In this document: positions 1 through 64,000 of the stretch, one piece after another
Position numbering within the stretch: the stretch's first letter is position 1
Layout of the letters: each line of letters starts with the position of its first letter
DNA from: an uncultured Flavobacteriaceae bacterium
Lineage (GTDB): Bacteria; Bacteroidota; Bacteroidia; Flavobacteriales; Flavobacteriaceae
Reading direction: 5' to 3'
NCBI GenBank assembly: GCA_947500525.1
Contig: CANMSH010000004.1
Location: 188,783 to 252,782 of the forward strand
DNA: 64,000 bases
Made by a program: the position numbers and the translations under genes
The notes under the pieces: generated by a model
Told to the model about the DNA's origin: nothing
Seen by the model: only the letters and a program-made list of their open reading frames with translations
The model's database searches: none

Positions 1-1728
<1,728 letters not shown>

Positions 1729-1751
1729 ATACAATTTAAATGTATATATTT

Positions 1752-1779
1752 AAATCCTGCCATTGGCAGGATTTTTTTA
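1752..1779 (+). terminator. rho-independent terminator after gapA
   Basis: AAATCCTGCC-att-GGCAGGATTT stem (9-10 bp) followed by a T-run to 1778, beginning 23 nt after the gapA stop. Confidence 0.7.
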
Positions 1780-1793
1780 TTAAACGAATTCTC

Positions 1794-2432
1794 TTGGATA
1801 CGACTATCTTACTCTCTTTTATTGGAGCTACCGCATTATTATCTATTTCTCCTGGGCCTGACAATATTTTTGTCCTTATTCAAAGTATTACGAATGGAGT
1901 AAAATACGGTATTGCAACTGTTTGCGGATTAATATCTGGTTGCATTGTACATACTTCACTGGTGGCATTTGGGGCCTCGGCTATTATTAAATCGAATGAG
2001 AATTTATATATAACCTTAAAGATATTCGGAGCATCATATTTAGTGTTCTTGGCCTACAAAGTTTTTAAAAGTGATGCCACTCCAAAAATCACAGGTTCGT
2101 TACAAAAAGAAGGTAATGCATCGAAGAAAAGTTTAGGTCAATTGTTTCGTCAAGGATTTATTATGAATATTTTAAACCCTAAAGTTTCTATTTTTTTTCT
2201 TGCGTTATTTCCTGGGTTTTTATTTAGTGAGTCAATGTCAACGGTGAGTCAATTCTTTGTTTTAGGATTTATTTTCATGGGTGTATCACTTGTTATTTTT
2301 TCAGCAATTGCATTATTGGCTGGTGCTATTGCTAGTAAGCTAAGACAAAATACAGTAATTGGAAACGTGCTAAAATGGCTGCAAATAACCGTATTTATTG
2401 GGATTGCAATTTTTATATTGTTTTCAGATTGA
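1794..2432 (+). CDS. LysE/RhtB family amino-acid exporter
   Basis: Multi-TM protein with the N-terminal LSISPGPDNIFV motif typical of LysE/RhtB. The ORF-track ATG at 1740 would place the gapA terminator hairpin inside the CDS, so I prefer the in-frame TTG at 1794 (212 aa, usual family length). The start is uncertain. Confidence 0.75.
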   Translation: MDTTILLSFIGATALLSISPGPDNIFVLIQSITNGVKYGIATVCGLISGCIVHTSLVAFGASAIIKSNENLYITLKIFGASYLVFLAYKVFKSDATPKITGSLQKEGNASKKSLGQLFRQGFIMNILNPKVSIFFLALFPGFLFSESMSTVSQFFVLGFIFMGVSLVIFSAIALLAGAIASKLRQNTVIGNVLKWLQITVFIGIAIFILFSD

Positions 2433-2464
2433 AAAGTGTATTCAAATTGTATCTTTGAGATCTA

Positions 2465-3319
2465 ATGGGTACTGTTAAAATAATAGAATGTCCTCGTGAT
2501 GCCATGCAAGGTATCAAGCCTTTTATCTCTACTGATGTAAAGGCTAATTATATCAATCAGCTATTGAAGGTTGGTTTTGATACAATTGACTTTGGTAGTT
2601 TCGTGTCTCCGAAGGCAATCCCACAAATGAAAGACACAGCTGAGGTACTTTCTAAATTAGAATTATCGACTACAACGAGTAAATTACTGGCTATTATTGC
2701 AAATGTTAGAGGAGCAAATGATGCTTCTCAGTTTGAAGAAATAGATTATTTGGGCTATCCGTTTTCTATTTCTGAAAATTTTCAAATGCGTAATACGAGC
2801 AAAACGATTGCCGAATCTATTGTAACACTCGACGAAATTTTGAATATAGCGACCAAAACCAACAAGGAAGTTGTTGCTTATTTATCGATGGGCTTTGGAA
2901 ACCCTTATGGAGATCCTTGGAATGTTGATATTGTGGCGAACTGGACAGAAAAATTAGCAAAAATGGGGGTTGAAATTTTGTCCTTGTCGGATACAATTGG
3001 TAGCTCTACTCCAGAGATAATAACTTATTTATTTTCTGAATTAATTACAAAATATCCCAATATAGAATTTGGAGCACACCTACATACCACACCAACTACA
3101 TGGCAAGAAAAAGTAGATGCCGCATTTAAAGCAGGCTGTTATCGCTTTGATGGTGCTATCAAAGGATATGGTGGATGTCCGATGGCTAAAGATGAATTAA
3201 CGGGTAATATGCCTACTGAAAAGTTACTCGAATATTTTACTCAAACCCCCATTGATCTTCATTTAGATATGTCTTCTTTTAAAAGTGCTTACGCAGGAGC
3301 ATCAAATGTGTTTTTGTAA
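2465..3319 (+). CDS. hydroxymethylglutaryl-CoA lyase (HMGL-like TIM barrel)
   Basis: 284 aa. IIECPRDAMQG N-terminal motif, GAHLHTT metal-binding HxH region and CPMAKDELTGNMPTE near the C-terminus, as in HMG-CoA lyases. Confidence 0.8.
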   Translation: MGTVKIIECPRDAMQGIKPFISTDVKANYINQLLKVGFDTIDFGSFVSPKAIPQMKDTAEVLSKLELSTTTSKLLAIIANVRGANDASQFEEIDYLGYPFSISENFQMRNTSKTIAESIVTLDEILNIATKTNKEVVAYLSMGFGNPYGDPWNVDIVANWTEKLAKMGVEILSLSDTIGSSTPEIITYLFSELITKYPNIEFGAHLHTTPTTWQEKVDAAFKAGCYRFDGAIKGYGGCPMAKDELTGNMPTEKLLEYFTQTPIDLHLDMSSFKSAYAGASNVFL

Positions 3320-3371
3320 AAATTTAGTTAAAAATTGTATGTCAATTCTTAATTAAATTTTACTTTTGTAA

Positions 3372-4904
3372 ATGCAAGAAAAGGTACTTATTTTAGATTT
3401 CGGATCGCAATTCACTCAACTAATTGCACGCCGTATTAGAGAACTTAATATTTATTGTGAAATTCATCCTTATAACAGCACCAAATTTGATGCTGATGAT
3501 TTTAAGGCAGTAATTCTATCAGGAAGCCCACATTCTGTAAAGAGCGAGATTGCGCCAAAACCAGACTTATCAAAAATAAAAGGAAATAAACCATTATTGG
3601 GTGTGTGCTATGGTGCGCAATACCTAGTACATTTTTTTAATGGTAAGGTTGGGGCCTCCAATACTCGAGAATATGGGAGAGCGAATTTGTCTTTTATTGA
3701 TGGAGAAAATAAATTGTTTAATAATATAGAACAAGGAAGTCAAGTATGGATGAGTCATTCTGATACAATCTTAGAATTACCAAGTCATTATAAAAAGATA
3801 GCGAGTACACATGATGTTGAGTATGCAGCTTATAAAATTGAAAATGAAGATACCTATGCTATACAATTTCATCCAGAAGTATATCACTCTACAGACGGCA
3901 AGCAACTCTTAGAGAATTTTTTAGTACATATTGCAGGAGTTGCTCAAAATTGGACGCCAGATTCATTCGTTGAGACTACTGTTGAAAATTTAAAAAAACA
4001 AGTAGGAGGCGATAAGGTTGTTCTAGGATTATCAGGAGGGGTCGATTCTACCGTTGCTGCTGTTTTATTAGATAAAGCTATAGGGAAAAACTTGTATTGT
4101 ATTTTCGTGAACAACGGTTTATTACGAAAAAATGAATTCCAAAGTGTATTAGAACAATATAAAGGAATGGGTTTGAATGTGAAAGGAGTAGACGCTTCGG
4201 CACGTTTTTTGAAAGCTCTTGAAGGAATTTCTGATCCAGAAAAAAAACGAAAAGCTATTGGTAATACATTTATAGAGGTTTTTGATGATGAAGCACATAA
4301 AATAAAAGATGTAGTGTGGTTAGGGCAAGGTACCATTTATCCAGATGTTATAGAATCAGTTTCTGTTACTGGAGGTCCATCAGCAACAATAAAAAGTCAT
4401 CACAATGTGGGTGGTTTACCCGATTTTATGAAATTGAAAATCGTAGAGCCGCTTAGAATGATTTTTAAAGATGAAGTACGTCGAGTAGGAAAATCAATGG
4501 GTATTGATGCTGAACTATTAGGTAGGCATCCTTTTCCAGGGCCAGGCCTTGGTATTCGTATTTTGGGAGATGTAACTGCTGAAAAAGTTCGTATTTTACA
4601 AGAAGTAGATGCGGTATTCGTAGATGGTTTAAAAAAATGGAATTTGTATAATGATGTTTGGCAAGCGGGGGCTATGTTGTTACCTGTGAATTCAGTAGGT
4701 GTAATGGGAGATGAGAGAACTTATGAAAAAGTTGTAGCTTTGAGGGCTGTTTCTTCAACAGATGGTATGACTGCCGATTGGGTAAATTTACCGTATGAGT
4801 TTTTGCAAGAAACATCGAATAGAATAATAAATACTGTGAAAGGTGTAAACAGAGTTGTTTATGATATTAGCTCGAAACCACCTGCAACGATAGAATGGGA
4901 GTAA
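3372..4904 (+). CDS. guaA: GMP synthase (glutamine-hydrolysing)
   Basis: 510 aa. GATase catalytic GVCYGAQ, PP-loop [10 protein letters not shown]-terminal [11 protein letters not shown]. Confidence 0.97.
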
Positions 4905-4946
4905 TCCTAATTGAGATGTCCTTTTAAAGGAATAAAATTTTACAAA

Positions 4947-6866
4947 ATGAAAAAATTGAAGTTATTCATACTGTTTTTTTTCTTGGTTACCTGCACTATG
5001 TTTAGTCAGAACAAGAAGTATGAAACGTATACTGTTCAAGCGGGAGAGACATTGCAAAGTATTGCAAAAAAGTTTGCGATAACTCCATATAGCCTTATAA
5101 AACTTAATCCCGAACTTGGTGATAATAATAGTTTAGATGAAGGCAAAATACTGATTGTACCCAATAAAAATTACAATCCTGTAAAAGCAGCGGCAGACGA
5201 GGGTAAAGACTATATAGAAAATGGTTTCTTAATTCATAAGGTACTACCCAAAGAAAATTATACTCAGTTAAAGAGAGAATTCGGGGTGTCTAAAAGAATT
5301 TTAAGAAAACACAATCCAATACTTCGAGTTGAGAGTTTAAAGGCAGGTCAGATTATTAAGTTTCCGGTTCCGAAAAATTATAAACAAGAAACGGGAGCAA
5401 TTGCATCAGTAATTGAGACAAAACCATATTTAGTTAGACCTAAAGAAACTAAATTTAGTATTTCTAGGCGCTATGGCATTTCAATAGAAAAATTAGAAGA
5501 ACTCAATCCAAAAATTAAGGAAGCAGGACTAAAAATGGCAGATATTATTTCAGTGCCAGATACTGACGAAATTCCTGATTCTGAAGAAGGTTTTTCGTTT
5601 CACAAGGTAGAAAAAGGAGAAAATTTGTTTAGGCTTGGGCAACTTTTTGAAATGACAGAAGAAGAATTAATTGCGGCTAATCCTGAATTAAAAGAAGGAG
5701 TCAAGGAGGGGATGCTTATTAAGATTCCGTTAGAAGAAAATGAAAACGTTTCAATGTTTGTACCTTCTGTAGAAGTAGGAAAAGAAATAAAAGCAATTCT
5801 AATGTTGCCTTTAATGAGTCATAAACCAACAATTGATTTTACCAAGAATAGAACTGCTGATATCGCTACAGATTTTTATCTAGGTGCCATGGTAGCACTA
5901 GATTCGGTAAAGAAAATGGGATTGTCTGTCGACATGAAAGTTTTTGATACACAAAATAATAAGAAGGTTTTAAGTAGTTTATTGGCTAGTGGAAATCTTG
6001 GTAATGCAGACGTTATGATAGGGCCGTTGTTTTTTGGTAATGTGCAGTATGTAGCAGGATTTTTGCAAAATAAACAAGTCACTATAGTGTCGCCATTATC
6101 TCAAAAAGATCACGGTACGATCCAAAATAATAAATTAGTACAAAGTGCTGCTAGTGAGGATAAAATGATAGAGAACGTGTTAGCACATATAAAGCAAACG
6201 TATACTAAGGAGAGAATTGTAATTGTAACCGATACGCTGACCACATCTATGGTAAAAGTTTCTAAGATGATAAAAGAATTACAGCCGTTAGATTCGTTGC
6301 ATAAAATAACCGTTTTGAAACCTAAAGAAGGATATATAAAACGGGATTTGTTTATGGAAAATATCAAAGATGATAGAGATAATTTCGTGGTATTATTAAG
6401 TAATGATGCAATTGTTACTACCGATGTTGTTCAAAATTTAGGTTCGATGTCTGATAAAGTCAAGATTACCTTGTTCGGATTTAATAAAGGAATGAACTTT
6501 AAGAATGTAAGCAATAACGATCTTGCCCGCGTTAATTTTCACTACGTTTCAAATAATTATGTTGATTATGAAGATGATTCTGTAAAACAATTTGTGAAAA
6601 CTTATGTGCGTAAGAATTATAGTAAACCATCAGAATATGCTTTCAGAGGTTTCGATGTTACATATGATATGCTTTTGCGTCTAGCTACAAGAGAAAATGT
6701 AAACGGAGCTTTAAATGCTGGATATTCGAAGAGAGCATCTTCTAAGTTCGAATATGCTAAAAATGATTCTGGAAATGGCTTTGTGAATCAAGGAGTACAT
6801 TTGATGAAGTATGATGGATTAAATATTGTGAAAGTAGAGGAGTCAATTGCTGTCGAAATAGAATAA
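4947..6866 (+). CDS. secreted protein with four LysM domains and a type-I periplasmic-binding-protein-like C-terminal domain
   Basis: Signal peptide MKKLKLFILFFFLVTCTMFSQ from ATG 4947 (ORF track starts at an upstream TTG, 4911). Four LysM-like units (YTVQAGETLQSIAKKF.., HKVLPKENYTQLKREF.., YLVRPKETKFSISRRY.., HKVEKGENLFRLGQLF..). Confidence 0.75.
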   Translation: MKKLKLFILFFFLVTCTMFSQNKKYETYTVQAGETLQSIAKKFAITPYSLIKLNPELGDNNSLDEGKILIVPNKNYNPVKAAADEGKDYIENGFLIHKVLPKENYTQLKREFGVSKRILRKHNPILRVESLKAGQIIKFPVPKNYKQETGAIASVIETKPYLVRPKETKFSISRRYGISIEKLEELNPKIKEAGLKMADIISVPDTDEIPDSEEGFSFHKVEKGENLFRLGQLFEMTEEELIAANPELKEGVKEGMLIKIPLEENENVSMFVPSVEVGKEIKAILMLPLMSHKPTIDFTKNRTADIATDFYLGAMVALDSVKKMGLSVDMKVFDTQNNKKVLSSLLASGNLGNADVMIGPLFFGNVQYVAGFLQNKQVTIVSPLSQKDHGTIQNNKLVQSAASEDKMIENVLAHIKQTYTKERIVIVTDTLTTSMVKVSKMIKELQPLDSLHKITVLKPKEGYIKRDLFMENIKDDRDNFVVLLSNDAIVTTDVVQNLGSMSDKVKITLFGFNKGMNFKNVSNNDLARVNFHYVSNNYVDYEDDSVKQFVKTYVRKNYSKPSEYAFRGFDVTYDMLLRLATRENVNGALNAGYSKRASSKFEYAKNDSGNGFVNQGVHLMKYDGLNIVKVEESIAVEIE

Positions 6867-6890
6867 TTCCATAAAGGTAAATAGTTTAAA

Positions 6891-6920
6891 AAAGGTACTC
6901 AAAGAGTGCCTTTTGTTGTT
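6891..6920 (+). terminator. terminator hairpin 1 after the LysM gene
   Basis: GGTACTC-aaa-GAGTGCC (7 bp, one G:U) followed by TTTTGTTGTT. Confidence 0.5.
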
Positions 6921-6921
6921 T

Positions 6922-6970
6922 AAGGGTATTCCCTGATTTTTTAAAATCAAGGAATGCCCTTACTTTTTTT
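6922..6970 (+). terminator. terminator hairpin 2 (long stem) after the LysM gene
   Basis: AAGGGTATTCCCTGATTTT / AAAATCAAGGAATGCCCTT inverted repeat (19 positions, one mismatch, one G:U), then ACTTTTTTT. Confidence 0.7.
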
Positions 6971-7011
6971 ATATGAGTCGGTGTTAGCTTGCAGTTCTAA
7001 TTTTAAATCTA

Positions 7012-7488
7012 ATGTATATGAAAGAGGTAATCAAATTTATAACAGTACTGATATTATGTATTATATGTTTTAGTTGTAGTAGTGATGATATGGGTAGTTC
7101 AACTATTGAATTTTCTCCCCAGCAATTAAATGGTACATGGAAAATCAGTTTTTTTTCAGATGAAAATATAGTGAGAACTTCTGAGTTCAGCAGCTATCAA
7201 TTTGACTTCAATATTAATACAAAAGATATTATTATATCAAGTAACGGTAGTACAAGTCTTGGTTCATTTGATGTTTTTCAAGAAACTAGAAGTGGAGAAA
7301 CTTTATGGATTGTTGATGCCGAAATAGATAACAGAAATAACCCAGGTAATGCTGATTTACAAGATTTAGATGAAGATTGGATCATTAGAAGTGTTAATGA
7401 GAATGCCACAGTTATAGAATTTGAAGAATTAGAAAGCAACAATAAACCTGAGATATTACATCTAGAGAAAGTTGAAAATTTTGAATAG
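7012..7488 (+). CDS. small lipoprotein of unknown function
   Basis: 158 aa. Lipobox LILCIICFSC followed by SSDD, a common Flavobacteriia lipoprotein signature. No catalytic motif recognised. Start could be Met3 (7018). Confidence 0.6.
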   Translation: MYMKEVIKFITVLILCIICFSCSSDDMGSSTIEFSPQQLNGTWKISFFSDENIVRTSEFSSYQFDFNINTKDIIISSNGSTSLGSFDVFQETRSGETLWIVDAEIDNRNNPGNADLQDLDEDWIIRSVNENATVIEFEELESNNKPEILHLEKVENFE

Positions 7489-7519
7489 TCAGCATATATC
7501 ATTCTTAAAAAGAAATTGT

Positions 7520-9727
7520 ATGAAAGCGTTTACTAAAAAAATAGTCTTATTAATATGCTTTGCATTCATAATTATTGGATGTAATAAAGAAGAAATAATT
7601 ATAGATAATTCTGTTTCAGAATCAATGATTTCTGGTACTGTATCAGTACCAGAAAATAGTACAATAGATGTTAATTCCTTAAGGATTTCGTCTCCCTTTG
7701 ACATGGTAACTATTTCTGATGGAACTTTTACCATGAGCACTATGTCAGATAAATTTCTTACACAATTAGTATCTACTAGTTCTGGCGAAGTTATGTTGTT
7801 AGGCTTTAGCTTTCCTGGTCAAACCAATTTTGAAGTTAATTCAAAATCAACTGCATTAGCTATGTTAATGAACTTGCCTACCTCGTTAATAATGACTCCT
7901 GAAGGTAAACTAGAACTCATTGAAGTAATTTTAAATCATCCTGATTTTCTGAGCTTGGTAAATGAGATAGACAGTTTGCTATTAGAAAATAAAAGCCCGC
8001 TCGACCTTTTAAATGAATCTTTAGCTATATCTGTTGGAAAGTTTTATGAAAAACTTTTTTCAACTGTATCTAAAACAATAAAAAGAGAATATGAAGAAGA
8101 TAACTATCCAGTAGAGATATTACGAGTAGGAAGAGAATTAACCTTTGTAAATCCAGGAAAAAGCTATGATACGAAAATAGGGATCTATAAAGACGAACAA
8201 GCTATTCAACGTTTGAGTATGGATAGAATTAATTTTTTCCCTACAGGTATAGGTGATGTTATAGGAGCAATTGGAGCGGCAGCAACAGGAGATATACCAT
8301 CAGGTTTAGAGCCAGTAGAAGATAGGTATACACTTGTTGGAGATGGTAAATTTGAAATAAAAGTTAGAAATGGATTTTATACGAATGGTTTAGACCCAGA
8401 TAATGTGTCGGCATATGTTAGCAATATGATAGGTTGGAGTTTAGATTTGATTGTAGAAATACTTCCTATTGATGATTGTGCACAGCCTTTGATTGCAAAT
8501 TTTAAAGAATTTGCACAGACAGCATTGGCTTTTCAAGAAACACCATCAGCCCCTGAAGTATTAGGTTTATTGTACAATTTAATTAGTGAATTTTTAACGA
8601 GCACCTTAACTATTACTGGCTGTTTGTTAGTTGAAAATGAAGATACATATCTTCGGTCTTTAAGTAGATTGACTTATTTTACAGGATTAGTAGGCTTGTT
8701 AGGTAATGTTTTTAATTCTTATTTAGGTATTTATCAATGGATCTTTGATGATGGAGCTTTAGACAAGTGTTATGAAGTAAATGGCGATGAAGTTACCGAG
8801 TGCAATGATGCTGATGTTTATGTTGTTGGTTATGAAAAGGTAAATGGAATTAAAACAGCAAAAATGTGGAAAAACGGTGTTGTTACTTCTTTGACTGATG
8901 GAATGAACAATTCTTCTGCTAATTCTATTTATGTTACAAATAATAATGCATATGTTGTGGGTAACGAGACAATTCTTGGTCAAGGAGGACAAGCCAAATT
9001 ATGGAAGAATGGAGTAAATGTCTATTCAGATAATTTTGCATCTGCCAATTCCGTATTTGTTTCAGATAATGAAGATGTATATATGGTTGGAAGTTCACAG
9101 GAAAACAAAGCAAGTTTATTAAGAGCCACTGTTTGGAAGAATGGTGTTGCGACCTATTTAACGGATGGTAGCCATAACGCTCATGCAAATTCTGTATTTA
9201 TTTCAGAAAATGATGTTTATGTAGTTGGTTATGAGGCTTATCCAAATAGAAATGTAGCTCTACTCTGGAAGAATGGTACGCCTATAATTCTTGAAGATTC
9301 TATTTATGCTCAACCAACTTCATTATTTGTTTCGGGTAATGACATATATGTTGCTGGGCTAAGTTATGATGGCGCCAATGTATCAGTTACAGTTTGGAAG
9401 AATGGGAATCCTTTTTATTTAACTAATACTAATGACCACGTCCGTGTTTATTCCATATATGTTTCAGAAGGTGATGTGTATCTTGCTGGCTCTGAAAGAT
9501 TAAATAACAACTTAGTAGCGACAGTATGGAAAAATGGAGAGGCAATTCATTTAAGTGATGAAATTTCTGTTGCAAAATCCATATATATATCTAATAATGA
9601 AGTGTTTGTGTGTGGCGCTGAAGTTGAAGGAGATTTGTCTATGCCAGTAATTTGGAAAAATGGAATAAAAACAACTTTAGATTATATTGGAGGTGATGCA
9701 ATAGCTAACTCAATATTTGTAAAATAA
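7520..9727 (+). CDS. large lipoprotein of unknown function with seven C-terminal WKNG repeats (propeller-like)
   Basis: ATG 7520 gives MKAFTKKIVLLICFAFIIIGC (lipobox). The ORF-track start at 7472 overlaps the previous gene. The C-terminal ~305 aa are repetitive (see repeat feature). Confidence 0.7.
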   Translation: MKAFTKKIVLLICFAFIIIGCNKEEIIIDNSVSESMISGTVSVPENSTIDVNSLRISSPFDMVTISDGTFTMSTMSDKFLTQLVSTSSGEVMLLGFSFPGQTNFEVNSKSTALAMLMNLPTSLIMTPEGKLELIEVILNHPDFLSLVNEIDSLLLENKSPLDLLNESLAISVGKFYEKLFSTVSKTIKREYEEDNYPVEILRVGRELTFVNPGKSYDTKIGIYKDEQAIQRLSMDRINFFPTGIGDVIGAIGAAATGDIPSGLEPVEDRYTLVGDGKFEIKVRNGFYTNGLDPDNVSAYVSNMIGWSLDLIVEILPIDDCAQPLIANFKEFAQTALAFQETPSAPEVLGLLYNLISEFLTSTLTITGCLLVENEDTYLRSLSRLTYFTGLVGLLGNVFNSYLGIYQWIFDDGALDKCYEVNGDEVTECNDADVYVVGYEKVNGIKTAKMWKNGVVTSLTDGMNNSSANSIYVTNNNAYVVGNETILGQGGQAKLWKNGVNVYSDNFASANSVFVSDNEDVYMVGSSQENKASLLRATVWKNGVATYLTDGSHNAHANSVFISENDVYVVGYEAYPNRNVALLWKNGTPIILEDSIYAQPTSLFVSGNDIYVAGLSYDGANVSVTVWKNGNPFYLTNTNDHVRVYSIYVSEGDVYLAGSERLNNNLVATVWKNGEAIHLSDEISVAKSIYISNNEVFVCGAEVEGDLSMPVIWKNGIKTTLDYIGGDAIANSIFVK
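8807..9724 (+). repeat. seven tandem 42-45-codon protein repeats, each ending in WKNG
   Basis: Trp codons of the WKNG motifs lie at 8867, 9002, 9134, 9266, 9395, 9527 and 9653. Each unit also carries ..S(I/V)(F/Y)V....(D/N)VY(V/M/L)(V/A)G. Confidence 0.8.
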
Positions 9728-9753
9728 TTTTATCTAATCAAAACAATATTATT

Positions 9754-10629
9754 TTGAAATATATAATACTAAGCATATTGGCTATGTGTCTGATTAACAC
9801 TACAGTTTTTGCACAGCAAACGGGTATTGTACAATACCCAGAATACGGTATAGAATTTACCATACCAGAGGGTTGGATGGGTAAGGAATTACAAGAAAGC
9901 TATGCTATGAAATCTCAAACACTAGATGGTGTTATGCTATTGTATTTAAATGAAAATAATTCTATAAAGGCGATTAAAAACGAGTTTTCTCAAGATTTTG
10001 TGGAAGCCGGAGTTAACTTAAAACCCGAAGTAAAACTAGAAGTAAAAAAAGACTATGTAAAACGTTATTATAAAGGTATTGTAGAAGGCGATAAGGTAAA
10101 AGCCTTGGCAATAGGACAGCTGAATACCTTTGGTAAAAGTGTAAGTCTTGTTATAATGACAAAATCAGAGGCTTTTACAAATGCGCACGAAAAAGCGTTA
10201 ATGACTTTAAAAGAAAGTTTAAAGTTTAACGAACCACAAGTCAATGCAACATTTAATGCTACCATCTGCAAACGTGATTTAGCAGGATATAAGCTAACCT
10301 ATGAAAAATACAACTATTCCTCAGGTGGTGTTGGGGGTATTAGTGGCAGTAATAGTGTGAGTAGTGAGATTAATCTATGTAAGTCAGGTCATTTCACTTT
10401 TTATGGTGGTGTCAATGTAAACGTTGGAGGCGAAAACTCTCACGGTTATAGTCATAGTACATCTAAAGATCACGGCAAATGGCAATTTGTAGATAAAGAT
10501 GGTAAAGTATTCTTACACCTCAATTATTACAATGGTGATATCTACTATTATCAAATTACTTATGGTAAAGATGGTGGTACGTATTTAGATAATACTCGAT
10601 ACTTTCTTACAGATGTAAATTGTAATTAA
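9754..10629 (+). CDS. secreted protein of unknown function
   Basis: 291 aa from a TTG start. Signal peptide MKYIILSILAMCLINTTVFAQQ. Gly/Ser/Asn/Tyr-rich C-terminal half. No recognisable motif. Confidence 0.6.
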   Translation: MKYIILSILAMCLINTTVFAQQTGIVQYPEYGIEFTIPEGWMGKELQESYAMKSQTLDGVMLLYLNENNSIKAIKNEFSQDFVEAGVNLKPEVKLEVKKDYVKRYYKGIVEGDKVKALAIGQLNTFGKSVSLVIMTKSEAFTNAHEKALMTLKESLKFNEPQVNATFNATICKRDLAGYKLTYEKYNYSSGGVGGISGSNSVSSEINLCKSGHFTFYGGVNVNVGGENSHGYSHSTSKDHGKWQFVDKDGKVFLHLNYYNGDIYYYQITYGKDGGTYLDNTRYFLTDVNCN

Positions 10630-10669
10630 TAGATTTTCTATATATTTAATAAGCTAAAAATCAATTGCT

Positions 10670-12610
10670 TTGAACAAAAAAATAATCTTGCTATTTTTTT
10701 ACTTTATAGTTTTTAGTGTTTCTTCTCAGAAAAATGAGATAGATAGTTTATCTCAGCGTTTAAAAATTGAAAAAAATAACCAGAAAAAAATAATACTAAA
10801 TATTAATCTATTTGATAAAGTTTATCTCAAGATAAGAGAAAAAGATAGTGCCTTTAAATATTTAAAGACTGCTGAAAATCTCATTAATAATACTACGAGT
10901 GATTCGTTAAAAGTCATAATAGATGTTAATAAGACCCAGTACTATTTAAACAAAGATGTTTATGATAGTGTTTTCTTTTATGCGCAGAAGGTATTAGGTA
11001 TGAAGCAATTATTGCCGAGTACGAAGCTAGTTGGACTCTATAATAACATTGGGTTGGCTAGCTATTATAGATCAAACTATGCAGAAGCTTTAGAAGCGCA
11101 TTTTAATTCATTGAGAGTTTGTGATTCTACAAAGAATGATCGACATAAGACTCAGGTTTTAAATAACATTGGAATTACGTTTATTAAACTAAAAGATTGG
11201 GATAAAGCAGAAATTTATATGAATAAATCTCTTGAGTTGTGCAAACAATTTAATATTAAAAGAGGGATTATTTATACCCTGGGTAACTTAGGACTCATAT
11301 ATAAAAATCAAGAGAGATATGACGAGGCAATCTCGAGTTACTTTGAATCAATTGAGCTTAGTAAAACCTTAAATAATTTAGAGGCAATTGTACGAAATTA
11401 TCTCAATATTGGGGCCCTATATGAAGCCAAAAATGAATATAGAAATGCTTTAGAAACGTACGATAAAGGTCTTGCTAAAGTTGAAGAAATTAATAAAAGC
11501 CAGTTAGAAGCTGATTTGTTTTTGAGTAAGGCGAAGATATACTCCAAACAAGGGAAATTCGTACTAGCGGATAAAAACTTTGCCCAGAGCTTAATGATTT
11601 CTAATGAAGAGGATCTAATAGAGGTCAAGGCCAATACACGATTAGGATTGGCAGATTCTTACGAATTAAGAGGAGATTTTAAAAGAGCCATTTCAGAGAG
11701 AAAGTTATATAGAACTTTACAAGATAGCATACTGAGTAAGGAGCACCTTTCGGATATAAAAGAATTAGAAATTAAATACCAAACTGAAAAAAAGGATAGC
11801 GAATTGGTACAACAGAGTCTGGTGTTAGAAAAGCAGAAATTAACTATTAAAAAAAGTGAATTCCGAAATAGATTGATGATAGCCGTTATTCTATTTCTCG
11901 TGATAATTGCGGGGTCGTTATTCTTTTCTTACCACCAAAGACAGCAGCGTAAAAATCAAGAAATTTTAACCTTAAAAAGAGAACAGCAGGTAAAAACGCT
12001 AGAGTTATTGATGGAAGGAGAAGAAAAAGAACGTATGCGTATTGCAAAAGAACTACACGATGGTGTAAATGTAGATCTGTCGGCCATAAAATATAAACTC
12101 ACATCTTTGTTAGAAAAGAACAATCAAGTTATAAATGAAGCGGTTACTATGATTGATAAATCATGTGAGCAAGTACGCGCAATATCACATAATTTAATTC
12201 CTCCTTCCTTGAAAGACTTTAGTTTGATAGAAACCATAGAAGATTTTTGTACGACGACGAATAATTTGCATACACAAGAGGTTACATTTAACCATATAGG
12301 GGAGGCTATTCATATTTCTAAAAAAGCAGAGGTAAATATTTTTAGAATTGTACAGGAATTGGTGAATAATAGTGTCAAACATGCCGAGGCTACCGAAATT
12401 GCAGTTCAAATTAGTCACCGGGAAAATGTGATTCAGCTAACGGTAGAAGATAATGGAAAAGGCTTTGATAAAGAAAAAGTTAAGAATGGGGGCATAGGCT
12501 TGCAAAACATCCAATCAAGAGTCGATTATCTAAATGCGAAGTTAGATTTTGATTCAAATGACAAAGGAACTTCGTATATTATAGATATCAATACAAACGA
12601 ATTAGTATGA
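10670..12610 (+). CDS. sensor histidine kinase with extracytoplasmic TPR region (HisKA_3 / HATPase_c)
   Basis: 646 aa, TTG start. N-terminal signal/anchor, ~380 aa of TPR-like repeats, one TM helix (LMIAVILFLVIIAGSLFF). H-box AKELHDGVNVDLSAI, N-box ELVNNSVKHA, G-boxes EDNGKGF and GGIGLQNI. Confidence 0.85.
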   Translation: MNKKIILLFFYFIVFSVSSQKNEIDSLSQRLKIEKNNQKKIILNINLFDKVYLKIREKDSAFKYLKTAENLINNTTSDSLKVIIDVNKTQYYLNKDVYDSVFFYAQKVLGMKQLLPSTKLVGLYNNIGLASYYRSNYAEALEAHFNSLRVCDSTKNDRHKTQVLNNIGITFIKLKDWDKAEIYMNKSLELCKQFNIKRGIIYTLGNLGLIYKNQERYDEAISSYFESIELSKTLNNLEAIVRNYLNIGALYEAKNEYRNALETYDKGLAKVEEINKSQLEADLFLSKAKIYSKQGKFVLADKNFAQSLMISNEEDLIEVKANTRLGLADSYELRGDFKRAISERKLYRTLQDSILSKEHLSDIKELEIKYQTEKKDSELVQQSLVLEKQKLTIKKSEFRNRLMIAVILFLVIIAGSLFFSYHQRQQRKNQEILTLKREQQVKTLELLMEGEEKERMRIAKELHDGVNVDLSAIKYKLTSLLEKNNQVINEAVTMIDKSCEQVRAISHNLIPPSLKDFSLIETIEDFCTTTNNLHTQEVTFNHIGEAIHISKKAEVNIFRIVQELVNNSVKHAEATEIAVQISHRENVIQLTVEDNGKGFDKEKVKNGGIGLQNIQSRVDYLNAKLDFDSNDKGTSYIIDINTNELV

Positions 12611-13245
12611 CCATAAAAATTGCCTTAACGGATGATCATCCCATGGTGCTGAAAGGTATTCAATCTATGTTGGCCGATACAAAAGAGGTTACGTTTGTTG
12701 GTGTCTATAATAATGCAACAGAGACTATCGATAATATCGAAAATGACCAACCAGATATTTTATTATTGGATATCAATTTGCCAGATATGAATGGCATTGA
12801 TCTTTGTAAAAAACTCAAAAAAAATAATGAGTTACTAAAGATTATTGCCATTTCAAATTTTGACGAAATTTCTTTTGTAAAAAGAATGCTAAACAATGGT
12901 GCCAGTGGATATTTGTTAAAAAACACCGATAAGTTGGAGTTACTAGAGGCGTTTAAAACGGTACTATCAGATGAACAATACTTGCAAAAAGACATTCAAA
13001 AAAAATTATTGAATCAGACCTTAGGTAAAAAAACAAAGAATACATTATTTACAAAACTGACACGTAGGGAAGAGGAAGTATTACATGCGATCTCAGAAGA
13101 ATTGACAACGCAAGAAATTTCTGAAAAATTATTTATAAGTCCGAAGACTGTAGAAACACATCGCATGAATTTGATGAGTAAACTCGGGGCAAAAAATAGT
13201 GTAGGCATCATAAAAACGGCCATAGAAAAAGGCTTGCTAAATTGA
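12607..13245 (+). CDS. NarL/FixJ (LuxR-type) response regulator
   Basis: 212 aa. Receiver motifs DDHPMV and LLLDINLPDMNG. C-terminal LuxR HTH LTRREEEVLHAISEELTTQEISEKLFISPKTVETHR. 4-nt overlap with the kinase stop. Confidence 0.9.
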   Translation: MTIKIALTDDHPMVLKGIQSMLADTKEVTFVGVYNNATETIDNIENDQPDILLLDINLPDMNGIDLCKKLKKNNELLKIIAISNFDEISFVKRMLNNGASGYLLKNTDKLELLEAFKTVLSDEQYLQKDIQKKLLNQTLGKKTKNTLFTKLTRREEEVLHAISEELTTQEISEKLFISPKTVETHRMNLMSKLGAKNSVGIIKTAIEKGLLN

Positions 13246-13281
13246 ATTAACAAGCCTTCTGGTATATTGTTGAATGTAGCT

Positions 13282-14910
13282 TTATGAAACCAACATTGTT
13301 ACCGGATTTTCAATATAACCTCTTAAAGTTTGTAAGAATTGTGCACCAGTGGCACCATCAACAGTTCTATGATCACAAGCCATGGTCAATTTCATGGTAT
13401 TGCCAACTACTATTTGTCCGTCTTTTACAATTGGTTTTTGAACAATCGCTCCAACAGATAAAATAGCTGAGTTTGGTTGATTAATAATAGACGTAAAATC
13501 TGTAATACCAAACATCCCTAAATTAGAAATCGTAAACGTACTTCCTTCCATTTCTTGAGGAGTCAATTTCTTATTTCGAGCTTTTCCTGCATATTCTCTT
13601 ACCTGCGCTCCAATTTGTGGTAGCGTTTGCTCATTCGCAAAGCGCACAACTGGTACAAGTAATCCATCTTCTACTGCAACAGCAACACCAATATGTACGT
13701 GATGATTCTTTTTAATTTTATCATCAAACCATTGTGAGTTCACTTGAGGGTGTTCTTTTAAAGCCAATGCGGTCGCTTTTACTACAATATCGTTGAACGA
13801 AATTTTAGTGTCGGGAATTGAATTAAACTGCTTTCTAAATGCAATTGCGTTATCCATATTGAATTCAACATTCAAATAGTAATGCGGTGCTGTGAATTTA
13901 GATTCTCCCAAACGACGCGCAATAACCTTACGCATCTGTGAGTTTGGTGTTTCCTCAAAACTTTCTTGTCCTGTTGGCACGAATGGCATTGCCGCCCTTC
14001 CAGCGGTACCTGGAGTGAAGTTCTCAATATCGCTCTTAACGATTCTACCATTTTCACCGGTACCTTGAACTTGGTTCAAGCTAATGCCCTTTTCTTGTGC
14101 AATTTTCTTTGCCAACGGAGAGGCAAAAATACGACCTCCATCATTGGTTTTTGTAATTGCCGGTGCAGCTGCAGCAATAGGAGTCGCTTTGGCAACTGGC
14201 TCTTCAATTTTCACAGGCTCCGACTTTTCAACTGGAGCAGCTTCAGCCTTAGAAAAGGCACCTTTTTTAATATCTTCAATAACGCCAGAAATATCGGTGC
14301 CTTTAGCACCTATAACAGCCAATACGCTGTCTACCACAGCCGATTCGCCTTCATTAACACCTATATGCAAAAGATTTCCTTCATAGAAAGATTCAAATTC
14401 CATAGTGGCTTTATCAGTTTCTATTTCGGCTAAAATATCACCTTCACTAATGTCGTCACCTACTTTTTTTAACCATGTAGCCACTGTACCTTCAGTCATC
14501 GTGTCACTCAAACGAGGCATTGTAATAATTTCTACTCCATTTGGTAATTTTGCCGAATCAGCATTTTCTGGGATCGATTCTTCTTTTGTCGAGATTTCCT
14601 CTTTCGCAGCTGCGCTTTCCGTCACCTCAGCTTCTTTTGAAGCATTTTCGAGTAATGCAGCAACATCTTCTCCTTTTTCACCAATAATGGCCAGTAACGA
14701 ATCTACTTTTGCAGATTGTCCTTCAAGAATACCAATATGTAATAAAACACCTTCATGAAAAGATTCAAATTCCATTACAGCTTTATCGGTTTCTATTTCG
14801 GCTAAAATATCGCCTTCTTCAATAGTATCTCCAACATTTTTTAACCACTTTGCAACAACACCTTCTTCCATGGTGTCACTTAACCTAGGCATGTTAATTA
14901 TTTCTGCCAT
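13282..14910 (-). CDS. pdhC: dihydrolipoamide acetyltransferase (2-oxo acid dehydrogenase E2), two lipoyl domains
   Basis: 542 aa. Two lipoyl-attachment motifs (EIETDKAVMEFES, EIETDKATMEFES), Ala/Pro/Glu-rich linkers, subunit-binding domain (ASPLAKKIAQEKGI), catalytic CDHRTVDGA. Confidence 0.9.
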   Translation of the reverse strand: MAEIINMPRLSDTMEEGVVAKWLKNVGDTIEEGDILAEIETDKAVMEFESFHEGVLLHIGILEGQSAKVDSLLAIIGEKGEDVAALLENASKEAEVTESAAAKEEISTKEESIPENADSAKLPNGVEIITMPRLSDTMTEGTVATWLKKVGDDISEGDILAEIETDKATMEFESFYEGNLLHIGVNEGESAVVDSVLAVIGAKGTDISGVIEDIKKGAFSKAEAAPVEKSEPVKIEEPVAKATPIAAAAPAITKTNDGGRIFASPLAKKIAQEKGISLNQVQGTGENGRIVKSDIENFTPGTAGRAAMPFVPTGQESFEETPNSQMRKVIARRLGESKFTAPHYYLNVEFNMDNAIAFRKQFNSIPDTKISFNDIVVKATALALKEHPQVNSQWFDDKIKKNHHVHIGVAVAVEDGLLVPVVRFANEQTLPQIGAQVREYAGKARNKKLTPQEMEGSTFTISNLGMFGITDFTSIINQPNSAILSVGAIVQKPIVKDGQIVVGNTMKLTMACDHRTVDGATGAQFLQTLRGYIENPVTMLVS

Positions 14911-14913
14911 AAT

Positions 14914-15909
14914 TTATCTATGTTTTAAAAAAGGATAATCCGTTTGTTCGTATACTACATCATATAATTGCTGCTTTTCTGGGAATGGAGATTCTTCAGC
15001 GAATTTTTCACATTCAGCAACCAATGCTTTTACTTCCTTATTTGTAGCCTCTATTTCGGCATCAGTAGCATACTTTTTCTCTTTGATAATATCTAAAACC
15101 TGTGTAATCGGATCAATTTTTTTGTATTCGGCAACTTCATCTTTTGTTCTATAGTGTTGCGCATCACTCATAGAATGACCTCGGTAACGATATGTTTTCA
15201 TTTCTAAGAATGTTGGTCCGTTTCCTTTACGTGCATGTTCAATAGCTTCGTACATAGCCTCAGCAACTTTCACAGGATTCATACCATCTACCGGTCTACA
15301 AGGCATTTCGTAGCCCAACCCTAATTTCCAAATATCTTCATGATTTGCGGTACGCTCTACTGAGGTGCCCATGGCATAACCATTATTTTCAACGACAAAA
15401 ACAACAGGTAATTTCCAGAGCATTGCCATATTAAAGGTTTCATGCAAGGATCCTTGACGTGCGGCACCATCTCCAAAATAAGTGAGCGTAACAGCATCTT
15501 TATCATGGTATTTATCTCCAAAAGCAATACCTGCTCCTAGCGGAATTTGACCACCAACAATACCATGACCACCATAAAAACGATGTTCTTTTGAGAATAT
15601 ATGCATAGAACCACCCATACCTTTAGAAGTACCAGTTACTTTACCATATAATTCTGCCATGACTCTTTTAGGATCAACACCCATTCCGATGGGTTGAACA
15701 TGGTTACGGTATGCTGTAATCATTTTATCTTTGGTAAGGTCCATCGCATGTAACGAACCAGCTAATACGGCTTCTTGACCGTTATATAAATGTAGAAAAC
15801 CTCTTACTTTTTGTTGGATATATACGGCTGCTAATTTATCTTCAAACTTGCGCCAAAACAGCATGTCTTTATACCAATTGAGATAGGTTTCTTTAGTTAT
15901 TTTTTTCAT
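14914..15909 (-). CDS. pdhA: pyruvate dehydrogenase E1 component, alpha subunit
   Basis: 331 aa. ThDP-binding GDGAARQG...ENNGYAMGT motif and YRYRGHSMSD. 3 nt upstream of E2. Confidence 0.9.
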   Translation of the reverse strand: MKKITKETYLNWYKDMLFWRKFEDKLAAVYIQQKVRGFLHLYNGQEAVLAGSLHAMDLTKDKMITAYRNHVQPIGMGVDPKRVMAELYGKVTGTSKGMGGSMHIFSKEHRFYGGHGIVGGQIPLGAGIAFGDKYHDKDAVTLTYFGDGAARQGSLHETFNMAMLWKLPVVFVVENNGYAMGTSVERTANHEDIWKLGLGYEMPCRPVDGMNPVKVAEAMYEAIEHARKGNGPTFLEMKTYRYRGHSMSDAQHYRTKDEVAEYKKIDPITQVLDIIKEKKYATDAEIEATNKEVKALVAECEKFAEESPFPEKQQLYDVVYEQTDYPFLKHR

Positions 15910-16174
15910 AATAGGAATGTCAATATATACAAACGTAATTACAAAAATACTATTTTAGAAATAGCTATAAAAGAAACATAGCAATTTATTTATACATCGT
16001 TGTAGTAAGTTTTTTCATCAATATTTCTTAAAGAAATTTAACTGTGTTTCTGACTCTTCAGTTTAATAATTTGTACAATCAGATAAGGTGCTGCTATTAA
16101 GCGTGATCACAGTTAGAGTAAAAGTAATAATGATTATATTTTCAATGCTTTATACAATTTAAGGTCGAACTTAA

Positions 16175-19024
16175 TTAAGCCTCAACATAATCTTCAATCG
16201 GATTACATGAACACACTAAATGACGGTCACCGTAGGCATCATCTACACGTCTCACAGGAGGCCAAAACTTGTTTTCGCGAACGAAGTTCAACGGAAAAGC
16301 AGCTTCTTGTCTAGAGTACTTATAATTCCATGTGTCGGCAGTAATCATTTCCTGGGTATGCGGTGCATTTTTCAAGACGGAATCTTCGCCCTCACTATAG
16401 GCTTCTATCTCTTTTTTGATCTCTATTAGAGCGTCACAAAAGCGATCTATTTCATCCTTTGTTTCACTCTCAGTAGGTTCAATCATCAAGGTGCCTGCAA
16501 CAGGAAATGATAAAGTAGGAGCATGGAAACCATAATCCATGAGACGCTTAGCGATATCGGTAACTTCAATACCTTTCGCTTTAAACTCCCTAAAATCAAC
16601 AATCATTTCATGCGCAGCAAAGCCCATTTCACCGGTATATAGAATTTTATAGTGTTGTTCTAAACGCGACTTCATATAATTAGCATTTAAAATGGCATAT
16701 ATAGTAGCATCAGTCAGTCCTTTACTACCTAACATTTTAATGTATGAATATGAAATTAAATCAACCATTGCCGAGCCCCAAGGAGCTGCTGAAATCGCAG
16801 AAATCGCATTTTTCCCTCCTGTTTTAATCATAGGATTTGTAGGTAGAAATTCTGCCAAATGTTCTACAACACAAATAGGTCCAACCCCTGGACCACCGCC
16901 ACCATGTGGAATTGCAAAGGTTTTATGTAAGTTTAAATGACAAACATCAGCACCAATAGTTGCCGGATTCGTCAAGCCTACTTGTGCGTTCATATTAGCA
17001 CCGTCCATGTAGACCTGTCCTCCATTATCATGAATGATTTGAGTAATTTCTTGAATGGCGCTTTCAAATACACCATGTGTTGAAGGATACGTAACCATTA
17101 AAGCAGCTAAGTTGTCTTTATGTAATGTTGCTTTTTCTCTTAGATCCTCAACGTCAATATTACCATTTTCAGAGGTTTTTGTAACGACTACTTTCATTCC
17201 GGCCATAACCGCCGAAGCAGGATTGGTACCATGCGCAGAAGCAGGAATTAAACAGATATTTCGATGTGAATCATTTCTTGATTTATGATACGCTCTAATA
17301 ACCATTAATCCAGCATATTCTCCTTGAGCTCCCGAATTAGGTTGTAGCGAGGTAGCATAAAAACCAGTAATAGTATTTAGAGAAGCCTCTAAACCTTTCA
17401 ACATTTCTTGATAACCTTGTGCCTGATCTAAAGGAATGAACGGATGTAAATTGTTCCATTGACTAGAACTTAAGGGCAACATTTCTGACGCTGCATTTAA
17501 TTTCATCGTACATGAACCGAGAGAAATCATACTATCAGTTAAGGATATATCTTTACGTTCTAATCGTTTGATATAACGCATCATTTCTGTTTCAGAACGA
17601 TACGCGTCGAAAATTTCGTTAACCATAAACGAAGAAGTACGCTCCAAATCTTTAGGGATCAATGAAGTCTTTACTAAAGTATCAATCTTAAAACTTTTCA
17701 CGTTCTCTGCGATCGCAAATAGTCCAATCAACTCATTGAGATCTTGAAGTGACGTAGTTTCATTTAAAGAAATACCAACTGTAGTTGCATCGATATAATG
17801 TAAGTTTATTTCATTTTCTAAGGCTGCTTTTTTGATCACTTCTGAAGAAGTAACCTTAACTTGTAGCGTGTCGAAAGCTCCCGTATTTACTTGTTGTAAA
17901 CCTAGGTTTGTAAATGCTTCATGCAACGTAGTTGTTAATGCATGTATTTTATTAGCTATGTATTTTAATCCCTCTGCACCGTGGTAGACGCCATACATTC
18001 CAGCCATAACAGCTAATAGAACCTGGGCTGTACAAATATTTGAGGTTGCCTTTTCTCTTTTAATATGTTGTTCACGTGTTTGAAGAGCCATTCTTAAGGC
18101 ACGATTACCATTTGCATCAATGGTGACTCCAATAATACGTCCGGGAATTGAACGCTTATAGATTTCTTTCGTAGCGAAATAACCGGCATGTGGTCCTCCA
18201 TATCCCAACGGAATACCAAATCTTTGAGATGTACCAACGGTAACATCAGCACCCATTTCTCCTGGAGATTTTAAAATGGCAAGACTTAATAAGTCAGCTG
18301 CAACAACAACCTTCGTATCATTGGTATGCGCAGTGCTGATAAAGTTTGTATAATCATATACTTGTCCGTGCTTTGCCGGATACTGTACGATAGCGCCAAA
18401 AACATTTGATGTAAATTCAAAAGTTTCATGATCTCCAAATACCAGTTCAATTCCTATCGGTTTTGAGCGTGTTTTTAAAATGGAAACAGTTTGAGGAAGT
18501 ACTTCGTTCGATACAAAGAATTGGTTGGCTCCTTCTTTTTTTTGTGTTCGAGATCTATTACTAAATAATAAGGCCATTGCTTCTGCTGCAGCTGTACCTT
18601 CATCTAAAAGAGAAGAATTCGCTAATTCCATACCTGTTAACTCAGCAATCATCGTTTGATAATTTAGTAAGGCTTCGGCTCTTCCTTGTGAAATTTCGGC
18701 TTGATACGGCGTATAAGAAGTATACCAACTTGGGTTTTCGAATATATTTCTTTGAATAACCGCTGGTAAAATGGTTGGATGATATCCAAGACCAATGTAT
18801 GATTTATATTGCTTGTTTTTTGCTGCTAAATTTTGGATATGAGTACTAAACTCAAATTCACTCATAGGCGCAGGTAAGTCTAGTGCTTTGTTAAGTCGAA
18901 TATGTGAAGGAATAGTTTTATCTATAAGTTCTTCTAATGAATCTACACCTATAGTAGATAGCATTTCATTGACTTCGTTTTCTCTTGGACCTAAGTGTCT
19001 TAACGCAAAAGAATCTGTTTTCAT
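16175..19024 (-). CDS. gcvP: glycine dehydrogenase (decarboxylating), glycine cleavage P protein
   Basis: 949 aa single-chain P protein. PYQAEISQGRAEALLNYQ, and the PLP-lysine region HLNLHKTFAIPHGGGGPG. Confidence 0.97.
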   Translation of the reverse strand: MKTDSFALRHLGPRENEVNEMLSTIGVDSLEELIDKTIPSHIRLNKALDLPAPMSEFEFSTHIQNLAAKNKQYKSYIGLGYHPTILPAVIQRNIFENPSWYTSYTPYQAEISQGRAEALLNYQTMIAELTGMELANSSLLDEGTAAAEAMALLFSNRSRTQKKEGANQFFVSNEVLPQTVSILKTRSKPIGIELVFGDHETFEFTSNVFGAIVQYPAKHGQVYDYTNFISTAHTNDTKVVVAADLLSLAILKSPGEMGADVTVGTSQRFGIPLGYGGPHAGYFATKEIYKRSIPGRIIGVTIDANGNRALRMALQTREQHIKREKATSNICTAQVLLAVMAGMYGVYHGAEGLKYIANKIHALTTTLHEAFTNLGLQQVNTGAFDTLQVKVTSSEVIKKAALENEINLHYIDATTVGISLNETTSLQDLNELIGLFAIAENVKSFKIDTLVKTSLIPKDLERTSSFMVNEIFDAYRSETEMMRYIKRLERKDISLTDSMISLGSCTMKLNAASEMLPLSSSQWNNLHPFIPLDQAQGYQEMLKGLEASLNTITGFYATSLQPNSGAQGEYAGLMVIRAYHKSRNDSHRNICLIPASAHGTNPASAVMAGMKVVVTKTSENGNIDVEDLREKATLHKDNLAALMVTYPSTHGVFESAIQEITQIIHDNGGQVYMDGANMNAQVGLTNPATIGADVCHLNLHKTFAIPHGGGGPGVGPICVVEHLAEFLPTNPMIKTGGKNAISAISAAPWGSAMVDLISYSYIKMLGSKGLTDATIYAILNANYMKSRLEQHYKILYTGEMGFAAHEMIVDFREFKAKGIEVTDIAKRLMDYGFHAPTLSFPVAGTLMIEPTESETKDEIDRFCDALIEIKKEIEAYSEGEDSVLKNAPHTQEMITADTWNYKYSRQEAAFPLNFVRENKFWPPVRRVDDAYGDRHLVCSCNPIEDYVEA

Positions 19025-19148
19025 CGGTTAAATTTAAATGATTTTATAAGGACGAATAATTTCGATCAAAAATAACTAAAAACTACATATTTAATGAGCA
19101 GAATATTGATTATTTTTCACCCAAATTCGTTTTGTTTATTTTTGCTTT

Positions 19149-19967
19149 ATGGGCATGATTTTAAAGCTTTTTAATTTTTATATTTTTGCAAATATTCATG
19201 TCGCTTTGGCAACATTTTCATTGACTAAAGTTAGCCTGTTATTTGTTGGTAATGAACAAAATGAAATTCCTTTGTTTGTTTTTTTCTCTACTATAGTGGC
19301 CTATAATTTTATTCGGTTATATCGAAAGTCTGACATCAAATCATGGTTCTCTAATTGGATCGATAAGAATAAGATAGCCATATTTTCACTGTCGTTTATA
19401 AGTTTACTCGGGATGTGTTACCTGATTTTAGGATTGCGTCTTAAGGCAATAATAAGTTTGATTCCATTTTTTTTAATGACCTTTTTTTATGTAATTCCAA
19501 TTGGTCGTGTTTTTTCTTCAGAAAAGACATTGAGAACCATTTCCGGAATTAAAATATTTCTAATTGCTATTTGTTGGGCAGGTGTGACGGTGATTTTTCC
19601 GTTTATACATTATGATATTGCCATAACGACCGACATGTACATTCTTTTTTTACAACGATTTTTATTTGTGATAATCATAACAATTCCATTCGATTTAAGA
19701 GATCTCTCCCATGATGAGGATACATTAAAAACAATACCTCAATTGGTTGGTGTTGCTCAAGCCAAAAGACTAGGTCTTATTCTACTAATGCTATTTTTAG
19801 GATTAGAAATTCTTATCAACGATCTAACACAACTTAGAATAACCTTTTTAATTGCTCTAATTTCTTTATTTTTTTTGATTCGATCAACTACAAATCAAAG
19901 TAGATATTACAGTGCGTTTTTTGTAGAAGGTATTCCAATCGTGTGGTTGCTATTGTTATTATTTTAG
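19149..19967 (+). CDS. polytopic membrane protein, possibly a divergent UbiA-type prenyltransferase
   Basis: 272 aa, about 8 hydrophobic helices. PFDLRDLSHDED fits the second UbiA Asp-rich motif DxxDxxxD. I do not see the first NDxxDxxxD motif. Confidence 0.4.
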   Translation: MGMILKLFNFYIFANIHVALATFSLTKVSLLFVGNEQNEIPLFVFFSTIVAYNFIRLYRKSDIKSWFSNWIDKNKIAIFSLSFISLLGMCYLILGLRLKAIISLIPFFLMTFFYVIPIGRVFSSEKTLRTISGIKIFLIAICWAGVTVIFPFIHYDIAITTDMYILFLQRFLFVIIITIPFDLRDLSHDEDTLKTIPQLVGVAQAKRLGLILLMLFLGLEILINDLTQLRITFLIALISLFFLIRSTTNQSRYYSAFFVEGIPIVWLLLLLF

Positions 19968-21470
19968 CACATTCTCTAAAATCATGATGTCTACGTTTTT
20001 CTCTTCCCATAATTTAGATAAATCTTCGGGTACAGGAGTAAAAACATAAGTAAATGAACTTAATATGATATCTTCATCTCCATCATTATCAACATCTCCT
20101 GCATCCATTAAAAACCATCTTCCTTGATTAGAGTCTTTAAAAGTATATGGAGAAAAGTCAAACGATGCTGCATTTTGATTTTCTAAATACACGAAACAAA
20201 ATTCAGGACGTTCTTCGTAGTTAGGAAACGTCGAAAGCAATCCAAAATCAACGTCACCATCTTGATCGAAATCTCGGGCAATAAGTCTTGTAGCTCCGTT
20301 TAACGGATAAAAATAGGTCTCTTCAAAATTATTAGATCCATCGTTAATATGAATTCTCATCCCATGATATGGTTTGTGCACATAAGATTTGTCTGCATTA
20401 TCTCCGTTCACGGTAATTATATCGTGATCACCATCACCATCATAATCAATTAATTCGAACCAACTTGTTCCAAAGACAGGACTAAAACGTAAGACTTTTT
20501 CAGGAATAAAACCCAAATTATCTTGCTGATATAGAATGGTAATGGTTTCATCTCCTTGTGAAGTTAAGGCAATCAGATCCTTTTTCCCGTCTTTATCCAT
20601 ATCCTTAGCGAGTACTCGGATGGTACCCGGTTGGTTGAGTAAAATTTTCTTTGTATGATTTCCTTCACCGTCAAATGAGAGCAATGACAATCTTCCGTTG
20701 AGGTCGCCAAATTCGCTCACAACAAGTTCGTCGATACCATCGTTGTTTAGGTCAACTACTAAATTGTGCACTGGTCTATGAAATATTTCTTGGATATTTT
20801 GAGTAGAATCGTTTTTCATCATTACTATAGATCCTGATGGGATTTCAGAAGGATCTAACTTTCCTATAACGGTGGTGTAAGAAACTTCCTTTTTCTTAGT
20901 ATAATCTACAACTGCACTACTAAATTGTTTGATCGGTGTATTTTTATCCTGAGTTACATTGTGCGTAGATAAATTACCCCGAATATCTCCAATAAGTAGA
21001 TTGTTATTCTCGTCTTCGAATTTTAAATAGGTAATAAAGGAGCCTTTATTTTCATCTAAAGAAATTGGTTTCGCTTTGAATTGAGTGAGTTTTGAACTTG
21101 TGCTTTTATTAGTATTGGATACTAATGAATCTGGAGCCATTGAAATAATATAATCTTTAAGTGCCTGCCAATCTTTTTGAGTCATAGTTGGTTGCAAAGG
21201 ATAAATGCCACTTTTAAAAATTGCCATTGCCTCTTCGTACGGCACCCCGCTTAGTGGGTTAAATGTAGAATCTTTCATACCCATTCTCGCTCCCATGTCT
21301 GGTAATATTTTTGTTTTCCAAATGTCTTTAGGAAGATGGGCAATTGAAGGGGCAATATGACAACTTGCACACTGTCTATTGTACAATGCAGCTTGTTTTT
21401 TTTCTGATGGTGCCCCGCAAGAAATGAGAAAACAGAAGGTTATTAGGATACTAAATTTTAAGATTTTCAT
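19959..21470 (-). CDS. lipoprotein with N-terminal c-type haem motif and FG-GAP/VCBS-like repeats
   Basis: 503 aa. Lipobox CFLISCGA and CASCH (CxxCH) at aa 34-38. Five Ca-binding-type loops: DLNNDGIDELV, DMDKDGKKDLI, DYDGDGDHDII, DFDQDGDVDFG, DVDNDGDEDII. Confidence 0.7.
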   Translation of the reverse strand: MKILKFSILITFCFLISCGAPSEKKQAALYNRQCASCHIAPSIAHLPKDIWKTKILPDMGARMGMKDSTFNPLSGVPYEEAMAIFKSGIYPLQPTMTQKDWQALKDYIISMAPDSLVSNTNKSTSSKLTQFKAKPISLDENKGSFITYLKFEDENNNLLIGDIRGNLSTHNVTQDKNTPIKQFSSAVVDYTKKKEVSYTTVIGKLDPSEIPSGSIVMMKNDSTQNIQEIFHRPVHNLVVDLNNDGIDELVVSEFGDLNGRLSLLSFDGEGNHTKKILLNQPGTIRVLAKDMDKDGKKDLIALTSQGDETITILYQQDNLGFIPEKVLRFSPVFGTSWFELIDYDGDGDHDIITVNGDNADKSYVHKPYHGMRIHINDGSNNFEETYFYPLNGATRLIARDFDQDGDVDFGLLSTFPNYEERPEFCFVYLENQNAASFDFSPYTFKDSNQGRWFLMDAGDVDNDGDEDIILSSFTYVFTPVPEDLSKLWEEKNVDIMILENVLK

Positions 21471-21512
21471 GTCAGGCTAAATAAGATCACAAGATACAGG
21501 ATTTATTAGTAT

Positions 21513-21550
21513 TTTATAAAAAAAGCCTTTCAAAATATGAAAGGCTTTTT
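21513..21550 (-). terminator. terminator after the COG1579-like gene (structurally bidirectional)
   Basis: AAAAAGCCTTTC-7 nt-GAAAGGCTTTTT, a 12-bp stem. On the minus strand it is followed by TTATAAAAT. Starts 20 nt after the stop at 21570. Confidence 0.7.
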
Positions 21551-21569
21551 AAATTAATTTCGCGTTGAA

Positions 21570-22343
21570 TTATGAGAATAACTTCTCCATTTTCAATCGT
21601 TCTTCTTCTGCCAACTGTGCGTCTACTAATATACGACCACTGTGTTCGTCTGAAGTGATTTTTTTACGATTTGCAATTTCCATTTGCTTTTGCGGAGGAA
21701 TTGTAAAGAATGATCCACCAGAAGCACCTCTCTGAATTGGCACTACCGCTAAACCATTTCGTACTTTAGCACGTATTCTTTTATAAGCATTTAATAAACG
21801 CTCATCTATCAATTCACCGAACTCAACAGACTTTTTGTTAAGTAACTTTTCTTCTTTTTCAGTTTCAGCCATAATCGCATCGAGCTCTTCTTTTTTGATC
21901 TTTAGATGATTGTTTCTTTCTTTGATCTTTTCTTTAGCTGCACTAATAATTTCATTCTTTTGTTCAATTTTAGCCGAAAACTCTTTGATGTGTTTTTCTG
22001 CCAACTGTGTCTCAAGCTCTTGAAACTCTATTTCTTTACTCAATGAATCGAACTCTCTGTTATTTCTAACATTCTTTTGTTGAGTTGTATATTTTTTGAT
22101 AAGCGCACTCGCTTCTTCAATTGTTTGTTTTCTATTCTTAATACTAGTTTCTAAATTTTCAATATCATTATTGAAATTAGCCAGTCTAGTATTTAAGCCT
22201 TCGATTTCATCTTCTAAATCTTCAACTTCTAGAGGTAATTCACCACGAGTGTTTTTAATTTCATCTATTCTAGAATCGATTAATTGTAAATCGTATAAGG
22301 CTCTTAATTTGTCTTCTACGGTAACTTCTTTAGTCTTTGCCAT
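21570..22343 (-). CDS. coiled-coil protein of the COG1579 / C4 zinc-ribbon family (ribbon apparently degenerate)
   Basis: 257 aa, long Glu/Lys-rich coiled coil, C-terminal ..GGSFFTIPPQ...EHSGRILVD. Sits next to a Nif3-family gene, which I recall as the usual partner. Confidence 0.65.
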   Translation of the reverse strand: MAKTKEVTVEDKLRALYDLQLIDSRIDEIKNTRGELPLEVEDLEDEIEGLNTRLANFNNDIENLETSIKNRKQTIEEASALIKKYTTQQKNVRNNREFDSLSKEIEFQELETQLAEKHIKEFSAKIEQKNEIISAAKEKIKERNNHLKIKKEELDAIMAETEKEEKLLNKKSVEFGELIDERLLNAYKRIRAKVRNGLAVVPIQRGASGGSFFTIPPQKQMEIANRKKITSDEHSGRILVDAQLAEEERLKMEKLFS

Positions 22344-22346
22344 CTC

Positions 22347-23441
22347 TTATAGGTAATTGATAGGATTTGTAATGTTTTTTGATAAAATGATTGCAAAATT
22401 ACGGAATTTTTTTGTAAGATAATCAGCTAAAAGGTTTTTTGTGAACTGCTCGCTTTCATAATGACCAATATCAGCTAATACGAACTGATTTTCTGCTTTG
22501 TAAAATTCATGATATTTGAAGTCTGCTGATACATAAACGTCCGCACCAGCATGTTTTGCTGCTTCTATAGCAAAACTTCCAGAACCTCCAAGTACGGCTA
22601 CTTTCTTTATGGGTTTGCCTAAAAGTGTTGAGTGACGAATACATTGTAATTTAAATCGTTCTTTTAAGAGTGTAAAGAACTCTTGTTCGGTTAAGGCATT
22701 CGGCAAATCGCCAATCATTCCCATTCCAATATGTTGATGCACATTGTCTGTTGTAATAATGTCGTATGCAACTTCTTCATAAGGATGAAATTCGTGCAGT
22801 GTTTTGAGCAAGCTTTTTTCTAGATGTTTTTCGAAAATAACACTAATGAGGGTTTCGTTTTCTGTATGCAATTCTCCTCTTTTACCAATGGTAGGGTTTG
22901 AATTATTGTTACCACGATACGTTCCTTGACCTTGCGCATTAAAACTACAATTGCTATAGTTACCTATGCTACCGGCTCCAGCTTTATGCAATGCATTGCG
23001 TACCATTTCGGCATCTTTCTGAGGAGCATAGGTCGTAAGCTTTTTAATAAGGCCTGATTTTGGTAGTAATATGTTGGTATTTGTTAAATTCAGTACTTCA
23101 GCCATTTTCGCAGAAACGCCTTTCATAGAATTGTCTAAGGCTGTATGAATGGCATAAATGGCAATATCATGTTTGATAGCTTTTAAGACAACACGTTCTA
23201 CATATGATGTACCCGTTAATTTCTTTAAGCCAGAAAAAATAATAGGATGAAAACTCACAATTAAATTGCAGTTGTTCTCTATGGCTTCATCTACGACAGT
23301 CTCTAATGTATCTAAGGTAACTAAAACACCCGTTAACTCGGTATTATTTGAAGCAACTAATAAACCAACATTATCAAAATCTTCGGCATATTGTAAAGGA
23401 GCCAATTCCTCAATGGCACTTGTAATATCTCTTACGGTCAT
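22347..23441 (-). CDS. Nif3-like dinuclear metal centre protein (YqfO/YbgI family)
   Basis: 364 aa. N-terminal AEDFDNVGLLV, SFHPIIF, AIYAIHTALDN, C-terminal DIGHYESEQF, with a PII-like insert between the halves. Confidence 0.85.
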   Translation of the reverse strand: MTVRDITSAIEELAPLQYAEDFDNVGLLVASNNTELTGVLVTLDTLETVVDEAIENNCNLIVSFHPIIFSGLKKLTGTSYVERVVLKAIKHDIAIYAIHTALDNSMKGVSAKMAEVLNLTNTNILLPKSGLIKKLTTYAPQKDAEMVRNALHKAGAGSIGNYSNCSFNAQGQGTYRGNNNSNPTIGKRGELHTENETLISVIFEKHLEKSLLKTLHEFHPYEEVAYDIITTDNVHQHIGMGMIGDLPNALTEQEFFTLLKERFKLQCIRHSTLLGKPIKKVAVLGGSGSFAIEAAKHAGADVYVSADFKYHEFYKAENQFVLADIGHYESEQFTKNLLADYLTKKFRNFAIILSKNITNPINYL

Positions 23442-23526
23442 AAACCTAGTTTTTAGTTTGGGTTTAAAGGTACACGATTTTGCTGAAATTTTTTCGTATC
23501 TTTTTTTTCTAAAAAAGGAATAATTT

Positions 23527-23979
23527 ATGACAGATAGATTAGAGCAAGCTTTGATAAAGTTGTATAATGCTTTTCATAATGATGAGTTAAATCCAGAATG
23601 TTGTTCTGCCTGTGCTGTAGGAAATATATTGGATAATGATGAGAGTTGGAAAGATTTCTCTATCGCTCATGGCTCCTTAAAACTGACTTATATAGGAAGT
23701 GTTCACCAAAAATCAGGAAAGACTTTTAATGGTTACTCACCACTCGAAATTTTGCAAATAGAAAAAGTGTTTTTGGAAGCATGTGGTTTTAAACTTCCAT
23801 TGTGCCATTATAATCCAAAACCTAAAAATGTGAAGAGTAAAGAAACACTCTTTAATGGTTTGTCAGCGGTGGTTTCGTTTTTATGCGAATTGGATGGTAT
23901 ATCTAATGTGATGGATTATTGGAAAATATTCGAATACGAAAAAGAAAATCCCGTATATAAATTTGAAGTAGTTTATTAA
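23527..23979 (+). CDS. conserved hypothetical Cys-containing protein
   Basis: 150 aa. N-terminal LYNAFHNDELNPECCSACAVGNILDN. I recall this N-terminus from Flavobacteriia proteins of unknown function. No function is assignable. Confidence 0.55.
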   Translation: MTDRLEQALIKLYNAFHNDELNPECCSACAVGNILDNDESWKDFSIAHGSLKLTYIGSVHQKSGKTFNGYSPLEILQIEKVFLEACGFKLPLCHYNPKPKNVKSKETLFNGLSAVVSFLCELDGISNVMDYWKIFEYEKENPVYKFEVVY

Positions 23980-23995
23980 TTAGGTATCTCAAAAA

Positions 23996-24121
23996 ATGAA
24001 TGGAATTGACATCGTTCTAGTTATTGCAATTATCCTTTTTGCAAGATTAGGAGTGCGTTTGGTGATGGGTTATATTAAAATGAAGAAAGAAAGTGATGAC
24101 CCATTTGCTGAAAAAGATTAA
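23996..24121 (+). CDS. possible 41-aa single-TM micro-protein
   Basis: ATG 23996 to TAA 24119-24121: MNGIDIVLVIAIILFARLGVRLVMGYIKMKKESDDPFAEKD. One hydrophobic helix then a charged tail. Not in the ORF track (too short). Its 3' end overlaps the convergent gene by 4 nt. Confidence 0.3.
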   Translation: MNGIDIVLVIAIILFARLGVRLVMGYIKMKKESDDPFAEKD

Positions 24122-24495
24122 AGATTCTCATAAAAGGTCAAGCCATTTTGATATAAGTCGTAAAAGGCAAATTCTCTTGTTCCCCACGATGTTTTTTTTA
24201 AGGAAGTATTTTTGTGGAAGACCTTTTTTGTCTCATATTCATCATGTAAATTCTTAATATGTTTTGTTACAAAACGTAGCATAGGTCTTTCAACCGTTTC
24301 CCATTCTTTTTCATCATGCCATTGTAAGTGAATTTCAACATTGTCACGCCTCACACCAGCATAAAATGGTTTTGTAGGATCATCGGCGAAAGCAATTTCA
24401 AAACCTAATTTTTTTACATAAAATTCTAAGGCTTTAACTACATCTTTAACTGGAAGAACAGGATGTACTTCTTTAAGATACCCTTTCATAAACAA
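24118..24495 (-). CDS. VOC (glyoxalase/bleomycin-resistance) family protein
   Basis: 125 aa. The paired beta-alpha-beta-beta-beta pattern (VLPVKDVVKALEFYVKKLGFEI ... EIHLQ ... REFAFYDLYQNGLTF) is typical of glyoxalase-fold proteins. Confidence 0.65.
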   Translation of the reverse strand: MFMKGYLKEVHPVLPVKDVVKALEFYVKKLGFEIAFADDPTKPFYAGVRRDNVEIHLQWHDEKEWETVERPMLRFVTKHIKNLHDEYETKKVFHKNTSLKKTSWGTREFAFYDLYQNGLTFYENL

Positions 24496-24501
24496 CGGTT
24501 T

Positions 24502-24912
24502 TTAGTTTCTATCTTTTAGTCGATATACAAATTTGAGACCGCTCCAATCATCGTCAACGGCACATACTTTTACATCAACAAGACCAATTCTTAGAACATA
24601 GTCGCGAATTGGATCTCTTTTAAGGTCTGTATGAATACTTGAACTTTGTTTAGGCCAACTCACCCAAATCAAACCACTTTTTTTTAACAGATGCATCAAA
24701 GTGGGCATGGTATCCATTAATTCGTCAAAACTTTTACAAAAGAAATGTATAAAATCTATCGAATTTTTAGAAGCCGTTGTAACGAAAGTCACATTTTCTG
24801 GGAAGTCAGAAAAAAGACTCAAATAGTGTGTCGGCTCATGTATTAGTTTTACGGTGAAACCTTCTTTAATACCTAATTTTTTCGCTAATGGAGTTTGAGA
24901 ATAACCAGCCAT
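24502..24912 (-). CDS. DUF3052-like protein
   Basis: Start at Met31 of the ORF (24912): MAGYSQTPLAKKLGIKEG... LIWVSWPKQSS... GLVDVKVCAVDDDWSGLKF, which matches my memory of DUF3052. Confidence 0.55.
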   Translation of the reverse strand: MAGYSQTPLAKKLGIKEGFTVKLIHEPTHYLSLFSDFPENVTFVTTASKNSIDFIHFFCKSFDELMDTMPTLMHLLKKSGLIWVSWPKQSSSIHTDLKRDPIRDYVLRIGLVDVKVCAVDDDWSGLKFVYRLKDRN

Positions 24913-25007
24913 GATACTTCGTATATAGCTAAAATTATAAATTATTTTAACGCACTGGTCTTTAAAACGGAAATTATTTGAAAAAGGTCTTCGACTTTCC
25001 AATTATA

Positions 25008-25787
25008 TTATTTGAAAAAGATCTTCGACTTTTCCCAATAGACATCCATTTCAGAGAGGGTCATGTCAGCCAAAGATTTATGCTCTTTTTTAGCAGCTTC
25101 TTCTAGGAACTGAAAACGTTTTACGAACTTTTTATTCGTACGTTCTAATGCACTTTCAGGGTCTACATTGATAAAACGGGCATAATTAATTAATGAGAAT
25201 AAGACATCACCGAACTCATTTTCTATATTTTTTTGTGTACCCTTTTCAATTTCTGAAGAGAGTTCTGATAGCTCTTCCTTTACTTTATCAAAAACCTGAT
25301 GCGGTTCTTCCCAATCGAAACCCACACCTGCCACTTTATCTTGAATCCTATTGGCCTTAACCATAGCAGGTAAGCTTTTAGGAACACCTTCTAGTACACT
25401 TTTTTTGCCTTCTTTTAATTTTAAATTTTCCCAATTCTGCTTAACTTCATCTTCATTTTTCACATCTAAATCACCATAAACATGGGGATGTCTATCAATT
25501 AATTTTTGAGAAATACTATTGGCTACGTCGGCAATGTCGAAATCACCAGTTTCAGATCCTATTTTTGCATAAAAGACGATATGTAGTAAGAGATCACCTA
25601 ATTCTTTTTTAATCTCGGGTAAGTCATTATCTAAGATTGCATCTCCTAGTTCGTAGGTCTCTTCAATTGTTAAGTGACGTAAAGATTGTAGTGTTTGTTT
25701 TTTATCCCAAGGACATTTTTCACGCAACTCATCCATAATATCCAATAGACGATTGAATGCTTGTAAATGTTCCTCTCTAGAATTCAT
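25008..25787 (-). CDS. mazG: nucleoside triphosphate pyrophosphohydrolase MazG
   Basis: 259 aa. Tandem MazG domains with EETYELGDAI and ELGDLLLHIVFYA, second copy EELSELSSEI and EFGDVLFSLINYA. Confidence 0.9.
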   Translation of the reverse strand: MNSREEHLQAFNRLLDIMDELREKCPWDKKQTLQSLRHLTIEETYELGDAILDNDLPEIKKELGDLLLHIVFYAKIGSETGDFDIADVANSISQKLIDRHPHVYGDLDVKNEDEVKQNWENLKLKEGKKSVLEGVPKSLPAMVKANRIQDKVAGVGFDWEEPHQVFDKVKEELSELSSEIEKGTQKNIENEFGDVLFSLINYARFINVDPESALERTNKKFVKRFQFLEEAAKKEHKSLADMTLSEMDVYWEKSKIFFK

Positions 25788-25789
25788 AA

Positions 25790-26218
25790 TTATACGCCCT
25801 CTTGATTTTCTTCTTCTTCAGTTTCATCTTGGATAGATGAAAAATCAAATTTAGCCTTTGATAAAATATTATACCATTGAACCACTTTTTTTACATTTGA
25901 AGCATAAACACGTTCTTCATCAAAATCTGGTAATATTTCACTAAAAAAAGAAAGTAACTTTTCGTTGCTTTCTTTGTGACTGATAGCCTCTTTATTATCA
26001 TGTTTGTCGGCAATTGTTTTAATAACATTGCGCAATGGTACTTCTTCTTCGTATGTATATATGGCAATGTCATTCAATACGCTAACATTATGCATCGCAT
26101 TAATAGGTAGCTTTTTTTTGTCGATTAATGATGAAACAATTAAACCTCCTTTAGATTGTGATATGATTTCGAATAAACCTGGTTTACCCGATACTGCTAC
26201 AATTTTTTCTAAACCCAT
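25790..26218 (-). CDS. DUF5606-like protein
   Basis: 142 aa. IVAVSGKPGLFEI N-terminus and acidic tail. Position next to def matches what I recall for Bacteroidota. Confidence 0.55.
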   Translation of the reverse strand: MGLEKIVAVSGKPGLFEIISQSKGGLIVSSLIDKKKLPINAMHNVSVLNDIAIYTYEEEVPLRNVIKTIADKHDNKEAISHKESNEKLLSFFSEILPDFDEERVYASNVKKVVQWYNILSKAKFDFSSIQDETEEEENQEGV

Positions 26219-26226
26219 GTATTCTT

Positions 26227-26805
26227 TTATTTTTTTGGAAACTTCATGCGATATTCGACATCGACTTTTCCTTTAGATATTTTTTCAAGTTTCTTTTTTA
26301 GTAATCTTTTCTTTAATGAAGACAATTTATCAGTAAATAAAATTCCTTCAATATGATCATATTCATGTTGTATGACTCTGGCAGCTAAGCCGCTTACCGT
26401 TTCTGTATGTTTCTTGAAGTTTTCATCCTGGTATTCGATGGTCACGGTACCTTCACGTGATACGTCTTCATTAATATTGGGGATACTTAAACACCCTTCA
26501 CCAAAAGACCATTTTTCCCCTTCTTCTTTCAGAATTTTGGCATTGATAAAGATTTTCTTATAATTTTTTAAAAAATCACGTTCTTTTTCATCGAGTTCAT
26601 CATCTTCAGCGAAAGGAGTAGTATCTACCAAAAATAGACGAATTGCCTTGCCAATTTGAGGGGCAGCTAAACCAACACCTCTAGCGTTTTTCATAGTGTC
26701 TTTCATATTAGAAATAAGCTTTTCCAAATCTGGATAATCTTTATCTATTGCTACACCTACTTTTCTTAAAACAGGGTCTCCATATGCTATGATTGGTAAT
26801 ACCAT
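26227..26805 (-). CDS. def: peptide deformylase
   Basis: 192 aa. The three PDF motifs GVGLAAPQIG, EGCLSIP and QHEYDHIEG. Confidence 0.95.
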   Translation of the reverse strand: MVLPIIAYGDPVLRKVGVAIDKDYPDLEKLISNMKDTMKNARGVGLAAPQIGKAIRLFLVDTTPFAEDDELDEKERDFLKNYKKIFINAKILKEEGEKWSFGEGCLSIPNINEDVSREGTVTIEYQDENFKKHTETVSGLAARVIQHEYDHIEGILFTDKLSSLKKRLLKKKLEKISKGKVDVEYRMKFPKK

Positions 26806-26814
26806 TTTTCTAAA

Positions 26815-27231
26815 TTATTTTTTCAGTCCGTAAAGATACGATTGTAATATAATAGTGGCACTAATTTCATCGATTAATGCTTTATTTTGACGTTGTTTTT
26901 TTGTGAGACCACTGTCAATCATGGTTTGAAAGGCCATTTTAGATGTAAAGCGTTCATCAACACGCTTTACAGGGATTTCAGGGAACACTTCGTTAATTTT
27001 TTTAATAAAGGGTAGTATGAGTACTTCGCTCTCTGAGGGCGAATTATCCATTTGCTTTGGTTCACCAACTAAAAAGAGTTCTACCTTTTCTTTTTGCAAA
27101 AAATCTCGCATAAAATCAAAGAATGATGCAGTATCGACGGTGGTTAATCCAGATGCGATTAACTGTAATTCATCAGTTATCGCGATACCAGTTCTTTTTT
27201 TACCAAAATCTATGGCTAATATACGCCCCAT
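26815..27231 (-). CDS. ruvX: Holliday junction resolvase-like RuvX (YqgF)
   Basis: Start at Met6 (27231): MGRILAIDFGKKRTGIA..., ERFTS, LIDEISATIILQSYL. Typical YqgF. Confidence 0.85.
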   Translation of the reverse strand: MGRILAIDFGKKRTGIAITDELQLIASGLTTVDTASFFDFMRDFLQKEKVELFLVGEPKQMDNSPSESEVLILPFIKKINEVFPEIPVKRVDERFTSKMAFQTMIDSGLTKKQRQNKALIDEISATIILQSYLYGLKK

Positions 27232-27329
27232 GTTGAAAATTTGCACAAAAATAACTTTTATGTTATAACTATTGAAATATTATGTCTTTATTAATTGAAG
27301 CGATTATATTTGCCGAAAATAATTTACTC

Positions 27330-28145
27330 ATGACAGAATTACAGAATACTATAGAAAATGCTTGGGATAATAGAGACTTATTATCAGAAGATACTACAAT
27401 AAATGCGATTAGAAAAGTAGTCGATTTACTTGATGTTGGAGAATTGCGAGTTGCTGAACCTACAAATGATGGTTGGCAAGTTAATGAGTGGGTTAAAAAA
27501 GCTGTGGTATTGTATTTTCCTATTCAAAAAATGGAGGTTTTGGAAGCTGGTATTTTCGAATATCATGATAAAATACCATTAAAAAGAGGGTATCAGTCAA
27601 AAGGAATTCGTGTCGTTCCTAATGCAGTAGCGAGACATGGAGCATACATTTCCGGAGGAACGATATTGATGCCAAGTTATGTAAATATTGGTGCTTATGT
27701 TGATGAAGGCACTATGGTTGATACGTGGGCAACAGTTGGAAGTTGTGCACAAATAGGTAAAAATGTACATTTAAGTGGTGGAGTAGGTATTGGTGGTGTT
27801 TTAGAGCCTTTACAGGCGGCTCCAGTGATTATTGAGGATGGTGCTTTTATCGGTTCAAGATGTATTGTTGTAGAAGGAGTTCGTGTAGAGAAAGAAGCCG
27901 TTTTAGGCGCAAATGTAGTACTAACAATGAGTACGAAAATTATCGATGTTACTGGTGACGAACCAATAGAAATGAAGGGTAGGGTTCCGGCTAGATCTGT
28001 TGTAATACCTGGAAGCTATACCAAGAAGTTCGCGGCGGGAGAATATCAGGTTCCATGTGCGTTAATTATTGGCAAACGAAAAGAGAGCACTAATAAAAAG
28101 ACATCATTAAACGATGCTTTACGTGAATATGATGTAGCAGTATAG
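27330..28145 (+). CDS. dapD: 2,3,4,5-tetrahydropyridine-2,6-dicarboxylate N-succinyltransferase
   Basis: Start at ATG 27330 (271 aa). Left-handed beta-helix hexapeptide repeats (GAYVDEGTMVDTWATVGSCAQIGKNVHLSGGVGIGG..). Confidence 0.9.
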   Translation: MTELQNTIENAWDNRDLLSEDTTINAIRKVVDLLDVGELRVAEPTNDGWQVNEWVKKAVVLYFPIQKMEVLEAGIFEYHDKIPLKRGYQSKGIRVVPNAVARHGAYISGGTILMPSYVNIGAYVDEGTMVDTWATVGSCAQIGKNVHLSGGVGIGGVLEPLQAAPVIIEDGAFIGSRCIVVEGVRVEKEAVLGANVVLTMSTKIIDVTGDEPIEMKGRVPARSVVIPGSYTKKFAAGEYQVPCALIIGKRKESTNKKTSLNDALREYDVAV

Positions 28146-28146
28146 T

Positions 28147-28914
28147 CTATTTAAGATCGTATTTTCTATTAAGTAGTATACTTTTTAAGCGTTTTTCGTT
28201 GTCAAATTTTTTATGAAATTGTTGATTGTAAAACCACATTTTCTCAAAAACCTCAGTTTCATTTTTGTGTATTAAAGGCGCATAACAGGAAGCAATTTTT
28301 TCGATTAAGGTTTTCTTTCTCGTTAAACGCGCAAAATTTTTCAAACGCTGCTCATAATCTAATACCCTAAATTTCATTCGGTTGAGATCAACTAAATAGA
28401 ATTCGTACTGGTTTTGTTTTTTTACAATTAGGGTGTTTCCTGGAGAATGATCTAAAAATTCAACACCTTTTTCATGCAGATCAAAGGTAAATTTGGTGAA
28501 CCCCTCCACAATTTTTTGATGATCAGGATAATCGGGTTCATCAATAAGTGTTCTAAAGGTGATATCATATGGTATGAATTCACTTATATAATAGCTCTTT
28601 TGGAGTCCTATGAAATTAAAATTCTCAATGTAGGCAACAGATGGAGGTGTTTTAATACCTAGTTGAAGTAACTTACTTGCGTATTCGAAAGATCGCTTTG
28701 CTTTTGATTTTCGAATGTATCTATAGACAAATTGGTTAAAAATTAAAGGTTTCTTAAATGATTTAATTACAAATGTAGTCCCTTTAATATCAACCTTTTT
28801 TATAGAATTGCGTTTGCCAGTATCGAAAGAATTATCATACGTATCAAAATCAGAAATAATAGTTAAAATATCATCCTTAAATGAAGTGTATTTTTTACTC
28901 AGGTAAATTCCCAT
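28147..28914 (-). CDS. lipopolysaccharide kinase (Kdo/WaaP) family protein
   Basis: 255 aa. Kinase-like catalytic loop FLDHSPGNTLI and LVDLNRM. Confidence 0.6.
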   Translation of the reverse strand: MGIYLSKKYTSFKDDILTIISDFDTYDNSFDTGKRNSIKKVDIKGTTFVIKSFKKPLIFNQFVYRYIRKSKAKRSFEYASKLLQLGIKTPPSVAYIENFNFIGLQKSYYISEFIPYDITFRTLIDEPDYPDHQKIVEGFTKFTFDLHEKGVEFLDHSPGNTLIVKKQNQYEFYLVDLNRMKFRVLDYEQRLKNFARLTRKKTLIEKIASCYAPLIHKNETEVFEKMWFYNQQFHKKFDNEKRLKSILLNRKYDLK

Positions 28915-28996
28915 GCGGCAAAAATAGCATTTATAAAGAATTTATTATGTAGAATGGTAAAACAAATACTAAATTTACCCAGAGAAAAAAGATGCC

Positions 28997-29758
28997 TTGA
29001 TAGAGTCCACCAAAATAACTGCGATTATACCTACATTAAATGAAGAATTTAATATTGAGGAAGCAATAAAGTCTGTTGGATTTGCTGATGAAATTATTGT
29101 TATTGACTCCTTTAGTGATGATAATACTGTTCCCTTAGCAAAGAAGCTTGGGGTTAAGGTAATTCAAAGAGAATTCGATAATTTCTCTTCTCAAAAGAAT
29201 TATGCAATCAGTCTAGCGAAGCATAATTGGATTTATGTTTTGGATGCAGATGAGCGCGTAAATGAAGCATTAAAACATGAAATCTTACATGCTGTTGAAC
29301 ATCCAAATGATCATGTTGGGTTTTATATTTATAGAGCATTTTATTTTTTCGACCGAAGAATAAATTATGGAGGTTGGCAACGTGATAAGGTGATACGTTT
29401 GTTTAGAAAAGACAAATGCCGATATGACGGAAAGTTAGTACATGAATTGATTGAATATGATGGGAAAATCGACTTTTTAAAGGAAAAAATTGAGCATTAT
29501 TCGTATCAAAATTATGACTATTATTCTATCAAATTAGACCAATATACATCACTTCAAGCTGAAGAATTATTTAAAAAAAATCGTAGAGTTAATGCATATC
29601 ACGTCACTATCAAACCAATCTATAGGTTTTGTTCGCACTATATTTTGAGATTTGGTTTTTTAGACGGATTTCCAGGTTTCGTATTGGCAAATCATCACGC
29701 CTATGGCGTTTTTACACGTTATGTGAAATTATGGTTGCTATACAAAAACAAAAAGTGA
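28997..29758 (+). CDS. family 2 glycosyltransferase (WaaE/KdtX-like size)
   Basis: 253 aa, TTG start. AIIPTLNEE, VIDSFSDDNT, LDADE (DxD). Confidence 0.8.
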   Translation: MIESTKITAIIPTLNEEFNIEEAIKSVGFADEIIVIDSFSDDNTVPLAKKLGVKVIQREFDNFSSQKNYAISLAKHNWIYVLDADERVNEALKHEILHAVEHPNDHVGFYIYRAFYFFDRRINYGGWQRDKVIRLFRKDKCRYDGKLVHELIEYDGKIDFLKEKIEHYSYQNYDYYSIKLDQYTSLQAEELFKKNRRVNAYHVTIKPIYRFCSHYILRFGFLDGFPGFVLANHHAYGVFTRYVKLWLLYKNKK

Positions 29759-29823
29759 ACTCCTATGCGCACTATTTTTAAAATAAAGACGTTACTATTT
29801 TATTCGCGGAAACTATTCAAATT

Positions 29824-30738
29824 ATGACAAAAACGGGACGAAGATTCGTTGCACGAATGATGCGTAAAATGCGATTTTTACCTTCCAAAATGTATGCAAG
29901 GTATCATTATGAATATTTTACCGGAAAGCAATTGAATTTAGATGATCCGAAAGAATTTAATGAAAAAATTCAATGGCTAAAAGTTTTTTACCATCCTGAT
30001 ATATTAACTCAACTAGTAGATAAATATGCTGTAAGAGCATATGTAGAAGAAAAAATAGGCGCACAATACCTAAACGAAATTTATGGTGTTTACAATTCAC
30101 CAGATGAAATTGATTATAACACGTTACCTCAAAAATTTGTCATTAAGGCTACGCATGCCAGTAGTTATAATTTAATTGTTACTGATAAGGACAATCTTGA
30201 TCAATCAAAAACAAGTAAACTGTTTAAAAAATGGCTTGGTATCAATCAATATTATAGAATGGGGCAGGAGTGGGCGTACAAAAATGTGGAGCCCAGATTA
30301 ATTGCTGAGAAATTTTTGAAAGATGAGGGTATTACTTCTTTAATTGATTATAAATTTTATTGTTTTGAAGGTGTTGCGAAGTTGGTTGAAGTACATTTGG
30401 ATAGAGTAGAGAATCATAAAAGAGGTTTTTATGATCTAGATTTTAAGAAGCTACCTTATCGGTATGTCTCCGCAAATGAAAGTATTACATCTAAAATAGA
30501 AAGGCCGAGCAATTTTGATGAAATGAAAAGATTATCTGAAGTCTTGGCGGATAAATTTCCATTTGTGAGAGTTGACTTTTATTCTGTGAAAGGAAAGTCT
30601 ATTTTTGGAGAAATGACGTTTTACCCTTCTGATGGACGAAAAGACATGAGTCCTGATGAATACAATGAAATTATGGGAGGTTTTATTAGACTTCCAGAAT
30701 TGAAGACAGAACAAGAATTTATCACTACAATTGATTAA
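29824..30738 (+). CDS. TupA-like ATP-grasp family protein
   Basis: 304 aa. LNLDDPKEFNEKIQWLKVFY, FVIKATHASSYN, DYKFYCFEG, VRVDFY and GEMTFYP match my memory of the ATPgrasp_TupA family found in glycan loci. Confidence 0.6.
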   Translation: MTKTGRRFVARMMRKMRFLPSKMYARYHYEYFTGKQLNLDDPKEFNEKIQWLKVFYHPDILTQLVDKYAVRAYVEEKIGAQYLNEIYGVYNSPDEIDYNTLPQKFVIKATHASSYNLIVTDKDNLDQSKTSKLFKKWLGINQYYRMGQEWAYKNVEPRLIAEKFLKDEGITSLIDYKFYCFEGVAKLVEVHLDRVENHKRGFYDLDFKKLPYRYVSANESITSKIERPSNFDEMKRLSEVLADKFPFVRVDFYSVKGKSIFGEMTFYPSDGRKDMSPDEYNEIMGGFIRLPELKTEQEFITTID

Positions 30739-30783
30739 TTTCTATCAATTTATGCATACTATTGTAGTGAATATAGGAACTAA

Positions 30784-31728
30784 ATGACAAGAAAAATTCA
30801 TAAAGATCATCCAATAGATGCTGTCATTTTATGGGTTGACGGAAACGACAATAAGCACAAAGAAAAAATTAGACCTTATGTTGCAAATAAGGAAACAATC
30901 AATTCTAAGAAATTTAGAACGAGATTTGATCAGGTAAATGAAATTAAATTTTCTATTGATTCAATTTTAAAATATGCCCCTTTTATTAGAAATGTTTATA
31001 TCGTTACTGATGAGCAAACTCCCAATTTTCTGACGCAAGAAGAGAAAGGTAACACCTATAATAAGGTCACCATAGTAGATCATAAAGAAATTTTCTCTGG
31101 TTATGAAGAGTTTTTGCCAACTTTTAATTGTAGGCCTATAGAATCATGCATGTACAGAATACCAAATTTGGCAGAACATTTTATCTATTTCAACGATGAC
31201 TTTTTTCTCATAAATGAAACCAAACCCAGTGACTTTTATCACAATGGCCTCCCAATTCTAAGAGGAAAATGGCAAAAATATGATTCGGATATTTTCTATA
31301 AAAAGTTTAAGAAAATACGATACGGACACAAAGCGGCCCAACAAAAGGCTGCCCGACTGTTAGGTTTTAAAAAATATTATAATTTTAAGCATACGCCCCA
31401 TCCTTTACGAAAATCGACCTTCGAACATTATTTTAATACTAATAAGGATGTTTTTTTAGAAAATATAAAGTATAAATTTCGAGATAAAGCTCAATTTACA
31501 CCGCAAGGCTTAGCAAATCATATTGAAATTAAAAATAAAACCTGTGTTTTTGAAAGAGATTTACGTTTAATGTATTTTAGATCTTACAAGAAGCCTCTCA
31601 TATGGTATAAGCATAAGTTGAACAAAACAGCAAAAGGAAAGCTGTTTCTGGGGTTACAAAGCCTCGATCTTTGCCCTACGCCAATTCTAAATTATATTAT
31701 CCCTTGGCTAAAAGAACGCATGCGTTAA
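30784..31728 (+). CDS. Stealth-family sugar-1-phosphate transferase
   Basis: 314 aa. Stealth conserved regions: IDAVILWVDGNDNKH (CR1), EIKFSIDSILKYAPFIRNVYIVTDEQTPNFL (CR2), FIYFNDDFFL (CR3). Confidence 0.7.
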   Translation: MTRKIHKDHPIDAVILWVDGNDNKHKEKIRPYVANKETINSKKFRTRFDQVNEIKFSIDSILKYAPFIRNVYIVTDEQTPNFLTQEEKGNTYNKVTIVDHKEIFSGYEEFLPTFNCRPIESCMYRIPNLAEHFIYFNDDFFLINETKPSDFYHNGLPILRGKWQKYDSDIFYKKFKKIRYGHKAAQQKAARLLGFKKYYNFKHTPHPLRKSTFEHYFNTNKDVFLENIKYKFRDKAQFTPQGLANHIEIKNKTCVFERDLRLMYFRSYKKPLIWYKHKLNKTAKGKLFLGLQSLDLCPTPILNYIIPWLKERMR

Positions 31729-31821
31729 ATACTTAGCCATCGTTTTACGAACAAAACACAAGTATGAGAGTAAATTTAAGAAACAAATTGTAATTTTGTC
31801 TTCCAATTTCGAACGCATTAA

Positions 31822-32385
31822 ATGATACAAGAAGAAGTTAAAAATTCGCTCAACGTACTTCACGAAAAAGGAGTTATTTTATATCCAACTGATACTGTTT
31901 GGGGTTTAGGCTGTGATGCTACTAATGCAATCGCTGTTAACAAGATTTATCAAGCTAAAAAAAGAGATGAAAGTAAGAGTTTAGTCATTTTGGTTGATAG
32001 TTTGAAAATGCTAGAACAGTATGTGAAAGAGATTCCAGGTGAGGTGTTGCAATTTATAAAAGATGCGAAAAGACCAACGACCATTATTTACAATAACCCT
32101 CTTGGCTTAGCTTCAAATGTTGTTGCTCAAGACGATACCGTTGCTATTAGAATAGTACAAGATGATTTTTGCGAGCAACTAATTCAGAAATTTGGTAAAC
32201 CTATTGTGTCAACTTCTGCAAATATTAGTGAAAGGCCAACGCCTACTTCTTTTCAGGAAATTGAAATTCCTATTTTGAATGCGGTCGATTATATAGTAAG
32301 TTTGTACCATGATAAAACAATGACTACGCCCTCTAGAATTGTAAAAATTTTAAAAGACGGAACGTTAGAGATTATTAGAGAATAA
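31822..32385 (+). CDS. tsaC: L-threonylcarbamoyladenylate synthase (YrdC/TsaC)
   Basis: 187 aa. YPTDTVWGLGCDA, KKRDESKSLVILV and VSTSANISERPTP are YrdC-domain motifs. Confidence 0.8.
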   Translation: MIQEEVKNSLNVLHEKGVILYPTDTVWGLGCDATNAIAVNKIYQAKKRDESKSLVILVDSLKMLEQYVKEIPGEVLQFIKDAKRPTTIIYNNPLGLASNVVAQDDTVAIRIVQDDFCEQLIQKFGKPIVSTSANISERPTPTSFQEIEIPILNAVDYIVSLYHDKTMTTPSRIVKILKDGTLEIIRE

Positions 32386-32389
32386 GCGT

Positions 32390-33811
32390 ATGCAACGAGA
32401 TTATAAAGAGGCACTTACTGAAGATATATTCAAGTATATTACTGAAGCATCTGAACTATTGAAATTAGAGTCATATGTAATTGGGGGCTTTGTACGTGAT
32501 TTTTTACTTCAACGTAAAAAAAGTGCTAAAGATATTGATATCGTTGCCGTTGGGAGTGGCATCAAACTCGCTCAAAAAGTAGCCGAATTATTACCGAATA
32601 AACCTAAAGTTCAAATTTTTAAGACGTACGGTACAGCAATGTTACGTTTTGAAGATGTAGAAATAGAATTTGTTGGAGCTCGAAAAGAATCTTATACTAG
32701 CAATAGTAGAAATCCGGAAGTAGAAGCAGGCACTTTAGAAGAAGACCAAAATAGGCGTGATTTTACGATTAACGCATTGGCAATTAGTCTAAATAAATCA
32801 ACATATGGTGCTATGTTGGATCCGTTTGGTGGTATTGAGGATTTAAAAAGAGGCATTATAAAAACACCTTTAGATCCAAATGTAACCTATTCAGATGACC
32901 CGCTACGGATGATGAGAGCGATTCGATTTGCGACGCAGCTCGATTTTAAAATTGAACAAAATTCATTGGATGCAATTGCAAAAAATGCCCACCGAATTGA
33001 TATTATTACCCGAGAGCGTATCGTAGATGAGTTACATAAAATACTATTGTCAACCAAGCCTTCTAAAGGATTTGTATTATTAGAAAAAACAGGTTTGTTG
33101 AAACGTTTTTTACCAGAATTGGTAGCCTTAAAGGGAATTGATGAAGTACAAGGCCAAAAGCATAAAGATAATTTTTATCATACCTTGGAAGTAGTTGATA
33201 ATATTTCTAAAAAAACGGATGACTTATGGCTCCGTTGGTCTGCCTTATTACATGATATTGGAAAAGCACCAACAAAACGATTTGACAAGAAGATTGGATG
33301 GACTTTTCACGCTCATGAATTCGTGGGATCTAAGATGGTATATAAATTATTCAAGAGATTAAAGATGCCGTTGAACGATAAAATGAAGTACGTTCAAAAA
33401 TTGGTGCTCTTAAGTTCTCGTCCGGTTATTTTAGCCGAAGAAGTTACAGATTCAGCAGTACGTCGTTTAATTTTTGATGCGGGAGATGATATAGAGGATT
33501 TAATGATTCATTGTGAAGCAGATATTACTACGAAGAATGCCAAAAAGTTCAAACAATATCATAATAACTTCAAATTGGTACGTCAAAAAATTAAGGAAGT
33601 GGAAGAACGTGATCGCGTACGTAACTTTCAACCACCAATTTCGGGCGAACTAATTATGGAAACGTTTAATTTAAAACCTTGCCGAGAAATAGGAGTTTTA
33701 AAGGAAGCAGTCAAAGAAGCCATATTAGAGGGTGAAATTAAAAATGACTTTGAAGAAGCCTATCAATATATGTTGGTAAAAGCTGAAGATTTGGGCTTAA
33801 AAAAAATCTAG
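32390..33811 (+). CDS. tRNA nucleotidyltransferase (CCA-adding) / poly(A) polymerase family with HD domain
   Basis: 473 aa. GGFVRDFLL, DIDI, RRDFTINALA, DPLRMMRAIRF. HD region LLHDIGK. Confidence 0.8.
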   Translation: MQRDYKEALTEDIFKYITEASELLKLESYVIGGFVRDFLLQRKKSAKDIDIVAVGSGIKLAQKVAELLPNKPKVQIFKTYGTAMLRFEDVEIEFVGARKESYTSNSRNPEVEAGTLEEDQNRRDFTINALAISLNKSTYGAMLDPFGGIEDLKRGIIKTPLDPNVTYSDDPLRMMRAIRFATQLDFKIEQNSLDAIAKNAHRIDIITRERIVDELHKILLSTKPSKGFVLLEKTGLLKRFLPELVALKGIDEVQGQKHKDNFYHTLEVVDNISKKTDDLWLRWSALLHDIGKAPTKRFDKKIGWTFHAHEFVGSKMVYKLFKRLKMPLNDKMKYVQKLVLLSSRPVILAEEVTDSAVRRLIFDAGDDIEDLMIHCEADITTKNAKKFKQYHNNFKLVRQKIKEVEERDRVRNFQPPISGELIMETFNLKPCREIGVLKEAVKEAILEGEIKNDFEEAYQYMLVKAEDLGLKKI

Positions 33812-33834
33812 TTAAACTACTAAATACATAACAG

Positions 33835-34227
33835 ATGAACTCTAAAGTAATTCAAACTTGGCATGAAATAGTGACAAAAAGAAATAGTGCAAAATTAAAT
33901 GAATTGCTTGCTGAAGATGTAGTATTTCATTCACCAGTTGTACATACACCTCAAGTAGGAAAGAAAGTGACTAAAATCTATCTTAAAGCTGCGTTTGAAG
34001 TATTATTTGACAGTTCCTTCACATATGTAAATGAATTAGAAAATAAACATAGTGCTATGTTAGAGTTTACCGTTGAGATTGATGGAATTTTTGTAAACGG
34101 CGTAGATATGATTCAATGGAATGATGAAGGAAAAATAACAGAGTTTAAAGTAATGTTACGACCTTTGAAAGCAATCCATTTAGTACATCAAAAAATGGGC
34201 GCTTTGCTAGAGAGTCTCAAGAAGTAA
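33835..34227 (+). CDS. NTF2/SnoaL-like fold protein
   Basis: 130 aa. Size and the pattern LLAEDVVFHSPVVHTPQVGK.. fit the SnoaL-like family. Weak assignment. Confidence 0.45.
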   Translation: MNSKVIQTWHEIVTKRNSAKLNELLAEDVVFHSPVVHTPQVGKKVTKIYLKAAFEVLFDSSFTYVNELENKHSAMLEFTVEIDGIFVNGVDMIQWNDEGKITEFKVMLRPLKAIHLVHQKMGALLESLKK

Positions 34228-34271
34228 ATTTATATGAAGGACGTAACTGTTTTTCGCACATAGATTGTATA

Positions 34272-34775
34272 TTAAAAAATACTAATTTCTACTTTTTTCA
34301 ATATTGGAGGCGCTAAACAACTGCTAGTATCATTGCAAGGAGGTGTTACGAAAGACAGTATTGTTTCGTTGTCTCTAAACTCTACTTTTCGTGAAGATTT
34401 TATAGGAACATTAAGAATAATTAACTGTAAATTCTCGATTTCCGAAAACTCCTCTTCCTCGGTGTCATGACCAGCATACCGTTTTATGTTCGTAAACAGC
34501 AACGTATCATTTCGTAAACTAAAATTGCCTAATTCTCTATACTGATAGCCCAAAATTGTACCATCAAGATTGTCAATACGCATCCTCCTTATTTCATATG
34601 TATTGTCCTCGTTAAATCGATATTCTAATCGTGATATTTGATTTTTTTCTTCTATGAGAATGTTTTCGAACCAAACCCCAAATAACTTCTCATCGTTAAT
34701 CTGAACCAAATCGTCGGATGAACAGTTGATAAATAAAAATGTAGTAAAAAAACCGAAGATGATTGAATTTCTCAT
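34272..34775 (-). CDS. small lipoprotein of unknown function
   Basis: 167 aa. Lipobox TFLFINC followed by SSDD, the same style as the 7012 gene. Confidence 0.6.
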   Translation of the reverse strand: MRNSIIFGFFTTFLFINCSSDDLVQINDEKLFGVWFENILIEEKNQISRLEYRFNEDNTYEIRRMRIDNLDGTILGYQYRELGNFSLRNDTLLFTNIKRYAGHDTEEEEFSEIENLQLIILNVPIKSSRKVEFRDNETILSFVTPPCNDTSSCLAPPILKKVEISIF

Positions 34776-34832
34776 AATATAATATCGTTTGGAAGCTATC
34801 CATTAGATGTACTAAAGAGAAATTAGTTGCGT

Positions 34833-36005
34833 TTAGTGCTCGGAATTTCTTTTGTACAGATATGATAAACCTATAATCGGACCAATAGCCAATATTGTTA
34901 GAAGAAATTGGATATGTACCTTGTCTAACAGAAAGCTAATTAGTTGAATACTCACTATAGTAATAGCAAAACCAAGACAGTTTACAATCGTTAAGGCCGT
35001 TCCTCTATTTACTGAAGGCGCATTCTTCGCAACTAGAGTTGAAAAGAGCGGAGAATCGGCAATGACCACCAGCCCCCAAAAGACAAGGAAGGATAGAAAA
35101 ATATAACTGTTTGTGTAAAATAGAAGTGGAGAGAGTAAACAACAACAACAAGACAATAATAGGGCAATAGATGCCATTTTTTTTGCACCATATTTTGTAG
35201 AGAGATAGCCTCCCAATATACATGCGAATCCGCCCAATCCAATAATTAAAAATGACCAAAAAGAGACATTGATATTTGTTGATGGATGCAGTGTTTTGTA
35301 ACCTACCAGCATTATGGGGATAAAGGTCCAAAAGGCATACAGCTCCCACATGTGTCCAAAATAGCCGAAAGCAGCTGCCCTAAATTTCTTATTTGTAAAA
35401 ACGCTAATAAAGCCTGACATATCTAATTTAGTATTCTTTGTTCTATAAGGGCCGTCTTTCACAAAAAGTACCATTAATAGACCTCCAAGTAGGGCAATTA
35501 AGGAAGTAGAATGAAGTACTGTCGTCCAGGATAGTTCGATAGAAAAACCTTGCAAGAAGTGGGGGAAAGCGGTTCCTAATACTAAAGCTCCAACTAAAAA
35601 ACCTAACGATTTTCCCAAACCTTTTTCGAAGTAATCAGAAGCAATTTTCATTCCAACAGGATATATTCCTGCAAGAAAAAAACCTGTCAGAAAACGAAAA
35701 ATTAATAAGCTGATAAAGGTGTTTTTATCATAGATAAGAGCAAAATTAAAAAACGAACCCAACACTGCACTGATAAAAAAGATGCGGGATGGAGAAAAAC
35801 GATCAACAATTGTCAATAAAGCGAAGATAAAAGTACCACATATAAATCCAAACTGAACGGCTGAAGTTAAGTGACCAACCGCATGTTGGGGTAAGCTAAA
35901 TACACTGGTGAGATCGCTAATGATGGCATTGCTGGCAAACCAAAGTGAGGTACAAAAGAATTGCGAAATAACAATGATCGGTAGAATCCACCTTGAGTGC
36001 TTCAT
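34833..36005 (-). CDS. MFS transporter
   Basis: 390 aa, about 12 hydrophobic helices, loop motif DRFSPSRIF between TM2 and TM3. Confidence 0.8.
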   Translation of the reverse strand: MKHSRWILPIIVISQFFCTSLWFASNAIISDLTSVFSLPQHAVGHLTSAVQFGFICGTFIFALLTIVDRFSPSRIFFISAVLGSFFNFALIYDKNTFISLLIFRFLTGFFLAGIYPVGMKIASDYFEKGLGKSLGFLVGALVLGTAFPHFLQGFSIELSWTTVLHSTSLIALLGGLLMVLFVKDGPYRTKNTKLDMSGFISVFTNKKFRAAAFGYFGHMWELYAFWTFIPIMLVGYKTLHPSTNINVSFWSFLIIGLGGFACILGGYLSTKYGAKKMASIALLLSCCCCLLSPLLFYTNSYIFLSFLVFWGLVVIADSPLFSTLVAKNAPSVNRGTALTIVNCLGFAITIVSIQLISFLLDKVHIQFLLTILAIGPIIGLSYLYKRNSEH

Positions 36006-36051
36006 TAATCGTTCAGATATTTATTAAATATAATGCGTTAAAAGTAACTAA

Positions 36052-37107
36052 TTATTTTTTCAATAACTTTTGTGCCGCATTCATTCCACTAATTACGGCT
36101 CCTTCCATATACCCTCCATAAACCTGGGAGGTTTCTGTGCCAGAGAAGAGTACTTTTTCTCTGAGGAAAAAGTTTTGGTACAGTGGATTACCATATTGTG
36201 GGCTCATATAAACTGATTTTAATTGCTTATTAGAAGTATGCTCATCTAAAGACCAATCTTTTTCATGATAATCAATATAGCTATTAATTTCTGGGCCTAG
36301 ATATTTTTCGAGATAACTTAAAATTTGTTCCTTTCTATTTTCGGGAGTCAGTTCACGAAGTCTTTCATTTACGAAACCCATTAAACCAAAACTTGCTTCT
36401 TGAGAGTTGCAATGATCATATAACTCGGTAACTGGACTGATTTGACTGATGATCATACCAGATAAACCTTGCTCTCGCCAAAAAGGTACTTTAAAGGTTA
36501 GACCAACTTTAATGGCATTGCTCATCCAAGTATGTGTTTCTTTAAGAATGTTTATACATGCATTGGGTAATTTTGGCTCGAAAACTATAGAACTTGCTAA
36601 TTTTGGTGGTATTGTAATAACGAGTTGATCGCAACTATATGTTTTATGATTAGTTTGAATATGAATTCGTTCGTTTATTTCGGAAACAGTCGTTACTATA
36701 GTATTTAGAGCTATTTTAGTATTAAACTCTTTAGACAAAGCATTTATTAAAGCCATAGACCCACCAGCAATGCGATATGCAGATGGGTCATTGGTATTAC
36801 TTTCAAAATAATGAGCTGGAGCCATTGAATTATAGACTAAGATACTCTTCTCGTTACTATATTGTTCGAATGTTTGAAGATTGAGTTCATCGAGTAATTG
36901 TCTTAAATAGTGATGATGATTTTGTAACCAAGTGGCGCCTAAATCAATGCTATTTATGGTATTTATTCTACCTCCTTTTAGTGCACGACTTTCTAAAATT
37001 CGAAAGTTTGCTTCCCCATTTTTCATCAGTTCATAAGCAGTAGTCAAGCCAGAGAGGCCAGCTCCAATGATTATGTATTTTGAATGTATGGTGCTCATTA
37101 TTGACAA
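36052..37107 (-). CDS. FAD-dependent amine-oxidase-like oxidoreductase (short form)
   Basis: 351 aa. N-terminal IIIGAGLSGLTTAYEL..ILESRALKGGR dinucleotide motif and C-terminal FSGTETS..GYMEGAVISG, as in flavin amine oxidases. Confidence 0.7.
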   Translation of the reverse strand: MSIMSTIHSKYIIIGAGLSGLTTAYELMKNGEANFRILESRALKGGRINTINSIDLGATWLQNHHHYLRQLLDELNLQTFEQYSNEKSILVYNSMAPAHYFESNTNDPSAYRIAGGSMALINALSKEFNTKIALNTIVTTVSEINERIHIQTNHKTYSCDQLVITIPPKLASSIVFEPKLPNACINILKETHTWMSNAIKVGLTFKVPFWREQGLSGMIISQISPVTELYDHCNSQEASFGLMGFVNERLRELTPENRKEQILSYLEKYLGPEINSYIDYHEKDWSLDEHTSNKQLKSVYMSPQYGNPLYQNFFLREKVLFSGTETSQVYGGYMEGAVISGMNAAQKLLKK

Positions 37108-37113
37108 ATCTAA

Positions 37114-37860
37114 TTAATTTCTTCCGGCCCTAACGCCACCATCAGTGTCCCAAATAGCGCCAGTTACCCAAGATGCCTTATCAGAAAGTAAAAAAGTAAT
37201 GCTATTTGCCACATCTTGTGCGGTTCCGTTTCTTCCAATGGGATGAAATGCGTTAAAACCTTCTAGAGCTTTTTGAGCTTCTTCTTTACCACCGAATACA
37301 CCGTGGTAGACAGGTGTGTTTACTACAGCTGGTGAAACGGCGTTCACTCGAATGTTATCATCAGCTAGTTCCATGGCTAAATGTTGCGTTAGAGAATGTA
37401 ATCCGGCTTTTTGCATTGAATACGCTGAAGAAGGTGTTGCTTTTACCGCTTGCTTCGCCCACATAGAACCAACATTGACAATGGCACCACCTTGCGTTTC
37501 TTTCATTTTTTTCGCCGCAGCTTGAGTAATAAAAAAGAAACCTCTATTTAAATCTAAGTAAGCATCATAATCTTCTTTTGTATGGTCTAAGAAAGGTTTC
37601 GGTCCGAATATTCCAGATGCGTTTACCAAGTGGTCTAAGTTGTCTAAACTGTTTATTTTAGAGGTAAGGGCGTTGACATCATTCGCATTGGTAATATCTA
37701 CCTTATGCTTAATTAAATTGGGCGTATCGTCAACCTTATCTGTTGATCTACCAACGATGTGTACAGTTGCTCCTTCATTTAGGAGAGTTTGAGCCGTCGC
37801 ATGACCAATTCCACTTGTGCCTCCTATAATCAAGGCTGTTTTGTTTTTAAATTCTGACAT
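37114..37860 (-). CDS. short-chain dehydrogenase/reductase (SDR)
   Basis: 248 aa. IIGGTSGIG cofactor motif, NASG, catalytic YSMQKAG (YxxxK). Confidence 0.9.
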
Positions 37861-37884
37861 TTTTATTGTTTTATATTAATAATG

Positions 37885-37907
37885 AACAGACAGGTCTGTC
37901 TTTTTGT
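37885..37907. promoter_or_regulatory. operator-like palindromic site 1 (between tetR stop and SDR start)
   Basis: AACAGACAGGTCTGTCTTTTTGT with perfect dyad ACAGAC-ag-GTCTGT. Near-identical to the site at 38509-38533. Confidence 0.5.
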
Positions 37908-37918
37908 TTTAAAATTTT

Positions 37919-38482
37919 TTATGAGAACAGTTTCTTGCAAATCTCTTTAGCAGATTCTATTGGCCAACTATTTTTATGTAAATGACTTTCTGCAACAGCA
38001 CCTTCATACAATATATAAATTTGTTTGGCTAAAAAATCACTGTTTTCTCTAGGCTTCACAAGTTTATTTGCAATTACAAGATTTTTAATGAGCTGAAGAA
38101 AACTGTTTTTCTGTCGCTGAACTTCTGCACGTATTGTTTCATTCTCCATTGGAATTTCAGCCATGGTTCTTATACACCAACAACCGTTAAACTCCTGACC
38201 GTTGAAAAACACTGTTAAAAAATCAAATAAAGCCAACAGTTGAAGTTTACCTTCGGGAGCCTCTGTTGCATATACCTCAATTTCTTTCAAAAAAGTAGCA
38301 TTTTTATAGTTTAAATAGGCTATACAAATTTCTTCTTTAGAGGTAAAATGATTATACAAAGTAGCTTTTGCAATACCAGCTTCTTTAATTATCTCATTGA
38401 TACCCGTCAGGTTATATCCGTTTTTATAAAATAATTCGGATGCCGTTTGTACAATAGTATCTCTTACCAACCCATGTTTCAT
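37919..38482 (-). CDS. TetR/AcrR family transcriptional regulator
   Basis: 187 aa. N-terminal HTH TASELFYKNGYNLTGINEIIKEAGIAKATLYNHF. Confidence 0.85.
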   Translation of the reverse strand: MKHGLVRDTIVQTASELFYKNGYNLTGINEIIKEAGIAKATLYNHFTSKEEICIAYLNYKNATFLKEIEVYATEAPEGKLQLLALFDFLTVFFNGQEFNGCWCIRTMAEIPMENETIRAEVQRQKNSFLQLIKNLVIANKLVKPRENSDFLAKQIYILYEGAVAESHLHKNSWPIESAKEICKKLFS

Positions 38483-38508
38483 GTTGCAAATATAGTAAAT
38501 AATTTTAA

Positions 38509-38533
38509 AAACAGACAGACTTGTCTTTTTTGT
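38509..38533. promoter_or_regulatory. operator-like site 2 (tetR / efflux-operon divergent region)
   Basis: AAACAGACAGACTTGTCTTTTTTGT, with inner dyad AGACA-gact-TGTCT. Lies 27-51 nt upstream of the tetR start. Confidence 0.5.
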
Positions 38534-38651
38534 AAATGTTTAATTTTTTTTCAATTTCTTCTTTTTTATTGTAACAAATTTACCACAACTGTCGTCTATA
38601 ATAAAAGCAACTCTATTATTACTCAAATTTTAATCAAAAAATTACACCCCA

Positions 38652-39896
38652 ATGTTTGATATAGATCGTTGGCAAGAGATATTCGACACCATCCGTAAAA
38701 ACAAGTTGCGAACTTTCCTTACAGGACTTTCAGTAGCGTCTGGTATTTTTATACTCGTTATATTACTTGGATTTGGTCAAGGTTTTCAAAACGGAATTCG
38801 CAAAGAATTTGAAGCCGATGCTACCAATCGTGTCTGGGTTTGGACACAGACAACAACGAAAGAGCATAACGGACTTAATCCAGGTAGACGCATACAATTA
38901 GATAATTCTAATTTTGATTACGCTAACGAAGCGTTTACAGATGCTATTGAGTTTAAATCTAGTGTATTTCGAGTACGAGGAGTGACGATTAACTATAAGA
39001 AAGAATCCGGATCATATGGTATTCAAGGTGTAACTCCTGATTATCAGAAAATAGAAAACATGAAAATGATCTCTGGCCGTTTCATCAATGAAATGGACAT
39101 GAATGATTTAAATAAAGTTGTTGTTATTTCCAGAAAAATCAAGAGAGAATTGATGAAGAAAGTCGAAGACCCTCTTACCGAATATATTCAACTTTCAGGG
39201 ATAAATTACAAAATTGTAGGTGTCTATGCAGACGAAGGAGGAGAACGTGAAGAGAATAGAATGTATCTTCCTATTACAACCGCACAAGGTGTTTTTAATG
39301 GTCAAAATAAAGTGGCGAATATGTCATTTACAATAAATAGAGAAGAAACCTTTGATGAATCTGTTTTTGCATCAATGCAATTCACCAAAAAATTAAAAAA
39401 ATATTTACAAAAGGTACATCAAGTAGCTCCTGATGATAGTGCAATTGGTGTTTTTAGCGCCCAACAAGAAGCCAAAAGATATTACACCTTAACTAGTAAT
39501 ATTGCTGCCTTCTTCTGGTTTGTTGGTATTTGTACCATTATTGCAGGAATCGTCGGAGTAAGTAATATAATGCTCATTATTGTAAAAGATAGAACAAGAG
39601 AAATAGGAATACGAAAGGCCTTAGGAGCCAAGCCTTGGTCGATTATCGGGATGATATTACACGAAGCTGTTTTCGTAACAGCAGTTTCTGGTTTTGCCGG
39701 ATTAATTTTTAGTATGGGCTTATTAGAAATAGTAGGTCCCAATGTTGAGGTTGATTATATTTCAAATCCAACTGTGAACTTTTCAATAGCTATGACCATG
39801 GTTATTTTACTCATTATTGCGGGTGCACTAGCAGGTTTTTTTCCTGCATGGAGAGCTGCAAAAATTCAACCTATAGAAGCCCTAAGAGATGAATAA
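38652..39896 (+). CDS. ABC transporter permease, MacB/FtsX type
   Basis: 414 aa. N-terminal TM, large periplasmic domain, C-terminal FtsX region with RTREIGIRKALGAKPWSII. Confidence 0.85.
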   Translation: MFDIDRWQEIFDTIRKNKLRTFLTGLSVASGIFILVILLGFGQGFQNGIRKEFEADATNRVWVWTQTTTKEHNGLNPGRRIQLDNSNFDYANEAFTDAIEFKSSVFRVRGVTINYKKESGSYGIQGVTPDYQKIENMKMISGRFINEMDMNDLNKVVVISRKIKRELMKKVEDPLTEYIQLSGINYKIVGVYADEGGEREENRMYLPITTAQGVFNGQNKVANMSFTINREETFDESVFASMQFTKKLKKYLQKVHQVAPDDSAIGVFSAQQEAKRYYTLTSNIAAFFWFVGICTIIAGIVGVSNIMLIIVKDRTREIGIRKALGAKPWSIIGMILHEAVFVTAVSGFAGLIFSMGLLEIVGPNVEVDYISNPTVNFSIAMTMVILLIIAGALAGFFPAWRAAKIQPIEALRDE

Positions 39897-41157
39897 GTTA
39901 TTTAGTAGAGATCGCTGGAAAGAAATTATTGAAGTGCTGTCGGGCAATTGGTTTAGAACAGTACTAACTGCCTTTGGAGTGTTTTGGGGTATTTTTATTT
40001 TAATCATTTTATTGGCTGCTGGTAAAGGTTTTGAGAATGGTGTGAATATGGAGTTTGGTGATATTGCTACAAACACAATGTTCATGTGGACGAGAACTGC
40101 GACAAAAGCCTATCAAGGAATGCCGAAAAATAGACGCTTTAGTTATAACCTTAGCGATGTAGAAGATATTCGTGAAAATGTATCCGATCTAAGATATGTT
40201 TCTCCAAGAAATCAATTAGGCGGTTTTAACGGAGCAAATAATGTTGTAAGAGGTATAAAAACAGGTGGTTTCGATATTTATGGAGATTATCCAGAAATTA
40301 TCAAGCAAGAACCTATGGATATTACTTCGGGACGATTTATCAATTACAACGATATCAATCAAAATCGTAAAGTAGCTATTATCGGAGAAGGCGTGCGCAA
40401 TAGTCTCTATGAAAATGATGAAAAATTTCTCGGTACCTATATTAAAATACAAGGCGTAAACTTTATGGTGATTGGTACGTATAAGAAAAAGAACAATGAT
40501 GGAGATGGTGAAGAAGGACAAAAACAAATATATGTACCGTTTACTGCATTCTCACAAGCATTTAATAGAGGTGATCGTGTAGGATGGATGGCAATTACAG
40601 CAATTGATGGTACACCCATAACAACGATTAAAGAAAAGATATTTAGTATCGTTCGTAAGAATCATAAGATTCATCCAGACGACGAGAGAGCAGTGGGTCA
40701 TTTTGATTTATTTGAAGAATATAGCAGAGTGCAGCGTTTATTTGGAGCGATACGAGTCATAGCATATTTTGTAGGGATTTTGGTCTTATTATCTGGTATA
40801 ATTGGAGTGAGTAATATAATGCTTATCGTGGTGAAAGAGAGAACGAGAGAAATCGGAATACGCCGAGCATTGGGAGCATCTCCTTGGAATATTAGAGGCC
40901 AAATTCTTACCGAATCGGTATTTCTAACTATTATTTCAGGAATGGCAGGTATTGTTTTTTCCTCTTTTCTGATTTACCTCATAAATCTTGCAATGGATAG
41001 TAGCGGGCCTGTAGATATGTTTGCAAATCCTAGCGTTAACTTGGGAGTTGTGACATCGGCTCTTACAATACTGGTTATATCCGGATTATTTGCGGGATTT
41101 ATTCCGGCTCAAAACGCAATTAAAATAAAACCTATAGAAGCTTTAAGAACAGATTAA
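39889..41157 (+). CDS. ABC transporter permease, MacB/FtsX type (paralogue)
   Basis: 422 aa. Same architecture, RTREIGIRRALGASPWNIR. 8-nt overlap with the previous gene. Confidence 0.85.
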   Translation: MNKLFSRDRWKEIIEVLSGNWFRTVLTAFGVFWGIFILIILLAAGKGFENGVNMEFGDIATNTMFMWTRTATKAYQGMPKNRRFSYNLSDVEDIRENVSDLRYVSPRNQLGGFNGANNVVRGIKTGGFDIYGDYPEIIKQEPMDITSGRFINYNDINQNRKVAIIGEGVRNSLYENDEKFLGTYIKIQGVNFMVIGTYKKKNNDGDGEEGQKQIYVPFTAFSQAFNRGDRVGWMAITAIDGTPITTIKEKIFSIVRKNHKIHPDDERAVGHFDLFEEYSRVQRLFGAIRVIAYFVGILVLLSGIIGVSNIMLIVVKERTREIGIRRALGASPWNIRGQILTESVFLTIISGMAGIVFSSFLIYLINLAMDSSGPVDMFANPSVNLGVVTSALTILVISGLFAGFIPAQNAIKIKPIEALRTD

Positions 41158-41180
41158 TCAATCAATAAAGAATAGAACAA

Positions 41181-42302
41181 ATGAAAAAATCAGTTACCAT
41201 ATTTATATTAATTTTTATCGTTGTCAGTTTTGGTGGCGCTATGTATTATTTATATTCGAAAAATGCAGAAGATCCTGTTGTTTATGAAACAGAGAAGGCT
41301 TCTACAAAATCTATTGTGAAGAAAACGGTTGCAACTGGAAGTATTTTACCTCTAGAAGAAGTTTTTATAAAGCCTAATATTTCTGGTGTGATACAAGAGG
41401 TGTTTGTAAAAGGAGGAGATATTGTTAAGAAAGGCGATCTAATTGCAAAAATTAAGGTAATACCAAACTTGTCTTCTTTGAACAATGCAAGAAATGAAAT
41501 TCAACGTAATAAAATAGGGTTAGATGATCAAAAACGTAATTACGATCGTCAAAAATCATTGTTCGACAAGGGTGTAATTTCTAGACAAGATGTTGAGCGG
41601 GCGGAGGTTGCGTATCAACAAGCGCAACAATCGTTCAATGCTGCCAATAGAAATTATGATATTGTTAGAACAGGATCTACCCGAGGTTTAGGAAGTTCGG
41701 CAAATACGCTTATTAGATCTACAGTTTCAGGAATGGTACTAGAGGTTCCTGTAGAGGTTGGTAATCAGGTGATTGAAAGCAACAATTTCAATGAAGGTAC
41801 AACTATTGCTTCTCTAGCAGATGTGAATAAACTAATTTTCGAAGGTAAAATCGATGAGTCGGATGTGGGCAAAGTGAAGGAAGGCTTACCATTAGAGATT
41901 ACTGTTGGTGCTGTTGAAAACACTGTTTTTGACGCTGTACTAGATTATATTGCACCAAAAGGAAAATTAGAGAATGGAGCTATACAATTTGAAATAAAAG
42001 GAACATTAAAAAAGCAAGATACAACTTTTGTACGTGTTGGTTTGAGCGCGAATGCGTCTATCATTTTGGCTAAGGCCGATAGTGTATTGGCCATAAAAGA
42101 AGCTTTGGTTCAATTTGATAAAGAAACGAAAGCGCCCTATGTAGAAGTGAAAAGTGGTGATGAGTTTAAAAGAAAAAACATTACTTTAGGAGTAAGTGAT
42201 GGTATACACGTTGAAATTAAAGAAGGTATTTCTAAAGAAGACGCCATTAAGGTTTGGAACGAAATTGAAGATGACGAAGAGGAAGGAAATGGTAATAACT
42301 AA
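41181..42302 (+). CDS. periplasmic adaptor (HlyD/MacA membrane-fusion family)
   Basis: 373 aa. N-terminal anchor, lipoyl-like hairpin (ISGVIQEVFVKGGDIVKKGDLIAKI), coiled-coil segment, beta-barrel domain. Asp/Glu-rich tail. Confidence 0.8.
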   Translation: MKKSVTIFILIFIVVSFGGAMYYLYSKNAEDPVVYETEKASTKSIVKKTVATGSILPLEEVFIKPNISGVIQEVFVKGGDIVKKGDLIAKIKVIPNLSSLNNARNEIQRNKIGLDDQKRNYDRQKSLFDKGVISRQDVERAEVAYQQAQQSFNAANRNYDIVRTGSTRGLGSSANTLIRSTVSGMVLEVPVEVGNQVIESNNFNEGTTIASLADVNKLIFEGKIDESDVGKVKEGLPLEITVGAVENTVFDAVLDYIAPKGKLENGAIQFEIKGTLKKQDTTFVRVGLSANASIILAKADSVLAIKEALVQFDKETKAPYVEVKSGDEFKRKNITLGVSDGIHVEIKEGISKEDAIKVWNEIEDDEEEGNGNN

Positions 42303-42307
42303 ATAAA

Positions 42308-43687
42308 TTACTTGATGAGTTCGGTATTTGGATAAGCAGCTTTCCAACCGAACCAAAAGGCATTAAACGTATGAATACGGGGTAGTTCTTTACCCCGTTT
42401 GTTTATTAGTTTGTTTTCAGATAGTGTCCAAATTGCCCCCGTATTATCGATGAGTTTACGCTGTTGATCATAAGATTTAAATTTGATATTACCAGATTCA
42501 TAGACTCTATTTGCGCCTGTTTTATCAGTTAATACAACTAAATTATCAGTTCCTATCATTAGTGTATATAGAGGGTTCTTTTTTAAAAATTGTACAGAAA
42601 TAGCAAGTGGTTGTTTTGGATATTTTGGCAATTTAATGGCCAAAATTGATTGTTTGTTTTTGAGTTTTTTATGAAGTTTTGGGACATTAAACATTAGATC
42701 ATCATTAGAAAAATACGCCTTGTAGGCAACGCCTTCTCCATAATCTCTTTTATGGCCCGTTTGCAATGATAGAACCTTTGTATTAGGATGTCTCAGTTTC
42801 CATTCTCCCCATGTTGTCGTTACAACACTCATGTACTCAAGTTGAATACCTTTTCCTACAAGAGGCCCCACAACTGGTGTTCCCCATAAGGTATTCCATA
42901 ATGACTGTGTTTTTTGATCATACATTAATTTGTTAGATCTGTATAGAAAACCACTAGTACCCAATTTATAGGTGGCTTGTTTATGTTGATTATTGTATAA
43001 AATTACCGTACCACATAAAGTACAGTAAACACCAGTCACCGAAATACCACCAACAGTATCGGTAAACATTTCATGCCAGGCCAAGATTCTTTTCGGGTAT
43101 GCACGAACGTCGCCATTTACTTCAATCCCGAAAATGACATCATTATCGTTTAGATATGAAGCCTTATGAGCCGTAATCATCTTAGGGTCTCGTAATGGAG
43201 GAATACCATCTTGCAATACTCCACCCCATCTAATTTCATCGAATCTAATGGTGGTTTTATCTTGTCTGTTTAAAAAATACGTTTCGAATCTACTATCAAT
43301 TTTCTTGTGAATTGCTGCCTTAAATACATGATAGTTGGGTGATAATTTTTGATCTTTATTCCAAATATATTCGTACCATTTATTAAAATCTAGTCCAAAT
43401 TTTTTACCCGTACGTACCTGCAACAACGCTAATAATCTAATATACAGTTTATGGTTATTAAGATTAAAGTACAACAGTTCTAAAACCATAATTTCATGTT
43501 CCGATTTCCAATTACTGTTAATATAATTTATTGAATCTTCTATGGCCTTTTCATTCTCTGGATTTAAGAGATTAATAAAATATTGGATTTCAGTTTTCTT
43601 TACTGAATCTTGCGTTAGATGCGCATGAGAACTTGTGGTAAGTACCAGTGAAACTATTAATAAATAAAATTTTAAATATTGTACCAT
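42308..43687 (-). CDS. DUF3179-like secreted protein
   Basis: 459 aa. Signal peptide. DGIPPLRDP, AYPKRILAWHEM and YCTLCGT match my memory of DUF3179. It has an extra ~150-aa N-terminal region. Confidence 0.55.
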   Translation of the reverse strand: MVQYLKFYLLIVSLVLTTSSHAHLTQDSVKKTEIQYFINLLNPENEKAIEDSINYINSNWKSEHEIMVLELLYFNLNNHKLYIRLLALLQVRTGKKFGLDFNKWYEYIWNKDQKLSPNYHVFKAAIHKKIDSRFETYFLNRQDKTTIRFDEIRWGGVLQDGIPPLRDPKMITAHKASYLNDNDVIFGIEVNGDVRAYPKRILAWHEMFTDTVGGISVTGVYCTLCGTVILYNNQHKQATYKLGTSGFLYRSNKLMYDQKTQSLWNTLWGTPVVGPLVGKGIQLEYMSVVTTTWGEWKLRHPNTKVLSLQTGHKRDYGEGVAYKAYFSNDDLMFNVPKLHKKLKNKQSILAIKLPKYPKQPLAISVQFLKKNPLYTLMIGTDNLVVLTDKTGANRVYESGNIKFKSYDQQRKLIDNTGAIWTLSENKLINKRGKELPRIHTFNAFWFGWKAAYPNTELIK

Positions 43688-43689
43688 TA

Positions 43690-44076
43690 TTACTTAAAAT
43701 TAATAGTACAAACTTCTGATTGCCCGAACCATTTTACACGATTCCTAGACGCTAAATTATAGATGCTATCTCTTATTATTCTTGGTACAAACGCTAACAA
43801 AGCTGCGACAAGTCTCCATTTAGGAATTTTAGAAATAATTTTTAGGAAACCATCAGAATGTGTATGCCAACCTTTTTCATCAATTAAAATAACTGTTTCT
43901 AATTGTTCTGTAGGATACCCTTTACTCTTTAGTAAATTTTGTCCTTTTGGAGATTGAAAAGGTATAAAATGAAAAATATTTTCAGGGGCAAATTTCATTA
44001 ACCAGCCTACAACACCATTACATAAATTGCATTCTCCATCAAATATAATATTGCCTTGTCTTAGTAAATTTTCCAT
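43690..44076 (-). CDS. DCC-family thiol-disulfide oxidoreductase (DUF393)
   Basis: 128 aa. N-terminal IIFDGECNLCNG, the DxxCxxC signature of the family. Confidence 0.65.
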   Translation of the reverse strand: MENLLRQGNIIFDGECNLCNGVVGWLMKFAPENIFHFIPFQSPKGQNLLKSKGYPTEQLETVILIDEKGWHTHSDGFLKIISKIPKWRLVAALLAFVPRIIRDSIYNLASRNRVKWFGQSEVCTINFK

Positions 44077-44101
44077 CTTAGTCTTTTTAATTAGTATAGA
44101 A

Positions 44102-44770
44102 TTATAGTCGCAACGTACCGTTAATCATTTCAATGGCACGATGTGAATTGTTATAAAAATTAGGGTTATGCGTTGCCATTAATACGGTATTATTTCTCTT
44201 TTCTGCAATCTCTTTAAGCGTTTTAAAAATTATAGCTGAATTTTTTTCATCTAGATTTCCGGTTGGTTCGTCAGCAATGATAATTTGGGGATCATTTATT
44301 AAAGCCCGAGCAATGGCTACCCGTTGTTGCTGACCTCCTGATAGTTTATGTGATGGATAGTTTACGAATTCGGCAATCCCTAATTCTTCCAATAGATCTA
44401 CAGCATCTTTCTTTAGGTCATTCATTTTTTTGGCGCCTAGTTTTTGTGCCGGAAGAATAATGTTTTGCAACACACTAAATTCAGGTAAGAGATAATGAAA
44501 TTGATACACAAACCCTATATGTTTGTTCCTAAACTGAGTTAACTCTTTTTGAGAGAGGTTTTTGGTTTCTTGACCGAGTATTTTTAAGTTTCCACTGAAT
44601 GAAGTATCAAGGGTAGATAAAATATATAATAACGATGATTTCCCGCTACCAGATTCACCATATAACGAAACTAGCTCACCTTGATTTATTTTTAAAGAAA
44701 CATTCTTTAACACATGATGCGATTGAGGTTGCAAGAAATGCTTATCAATATTGTTAGCTTCTAATATCAT
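44102..44770 (-). CDS. ABC transporter ATP-binding protein (LolD/MacB-NBD type)
   Basis: 222 aa. Walker A GESGSGKSS, Q-loop, signature LSGGQQQRVAIARAL, Walker B IIIADEPTGNLD. Confidence 0.93.
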   Translation of the reverse strand: MILEANNIDKHFLQPQSHHVLKNVSLKINQGELVSLYGESGSGKSSLLYILSTLDTSFSGNLKILGQETKNLSQKELTQFRNKHIGFVYQFHYLLPEFSVLQNIILPAQKLGAKKMNDLKKDAVDLLEELGIAEFVNYPSHKLSGGQQQRVAIARALINDPQIIIADEPTGNLDEKNSAIIFKTLKEIAEKRNNTVLMATHNPNFYNNSHRAIEMINGTLRL

Positions 44771-45981
44771 ACGCCTCTTATAATGGTTACTGGATCTACT
44801 TTACTTGCTTTTCTAGAAGGGAAATACCCAGACAAAATCGTAGTTAGTACGCCGAATAAAAATCCAATAGCAAAATGGTTTTTACTAAAATTTATTGGGT
44901 AGGTATCTACAATTATAAAGTCAGAGGTATCTAATGGTGTTATTGATATGAAGAAACTAATCAGGTAACCAACACCAAGTGCTAAAAAAGCTCCAATAAG
45001 GCCAATTATTATTGCCTGAATTAGAAAAATGAAGATAATGTCTTCACTCGTATACCCAATTGTTTTTAATACGGCAATATCTTTTCTTTTATGAATCACT
45101 GTACTATTTTGAATATTGTATATTCCGAATCCTGCCACTAATAACAAGGCAAATGAAACTGACCAAGTAAGAATATCTCTTACCTTATTGCCTACCACAA
45201 TAGTTTTATTATTTTGTTTCCAATCTTCTATTTCAATGCTCTTTAATTTTTTGAGAAGTAAGGTTTTTACATCTAAGTTATCCCGATCTTTAAGTTTTAC
45301 ATTTACGTGAGTAATTATCTCTGACCTACCTAGAAGATGTTGAAGCGTTTTTGCAGAAATATAGGTTCGAACGTTATCTATTGTGGTTATTCCGAAACTA
45401 AAAATTCCAGATACAGTCAAGGTTGTGTTTTTACCATTGGGTAGAATTATTTTAATAGTATCATTTACCGAAACTTGTAATTTTTTAGCTAGACTTACAC
45501 CCATTAAAATATTTTTCTCAGTTAAATTGTCAAAGCCTTTTCCTGCTATTAATCTTTTGTCTAAGTCTACCATATTTTTTTCCTCTATTGGAAATATTCC
45601 ATTGACACTTCCCGGTAATTGTTGCGAATTACTGACTAAAATGGCTGGGGAGATAGTTTGGTTGGCATACGCTGTTACATTCGTATGCTCTCTTAATTGA
45701 CGATTTATTTCTTCTAAACCTTCTAAGTTGGTCAACTGAAAACCGTATGATTGCTGTGCAGTATTTTGTTTAGAAGTTGGCTTTATAACAATATCAGGAT
45801 TCCCTTTAAAGACAGCATTGTCTAGAAAATCGTTTACCCCACTCATAAAATTGATCATTACAATAAACGTAGTGACTCCCAATAGTACACCAATAATTGC
45901 CAAAACACTCTGTTTTTTTCGAGCAACTAAATACTGTATTGCTATTGATAAATTTGTTTTATTTAACGATTGTTTTGACAT
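44767..45981 (-). CDS. ABC transporter permease, LolC/E-like (FtsX family)
   Basis: 404 aa. N-terminal TM, periplasmic domain, C-terminal FtsX domain (RKDIAVLKTIGYTSEDII). 4-nt overlap with the ATPase gene. Confidence 0.8.
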   Translation of the reverse strand: MSKQSLNKTNLSIAIQYLVARKKQSVLAIIGVLLGVTTFIVMINFMSGVNDFLDNAVFKGNPDIVIKPTSKQNTAQQSYGFQLTNLEGLEEINRQLREHTNVTAYANQTISPAILVSNSQQLPGSVNGIFPIEEKNMVDLDKRLIAGKGFDNLTEKNILMGVSLAKKLQVSVNDTIKIILPNGKNTTLTVSGIFSFGITTIDNVRTYISAKTLQHLLGRSEIITHVNVKLKDRDNLDVKTLLLKKLKSIEIEDWKQNNKTIVVGNKVRDILTWSVSFALLLVAGFGIYNIQNSTVIHKRKDIAVLKTIGYTSEDIIFIFLIQAIIIGLIGAFLALGVGYLISFFISITPLDTSDFIIVDTYPINFSKNHFAIGFLFGVLTTILSGYFPSRKASKVDPVTIIRGV

Positions 45982-46063
45982 AGTTCATAGGTCGAACTTT
46001 GTCTATTAAGATTACAAATTGAAAAGTTAGAATAGTGTTAACGGTATTTTATGACACTGAATA

Positions 46064-46396
46064 TCAGATGTTTGATTGTCTGTTTTTAAAATTTTCAACT
46101 GCACGAATGGCGAAAAAAATAAAGATTCCGCAAAAGAATGCAAAAGGAATGAGCGTATATGGAGCAATTTGCCCACCAGTGCCATTTTGCATTTTTTCAA
46201 TAACTTGTTTTTGTTCTTTGGTAACTTCATCGTCACTATAAATACCATCTTTGTTGGTGTCTAAAGCGATGACTTCTTTTTCATAAGCCAATTGTTGTTC
46301 GTTTGTAGCATAGGTCAACGAAAAATAAATAACAACAGCCAAAACAACGGCAATAATTTTCTTAAACTTAAATATTTTAGCACTTAAACTACTCAT
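46064..46396 (-). CDS. small two-TM protein with an EF-hand-like loop
   Basis: 110 aa. TM helices at both ends. DTNKDGIYSDDE between them fits DxNxDGxxxxxE. Confidence 0.5.
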   Translation of the reverse strand: MSSLSAKIFKFKKIIAVVLAVVIYFSLTYATNEQQLAYEKEVIALDTNKDGIYSDDEVTKEQKQVIEKMQNGTGGQIAPYTLIPFAFFCGIFIFFAIRAVENFKNRQSNI

Positions 46397-47127
46397 TATT
46401 CTATTTCTCTTTTTTCTATGGCTTCTATAATAACAATTGCTTTTTCTTTGAATAATCTCAATTCAGGCAAAAATACGTCATACGTCAAAAAATAGGCGTT
46501 GGCAACTCTATTTTTATAGTCGGGATCGTTCAAAGCGTATTCTATAAAACCATCAAATTTTTCTCGCCTGAGATACGTTGCCCACCAGCTATAATTATTT
46601 TTCCAATGGTTATAATTGTCTTTGAAATCAGTGGCTCTAAAATCATCATCGACTTTAATTTCAAATAATCGTTCGGTATAAAAATCTACAATATGCGTCG
46701 CTAGTGTATCCTGAGCAATATCATTATTACTATTGTATCTACTTAATAGGTTGAATCCTCTTTTATCGAATGAAATTTCGGGATAACCCATGATAAGAAA
46801 TGGTAAGCGAATATTATCAGAATCAAGATATTCTTGCTTTGTGATTGCCCCACTGAGTATCTTGTCATACATGGGGGCTGTATTTTCATGAAATTCAAGA
46901 ATTTTGTCAATTTCTAAAATGTCATTTTCAAGATTTTTATGGATGGTGTTTAGAATATTATATAGTTGTTTTTTGTCTTTTTCTTTTTCATTCCAATTGT
47001 TGAGTGCAACGGCAATCAAAATACCTATTGCAACTAGACAAATTTCACCAATAGCATATCCTAAGTAGCTGAGTACACTTTTGTCATTACCCAACGACAT
47101 TTTCCTGATATTTCTAAAGATTTTCAA
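46396..47127 (-). CDS. DUF6090-like membrane-anchored protein
   Basis: 243 aa. N-terminus FRNIRK....YLGYAIGEICLVAIGILIAVALNNWNE matches the DUF6090 pattern as I recall it. Confidence 0.5.
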   Translation of the reverse strand: MKIFRNIRKMSLGNDKSVLSYLGYAIGEICLVAIGILIAVALNNWNEKEKDKKQLYNILNTIHKNLENDILEIDKILEFHENTAPMYDKILSGAITKQEYLDSDNIRLPFLIMGYPEISFDKRGFNLLSRYNSNNDIAQDTLATHIVDFYTERLFEIKVDDDFRATDFKDNYNHWKNNYSWWATYLRREKFDGFIEYALNDPDYKNRVANAYFLTYDVFLPELRLFKEKAIVIIEAIEKREIE

Positions 47128-47136
47128 AACAAATAA

Positions 47137-48309
47137 TTACGTCGCAGGCTTGTAACTCTTTTTATCGATCACCATTTTTGCGATAATTTCTCGTAAAATT
47201 TCGGAGGTCCCTCCACCTATGGGACCTAATCTACTATCTCGTAATAATCTTGCCATAGGATAGTCTTCCATATAGCCATATCCTCCAAGTAATTGGAGAC
47301 ATTCATACGCCACTTGATCCGCTACTTTTGTAGATACGAGTTTTGACATAGTAGCTTCTTTCACCACATATTCACCATCATTTAATCTCTTGGCGGTTGC
47401 ATAATTAAATACTTTACAAACTTCTACCTCACTAACCATGTCAGCAATCTTATGTCGCAATGCTTGAAATTTATCAATCGTTTGTCCAAAAGCGATTCGT
47501 TCACTCATGTATTGTAATACATATTCTATCGCATATTCTGATCTGGCATGCGCGTTAATACCCATAACCAAACGTTCTAAGGCAAAATGCTGCATGATGT
47601 ACGGAAACCCTTTACCTTCTTCTCCCATTAAATTTTCAGCAGGAATAACCACATTGTCGAAGGCAATTTCTCCGGTATCAGATGCACGCCATCCAAGTTT
47701 ATCTAACTTGGTAACCGAAACACCTGGTGATTTACTATCAATCACAAAAATACTCATGCCCTTATTGCCAAGTTCTGGTTGTGTTTTTGCAGCTACTACC
47801 ATATAATCTGAATAAACAGCATTGGTAATAAAAGTTTTTGAACCATTTAAAATATAAGAATCACCTTTTTTAATCGCGGTAGTTCTCATTCCTGCAACAT
47901 CAGAACCTCCAAAAGGTTCGCTTATGCACAGGCAACCAATTTTTTCACCTTCAACACTCGGGGTCAAATACTCTTTTTTAATACGATTATCACCTTCTTT
48001 ATTTAGATGTGTCATCGCTAAATAAGCATGTGCCCACATGGCAGCGGCAAAACCACCCGAGTTGATTTTCTGAAGTTCTTCGAGAAAAATTACGGTATAA
48101 AACAAATCAAGATCGAGACCGCCATACTCTTCTGGAGTGTTGAGGCCAAAATAACCCATTTCACCAACTTTTTTCCAGATAAAACGTTCTATAGTTCCTT
48201 CTTTTTCCCATTTTTCAATATGGGGAACAACTTCTTTTTGGAGAAATTCCTTGAAACTTTGTCGAAAAGATTGGTGTTCTTCAGTAAAATACATACTACT
48301 CATAAACAA
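47137..48309 (-). CDS. acyl-CoA dehydrogenase
   Basis: 390 aa. ISEPFGGSDVAG, the FITNA region, C-terminal QLLGGYGYMEDYPMARLLRDSRLGPIGGGTSEI. Confidence 0.9.
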   Translation of the reverse strand: MFMSSMYFTEEHQSFRQSFKEFLQKEVVPHIEKWEKEGTIERFIWKKVGEMGYFGLNTPEEYGGLDLDLFYTVIFLEELQKINSGGFAAAMWAHAYLAMTHLNKEGDNRIKKEYLTPSVEGEKIGCLCISEPFGGSDVAGMRTTAIKKGDSYILNGSKTFITNAVYSDYMVVAAKTQPELGNKGMSIFVIDSKSPGVSVTKLDKLGWRASDTGEIAFDNVVIPAENLMGEEGKGFPYIMQHFALERLVMGINAHARSEYAIEYVLQYMSERIAFGQTIDKFQALRHKIADMVSEVEVCKVFNYATAKRLNDGEYVVKEATMSKLVSTKVADQVAYECLQLLGGYGYMEDYPMARLLRDSRLGPIGGGTSEILREIIAKMVIDKKSYKPAT

Positions 48310-48311
48310 GT

Positions 48312-49178
48312 TTATTTGGCTTCCAAATATAAGGCTATTCTGTCAAATCTTTCTAATGGGAATCCGTCAATTTTTTTCAATTCTTCGAGTGATTGAATTT
48401 CCGCAACTTCATCTTTATAATCGAATATCTTTTTGGTTAATTCATAGTCAAGATAAACTATAGACAGTACTTCTTTAAAAGTAGCATCATTCACATTTAT
48501 TTTTTTGATAAAAGGTTGTTTTACAACAATAAAGCGTTCCAGTAATTTATCTGCTGTTTCTTTTTTAAGCCCATAAACTTCATACAGTTGCTCATTAAAA
48601 GAATAACCTCCAAGTTTGTTTTTGTAACTCAGAATTCGTTTTGCTAAAATATCCCCAATACCACTTATTTCTCGTAGGTCTTCTGAGGTAATTGTATTGA
48701 GATCTATTTTCTTTGTGTTGAATGTATTTGTCGTTTTTATTCTTGATGTTGAGGTTTTATTAGTAATCCAATCAGGAAATTTAAAATAAGGAGCAATAGA
48801 GGTTAATAAACTATCAGAAACTTTGGTGACTTTTTGAAATTCAAGAACAGAATTGATGTACTTGCCCTTTTCTCTATGTTTGTGTAATCTATCTATTTCT
48901 TGAGGTGACATTCCGAGTTGATACCCTTTAAAATCGGTTATAAAACTTGGGTTAAATGGGAATAGTTTTTGTTTTTCATTTTTAATTTGAGCCGCTTTTA
49001 GCGAGTCTATTTCTTGTTGAAAATGAAGAATCTCTTTAGAGTGTATATCATTAGTATCTCGACCAGAAAAATCAACAAAGAAATAGAAGAGTTGGAGTAC
49101 GATTATAATGAATGCCAAAAATAAAATCCCATTTCGTTGGCTTTTATTATACCAGAAATGGGATTTAAATTTTATCAT
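48312..49178 (-). CDS. helix-hairpin-helix (ComEA-like) domain protein
   Basis: 288 aa. N-terminal TM. HhH-like units DLNTITSEDLREISGIGDILAKRI and INVNDATFKEV. Confidence 0.55.
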   Translation of the reverse strand: MIKFKSHFWYNKSQRNGILFLAFIIIVLQLFYFFVDFSGRDTNDIHSKEILHFQQEIDSLKAAQIKNEKQKLFPFNPSFITDFKGYQLGMSPQEIDRLHKHREKGKYINSVLEFQKVTKVSDSLLTSIAPYFKFPDWITNKTSTSRIKTTNTFNTKKIDLNTITSEDLREISGIGDILAKRILSYKNKLGGYSFNEQLYEVYGLKKETADKLLERFIVVKQPFIKKINVNDATFKEVLSIVYLDYELTKKIFDYKDEVAEIQSLEELKKIDGFPLERFDRIALYLEAK

Positions 49179-49189
49179 TAAAACAACTT

Positions 49190-50806
49190 TTATTCTTTGG
49201 AACTTCTAATTGCTTTTAAATATTTATTCATTTCATCTTTTACTTTAGGAAACAAGAAGAATAAACCTATCATATTTGGAAATACTAATGCAAGAATCAT
49301 TGCATCTGAGAATTTGATAACAGCATCTAATGTTGCTGCCGCTCCAATAACAACGAACATTAAAAATAATATTTTATACACTAAATCCGCTTTTTTACCT
49401 TTTCCGAAAAGATATTTCCAAGATTGCAATCCATAATAAGACCAAGAAATCATTGTAGAAAAAGCAAATAAAACTATTGCAATTGTTAGAATGTATGAAA
49501 ATCCTGGAATCACAGAATCAAATGCCATAGATGTAAGATCTACACCACCGATTGAGCCTCCTCCATCATTTAGTATAACATTACTACCATCACCTCCATA
49601 GGCAAAAACACTCTGCATATTTGCCCCATCGATATTGAAAAATATTATTACCAAGGCTGTCATTGTACATATTACAACCGTATCAATAAATGGTTCTAAT
49701 AAGGCAACCACTCCTTCGGATGCTGGATATTTTGTTTTTACAGCAGAATGTGCGATTGCGGCTGAACCGGCACCTGCCTCATTTGAAAAAGCTGCTCTTT
49801 GAAAACCAACAATAAGAACACCTACGAGACCACCAAGACCAGCCATAGGAGTAAATGCGCCACTAAATATTAATCCAAACGCATCACCGATGTAACTAAA
49901 ATTGGCAAAAATAATAACTAAGCAAGCAAGTACATATATACCCGCCATAAAAGGAACTATTTTTTCAGTGATGCTCGCAATACGTTTAATACCACCGATA
50001 ATAACGATTCCAACAAGAATTGCTAAAATGATACCAATGATTACACCCGTAGCACCACCTTGCAGATTAAAGAGTGTACTTAATTGTACCGCTGCTTGAT
50101 TCGATTGGAATGCATTTCCGCCCCCGAAAGAAGCACCTACGCATAGAATAGCAAATAAAGCACCAAGCACTTTTCCTAATCCACCCATATTTCTTTCTTT
50201 TAATCCTTTAGAAAGGTAATACATGGGGCCTCCATAAACAGTACCATCTGGTCCTACATCGCGATATTGTACACCTAAGGTACATTCTACAAATTTCGTA
50301 GACATACCTATAATACCACAAACAATCATCCAAAATGTCGCTCCTGGTCCACCCAGTGCTATTGCAACAGCTACACCAGCAATATTTCCTAAACCTACAG
50401 TTCCAGAGACAGCGGTAGCCAATGCTTGAAAGTGAGAAACTTCACCTTCTTGACTTTCATCTCTAATAGTATCTGGGATATCACCATCAACAGCGAGGTC
50501 TGTCTTTTCTATTCCATGACCTTCAATTTCGTCATACTTACCTCTTACAGTGTTTATGGCTAGAGGAAATCTTTTAACACCTGGAAAACCAAAATAAACA
50601 GTAAAAAATGTTGCACCTAATACCAAAAGTAATACTACTAAAGGAATATCATATTGACCTATTGGGACTTTGGTCAAGACAAAACCCTCCCAAGCAGAGG
50701 CTATTGGCATGAACCAATCATTTATGCGTTCATCTAATCCTTTGTCTTGTGCAAAAGTTAGAAACGGCGTTAGTATCAATAGCATTGAAAGCAGTTTTTT
50801 CTTCAT
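49190..50806 (-). CDS. alanine/glycine:cation symporter (AGCS family)
   Basis: Start at ATG 50806 (MKKKLLSML..). Family motifs FQALATAVSGTVGLGNIAGVA, GGPGATFWM, FSNEAGAGSAAIAHSA. Confidence 0.9.
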   Translation of the reverse strand: MKKKLLSMLLILTPFLTFAQDKGLDERINDWFMPIASAWEGFVLTKVPIGQYDIPLVVLLLVLGATFFTVYFGFPGVKRFPLAINTVRGKYDEIEGHGIEKTDLAVDGDIPDTIRDESQEGEVSHFQALATAVSGTVGLGNIAGVAVAIALGGPGATFWMIVCGIIGMSTKFVECTLGVQYRDVGPDGTVYGGPMYYLSKGLKERNMGGLGKVLGALFAILCVGASFGGGNAFQSNQAAVQLSTLFNLQGGATGVIIGIILAILVGIVIIGGIKRIASITEKIVPFMAGIYVLACLVIIFANFSYIGDAFGLIFSGAFTPMAGLGGLVGVLIVGFQRAAFSNEAGAGSAAIAHSAVKTKYPASEGVVALLEPFIDTVVICTMTALVIIFFNIDGANMQSVFAYGGDGSNVILNDGGGSIGGVDLTSMAFDSVIPGFSYILTIAIVLFAFSTMISWSYYGLQSWKYLFGKGKKADLVYKILFLMFVVIGAAATLDAVIKFSDAMILALVFPNMIGLFFLFPKVKDEMNKYLKAIRSSKE

Positions 50807-50913
50807 AATTAATTGAGTTAGTTTTTTAATTGGGAGCTGCAATATCATAAAAAAAAGGAGTTACCACAAATTTTGTGTGCTAAATATTGGTAAATCGGCG
50901 AAGTGAAAAACAT

Positions 50914-50949
50914 AAAACCCTCCATCAGATTCACCGAATAGAGGGTTTT
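50914..50949 (-). promoter_or_regulatory. hairpin in the 5' leader of the symporter gene (attenuator candidate)
   Basis: Minus-strand RNA AAAACCCUC-18 nt-GAGGGUUUU followed by AUGUUUUUC, about 110 nt upstream of the start codon. No upstream minus-strand gene for it to terminate. Confidence 0.3.
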
Positions 50950-51029
50950 AAAAACCAAAATGAGATTGTTTATATTTTAAAAAAAACGAATGTCTTTTAG
51001 AATATATTAATCATATGACGTCACCTTTG

Positions 51030-51037
51030 TATATTTG
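51030..51037 (+). promoter_or_regulatory. candidate Bacteroidota -7 promoter element
   Basis: TATATTTG matches the TAnnTTTG -7 consensus of the Bacteroidota primary sigma factor, 39 nt before ATG 51076. No convincing -33 TTTG at canonical spacing. Confidence 0.3.
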
Positions 51038-51043
51038 TAACAG

Positions 51044-51063
51044 TGATTAACAAATGATTAACA
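51044..51063 (+). repeat. tandem direct repeat TGATTAACA-aa-TGATTAACA
   Basis: Exact 9-mers at 51044-51052 and 51055-51063 (11-nt period), between the candidate -7 box and the start codon at 51076. Confidence 0.6.
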
Positions 51064-51075
51064 GACTTTAACAAA

Positions 51076-51438
51076 ATGTCGAAAAAAACCCTTGTTATTG
51101 GAGCTTCACTAAAAGCCCATAGATATTCAAATCGCGTCATTCATAAATTAGTAGAAAAAGGTCATCCTGTTGAAGCCATTGGGTTAAGAGAGGGAGTGGT
51201 AGCAGGGATCACAATAGTTACCGGGAAACCGAAGTACGAGGATATAGATACAGTTACCTTGTATTTGAATCCTAGTCGACAAGAAGAATATTATCAATAC
51301 ATTGTTTCATTAGTTCCAAAACGGGTTATCTTTAATCCTGGTACAGAAAATATGGAATTTGTAAAATTACTTCAAGCGCAAAATATACATGCTGAAATTG
51401 CATGTAATTTGGTCTTATTAACTACAAATCAGTATTAA
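51076..51438 (+). CDS. CoA-binding domain protein (YccU-like)
   Basis: 120 aa. KTLVIGAS....RYSNRV and VIFNPGTEN fit the CoA_binding_2 Rossmann-like family. Confidence 0.65.
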   Translation: MSKKTLVIGASLKAHRYSNRVIHKLVEKGHPVEAIGLREGVVAGITIVTGKPKYEDIDTVTLYLNPSRQEEYYQYIVSLVPKRVIFNPGTENMEFVKLLQAQNIHAEIACNLVLLTTNQY

Positions 51439-51487
51439 GTGTAGCTATTTATACTTAACTTGCAACAGAGATATTAAAGCAAACAGA

Positions 51488-52111
51488 ATGAAGATATTGT
51501 TAGTTGATGATCATGCTATTTTAAGGAAAGGATTGATTGAGATTCTTCTTGATGAATTTCCTACTTGTACCTTCTTGGAAGCATCTAATGGTTTGGACGG
51601 ACTTTCTATAATGCGAGAGCATACAGTATCTCTAGCACTTTTAGATGTTTCGATGCCTAAATTAAATGGTCTCGAAGTACTAAAACAAGCAAAAGTACTA
51701 GACATAGATACTCCAATCGTTATTCTGAGTGCACAACCTGAAGAGCAATATGCCATAAGAGCTTTAAAAGCAGGTGCCCATGGTTTTTTGAATAAAGAAA
51801 GTACTCCTGATGAGTTGATAGTCGCTGTTAAAAAGGTACTATCAGGTAAGAAGTATATTTCTCCTGTGCTCGCTGATATTTTGGCCGACGGAGTTGGGAA
51901 AAAAAAGGTGAATGAGTTGCATGAATTGTTATCTGATCGTGAACTTCAAGTATTGGAACTTATTGGTAAGGGAAAAACAGTTTCTGAAATAGCTAACGAG
52001 GTTTCACTAAGTGTAAATACTGTAAGTACTTATCGCAGTCGGATTTTGCAAAAAATGAATTTAAAAAACAATGCCGATTTAGTTCGGTATGCCATAGCCA
52101 ATAACATATAA
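51488..52111 (+). CDS. NarL/FixJ (LuxR-type) response regulator, orphan
   Basis: 207 aa. Receiver motifs VDDHAILR and LALLDVSMPKLNG. HTH LSDRELQVLELIGKGKTVSEIANEVSLSVNTVSTYRSRI. No adjacent kinase gene. Confidence 0.9.
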   Translation: MKILLVDDHAILRKGLIEILLDEFPTCTFLEASNGLDGLSIMREHTVSLALLDVSMPKLNGLEVLKQAKVLDIDTPIVILSAQPEEQYAIRALKAGAHGFLNKESTPDELIVAVKKVLSGKKYISPVLADILADGVGKKKVNELHELLSDRELQVLELIGKGKTVSEIANEVSLSVNTVSTYRSRILQKMNLKNNADLVRYAIANNI

Positions 52112-52201
52112 CTACATAGTGTAGTAGAAACAACTACAGAAAAATACGAGAAATTACTACATCGTATTTTGATTTGATTTTTTTTCTTTGTCGAGGATTT
52201 A

Positions 52202-52238
52202 TTGAAATAATTATTTTGCCATTGTTTTGAAATAATTA
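52202..52238 (+). repeat. 12-nt direct repeat TTGAAATAATTA (two copies, 25 nt apart)
   Basis: Exact copies at 52202-52213 and 52227-52238 in the 287-bp convergent intergenic region. Confidence 0.6.
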
Positions 52239-52398
52239 AAGGGGTTTATTTATGATTTTTCAATGGTAAAGGATGCAAAGTGAATTAATTATAATTAGTG
52301 TGCTTTGATATTAAATGTCGTTAGTGTAGATTACTCCCTAATCTTGCTGGCGACTTTTTTATACCTTAATTTGCAACAAAGAATCCTTTGTGAATTGC

Positions 52399-53811
52399 TT
52401 ATAACGACGACTCAATACTCTTTCTTTGAGGGTGTTTTTTAATAAAGACTTCCCAAATAAATACGCCATAAACAATCAAATATTCAAAGCCTATAATCCA
52501 TAAATTTTCTGTGTTATTAGAATTTGCATAAGCGAGATAGCTTATGATGATCATAAAACTCCAAACTAAAGGAAATTTATATCGTGTAAAAATCGACAAA
52601 ATTAAGAGCATTGCAATATACCAAGGATGTACTGTTGTTGCAGTAAAGTAATAAAATGTTAATACAAATAACATGGCTGACATGAACTGAATAGGAGTCT
52701 TATTTTTTCTGAAAAAAGTAATTAACAGGGTCACAGACAGTACAACAATAGGAATTATTTTTCCGATGACAGCTATTTCATTATAACCTCTAAATGTATA
52801 TCCATACGCTCTGGCTAGATAATAAATACTAGCGTTGAATTCAAAATTACGAAACCATAAACCCACTGTTTCGGTGTAATTGTCTATAAATTTAGCCGAT
52901 AGAAAAGGTAAAAATAATAAGACAATTACCGCAATAGTGATAAAATAAAACCCTGATAATCTGAGGAGTCTCGAAAACAAAGTATTTAATTCAGCCCTTG
53001 AAGTTTTAAAAGGATGTTCTTTTTGTATAAAGTATTGAAAGAATACCGGTAGAAATATTAGTGGGATTAATTTTACAGAGACCGATAGTGCAAATAGAAT
53101 TGCAGCGGCTATCCATTTTCCTTTTTGGAGCAAATACATGGCCCAGATTAAAAAGAAAATCATAACAGCTTCAAAATGTAAATTCCCAGTTAATTCTATG
53201 ATGATAAATGGATTTAATAAATACCAAAAAATATGATGTACCGGAAGCTTTAAACTAGAGAGTAACTTTTTGCCAAAATAGAGAATACCGATATCTGCAA
53301 GTATAATAATTGCTCGCATAATGACCACCGAACCCAAAATACTTTTACCAGCGAAAAGACCCGCAATGACAAAACATAATTGATTAATAGGAGGGTAGTT
53401 GGTGTAATGCCCAGCGCTTAAAGGACCCATTCCTGCGTGTAGCTCTAGTGCTTGATGAACCGGAAATTGATTGTTGTTTATAAAAAAGTCTACTGTAGTA
53501 AGGTATGGATTAAAACCTGCTAGTATCATACGTCCATCCCAAATAAAACGATAAAAATCTTGAGATAGATTAGGAATTGAGAATAAAAATAATATCCGAA
53601 ATAAAATGGATAGAAAGACTAAAAGTTTAAAATCATGTTTAACCGATTGTAGCAGTTTATAAAATAAAAAGAACAAACCTCCATAAAGAAGTATGAGTTT
53701 TGTGTAATCTGTTCTTTGTAAATCGTAAGCAAAAGATACATAGAAAAAAACACTAATTACTGCAAATAAAATGGGCAGTTGGATGCTTTTTAAATACGTA
53801 AGATTTGGCAT
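52399..53811 (-). CDS. polytopic GT-C-like membrane glycosyltransferase (DUF2029/GT87-like)
   Basis: 470 aa, more than 10 hydrophobic helices. First extracytoplasmic loop NLSQDFYRFIWDGR carries the conserved acidic residue typical of polyprenol-phosphate-sugar-dependent GT-C enzymes. Family assignment is tentative. Confidence 0.55.
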   Translation of the reverse strand: MPNLTYLKSIQLPILFAVISVFFYVSFAYDLQRTDYTKLILLYGGLFFLFYKLLQSVKHDFKLLVFLSILFRILFLFSIPNLSQDFYRFIWDGRMILAGFNPYLTTVDFFINNNQFPVHQALELHAGMGPLSAGHYTNYPPINQLCFVIAGLFAGKSILGSVVIMRAIIILADIGILYFGKKLLSSLKLPVHHIFWYLLNPFIIIELTGNLHFEAVMIFFLIWAMYLLQKGKWIAAAILFALSVSVKLIPLIFLPVFFQYFIQKEHPFKTSRAELNTLFSRLLRLSGFYFITIAVIVLLFLPFLSAKFIDNYTETVGLWFRNFEFNASIYYLARAYGYTFRGYNEIAVIGKIIPIVVLSVTLLITFFRKNKTPIQFMSAMLFVLTFYYFTATTVHPWYIAMLLILSIFTRYKFPLVWSFMIIISYLAYANSNNTENLWIIGFEYLIVYGVFIWEVFIKKHPQRKSIESSL

Positions 53812-53873
53812 TGGTTTATATGATATCTACAATGGATTCTGTGAACTTCTAATTTAGACAAAAAAGTTCTTTA

Positions 53874-55364
53874 TTAGGCCTTTGAGGTTAAGGATTTAAA
53901 GAAGACATACCCAAACCCAAGAAAAAGCATTAAATGAAAAGGAAATAGCGCAAAGTCTCCACCTTTATCACCTACGATAAATGCACTGTACATACCGAAA
54001 GCGAAATACAACGCAAGTAAACCTTCAAAAATTACATTTAAAGAGATTTTTTTACGCAAATATTTATTGCCTTTCCAGCTGTCTGTTAAGGAACTAATAT
54101 TAAATTTAGGAGTACGTACAAATTCACTCTTCTTACCAAAATGACCTTCTAAAACGGCGATTGAATTGTGCAATGAAAAGCCCATGGCAATAGAGAAAAA
54201 GGTAAAAAACATACCTATATATTGTATAAAACTTTTAAAACCACCGCCATATTTACTTTTATACATGAACCAATAACAGATAAAGAAGATAATAGTGCTG
54301 ATCACAAAAAAGCTCATTACAAAAAAGTAAACTTTTAGATGCGTGTATTCATTTTTAATATAGAGCATTGGTATACTTAACACCCCTACGATCAATACAT
54401 TTAAAAACATAGTACTATTTAATAAATGTAGAATACCATGTACTTTAGTTTTAGATGAAATACTCTTATTTTTTAAGACTCTCCAAAGCATTTTTTTGAA
54501 ATTTTCTGCTCCTCCTTTATTCCATCTAAATTGTTGAGTCCTAGCGGCACTTATTACCACAGGTAGTTCGGCCGGAGTTTCAACATCTTCGAGATATTTG
54601 AACTTCCAATTTTTTAATTGTGCTCGATAACTAAGATCTAAATCTTCGGTTAAGGTATCACCCTCCCAATTACCGGCGTCTATGATGCATTGTTTTCTCC
54701 AAACTCCAGCGGTTCCATTAAAATTTATAAAATGCCCTTTGCTGTTGCGCCCAACTTGTTCGAGAGTGAAATGAGCGTCTAAGGCGAAAGCTTGAATTCT
54801 TGTAAGTATAGAATAATCTCTATTAATATGACCCCAACGCGTTTGAACCACTCCAATTTTTTCATCTTTAAAATAAGGGATTGTATTTTTCAACCAATCT
54901 TTTTTGGGAAGAAAATCAGCATCGAATATTGCAATGAATTCTCCTTTTGCAATTTCTAACCCTTCTTTTAGTGCTCCTGCTTTAAAACCTTGGCGATTTT
55001 CTCTACAAATATGAACAATGTCTAGGCCTTGTTCTTTTAGTATTTGTATTTGCTTGGAGGTTGTTTTAACTGTTTCATCAGTAGAGTCATCTAAAACCTG
55101 AATTTCTAAGCGATCATGAGGATAGTCAATTTTTGCAATATTATCTAACAAACGTTGCATGACATACATTTCGTTAAACACAGGTAATTGTATAGTTACA
55201 TAAGGTACTTCGTCTTTTTTAGACAAATCAAATTTTAATGAATCATCATTTTTTTTCTGAGCAGCGATATAGTTAAATAATAAATTCAATTGTGCTAATG
55301 CATACATAAAAATAAGTACGAGCGCGACCGAATAAACACCTATAATTATACTTTCTAGAACCAT
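53874..55364 (-). CDS. processive family 2 glycosyltransferase, CslA/CslC-like beta-glycan synthase
   Basis: 496 aa. N-terminal TM and a C-terminal TM bundle. IQLPVFNE, QVLDDSTD, FDADF, VQTRW, FNGTAGVWR, TEDLDLSYR, LKNWKF and QQFRW (aa 277-281) follow the plant CslA/CslC motif order. No PilZ domain. Confidence 0.85.
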   Translation of the reverse strand: MVLESIIIGVYSVALVLIFMYALAQLNLLFNYIAAQKKNDDSLKFDLSKKDEVPYVTIQLPVFNEMYVMQRLLDNIAKIDYPHDRLEIQVLDDSTDETVKTTSKQIQILKEQGLDIVHICRENRQGFKAGALKEGLEIAKGEFIAIFDADFLPKKDWLKNTIPYFKDEKIGVVQTRWGHINRDYSILTRIQAFALDAHFTLEQVGRNSKGHFINFNGTAGVWRKQCIIDAGNWEGDTLTEDLDLSYRAQLKNWKFKYLEDVETPAELPVVISAARTQQFRWNKGGAENFKKMLWRVLKNKSISSKTKVHGILHLLNSTMFLNVLIVGVLSIPMLYIKNEYTHLKVYFFVMSFFVISTIIFFICYWFMYKSKYGGGFKSFIQYIGMFFTFFSIAMGFSLHNSIAVLEGHFGKKSEFVRTPKFNISSLTDSWKGNKYLRKKISLNVIFEGLLALYFAFGMYSAFIVGDKGGDFALFPFHLMLFLGFGYVFFKSLTSKA

Positions 55365-56066
55365 TTATTTAAAACTATATTTAAAAATCCAACCTAAAAT
55401 TTTTACTCCTGCCATAACCGATCCTTTTACAGTTCCGGATACTTTTGAAACACCAATTCTATTTCTATATTTCATGGGTATTTCTGTGTAGGATAATTTT
55501 TGTTTTAATGCTTTTAATTGCATTTCTACAGTCCAACCATAGGTTTTATCTTCCATGTTTAGACTAAGTAGCTTATCATACTTAATTGCTCTAAAAGGGC
55601 CTAAATCAGTAAAGCTAGCGCGAAAAAATAATTTCATCAAAAAAGTAGCTAACCAATTCCCAAAAATTTGCTGAGGAGTCATAGAACCCTGTTCACGTAG
55701 TCGTTTAACTCTCGCTCCAATTACAAAATCAAGGCCTTGATTTTCGATCGGCGCTACAAGTTCAGTTAATTGCTCGGGATAATCAGAGTAATCACCATCT
55801 AAAAAAACGATGATGTCGGGCTTTTTCTCGACAACTTTTGATTGATGTGCAATATATTCCATTCCCTTTAGACAAGCATATCCGTAGCCTTTTCTCGATT
55901 CTTGCAAAACAGTAGCTCCCGCCTTTTTCGCACGTTGTTCTGTTGCATCCGTTGAATTATTGCTAACAACAATAATTTCATCTACACGTGCTGGGATGTC
56001 ACGAACGACATTAGCGATAGAATCTTCTTCATTATAAGCAGGAATAATAACTTTAATTATGCTCAT
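55365..56066 (-). CDS. family 2 glycosyltransferase, Dpm1/DPG-synthase-like (polyprenol-phosphate sugar synthase candidate)
   Basis: 233 aa. IIPAYNEE, VVSNNSTD, FLDGDYSD (DxD). Soluble single-domain GT-A. Its stop codon directly abuts the start codon of the synthase gene. Confidence 0.75.
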   Translation of the reverse strand: MSIIKVIIPAYNEEDSIANVVRDIPARVDEIIVVSNNSTDATEQRAKKAGATVLQESRKGYGYACLKGMEYIAHQSKVVEKKPDIIVFLDGDYSDYPEQLTELVAPIENQGLDFVIGARVKRLREQGSMTPQQIFGNWLATFLMKLFFRASFTDLGPFRAIKYDKLLSLNMEDKTYGWTVEMQLKALKQKLSYTEIPMKYRNRIGVSKVSGTVKGSVMAGVKILGWIFKYSFK

Positions 56067-56539
56067 TTGAGATCTGACATTTTATTTTCCTTTTTGAATG
56101 ACTTTAAATCGGTCCATTCTTTCAGTTTGTTGTCGTTCTTATATTTTTCGGCTTTCACAAGTTTTTTATTCTTATAAACCAAACAGAAACCATTTTTTTT
56201 GTTGTTTTGAAACTGACATTTTTTGTCTATAACGCCATTTGTATTAAAAAACACCCACCATTTAGATTTTACACCGTTTTCAAAATGTCCAGCTTCTTTC
56301 TTCTTTCCATTTAGGGCGTAAAAATACCAGTATTTTACGGGTTTTCCAATAGAATAGCGACCTTCCTTTTTTAGTTTTCCGTTAGGATAATAAAACTTCC
56401 AATAGTTCACTTTAACGGAGTTTTGTACCCAGCCTTCTGATTTTAAAATACCATTATTGAAATACGTTTTCTGATATTTTTTCTGCCCAGCAATAGATAG
56501 GCTGAACAAGATAAATAAAAGAAGGAGCTTATTTTGCAT
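56063..56539 (-). CDS. secreted MORN-variant repeat protein (YwqK-like)
   Basis: 158 aa. Signal peptide MQNKLLLLFILFSLSIAG. Repeated NG.LK.EG......G.W.(F/Y)Y units. Confidence 0.6.
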   Translation of the reverse strand: MQNKLLLLFILFSLSIAGQKKYQKTYFNNGILKSEGWVQNSVKVNYWKFYYPNGKLKKEGRYSIGKPVKYWYFYALNGKKKEAGHFENGVKSKWWVFFNTNGVIDKKCQFQNNKKNGFCLVYKNKKLVKAEKYKNDNKLKEWTDLKSFKKENKMSDLK

Positions 56540-58160
56540 TATTCTGATTTACCAACGCCATCAAGTCTACATCATTACCTAATAATATTTCAGTAGGATT
56601 GATACGTCCTGCTTCAGGACCATTTTCTAACTTCAATACGCCTCGAGGACAAACCGCAGAACAAACACCGCAACCCACACAACTCGATCGAATAATATTT
56701 TCTCCTTTTTGAGCATATGCCCTTACATCAATACCTTGCTCACAATATGTTGAACAATTTCCACATGAAATACATTGCCCACCATTGGTTGTAATTCTAA
56801 AACGTGACTTAAAACGCTGTACTAGACCTAAATACGCGGCTAAAGGACATCCGAAGCGACACCATACTCGATTTCCGAAGATTGGATAAAAACCAGTACC
56901 TATAACACCTGCAAACCATGCCCCAATTAAGAAGCTATACGTATCTTTAATCCATTGAGATTTTATGCCTAAAAATGATTCAGTTCCAGTGAAATAGCAA
57001 TATAAGGTTACCAGAGTCATAATTAAAGAAAAAACAAGCACAGAGTGTATCAACCATCTTTCAAGTTTCCATGAAACTAATTTTTTACTCGAATGCTGTC
57101 TGTAAGGATCTCCTAAAGTTTCTGCGAGACCACCACAACCACAAACCCACGAACAATACCATCTTTTTCCGAAAAAGTACACCATTACTGGTACGATGAT
57201 TAAGGTGAGTACAATTCCCCATACCAAAATAAAGAGGCCTATAGCTCCACTATCTCTAAGACTATCTAAATTCCATTCAAAGAAAAAATCATAGTCTAAT
57301 GGGAATGCATTTTTAAAGTCATAACCAGGCATATTTAAACTTGCCATAATCTCAGGAATTAAAAACGCAAATACAATTTGAAAGAAAAGTACTGACGTAG
57401 TTCGTATGACTTGATATTTATTATGTCTGTATTTAATGTACATACGTACTGCCATAACAATCATAATAATACAGTATAAGAAACCATATACAAACCATTG
57501 GCTGGCTTCTCCACCATTTAAAAATTTGCTTATTGGATCTAAAATGTAGGTCCAATTTACTGCATAATCAGGCATGAAATATAGCACTAAATAAAAAGTA
57601 ACCAGATATACAAGTACTAACCAAGCAATCCAGCCTCTATTTGTACTTGATTCATGATAGATACCATTATTCTTAATACCCGCTTTACCTAAAAGCACTA
57701 TGTTAGGAAGTATAAACAATAAGGCTCCTATAATTGCGAGCCCAAAGGTTAACCACCATAAAAGACCGGCATTTTCTTTAACAAAACCAGCGCCAGCTTT
57801 TTTGGCAACTTCATAACTTAAGGTATGAGATTTTCTGTAGATCTTGTATTGAAATTGTTCTCCCTTTTTGTCCCAATTTTTCTCAGCATCATATTTTGCA
57901 ATAAGAGCGTCATAATGATCATTGGAAGATTGAAATGCATCACGAACGCGACTTGAAAATTGAAAAATGTTTAACTCTTCTTCGGTAACAGCTGCTTTTG
58001 TAAGCGCGTCTTTAATAATTTCACTTTTATACCCTTTTGATTCAATAAAGGAAGCCACTTCTGACTCGGACAAGCTAAATGACCCTAAAAATAAACTTCC
58101 GGTAAAAATGCCCAGTCCAACAAGGAAAAGAACCAAACCTATATTTTGTATTGCTTTCAT
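56529..58160 (-). CDS. polytopic membrane 4Fe-4S protein, NapH/NosR-like
   Basis: 543 aa. CSWVCGCGG and CRFGCP (Cx3C(P/G) motifs as in NapH/NosR). Two ferredoxin motifs CISCGNCSTYC and CVGCGVCSAVCP at the C-terminus. Confidence 0.8.
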   Translation of the reverse strand: MKAIQNIGLVLFLVGLGIFTGSLFLGSFSLSESEVASFIESKGYKSEIIKDALTKAAVTEEELNIFQFSSRVRDAFQSSNDHYDALIAKYDAEKNWDKKGEQFQYKIYRKSHTLSYEVAKKAGAGFVKENAGLLWWLTFGLAIIGALLFILPNIVLLGKAGIKNNGIYHESSTNRGWIAWLVLVYLVTFYLVLYFMPDYAVNWTYILDPISKFLNGGEASQWFVYGFLYCIIMIVMAVRMYIKYRHNKYQVIRTTSVLFFQIVFAFLIPEIMASLNMPGYDFKNAFPLDYDFFFEWNLDSLRDSGAIGLFILVWGIVLTLIIVPVMVYFFGKRWYCSWVCGCGGLAETLGDPYRQHSSKKLVSWKLERWLIHSVLVFSLIMTLVTLYCYFTGTESFLGIKSQWIKDTYSFLIGAWFAGVIGTGFYPIFGNRVWCRFGCPLAAYLGLVQRFKSRFRITTNGGQCISCGNCSTYCEQGIDVRAYAQKGENIIRSSCVGCGVCSAVCPRGVLKLENGPEAGRINPTEILLGNDVDLMALVNQNNAK

Positions 58161-58183
58161 TTTTATATCTTATTAAATTTGGT

Positions 58184-59521
58184 TTATGCAAAAATGCGTT
58201 TCCAACTCTTCTTTTTTAATTGAATTGCTGTTCCGTTTTCTTCATTGAATTTGGCTACAATTTCTTTTTCATATAATTTGTAGAATTCAGGATCGAAGTT
58301 TGCGTCGGCTAAATGTTCTAATACATGTTCAACTGATCTTTTCTCTGTCAATACTTTATCAAAGAATTGATGACGCATTCTGATTCCAAATGTATTGATC
58401 CCAATAAAAGCACGGGTCTTTTTATCATAATTGATATGGATACATTTGGTGCCATCTTCATGTTCCCAATAGAATCGAGATTCATTTTCTTTAGGTTGTG
58501 CCCAAACCCAACCATATGTTTGATATTCAATATCAATGAATTTCGCAGAGTTAAACCAATGTCCTGGTTTGTATTCAATTCTGTTACCACAAATGGTTTG
58601 GGCCACAGTTTCTCCCATCATACGCCCGGTATACCAAACGGCTTCAATTGGACGTCTACTTCCAATAGCCTCATGCTGTTCGGCGCAATCACCAATAGCA
58701 TAAATGTCTTGAATATTTGTTTCTAAGAAACGATTTACTTTAACACCCCTGCCTATTTCAATATCGCTGTCTTTTATAAAATCAACATTCGGAGAAACTC
58801 CAGCCGTTAGTCCAACTACATCACAACGAATCTCTTCTCCGGTTTCTGCAATTACAACGGATGTTGCTTTTCCGTCGCCGTCACTTTTTATTTCTTTTAA
58901 GTTGACACCTAAACGTAAATCAATACCACTGCGCAAAATTTCTCTATTAATCATGGCCGACTCGCCATCAGGTAAAACCCCATTCCAAAAACTATCTTCA
59001 CGAACTAAAAAAGTTACCGGAATATGTCTTGAGTGGAGCATCTCTGCTAATTCAATACCAATAAGACCACCACCAACTATAACTGCACGTTTACATACCT
59101 TATTATTGGGAGCATACTTTTCAAGATTATCTAAATCTTGTTTATGATACATGCCCATCACACCTTTCAGATCTTGTCCAGGCCAGCCAAACTTATTTGG
59201 CTTAGAACCAGTTGCAATAATTAGTTTATCATAAGCTAATGTATCATTATCAGCAAAAACAAGGTTCTTGTTTTTACTATCGATATTCTTCACATAGCCC
59301 TTTTTTAATTCGATACGATTTTTTTTCCAAAACCAATTTTCATAGGGTTGCGTATGTTCAAATTTCATATGCCCCATGTATACATACATAAGAGCTGTTC
59401 TTGAGAAAAAATAATCAGTTTCTGCAGATACAATGGTAATTTTTTTATCAGAAAGTTTACGTATGTGCCTTGCAGCCGTAACACCAGAAATACCATTTCC
59501 AATTATAACAATGTGTTCCAT
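58184..59521 (-). CDS. NAD(P)H/FAD-dependent pyridine nucleotide-disulfide-type oxidoreductase
   Basis: 445 aa. IVIIGNGISG (FAD), AVIVGGGLIGIE (NAD(P)H), YAIGDCAE. About 100-aa C-terminal extension of unknown role. Confidence 0.85.
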   Translation of the reverse strand: MEHIVIIGNGISGVTAARHIRKLSDKKITIVSAETDYFFSRTALMYVYMGHMKFEHTQPYENWFWKKNRIELKKGYVKNIDSKNKNLVFADNDTLAYDKLIIATGSKPNKFGWPGQDLKGVMGMYHKQDLDNLEKYAPNNKVCKRAVIVGGGLIGIELAEMLHSRHIPVTFLVREDSFWNGVLPDGESAMINREILRSGIDLRLGVNLKEIKSDGDGKATSVVIAETGEEIRCDVVGLTAGVSPNVDFIKDSDIEIGRGVKVNRFLETNIQDIYAIGDCAEQHEAIGSRRPIEAVWYTGRMMGETVAQTICGNRIEYKPGHWFNSAKFIDIEYQTYGWVWAQPKENESRFYWEHEDGTKCIHINYDKKTRAFIGINTFGIRMRHQFFDKVLTEKRSVEHVLEHLADANFDPEFYKLYEKEIVAKFNEENGTAIQLKKKSWKRIFA

Positions 59522-59602
59522 AATTTTGAAGGTTGTTGGACATTAAGTCGAAGTAAAATGCAAATACTTAACTCATGTAATAATTTAGAATTATTTTAAA
59601 TA

Positions 59603-59693
59603 ATAAATTGAAATAAAATTTAAAAATATGTAAGGTAACGTTTTTTTTACTGACTTAGTTGGTAATATTTTTCATCGTCGATAAATTGAAATA
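59603..59693 (+). repeat. two exact copies of ATAAATTGAAATA in the divergent promoter region
   Basis: Copies at 59603-59615 and 59681-59693 (78-nt spacing). A third TTGAAAAT follows at 59694-59701. Confidence 0.6.
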
Positions 59694-59756
59694 TTGAAAA
59701 TAGTCTTTGTGAAGGTAGCTTGCTATTTTACTACAACTGTTAAATAAAATTGGTAT

Positions 59757-59764
59757 TAATTTTG
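59757..59764 (+). promoter_or_regulatory. candidate Bacteroidota -7 promoter element for the DUF547 operon
   Basis: TAATTTTG matches TAnnTTTG, 73 nt before ATG 59837. Confidence 0.3.
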
Positions 59765-59836
59765 CAGTATTGGTTTAGAAGAAAGCGATCACTAGAATAA
59801 AGCTAGTAATGATAAAACAAATTAAAACTGAATAAG

Positions 59837-60550
59837 ATGTTAAACAAATTAAAAATCATAATTCTAATAGTGAGTTTCAATGTGGGATTTGCTCAAAGTC
59901 CCAGTACTTTTTTCACCAAATCTGATGCTTTTTTTAAAGCAAATGTTGCCAATGGTAAGGTAAATTACGCTGGAATTCATAAAAATCAAGATAAGTTAAA
60001 CGAACTATTAACTTTAGCGAATACCGTGAAAGTTTCTAAGAGTGATGCTAAAAATTATCAGGCTTTTTGGATTAATGCGTATAACATTTCTGTTATCAAA
60101 GGAATTATTGATAATTATCCTATAAAATCACCGTTAGATAAGGCAGGTTTTTTTGATAAGACTACTTATAAACTAGGAGGTAAAACTATTACTCTTAATG
60201 ATATTGAACATAAAGTGCTAAGAGCTCAATTTAATGACGCACGTTTTCATTTTGTACTTGTTTGTGGTGCAATTGGGTGCCCTCCATTAATTAATAAAGC
60301 ATATTTGCCTGCAACTTTAGAAAGTCAGTTAGAGAAGCAAACGAAAATTGCACTAAATGGAACTTTTTTACAGGTAAATTCGAAAAAGAAAAGAGTTGCA
60401 GGATCAGAAATTTTAAAATGGTATAAAGAAGATTTTACCATGAACGGAACAACTGAAATCGATTTTATAAATAAATATAGAACAGAAAAAATCCCTAGTA
60501 ATTTCAAGTTGAGTTACTTCACATACAACTGGAATTTAAACAAACAATAA
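59837..60550 (+). CDS. secreted DUF547-like protein
   Basis: 237 aa. Signal peptide. AFWINAYN and FHFVLVCGAIGCPPL match the DUF547 core (paired Cys followed by Pro) as I recall it. Confidence 0.6.
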   Translation: MLNKLKIIILIVSFNVGFAQSPSTFFTKSDAFFKANVANGKVNYAGIHKNQDKLNELLTLANTVKVSKSDAKNYQAFWINAYNISVIKGIIDNYPIKSPLDKAGFFDKTTYKLGGKTITLNDIEHKVLRAQFNDARFHFVLVCGAIGCPPLINKAYLPATLESQLEKQTKIALNGTFLQVNSKKKRVAGSEILKWYKEDFTMNGTTEIDFINKYRTEKIPSNFKLSYFTYNWNLNKQ

Positions 60551-60576
60551 AAAACTAACAACATAAAATAATTATA

Positions 60577-61470
60577 ATGAAAAAAATTATAGGATTATTA
60601 GTCCTTACATTCGTCACGTTCTCAAGTTTTTCACAAGAAGGAAATGATACTCAAGATACACCTCAAAAAAGTAATATTCAAACATATACGCCTTCAAAAT
60701 TATTGAACAAAGGACAATGGGATATTAAATGGTTTAACAATTTATATACTCAAACGAAAGACCTGTTTGGAACCAATGGAAGAAAACGTACTATTCCAAG
60801 AGAAACGTTTTTCACTTCAACAGTAGATATTTTTACCGGTGTTTCTGAAAATAGCTCTTTCAATGTAGGATTACTATTAGAATTTAGATCGAATGTGATA
60901 GGTGGTAGAGATGCCTTAGATGTTTTTAGCTTTGATGGTGAGAATGCAACAGCACGCTCAGGTTTTACTTCTTTTGCTCCGGCTGTGAAATTTAACCCTC
61001 TTAAGAATGTGTCGAATTTTACTGTGCAAACGGCTTTTCATATTCCATTAGTTGATAATGAAGTAGAGAATGGCGTATTTCTAGATCAAAAAGGATTTAT
61101 TTTTCAAAACAGATTTTTCTATGATTATACATTTCCTGGCGATAAATGGCAACTTTTTACAGAGTTGAATACTGAATATAACTTTGGAAAGAAAGAGAAT
61201 AGTTTTGCAAACAATAGTTTGAATTTAACACCTGGTGTATTTTTAAGCTATTTTCCGAGTCAGAAATTTACTGTTTTAGGTTTGGTTCAACATTCGCAAC
61301 GAATTGATTTAGGAAACGATTTTAGTCAAGATTTTACTGCAGTGGGCGGCGGCGCTAAATACCAACTCAATAAAACACTTAATATTGAAGCTTTATATAC
61401 GAATTTTGTTCGTGGTAATGATACGGGCTTAGGTCAGACCTTCAATATTGGTTTGAGAGCACTTTTTTAG
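60577..61470 (+). CDS. putative outer-membrane beta-barrel protein
   Basis: 297 aa. Signal peptide, alternating hydrophobic beta-strand pattern, C-terminal ..FNIGLRALF ending in Phe. Confidence 0.5.
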   Translation: MKKIIGLLVLTFVTFSSFSQEGNDTQDTPQKSNIQTYTPSKLLNKGQWDIKWFNNLYTQTKDLFGTNGRKRTIPRETFFTSTVDIFTGVSENSSFNVGLLLEFRSNVIGGRDALDVFSFDGENATARSGFTSFAPAVKFNPLKNVSNFTVQTAFHIPLVDNEVENGVFLDQKGFIFQNRFFYDYTFPGDKWQLFTELNTEYNFGKKENSFANNSLNLTPGVFLSYFPSQKFTVLGLVQHSQRIDLGNDFSQDFTAVGGGAKYQLNKTLNIEALYTNFVRGNDTGLGQTFNIGLRALF

Positions 61471-61554
61471 GAGTAAAGAAAATAATACCAGTTAAATTTT
61501 AAATCTAACTGGTATTATTCTGATAAAATTCTTTACTTGAGCTAAAAATATAAA

Positions 61555-62559
61555 ATGAGAGTTTTACGACTTATATTATTTTTAGTTCTATTTCAATCTT
61601 GTTCAGGACAACAACCAAAAATTAATGGTCTAAGTTTAGTGTCTTCTCGCGATGCCATAAATCAAACTCACATAGATCCCATCGTAAATGTTAACGCCAA
61701 TTATGTGTCTATAATTCCTTTCGGATTTATTAAAGATTTGACGCAGCCAGAAGTTCGTTTCAATACAGATAGACAATGGTTTGGGGAGACTAAAGATGGT
61801 GTGACTCAATACGCAGGTGAACTTCGTAAGAAAAATGTTAAAATCATGTTGAAACCACAAATATGGGTCTGGCGAGGACAGTATACAGGTTTCATCGAAA
61901 TGACTACAGAAGCCGATTGGAAAACTTTAGAAAAAACATATGCCGCGTATATTTTGGCCTATGCAGAGTTGGCGACCGAATTGAAGGCAGATATTTATTG
62001 TATCGGAACCGAATTGGAAAAGTTTGTAAAGAATCGTCCAGAATTTTGGAACGATTTGATTGAAAAAGTAAAGACAATTTACAAAGGTAGAATTACCTAC
62101 GCTGCCAATTGGGATGAATTTAAACATACTCCTTTTTGGAAAGAATTAGATTTTATAGGTGTGAACGCTTATTTTCCTGTAGACACTACTAAAACACCAA
62201 CCGTTGAAAGTTGTAAACTTGGATGGAAACCTCATAAACAAATTATGAAGGATATTTCAAAAAAGTATAAACGACCAATAGTATTTACAGAATTTGGTTA
62301 TCGAAGTGTTGATTACACAGCAAAGGAACCCTGGAAGTCTGATAGGAGCATGACCTCTGTAAATTTGCAGGGACAAGCAAATGCCACACAAGCAATTTTT
62401 GAAGAATTTTGGGATGAAGATTGGTTTGGAGGTGGATTTTTATGGAAATGGTTTCATAATCATGAAAGCTCAGGAGGATCAAAAAACTCCAGATTTACTC
62501 CTCAAAATAAACCGGCAGAAGCTGTAATTAAAAAACAGTATAAAACCACGATCAATTGA
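61555..62559 (+). CDS. lipoprotein glycoside hydrolase, clan GH-A TIM barrel (GH113-like, tentative)
   Basis: 334 aa. Lipobox LFQSCSG. Candidate acid/base CIGTELEKF (E153/E155) and nucleophile IVFTEFGYRS (E246), with spacing typical of clan GH-A. Family number not verified. Confidence 0.6.
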   Translation: MRVLRLILFLVLFQSCSGQQPKINGLSLVSSRDAINQTHIDPIVNVNANYVSIIPFGFIKDLTQPEVRFNTDRQWFGETKDGVTQYAGELRKKNVKIMLKPQIWVWRGQYTGFIEMTTEADWKTLEKTYAAYILAYAELATELKADIYCIGTELEKFVKNRPEFWNDLIEKVKTIYKGRITYAANWDEFKHTPFWKELDFIGVNAYFPVDTTKTPTVESCKLGWKPHKQIMKDISKKYKRPIVFTEFGYRSVDYTAKEPWKSDRSMTSVNLQGQANATQAIFEEFWDEDWFGGGFLWKWFHNHESSGGSKNSRFTPQNKPAEAVIKKQYKTTIN

Positions 62560-63287
62560 GAAAAATAACATTTATATCAATCGTTTTGTTTCTAGTATCG
62601 TGTGCCGGCGATGATAGTACTAACGACACCATTCTGTCGAATTATGTATTGGGTAAAGCAATTGAGGAAGGTGGTGTTATTGCTTGTGCAGGAAGTTCTG
62701 AAAATAGTTCGAAAGTGCTCGTTTTTCAATATCCTGAAAATGGTGCTCGAAATACTAAACTGTATGAAACCAACACAGTCGATATAGATGAAAAGGACTT
62801 TTCAAATTATAAAAAGGTATCGATCACAGGGAGTCCTTTCTTTAATGGATATCTTGAGCAGTTTGATCTAGATTTAACCCAAGAAAAATGGATCATTGTA
62901 ACACATGAATTAGACGGCGAAATAAAAATATCGAACCCTATTAGAACAAAACAAAATACGAAGGCTTCTAAGTGGAGTCAAAGTGCTGTTGAGATTACCC
63001 AGGAAGAACCACTAATGCCTAGGTTTACATGGGAAAATAATCAGTTTGGTGATAATGCTATTTATTTTCAAATAGTATCAGACCTTCAAAACAATTTATT
63101 ATCCGGTACCTATACTTTTGAAAATACGTTTCAATACTATAATACCTCGAATGTGGTGTTGAATATAACAATAGATATACCCCCGATTTTAAGAAAAGGT
63201 GCCGAGTATAATTTTACCTTGATGGATGTAAGTGAAGATAATTGGGTGAATTTATTTATCTTGAATAAAAAATTCTTGGTTGAATGA
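62556..63287 (+). CDS. lipoprotein of unknown function
   Basis: 243 aa. TTG start overlapping the previous stop (TTGA). Lipobox LFLVSCAGDDS. Confidence 0.6.
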   Translation: MRKITFISIVLFLVSCAGDDSTNDTILSNYVLGKAIEEGGVIACAGSSENSSKVLVFQYPENGARNTKLYETNTVDIDEKDFSNYKKVSITGSPFFNGYLEQFDLDLTQEKWIIVTHELDGEIKISNPIRTKQNTKASKWSQSAVEITQEEPLMPRFTWENNQFGDNAIYFQIVSDLQNNLLSGTYTFENTFQYYNTSNVVLNITIDIPPILRKGAEYNFTLMDVSEDNWVNLFILNKKFLVE

Positions 63288-64000
63288 ACAAGGTTGTCAT
63301 TTTCTTACTTATTTTTCTCTTTGCTGGTATAAATGTGTTTTCGCAAGACAATGTTGTAGGTGACTTAAAGGTACGTGGAAACAAAAAAATTAAAACTTCA
63401 TTCATAAAGAAACTTACAAAAGTAACCGTTGGCAGTAAGCTAGACTCCTTAATTTTAGAAGAAGATATTAGAAGGCTAAAACGCTTGCCATCTGTGTCAC
63501 ATGCTTATTATCAGGTGTTTCCTTCTGAAGAGAATACGTACAATGTGTTTTATTGGGTTGAAGAAAATTTTACGATTATACCATTGGCAAATGTATACAC
63601 CACAAATGATGATGAATTTGCATTTAGGATAGGTGCCTATGAATATAATTTATTAGGTCGAAATATGACGTTTGGAGGCTTTTTTCAACGTGATATTTAT
63701 AATTCTTATGGTATTAATTTTAGAGCACCCAATTTGTTTAGTCGACACTTTGGATTGGCACTGAATCATCAAAATTTGACTACAGAAGAACCTGTGTTTT
63801 TAAGCGCAGCTACTGCCGATTATAGATATAATAATAAGTCGTATGAGTTGCTAGGTTTGTTTCAGATAAATTTCAATCACAGATTAGAGTTGGGTCTTAA
63901 TTATTTTACCGAAGATTATCGATATTTGTCAGGTGCAACTGATCCAGGCATTCCACTTAATTTAAATGTAAAGAAATTATTATACAAATTTGTCTATGAT
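63284..64000 (+). CDS. POTRA-domain outer-membrane protein (BamA/ShlB superfamily), N-terminal part; continues past window
   Basis: Not in the ORF track (open to the window end). ATG 63284 overlaps the previous stop (ATGA). MNKVVIFLLIFLFAGINVFSQ signal, then a POTRA-like LKVRGNKKIKTSFIKKLTKVTVGSKLDSLILEEDIRRLKRLPSVSHAYYQV. 239 codons with no stop. Confidence 0.6.
   Translation, partial: MNKVVIFLLIFLFAGINVFSQDNVVGDLKVRGNKKIKTSFIKKLTKVTVGSKLDSLILEEDIRRLKRLPSVSHAYYQVFPSEENTYNVFYWVEENFTIIPLANVYTTNDDEFAFRIGAYEYNLLGRNMTFGGFFQRDIYNSYGINFRAPNLFSRHFGLALNHQNLTTEEPVFLSAATADYRYNNKSYELLGLFQINFNHRLELGLNYFTEDYRYLSGATDPGIPLNLNVKKLLYKFVYD

Follow-up and report, generated by a model that had tools for sequence, protein, structure and literature searches.

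The window, which is the whole stretch of 64,000 nucleotides that was analysed, contains a real, uncharacterised gene cluster that is widespread across marine Flavobacteriaceae and is centred on a cellulose-synthase-like enzyme. Judging from the sequences of related loci, it and a set of arsenosugar biosynthesis genes are the two halves of a larger supercluster. We tentatively read the region as a pathway, conserved among flavobacteria, that makes an envelope glycan, and we put the chance that this reading is correct slightly below even.

Gene content of the divergent arrays

A check of coordinates and translations located all eleven ORFs in two tight divergent arrays, with intergenic gaps of −11 to +84 bp inside each array. 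The gene content, the two-operon layout and the exact length of the 315-bp spacer were as described in the initial annotation. The features are as follows:

52399–53811, minus strand, GT-C glycosyltransferase, 470 aa
53874–55364, minus strand, GT2 synthase, 496 aa
55365–56066, minus strand, small GT2, 233 aa
56063–56539, minus strand, MORN protein, 158 aa
56529–58160, minus strand, membrane Fe-S protein, 543 aa
58184–59521, minus strand, FAD oxidoreductase, 445 aa
59522–59836, no strand, divergent intergenic region, 315 bp, AT-rich (GC 23%)
59837–60550, plus strand, DUF547 protein, 237 aa
60577–61470, plus strand, beta-barrel, 297 aa
61555–62559, plus strand, GH113 hydrolase, 334 aa
62556–63287, plus strand, lipoprotein, 243 aa
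63284 to beyond 64000, plus strand, POTRA protein, truncated at the edge of the window (~420–422 aa when complete)

Because each ORF has many conserved orthologues, sequence comparison identifies all eleven as genuine genes and not chance ORFs. One Bacteroidetes-type −7 box (TAATTTTG) was found at 59757, 73 nt upstream of the DUF547 start, and the 315-bp region gave no Rfam match. Profile searches with Pfam and NCBIfam confirmed the domain calls made previously. As had also been noted, these searches found no TPR and no c-di-GMP receptor or co-polymerase (PilZ, PgaD, Alg44, PelD) in any of the eleven proteins. Pfam detected no SusC/SusD or other PUL genes. We found no published description of the cluster, in agreement with the earlier statement that no described system of this composition was known.

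The synthase carries the motifs DDS92, DAD148, TED239, QQFRW277 and FVRTPKF415. In an alignment of 30 synthase-family sequences, D92, D93, E240, D241, Q277, Q278 and R280 were invariant, and D148, D150 and W281 were nearly so. FVRTPKF (415–421) forms an inter-helix loop in which F415, R417, T418, P419 and K420 were invariant; it departs from the FxVTxK of the gating loop. In Foldseek searches, the AF2 model (pLDDT 93.4) matched BcsA best (E 1.7e-20, TMq 0.69 over ~500 columns; all BcsA matches, TMq 0.64–0.69), followed by HAS, CesA, chitin synthase and Cgs. BcsA was also matched by phmmer against the PDB (2e-18). The protein thus has the GT-A domain with D, DxD, TED and QxxRW of processive GT2 beta-glycan synthases, and the fold matches of the model agree with a catalytic domain packed, as in those enzymes, against interface helices and a bundle of transmembrane helices. 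The motif set and the predicted fold support the earlier description as a processive-GT2-type synthase.

Compared with the Bcs system, both GT2s are membrane-embedded and share D/DxD/TED/QxxRW and an FxxTxK-type loop, BcsA being the best match in both sequence and fold, and both loci encode a periplasmic glycoside hydrolase alongside the synthase. However, the cluster has no PilZ, BcsB or BcsC-type TPR plus 16-stranded porin, and its synthase has ~5–6 transmembrane helices in 496 aa, whereas BcsA has 8 helices in >700 aa. The hydrolases belong to GH113 and GH8, respectively, and the polyprenyl-phosphate-sugar branch and redox pair are extra in the cluster.

The label 'CslA/CslC-like' is tentative; the only pointers to it are the database name of an 84%-identical orthologue, P0061, which bears the source name 'Glucomannan 4-beta-mannosyltransferase', and a resemblance in motif. 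Plant CslA/CslC, which make Golgi mannan, glucomannan and xyloglucan backbones, are similar in size (~500 aa) and in having one N-terminal and several C-terminal helices; they carry QQHRW where the cluster synthase has QQFRW. The orthologue is named after CslA activity, and a mannanase-family partner would suit a mannan product. In contrast to the plant enzymes, the cluster synthase is a bacterial inner-membrane enzyme, operon-encoded with partners missing in plants. Of the 150 best family representatives, 30 had their cluster names looked up, and no plant protein was among these. The prokaryotic source of CslA/C has been left open in the literature (PMC3091534, PMC4023592).

The hydrolase matched 267 of the 289 positions of the Pfam GH113 profile and scored 146.6 bits, far above the cut-off of 27, which bears out and sharpens the previous assignment to a clan GH-A lipoprotein hydrolase. 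Its PDB matches were without exception endo-beta-1,4-mannanases (best 1e-24). When it was compared with 4cd6, CIGTEL and FTEFG aligned with the mannanase segments 'cvgcEm' and 'ffmEvg'; we take their glutamates to be the GH113 acid/base and nucleophile. Both motifs (CIGTELe, FTE.GYRS) were conserved in 51 orthologues. On these sequence features, the hydrolase is a member of GH113, a beta-mannanase family.

The gene for the small GT2 lies directly against the synthase gene, with 0 bp between them, and its protein has no predicted transmembrane segment. The sole Pfam family this GT2 passed was the generic Glycos_transf_2 (82.8 bits). Its best NCBIfam match, AglJ (112 bits), was below the cut-off of 325, as were matches to the dolichyl-phosphate hexose transferase and PpgS models. 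It is a probable soluble Dpm1/AglJ-like polyprenyl-phosphate glycosyltransferase. With 29 bits for ALG6_ALG8 and 27.4 bits for PIG-M, the GT-C protein exceeded the respective Pfam cut-offs of 25 and 23.4, and it showed weak matches to MptA and MptB in NCBIfam and to GPI mannosyltransferase 1 in the PDB (E 0.002). Its orthologues carry Pfam MptA_B_family. It is polytopic, with ~10 predicted hydrophobic segments, and its acidic first outer loop, 'PnLSqDfyRFiWDG', was conserved in 60 orthologues, as expected of the GT-C family. It is a GT-C fold membrane glycosyltransferase that probably depends on a polyprenyl-phosphate-sugar donor.

The 297-aa barrel had no Pfam match. Its AF2 model, of moderate quality (pLDDT 74), contained 12 strands plus one short helix at the N terminus, and its best Foldseek matches were 4rl8, a COG4313 channel (TMq 0.65), and FapF, which are channels for hydrophobic molecules or polypeptides and not polysaccharide porins. 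Orthologues were 75–88% identical and annotated as 'hypothetical' or 'transporter'. The model points to a 12-stranded COG4313/FapF-type channel and not a BcsC/PgaA/AlgE-type porin. A 16–18-stranded TPR-linked export porin does not fit the 12 strands of the model or the lack of a detected TPR. The locus therefore bears only a weak analogy to exopolysaccharide secretion systems already known: of the proposed resemblance to Bcs, Pga and Alg, the BcsA-like synthase stood and the outer-membrane part did not.

The POTRA protein (Pfam POTRA, 24.7 bits) is probably a single-POTRA Omp85-type outer-membrane protein; a full-length orthologue gave a weak BamA match (1.6e-07), and close relatives have two tandem copies of the gene. 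The 243-aa lipoprotein, whose leader ends ...LVSC, had no Pfam or NCBIfam match, was poorly conserved and was found in only 8 related loci.

The FAD protein matched Pfam Pyr_redox_2 (178 bits). In the PDB, 3lxd ranked first (5e-37), and the next matches were reductases of ferredoxin, rubredoxin and putidaredoxin. The cysteines of the FAD protein are at 143, 233, 279, 311 and 360, and none occupies the Nox/CoADR redox position. Its sequence identifies it as an NAD(P)H/FAD oxidoreductase of the ferredoxin-reductase type. The Fe-S protein has a 4Fe-4S dicluster domain in addition to Fer4_5, for which it scored 30.3 bits against a cut-off of 22, and contains CSWVCG336 (CX3CG), CRFGCP434 (CX3CP) and two CX2CX2CX3C motifs. 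It scored 63.7 bits against NapH/MauN TIGR02163, below the cut-off of 213. Residues 160–520 were strongly conserved, and an additional N-terminal region of ~300 aa contains more helices. It appears to be a polytopic membrane protein with a NapH-type core. The secreted MORN protein fell just under the cut-off for MORN_2 (29.4 bits; cut-off 29.6) and has a hydrophobic N-terminal leader as read from the sequence. The DUF547 protein, also secreted, matched Pfam DUF547 at 95.7 bits, and its motif 'R.HF...C....CP' (C143, C148) was invariant in 52 sequences spanning both paralogues; the second paralogue lies within the arsenosugar operon of relatives.

Synteny and the arsenosugar neighbourhood

Synteny was counted in 69 synthase-anchored related loci whose flanking sequence was long enough. 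In 66 of these the small GT2 adjoined the synthase; the FAD/Fe-S pair was present in 57–58, the GT-C in 56 and the GH113 hydrolase in 50. The MORN protein (29 loci), the barrel (29) and the POTRA protein (27) were each found in fewer than half. The set was syntenic across dozens of Flavobacteriaceae genera, and the initial annotation thereby withstood the synteny check that it had itself named as able to refute it. Beyond this family, only the small GT2, synthase and GT-C were kept. This triad is the only core conserved across Bacteroidota, and the GH113, barrel, POTRA and redox genes were missing from some triad-bearing loci. The genes that flank the cluster in the window were not conserved among relatives.

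The synthase was the most conserved cluster gene, with a median identity of 76% over 80 loci across genera. This value is unusually high for an exopolysaccharide enzyme and counts against a polymer product.

In relatives, the triad adjoins a curated arsenosugar set of ArsS (433 bits; cut-off 300), ArsM (572; cut-off 400), PNP, TIGR04282 (215; cut-off 134) and TIGR04283 (228; cut-off 182), and a rhodanese-family gene was above the cut-off for NF045521 (model name 'rhoda_near_glyco'). At least one gene of this set was present in 42 of the 69 synthase-anchored loci. Conversely, 22 of 33 ArsS-anchored metagenome loci contained supercluster genes (manual count). In some contigs, the arsenosugar set and the triad form one tightly spaced 8-gene operon; L088, for example, has eight co-directional genes from ArsS to GT-C with gaps of ≤63 bp. 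The adjacency survived inversions (L123, L125) and was also seen at 45–50% synthase identity (L083, L085). ArsS, ArsM, TIGR04282 and TIGR04283 were all absent from positions 1–64000 of the window. In a close relative, the arsenosugar operon begins immediately after the second POTRA gene, and by comparison with relatives the set would start ~2.5 kb beyond the window end. With this set next door and a second DUF547 paralogue within it, it may be arsenosugar chemistry, and not polysaccharide export, that is served by the DUF547, barrel and redox genes.

Proposed envelope glycan and alternative readings

Several observations argue for an envelope-glycan pathway: the synteny counts, the changing flanks, the tight gene spacing, and the linkage of the GH113 gene to the synthase through rearrangements (L066; L123, L125). 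Fusions to FG-GAP or beta-propeller domains, which are frequent in carbohydrate-active extracytoplasmic proteins, occur in part of the synthase family and also favour an envelope glycan. As the solved GH113 matches are all beta-1,4-mannanases and the predicted synthase fold is BcsA-like, a beta-mannan-like chain is our best guess for the product. Two further points favour the envelope-glycan pathway: the enzymes matched by the GT-C protein have polyprenyl-phosphate-mannose or -glucose as their donor, and the orthologue P0061 bears the glucomannan mannosyltransferase name given above. Against a mannan, we know of no bacterial beta-1,4-mannan.

The type of barrel and the patchy accessory genes count against an envelope-glycan polymer, as does the wider synthase family. 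A homologue, P0240, is 38% identical to the synthase and has the same motif set, with IED for TED and DSD for DAD; the FVRTPKF loop is also retained. It lies directly upstream of a serine palmitoyltransferase gene (658 bits; equivalog cut-off 640) in an apparent operon that also encodes a GNAT-like protein and an SDR. The motifs therefore cannot separate polymer synthases from lipid glycosyltransferases, and the family probably contains the latter too. For this reason, the 'exopolysaccharide' product proposed in the initial annotation is not established. Pfam GT21, the ceramide glucosyltransferase family, matched the synthase above the cut-off and other family members more strongly, and fatty-acid-hydroxylase (FA_hydroxylase) genes recur near synthase-family members. 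These findings, together with the COG4313-like barrel and the very high synthase conservation, make it possible, although we consider it unlikely, that the cluster is a glycolipid pathway without a polymer. The GT2 would then be a membrane beta-glycosyltransferase with diacylglycerol, ceramide or some other lipid as its acceptor, the small GT2 and GT-C would add one or a few sugars at the outer face, and the barrel would let a hydrophobic product or substrate pass through the outer membrane. Cyanobacterial MgdA (Sll1377) provides a parallel, since it and the GT21 enzymes share the GT2/GT21 catalytic domain between transmembrane helices and act at the membrane, and the N- and C-terminal helices of MgdA are required for activity (PMC3916417, PMC3276260). 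However, MgdA and GT21 enzymes add a single sugar to lipid and have no linked GH113, GT-C or outer-membrane proteins. It is hard to see what a conserved gene of the endo-mannanase family would do for a head group of one or two sugars, the best full-length structural matches of the synthase were all polymer synthases, and the serine palmitoyltransferase link was seen at one locus, in another subfamily without the small GT2 and GT-C.

The arsenosugar linkage described above suggests a reading that overlaps with the envelope glycan and that we consider improbable, a little more so than the glycolipid, in which the triad would supply the late steps so far missing from arsenosugar metabolism. ArsM and ArsS would form 5'-deoxy-5'-dimethylarsinoyl-adenosine, and PNP would free a ribose-1-phosphate analogue. 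A DUF2064 protein would activate this analogue, the Dpm1-like GT2 would load it onto polyprenyl phosphate, and the GT-C would transfer it in the periplasm to a glycan or lipid made by the synthase, while the redox or binding of arsenic would fall to the redox pair and to DUF547 with its cysteine pair. Mycobacteria offer a partial precedent. Their lipomannan/LAM pathway (Ppm1 plus MptA/MptB) likewise pairs a Dpm1-like GT2 with MptA/B-type GT-C enzymes, and the adjoining purine-nucleoside/MTA-type phosphorylase and SAM-derived 5-deoxy-pentose pathway of the cluster's relatives parallel the MTX-P-C50 route. In M. tuberculosis, MTX-P-C50 is formed and methylthioxylose is transferred to the mannan of lipoarabinomannan (MtxS/MtxT capping; PMC8780516). 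The phylum differs, however, as does the backbone enzyme (a GT2 synthase compared with GT4 and then GT-C enzymes), and the pentose would bear arsenic in the cluster's relatives but sulfur in mycobacteria. The window itself has no arsenosugar genes, and L037, L067, L070 and L073 keep the triad with no arsenosugar gene within 10 kb. Moreover, co-location could stem from shared regulation, such as phosphate or arsenate stress, and the NCBIfam names for Bacteroidota are themselves inferences. To our knowledge, no arsenic-bearing glycan has been described, which also counts against this reading. Finally, it is very improbable that the genes have no common function and are neighbours by descent only, with GH113 used for uptake of external algal or plant mannan. 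GH113 is usually counted as a catabolic CAZyme in flavobacterial genome surveys (PMC4891872), and some genomes do without parts of the cluster, but PUL genes including SusC/SusD are absent, the genes abut or overlap, and the linkage held across many genera and rearrangements while the flanks changed.

For the envelope-glycan pathway, gene content, folds, motifs and synteny are what was observed, and from these we infer the product, the processivity of the synthase, the topology of action and the role of every partner. At the cytoplasmic face, the BcsA-fold GT2 would build a beta-linked hexose chain, most likely beta-1,4-mannan or glucomannan-like and either free or begun on a lipid primer, and thread it through its own membrane domain. 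The small GT2 would load a sugar onto polyprenyl phosphate, and the GT-C, working at the periplasmic face, would lengthen or decorate the chain with this lipid-linked sugar. The GH113 lipoprotein would be the cognate hydrolase that trims or releases the chain, as BcsZ does for cellulose. Optional components at the outer membrane would be the 12-stranded barrel and one or more Omp85-like proteins. The NAD(P)H-FAD reductase and NapH-like Fe-S protein would act as an electron-input pair, which, together with DUF547, is probably common to the cluster and the adjoining arsenosugar operon.

Gene map and conservation

The cluster consists of eleven genes in two divergent arrays, and the ORF map and two-array layout proposed in the initial annotation agreed exactly with our analysis.

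Genes of the two arrays (window positions, strand, product)
58184-59521, minus: FAD protein, an NAD(P)H/FAD oxidoreductase
56529-58160, minus: NapH-like membrane Fe-S protein, forming the redox pair with the FAD protein
56063-56539, minus: MORN protein
55365-56066, minus: small GT2
53874-55364, minus: synthase, a BcsA-fold membrane GT2
52399-53811, minus: GT-C
59837-60550, plus: DUF547 protein
60577-61470, plus: barrel
61555-62559, plus: hydrolase (GH113)
62556-63287, plus: lipoprotein
63284 to past the window end, plus: POTRA protein

Intergene gaps ranged from -11 to +62 bp among the six minus-strand genes and from -4 to +84 bp among the five plus-strand genes. The 315-bp spacer between the arrays has a GC content of 23% and contains one Bacteroidetes-type -7 box (TAATTTTG), 73 nt 5' of the DUF547 start. 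A scan for sigma-70 promoters and terminators, which omits Bacteroidetes promoters, did not exceed shuffled sequences (41 promoter-like sites against 54 expected), and no RNA genes emerged when the entire window was screened with Rfam and for tRNAs. The genes located 3' of GT-C were unrelated, encoding a response regulator, a CoA-binding protein and an alanine symporter. Pfam and NCBIfam bore out all domain calls made earlier from sequence; the hydrolase, previously placed only in clan GH-A, was correctly classed and could be narrowed to GH113 (146.6 bits, Pfam). As also reported earlier, neither PilZ nor TPR domains were found in the eleven proteins by Pfam or NCBIfam.

A synteny scan that took a single genome from each species yielded 80 loci; with one exception, these came from Flavobacteriia or related Bacteroidota, including Flavobacterium, Zobellia, Tenacibaculum, Polaribacter, Winogradskyella, Aequorivita and Capnocytophaga. 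Genes were counted in the 69 loci whose sequence extended 9 kb or more upstream of the synthase. The small GT2 adjoined the synthase in 66 of these, and either redox gene was present in 58 (the FAD protein and the Fe-S protein in 57 each), GT-C in 56, GH113 in 50, the barrel and MORN in 29 each and POTRA in 27. In these loci, conservation did not extend to any of the genes that flank the cluster in the window. Median identities were 76% for the synthase, 74% for the small GT2, 73% for the FAD protein, 56% for GH113 and 50% for GT-C. GH113 remained close to the synthase even where gene order had changed (L066, L123, L125). The objection that the gene set might not be syntenic outside this genome, raised in the initial annotation, thus clearly fails (69 loci).

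Outside the Flavobacteriaceae, in Roseivirga and two other Bacteroidota lineages (45-50% synthase identity), only the small GT2, synthase and GT-C were retained; the redox pair was near or missing, and GH113 and the outer-membrane genes were not seen. An acidobacterial synthase homologue was solitary. A polyamine block encoding deoxyhypusine-synthase-like, arginase-family and arginine/ornithine decarboxylase proteins was found 3' of GT-C (L001:15519-18808), as well as in L011, L085 and approximately 17-19 other loci, even at 50% synthase identity. This block is absent from the window.

The synthase and its partner proteins

The 496-aa synthase carries the motifs DDS92, DAD148, TED239 and QQFRW277 and the loop FVRTPKF415, and has one hydrophobic helix at the N terminus and four to five at the C terminus. 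Its AlphaFold model, built from a 30-sequence alignment, had a pLDDT of 93.4. BcsA chains were its top PDB structure matches (E 1.7e-20, TMq 0.69, ~500 columns), followed by hyaluronan, plant cellulose and chitin synthases and cyclic glucan synthase, and BcsA was also its closest solved relative by sequence (2e-18). The family is large, with 1,621 clusters (50% identity) at E < 1e-30. Orthologues from other genera were 80-85% identical, and an exact look-up of the window sequence returned no matching record. The source name of one orthologue, a database label, was 'Glucomannan 4-beta-mannosyltransferase', which is the activity of plant CslA. Plant CslA/C and MgdA were sought among the relatives; the 30 named of the best 150 representatives were all prokaryotic or metagenomic.

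Other members of the family differed in architecture and neighbourhood. Three homologues of 900-1,400 aa (P0154, P0181, P0228) have C-terminal FG-GAP or PQQ-like beta-propeller fusions, and P0201 carries N-terminal leucine-rich repeats. In a Cyclobacteriaceae locus (L170:8001-12683), a 40%-identical homologue precedes a small GT2, 3' of which lie a family-less 451-aa protein on the opposite strand and then FA_hydroxylase, a second, differently ordered form of the synthase, small GT2 and hydroxylase neighbourhood.

The only solved relatives of the GH113 hydrolase in the PDB were endo-beta-1,4-mannanases (best 1e-24), and both catalytic glutamates were kept in 51 orthologues. GT-C scored above the Pfam cut-offs for ALG6/8 and PIG-M, with weak matches to MptA/MptB and GPI mannosyltransferase 1, and its orthologues are classed in the Pfam MptA_B_family. 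The ALG6/8, PIG-M and MptA/B families use polyprenyl-phosphate-hexose donors. The small GT2, predicted to be soluble, was nearest to AglJ and dolichyl-phosphate hexose transferases.

The flavoprotein resembles ferredoxin, rubredoxin and putidaredoxin reductases. Assignment as a CoA-disulfide reductase/NADH oxidase was ruled out, as the redox cysteine is missing. The Fe-S protein is built on a NapH-type core, with Fer4_5, two 4Fe-4S motifs and one each of CX3CG and CX3CP, preceded by an extra N-terminal ~300 aa with further helices. Pfam gave no family for the barrel. It was modelled with 12 strands (pLDDT 74), and the best fold matches of this model were a COG4313 channel (TMq 0.65) and FapF, not AlgE, PgaA or BcsC. 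An AlgE/PgaA/BcsC-like porin was thus ruled out by strand number and fold matches. The POTRA protein is a single-POTRA Omp85 relative of ~420 aa. Close relatives carry two such genes in tandem, each of 422 aa (L168:1-2182, L169:12721-15293), and the window ends 239 codons into the first copy.

The DUF547 protein contains an invariant cysteine pair (C143, C148). A second DUF547 paralogue occurs in relatives (L020, L169), and both paralogues have secretion leaders and the invariant pair within 'R.HF...C....CP'. The literature that we found mentions DUF547 only in plant co-expression lists, a number of which concern the secondary cell wall. Candidate acceptors for the redox pair are a di-iron hydroxylase, a radical SAM enzyme, arsenic redox steps and the periplasmic DUF547 cysteine pair.

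Arsenosugar genes beside the cluster in relatives

In relatives, the DNA beside the cluster encodes arsenosugar-set proteins above curated NCBIfam cut-offs, namely ArsS (433 bits, cut-off 300), ArsM (572, cut-off 400), TIGR04282, i.e. DUF2064 (215, cut-off 134), and TIGR04283 (228, cut-off 182). Also encoded there are a purine-nucleoside phosphorylase (PNP), a rhodanese of family NF045521 ('rhoda_near_glyco' in the model's own naming), again above cut-off, a fatty-acid hydroxylase resembling OlsE and the second DUF547 paralogue. At least one gene of this neighbourhood lay within 10 kb of the synthase in 42 of the 69 loci. In the reverse test, anchored on ArsS in metagenome contigs, synthase-cluster genes were present in 22 of the 33 ArsS loci with enough downstream DNA (hand count from the listing).

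One compact arrangement, L088, has the order ArsS, DUF2064, PNP, ArsM, a small MerT-like membrane protein, small GT2, synthase and GT-C. All gaps in this eight-gene array are at most 63 bp, so it is probably a single operon. Other genomes have GH113 or the entire plus-strand block inserted between the arsenosugar and synthase halves, or one of the two halves inverted. The arsenosugar set also adjoins the cluster in L004, L005, L031, L066, L083, L085 and L088-L167. The membrane protein between ArsM and the small GT2 (L088:13592-14017; ~140 aa, 'CCVAP' in the first helix) recurs in the compact operon type (L031, L080, L085, L091, L132, L136). It has weak similarity to MerT (E 0.009) and could be a carrier of a thiophilic metal or metalloid.

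No arsenosugar genes were found within the window itself. In the close relative L169, which has the window's orientation and an 88%-identical barrel, two POTRA genes close the plus-strand array, and head-on to them (L169:15290-20912) lies a complete arsenosugar set of ArsS, rhodanese, DUF2064, PNP, ArsM, FA_hydroxylase, DUF547 and a TIGR04283 GT2. By analogy with this layout, the arsenosugar operon would start ~2.5 kb past window position 64000. The initial annotation missed this link, the strongest contextual feature, because it lies just outside the window.

Possible products of the cluster

The cluster probably acts in glycan synthesis. Like synthase-dependent glycan systems, the locus combines a synthase with a matched-looking hydrolase. 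It lacks two features that define the Bcs, Pga, Alg and Pel secretion systems: a c-di-GMP receptor, and a TPR scaffold or porin of 16-18 strands. The pairing of a Dpm1-like GT2 with a GT-C follows a logic also seen in mycobacterial lipomannan/LAM assembly and Gtr-type periplasmic glycosylation. Of the earlier interpretation, an undescribed, conserved system probably engaged in glycan synthesis was retained, and an exopolysaccharide product and likeness to Bcs/Pga/Alg were not. That the composition is undescribed held up: literature on GH113/GT2, bacterial mannan synthases, DUF547, arsenosugars, MgdA and methylthioxylose yielded no description of the cluster and no matching paper.

From the observed gene content, fold and synteny, we infer, tentatively and at somewhat less than an even chance, an envelope glycan pathway, which is the best-supported reading. 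The BcsA-fold GT2 would build a beta-linked hexose chain, the small GT2 and GT-C would form a polyprenyl-phosphate-sugar branch extending or decorating it outside the inner membrane, and GH113 would be its cognate hydrolase. The family of the hydrolase and, independently of it, the CslA-type name of an orthologue both point towards a beta-1,4-mannan-like backbone. The main rival, which we consider somewhat unlikely, is that the synthase glycosylates a lipid. A 38%-identical homologue (L087:10001-14792) lies directly upstream of genes for a serine palmitoyltransferase (658 bits against an equivalog cut-off of 640), a GNAT-like protein and an SDR, a group that looks like a sphingolipid operon, suggesting that some family members glycosylate lipids. 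As this homologue keeps the motif set (TED to IED, DAD to DSD), the motifs cannot discriminate between polymer and lipid, and we dropped them as a criterion. The lipid rival also draws on a Pfam GT21 match to the synthase, fatty-acid hydroxylase genes recurring near the cluster, the resemblance of the modelled barrel to a channel for hydrophobic compounds, and synthase conservation like that of a core lipid enzyme. Cyanobacterial MgdA, a GT2 with flanking helices that acts as a lipid glucosyltransferase, provides a precedent (PMC3916417, PMC3276260). A lipid-primed polymer would reconcile the glycan and lipid readings.

Overlapping with the envelope glycan pathway is the unlikely alternative that the small GT2, synthase and GT-C complete arsenosugar metabolism. 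The phosphorylase, nucleotidyl-transferase-like protein, Dpm1-like GT2 and GT-C would parallel methylthioxylose logic: in mycobacteria, the polyprenyl-phosphate GT2 MtxS and the GT-C MtxT put a SAM-derived 5-deoxy-pentose on lipoarabinomannan mannoside caps (PMC8780516). We regard as quite improbable a two-part pathway with this cluster as its glycan half, in which a beta-mannan-like envelope chain or glycolipid receives 5-deoxy-5-dimethylarsinoyl-ribose via a polyprenyl-phosphate carrier and GT-C, the SAM-derived arsinoyl-ribose being supplied by the adjoining ArsM, ArsS, PNP and DUF2064 genes.

Papers on the plant superfamily leave the prokaryotic source of CslA/C/K unresolved (PMC3091534, PMC4023592). 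If the synthase product is a beta-mannan or glucomannan, the enzyme would be a candidate relative of the prokaryotic forerunner of plant CslA/CslC and, to our knowledge, the system would be the first of its kind in bacteria. How plant mannan synthases arose may become open to experiment through the cluster. We also know of no other case in which a NapH-like membrane Fe-S protein and a flavoprotein of the ferredoxin-reductase type are tied to the biosynthesis of a glycan or lipid.

Flavobacteriaceae have a major part in the marine carbon cycle, and this cluster is among their best-conserved envelope gene clusters, yet has no assigned product. Its wide distribution in ecologically important bacteria comes with a testable product hypothesis. 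If the arsenosugar link is functional, late steps of arsenosugar/arsenolipid formation would be testable in culturable bacteria. If the two-part pathway exists, it would fill the late arsenosugar steps and be an arsenic counterpart of mycobacterial methylthioxylose capping, and marine Flavobacteriia, which are abundant, would incorporate arsenic into a glycoconjugate at the cell surface.
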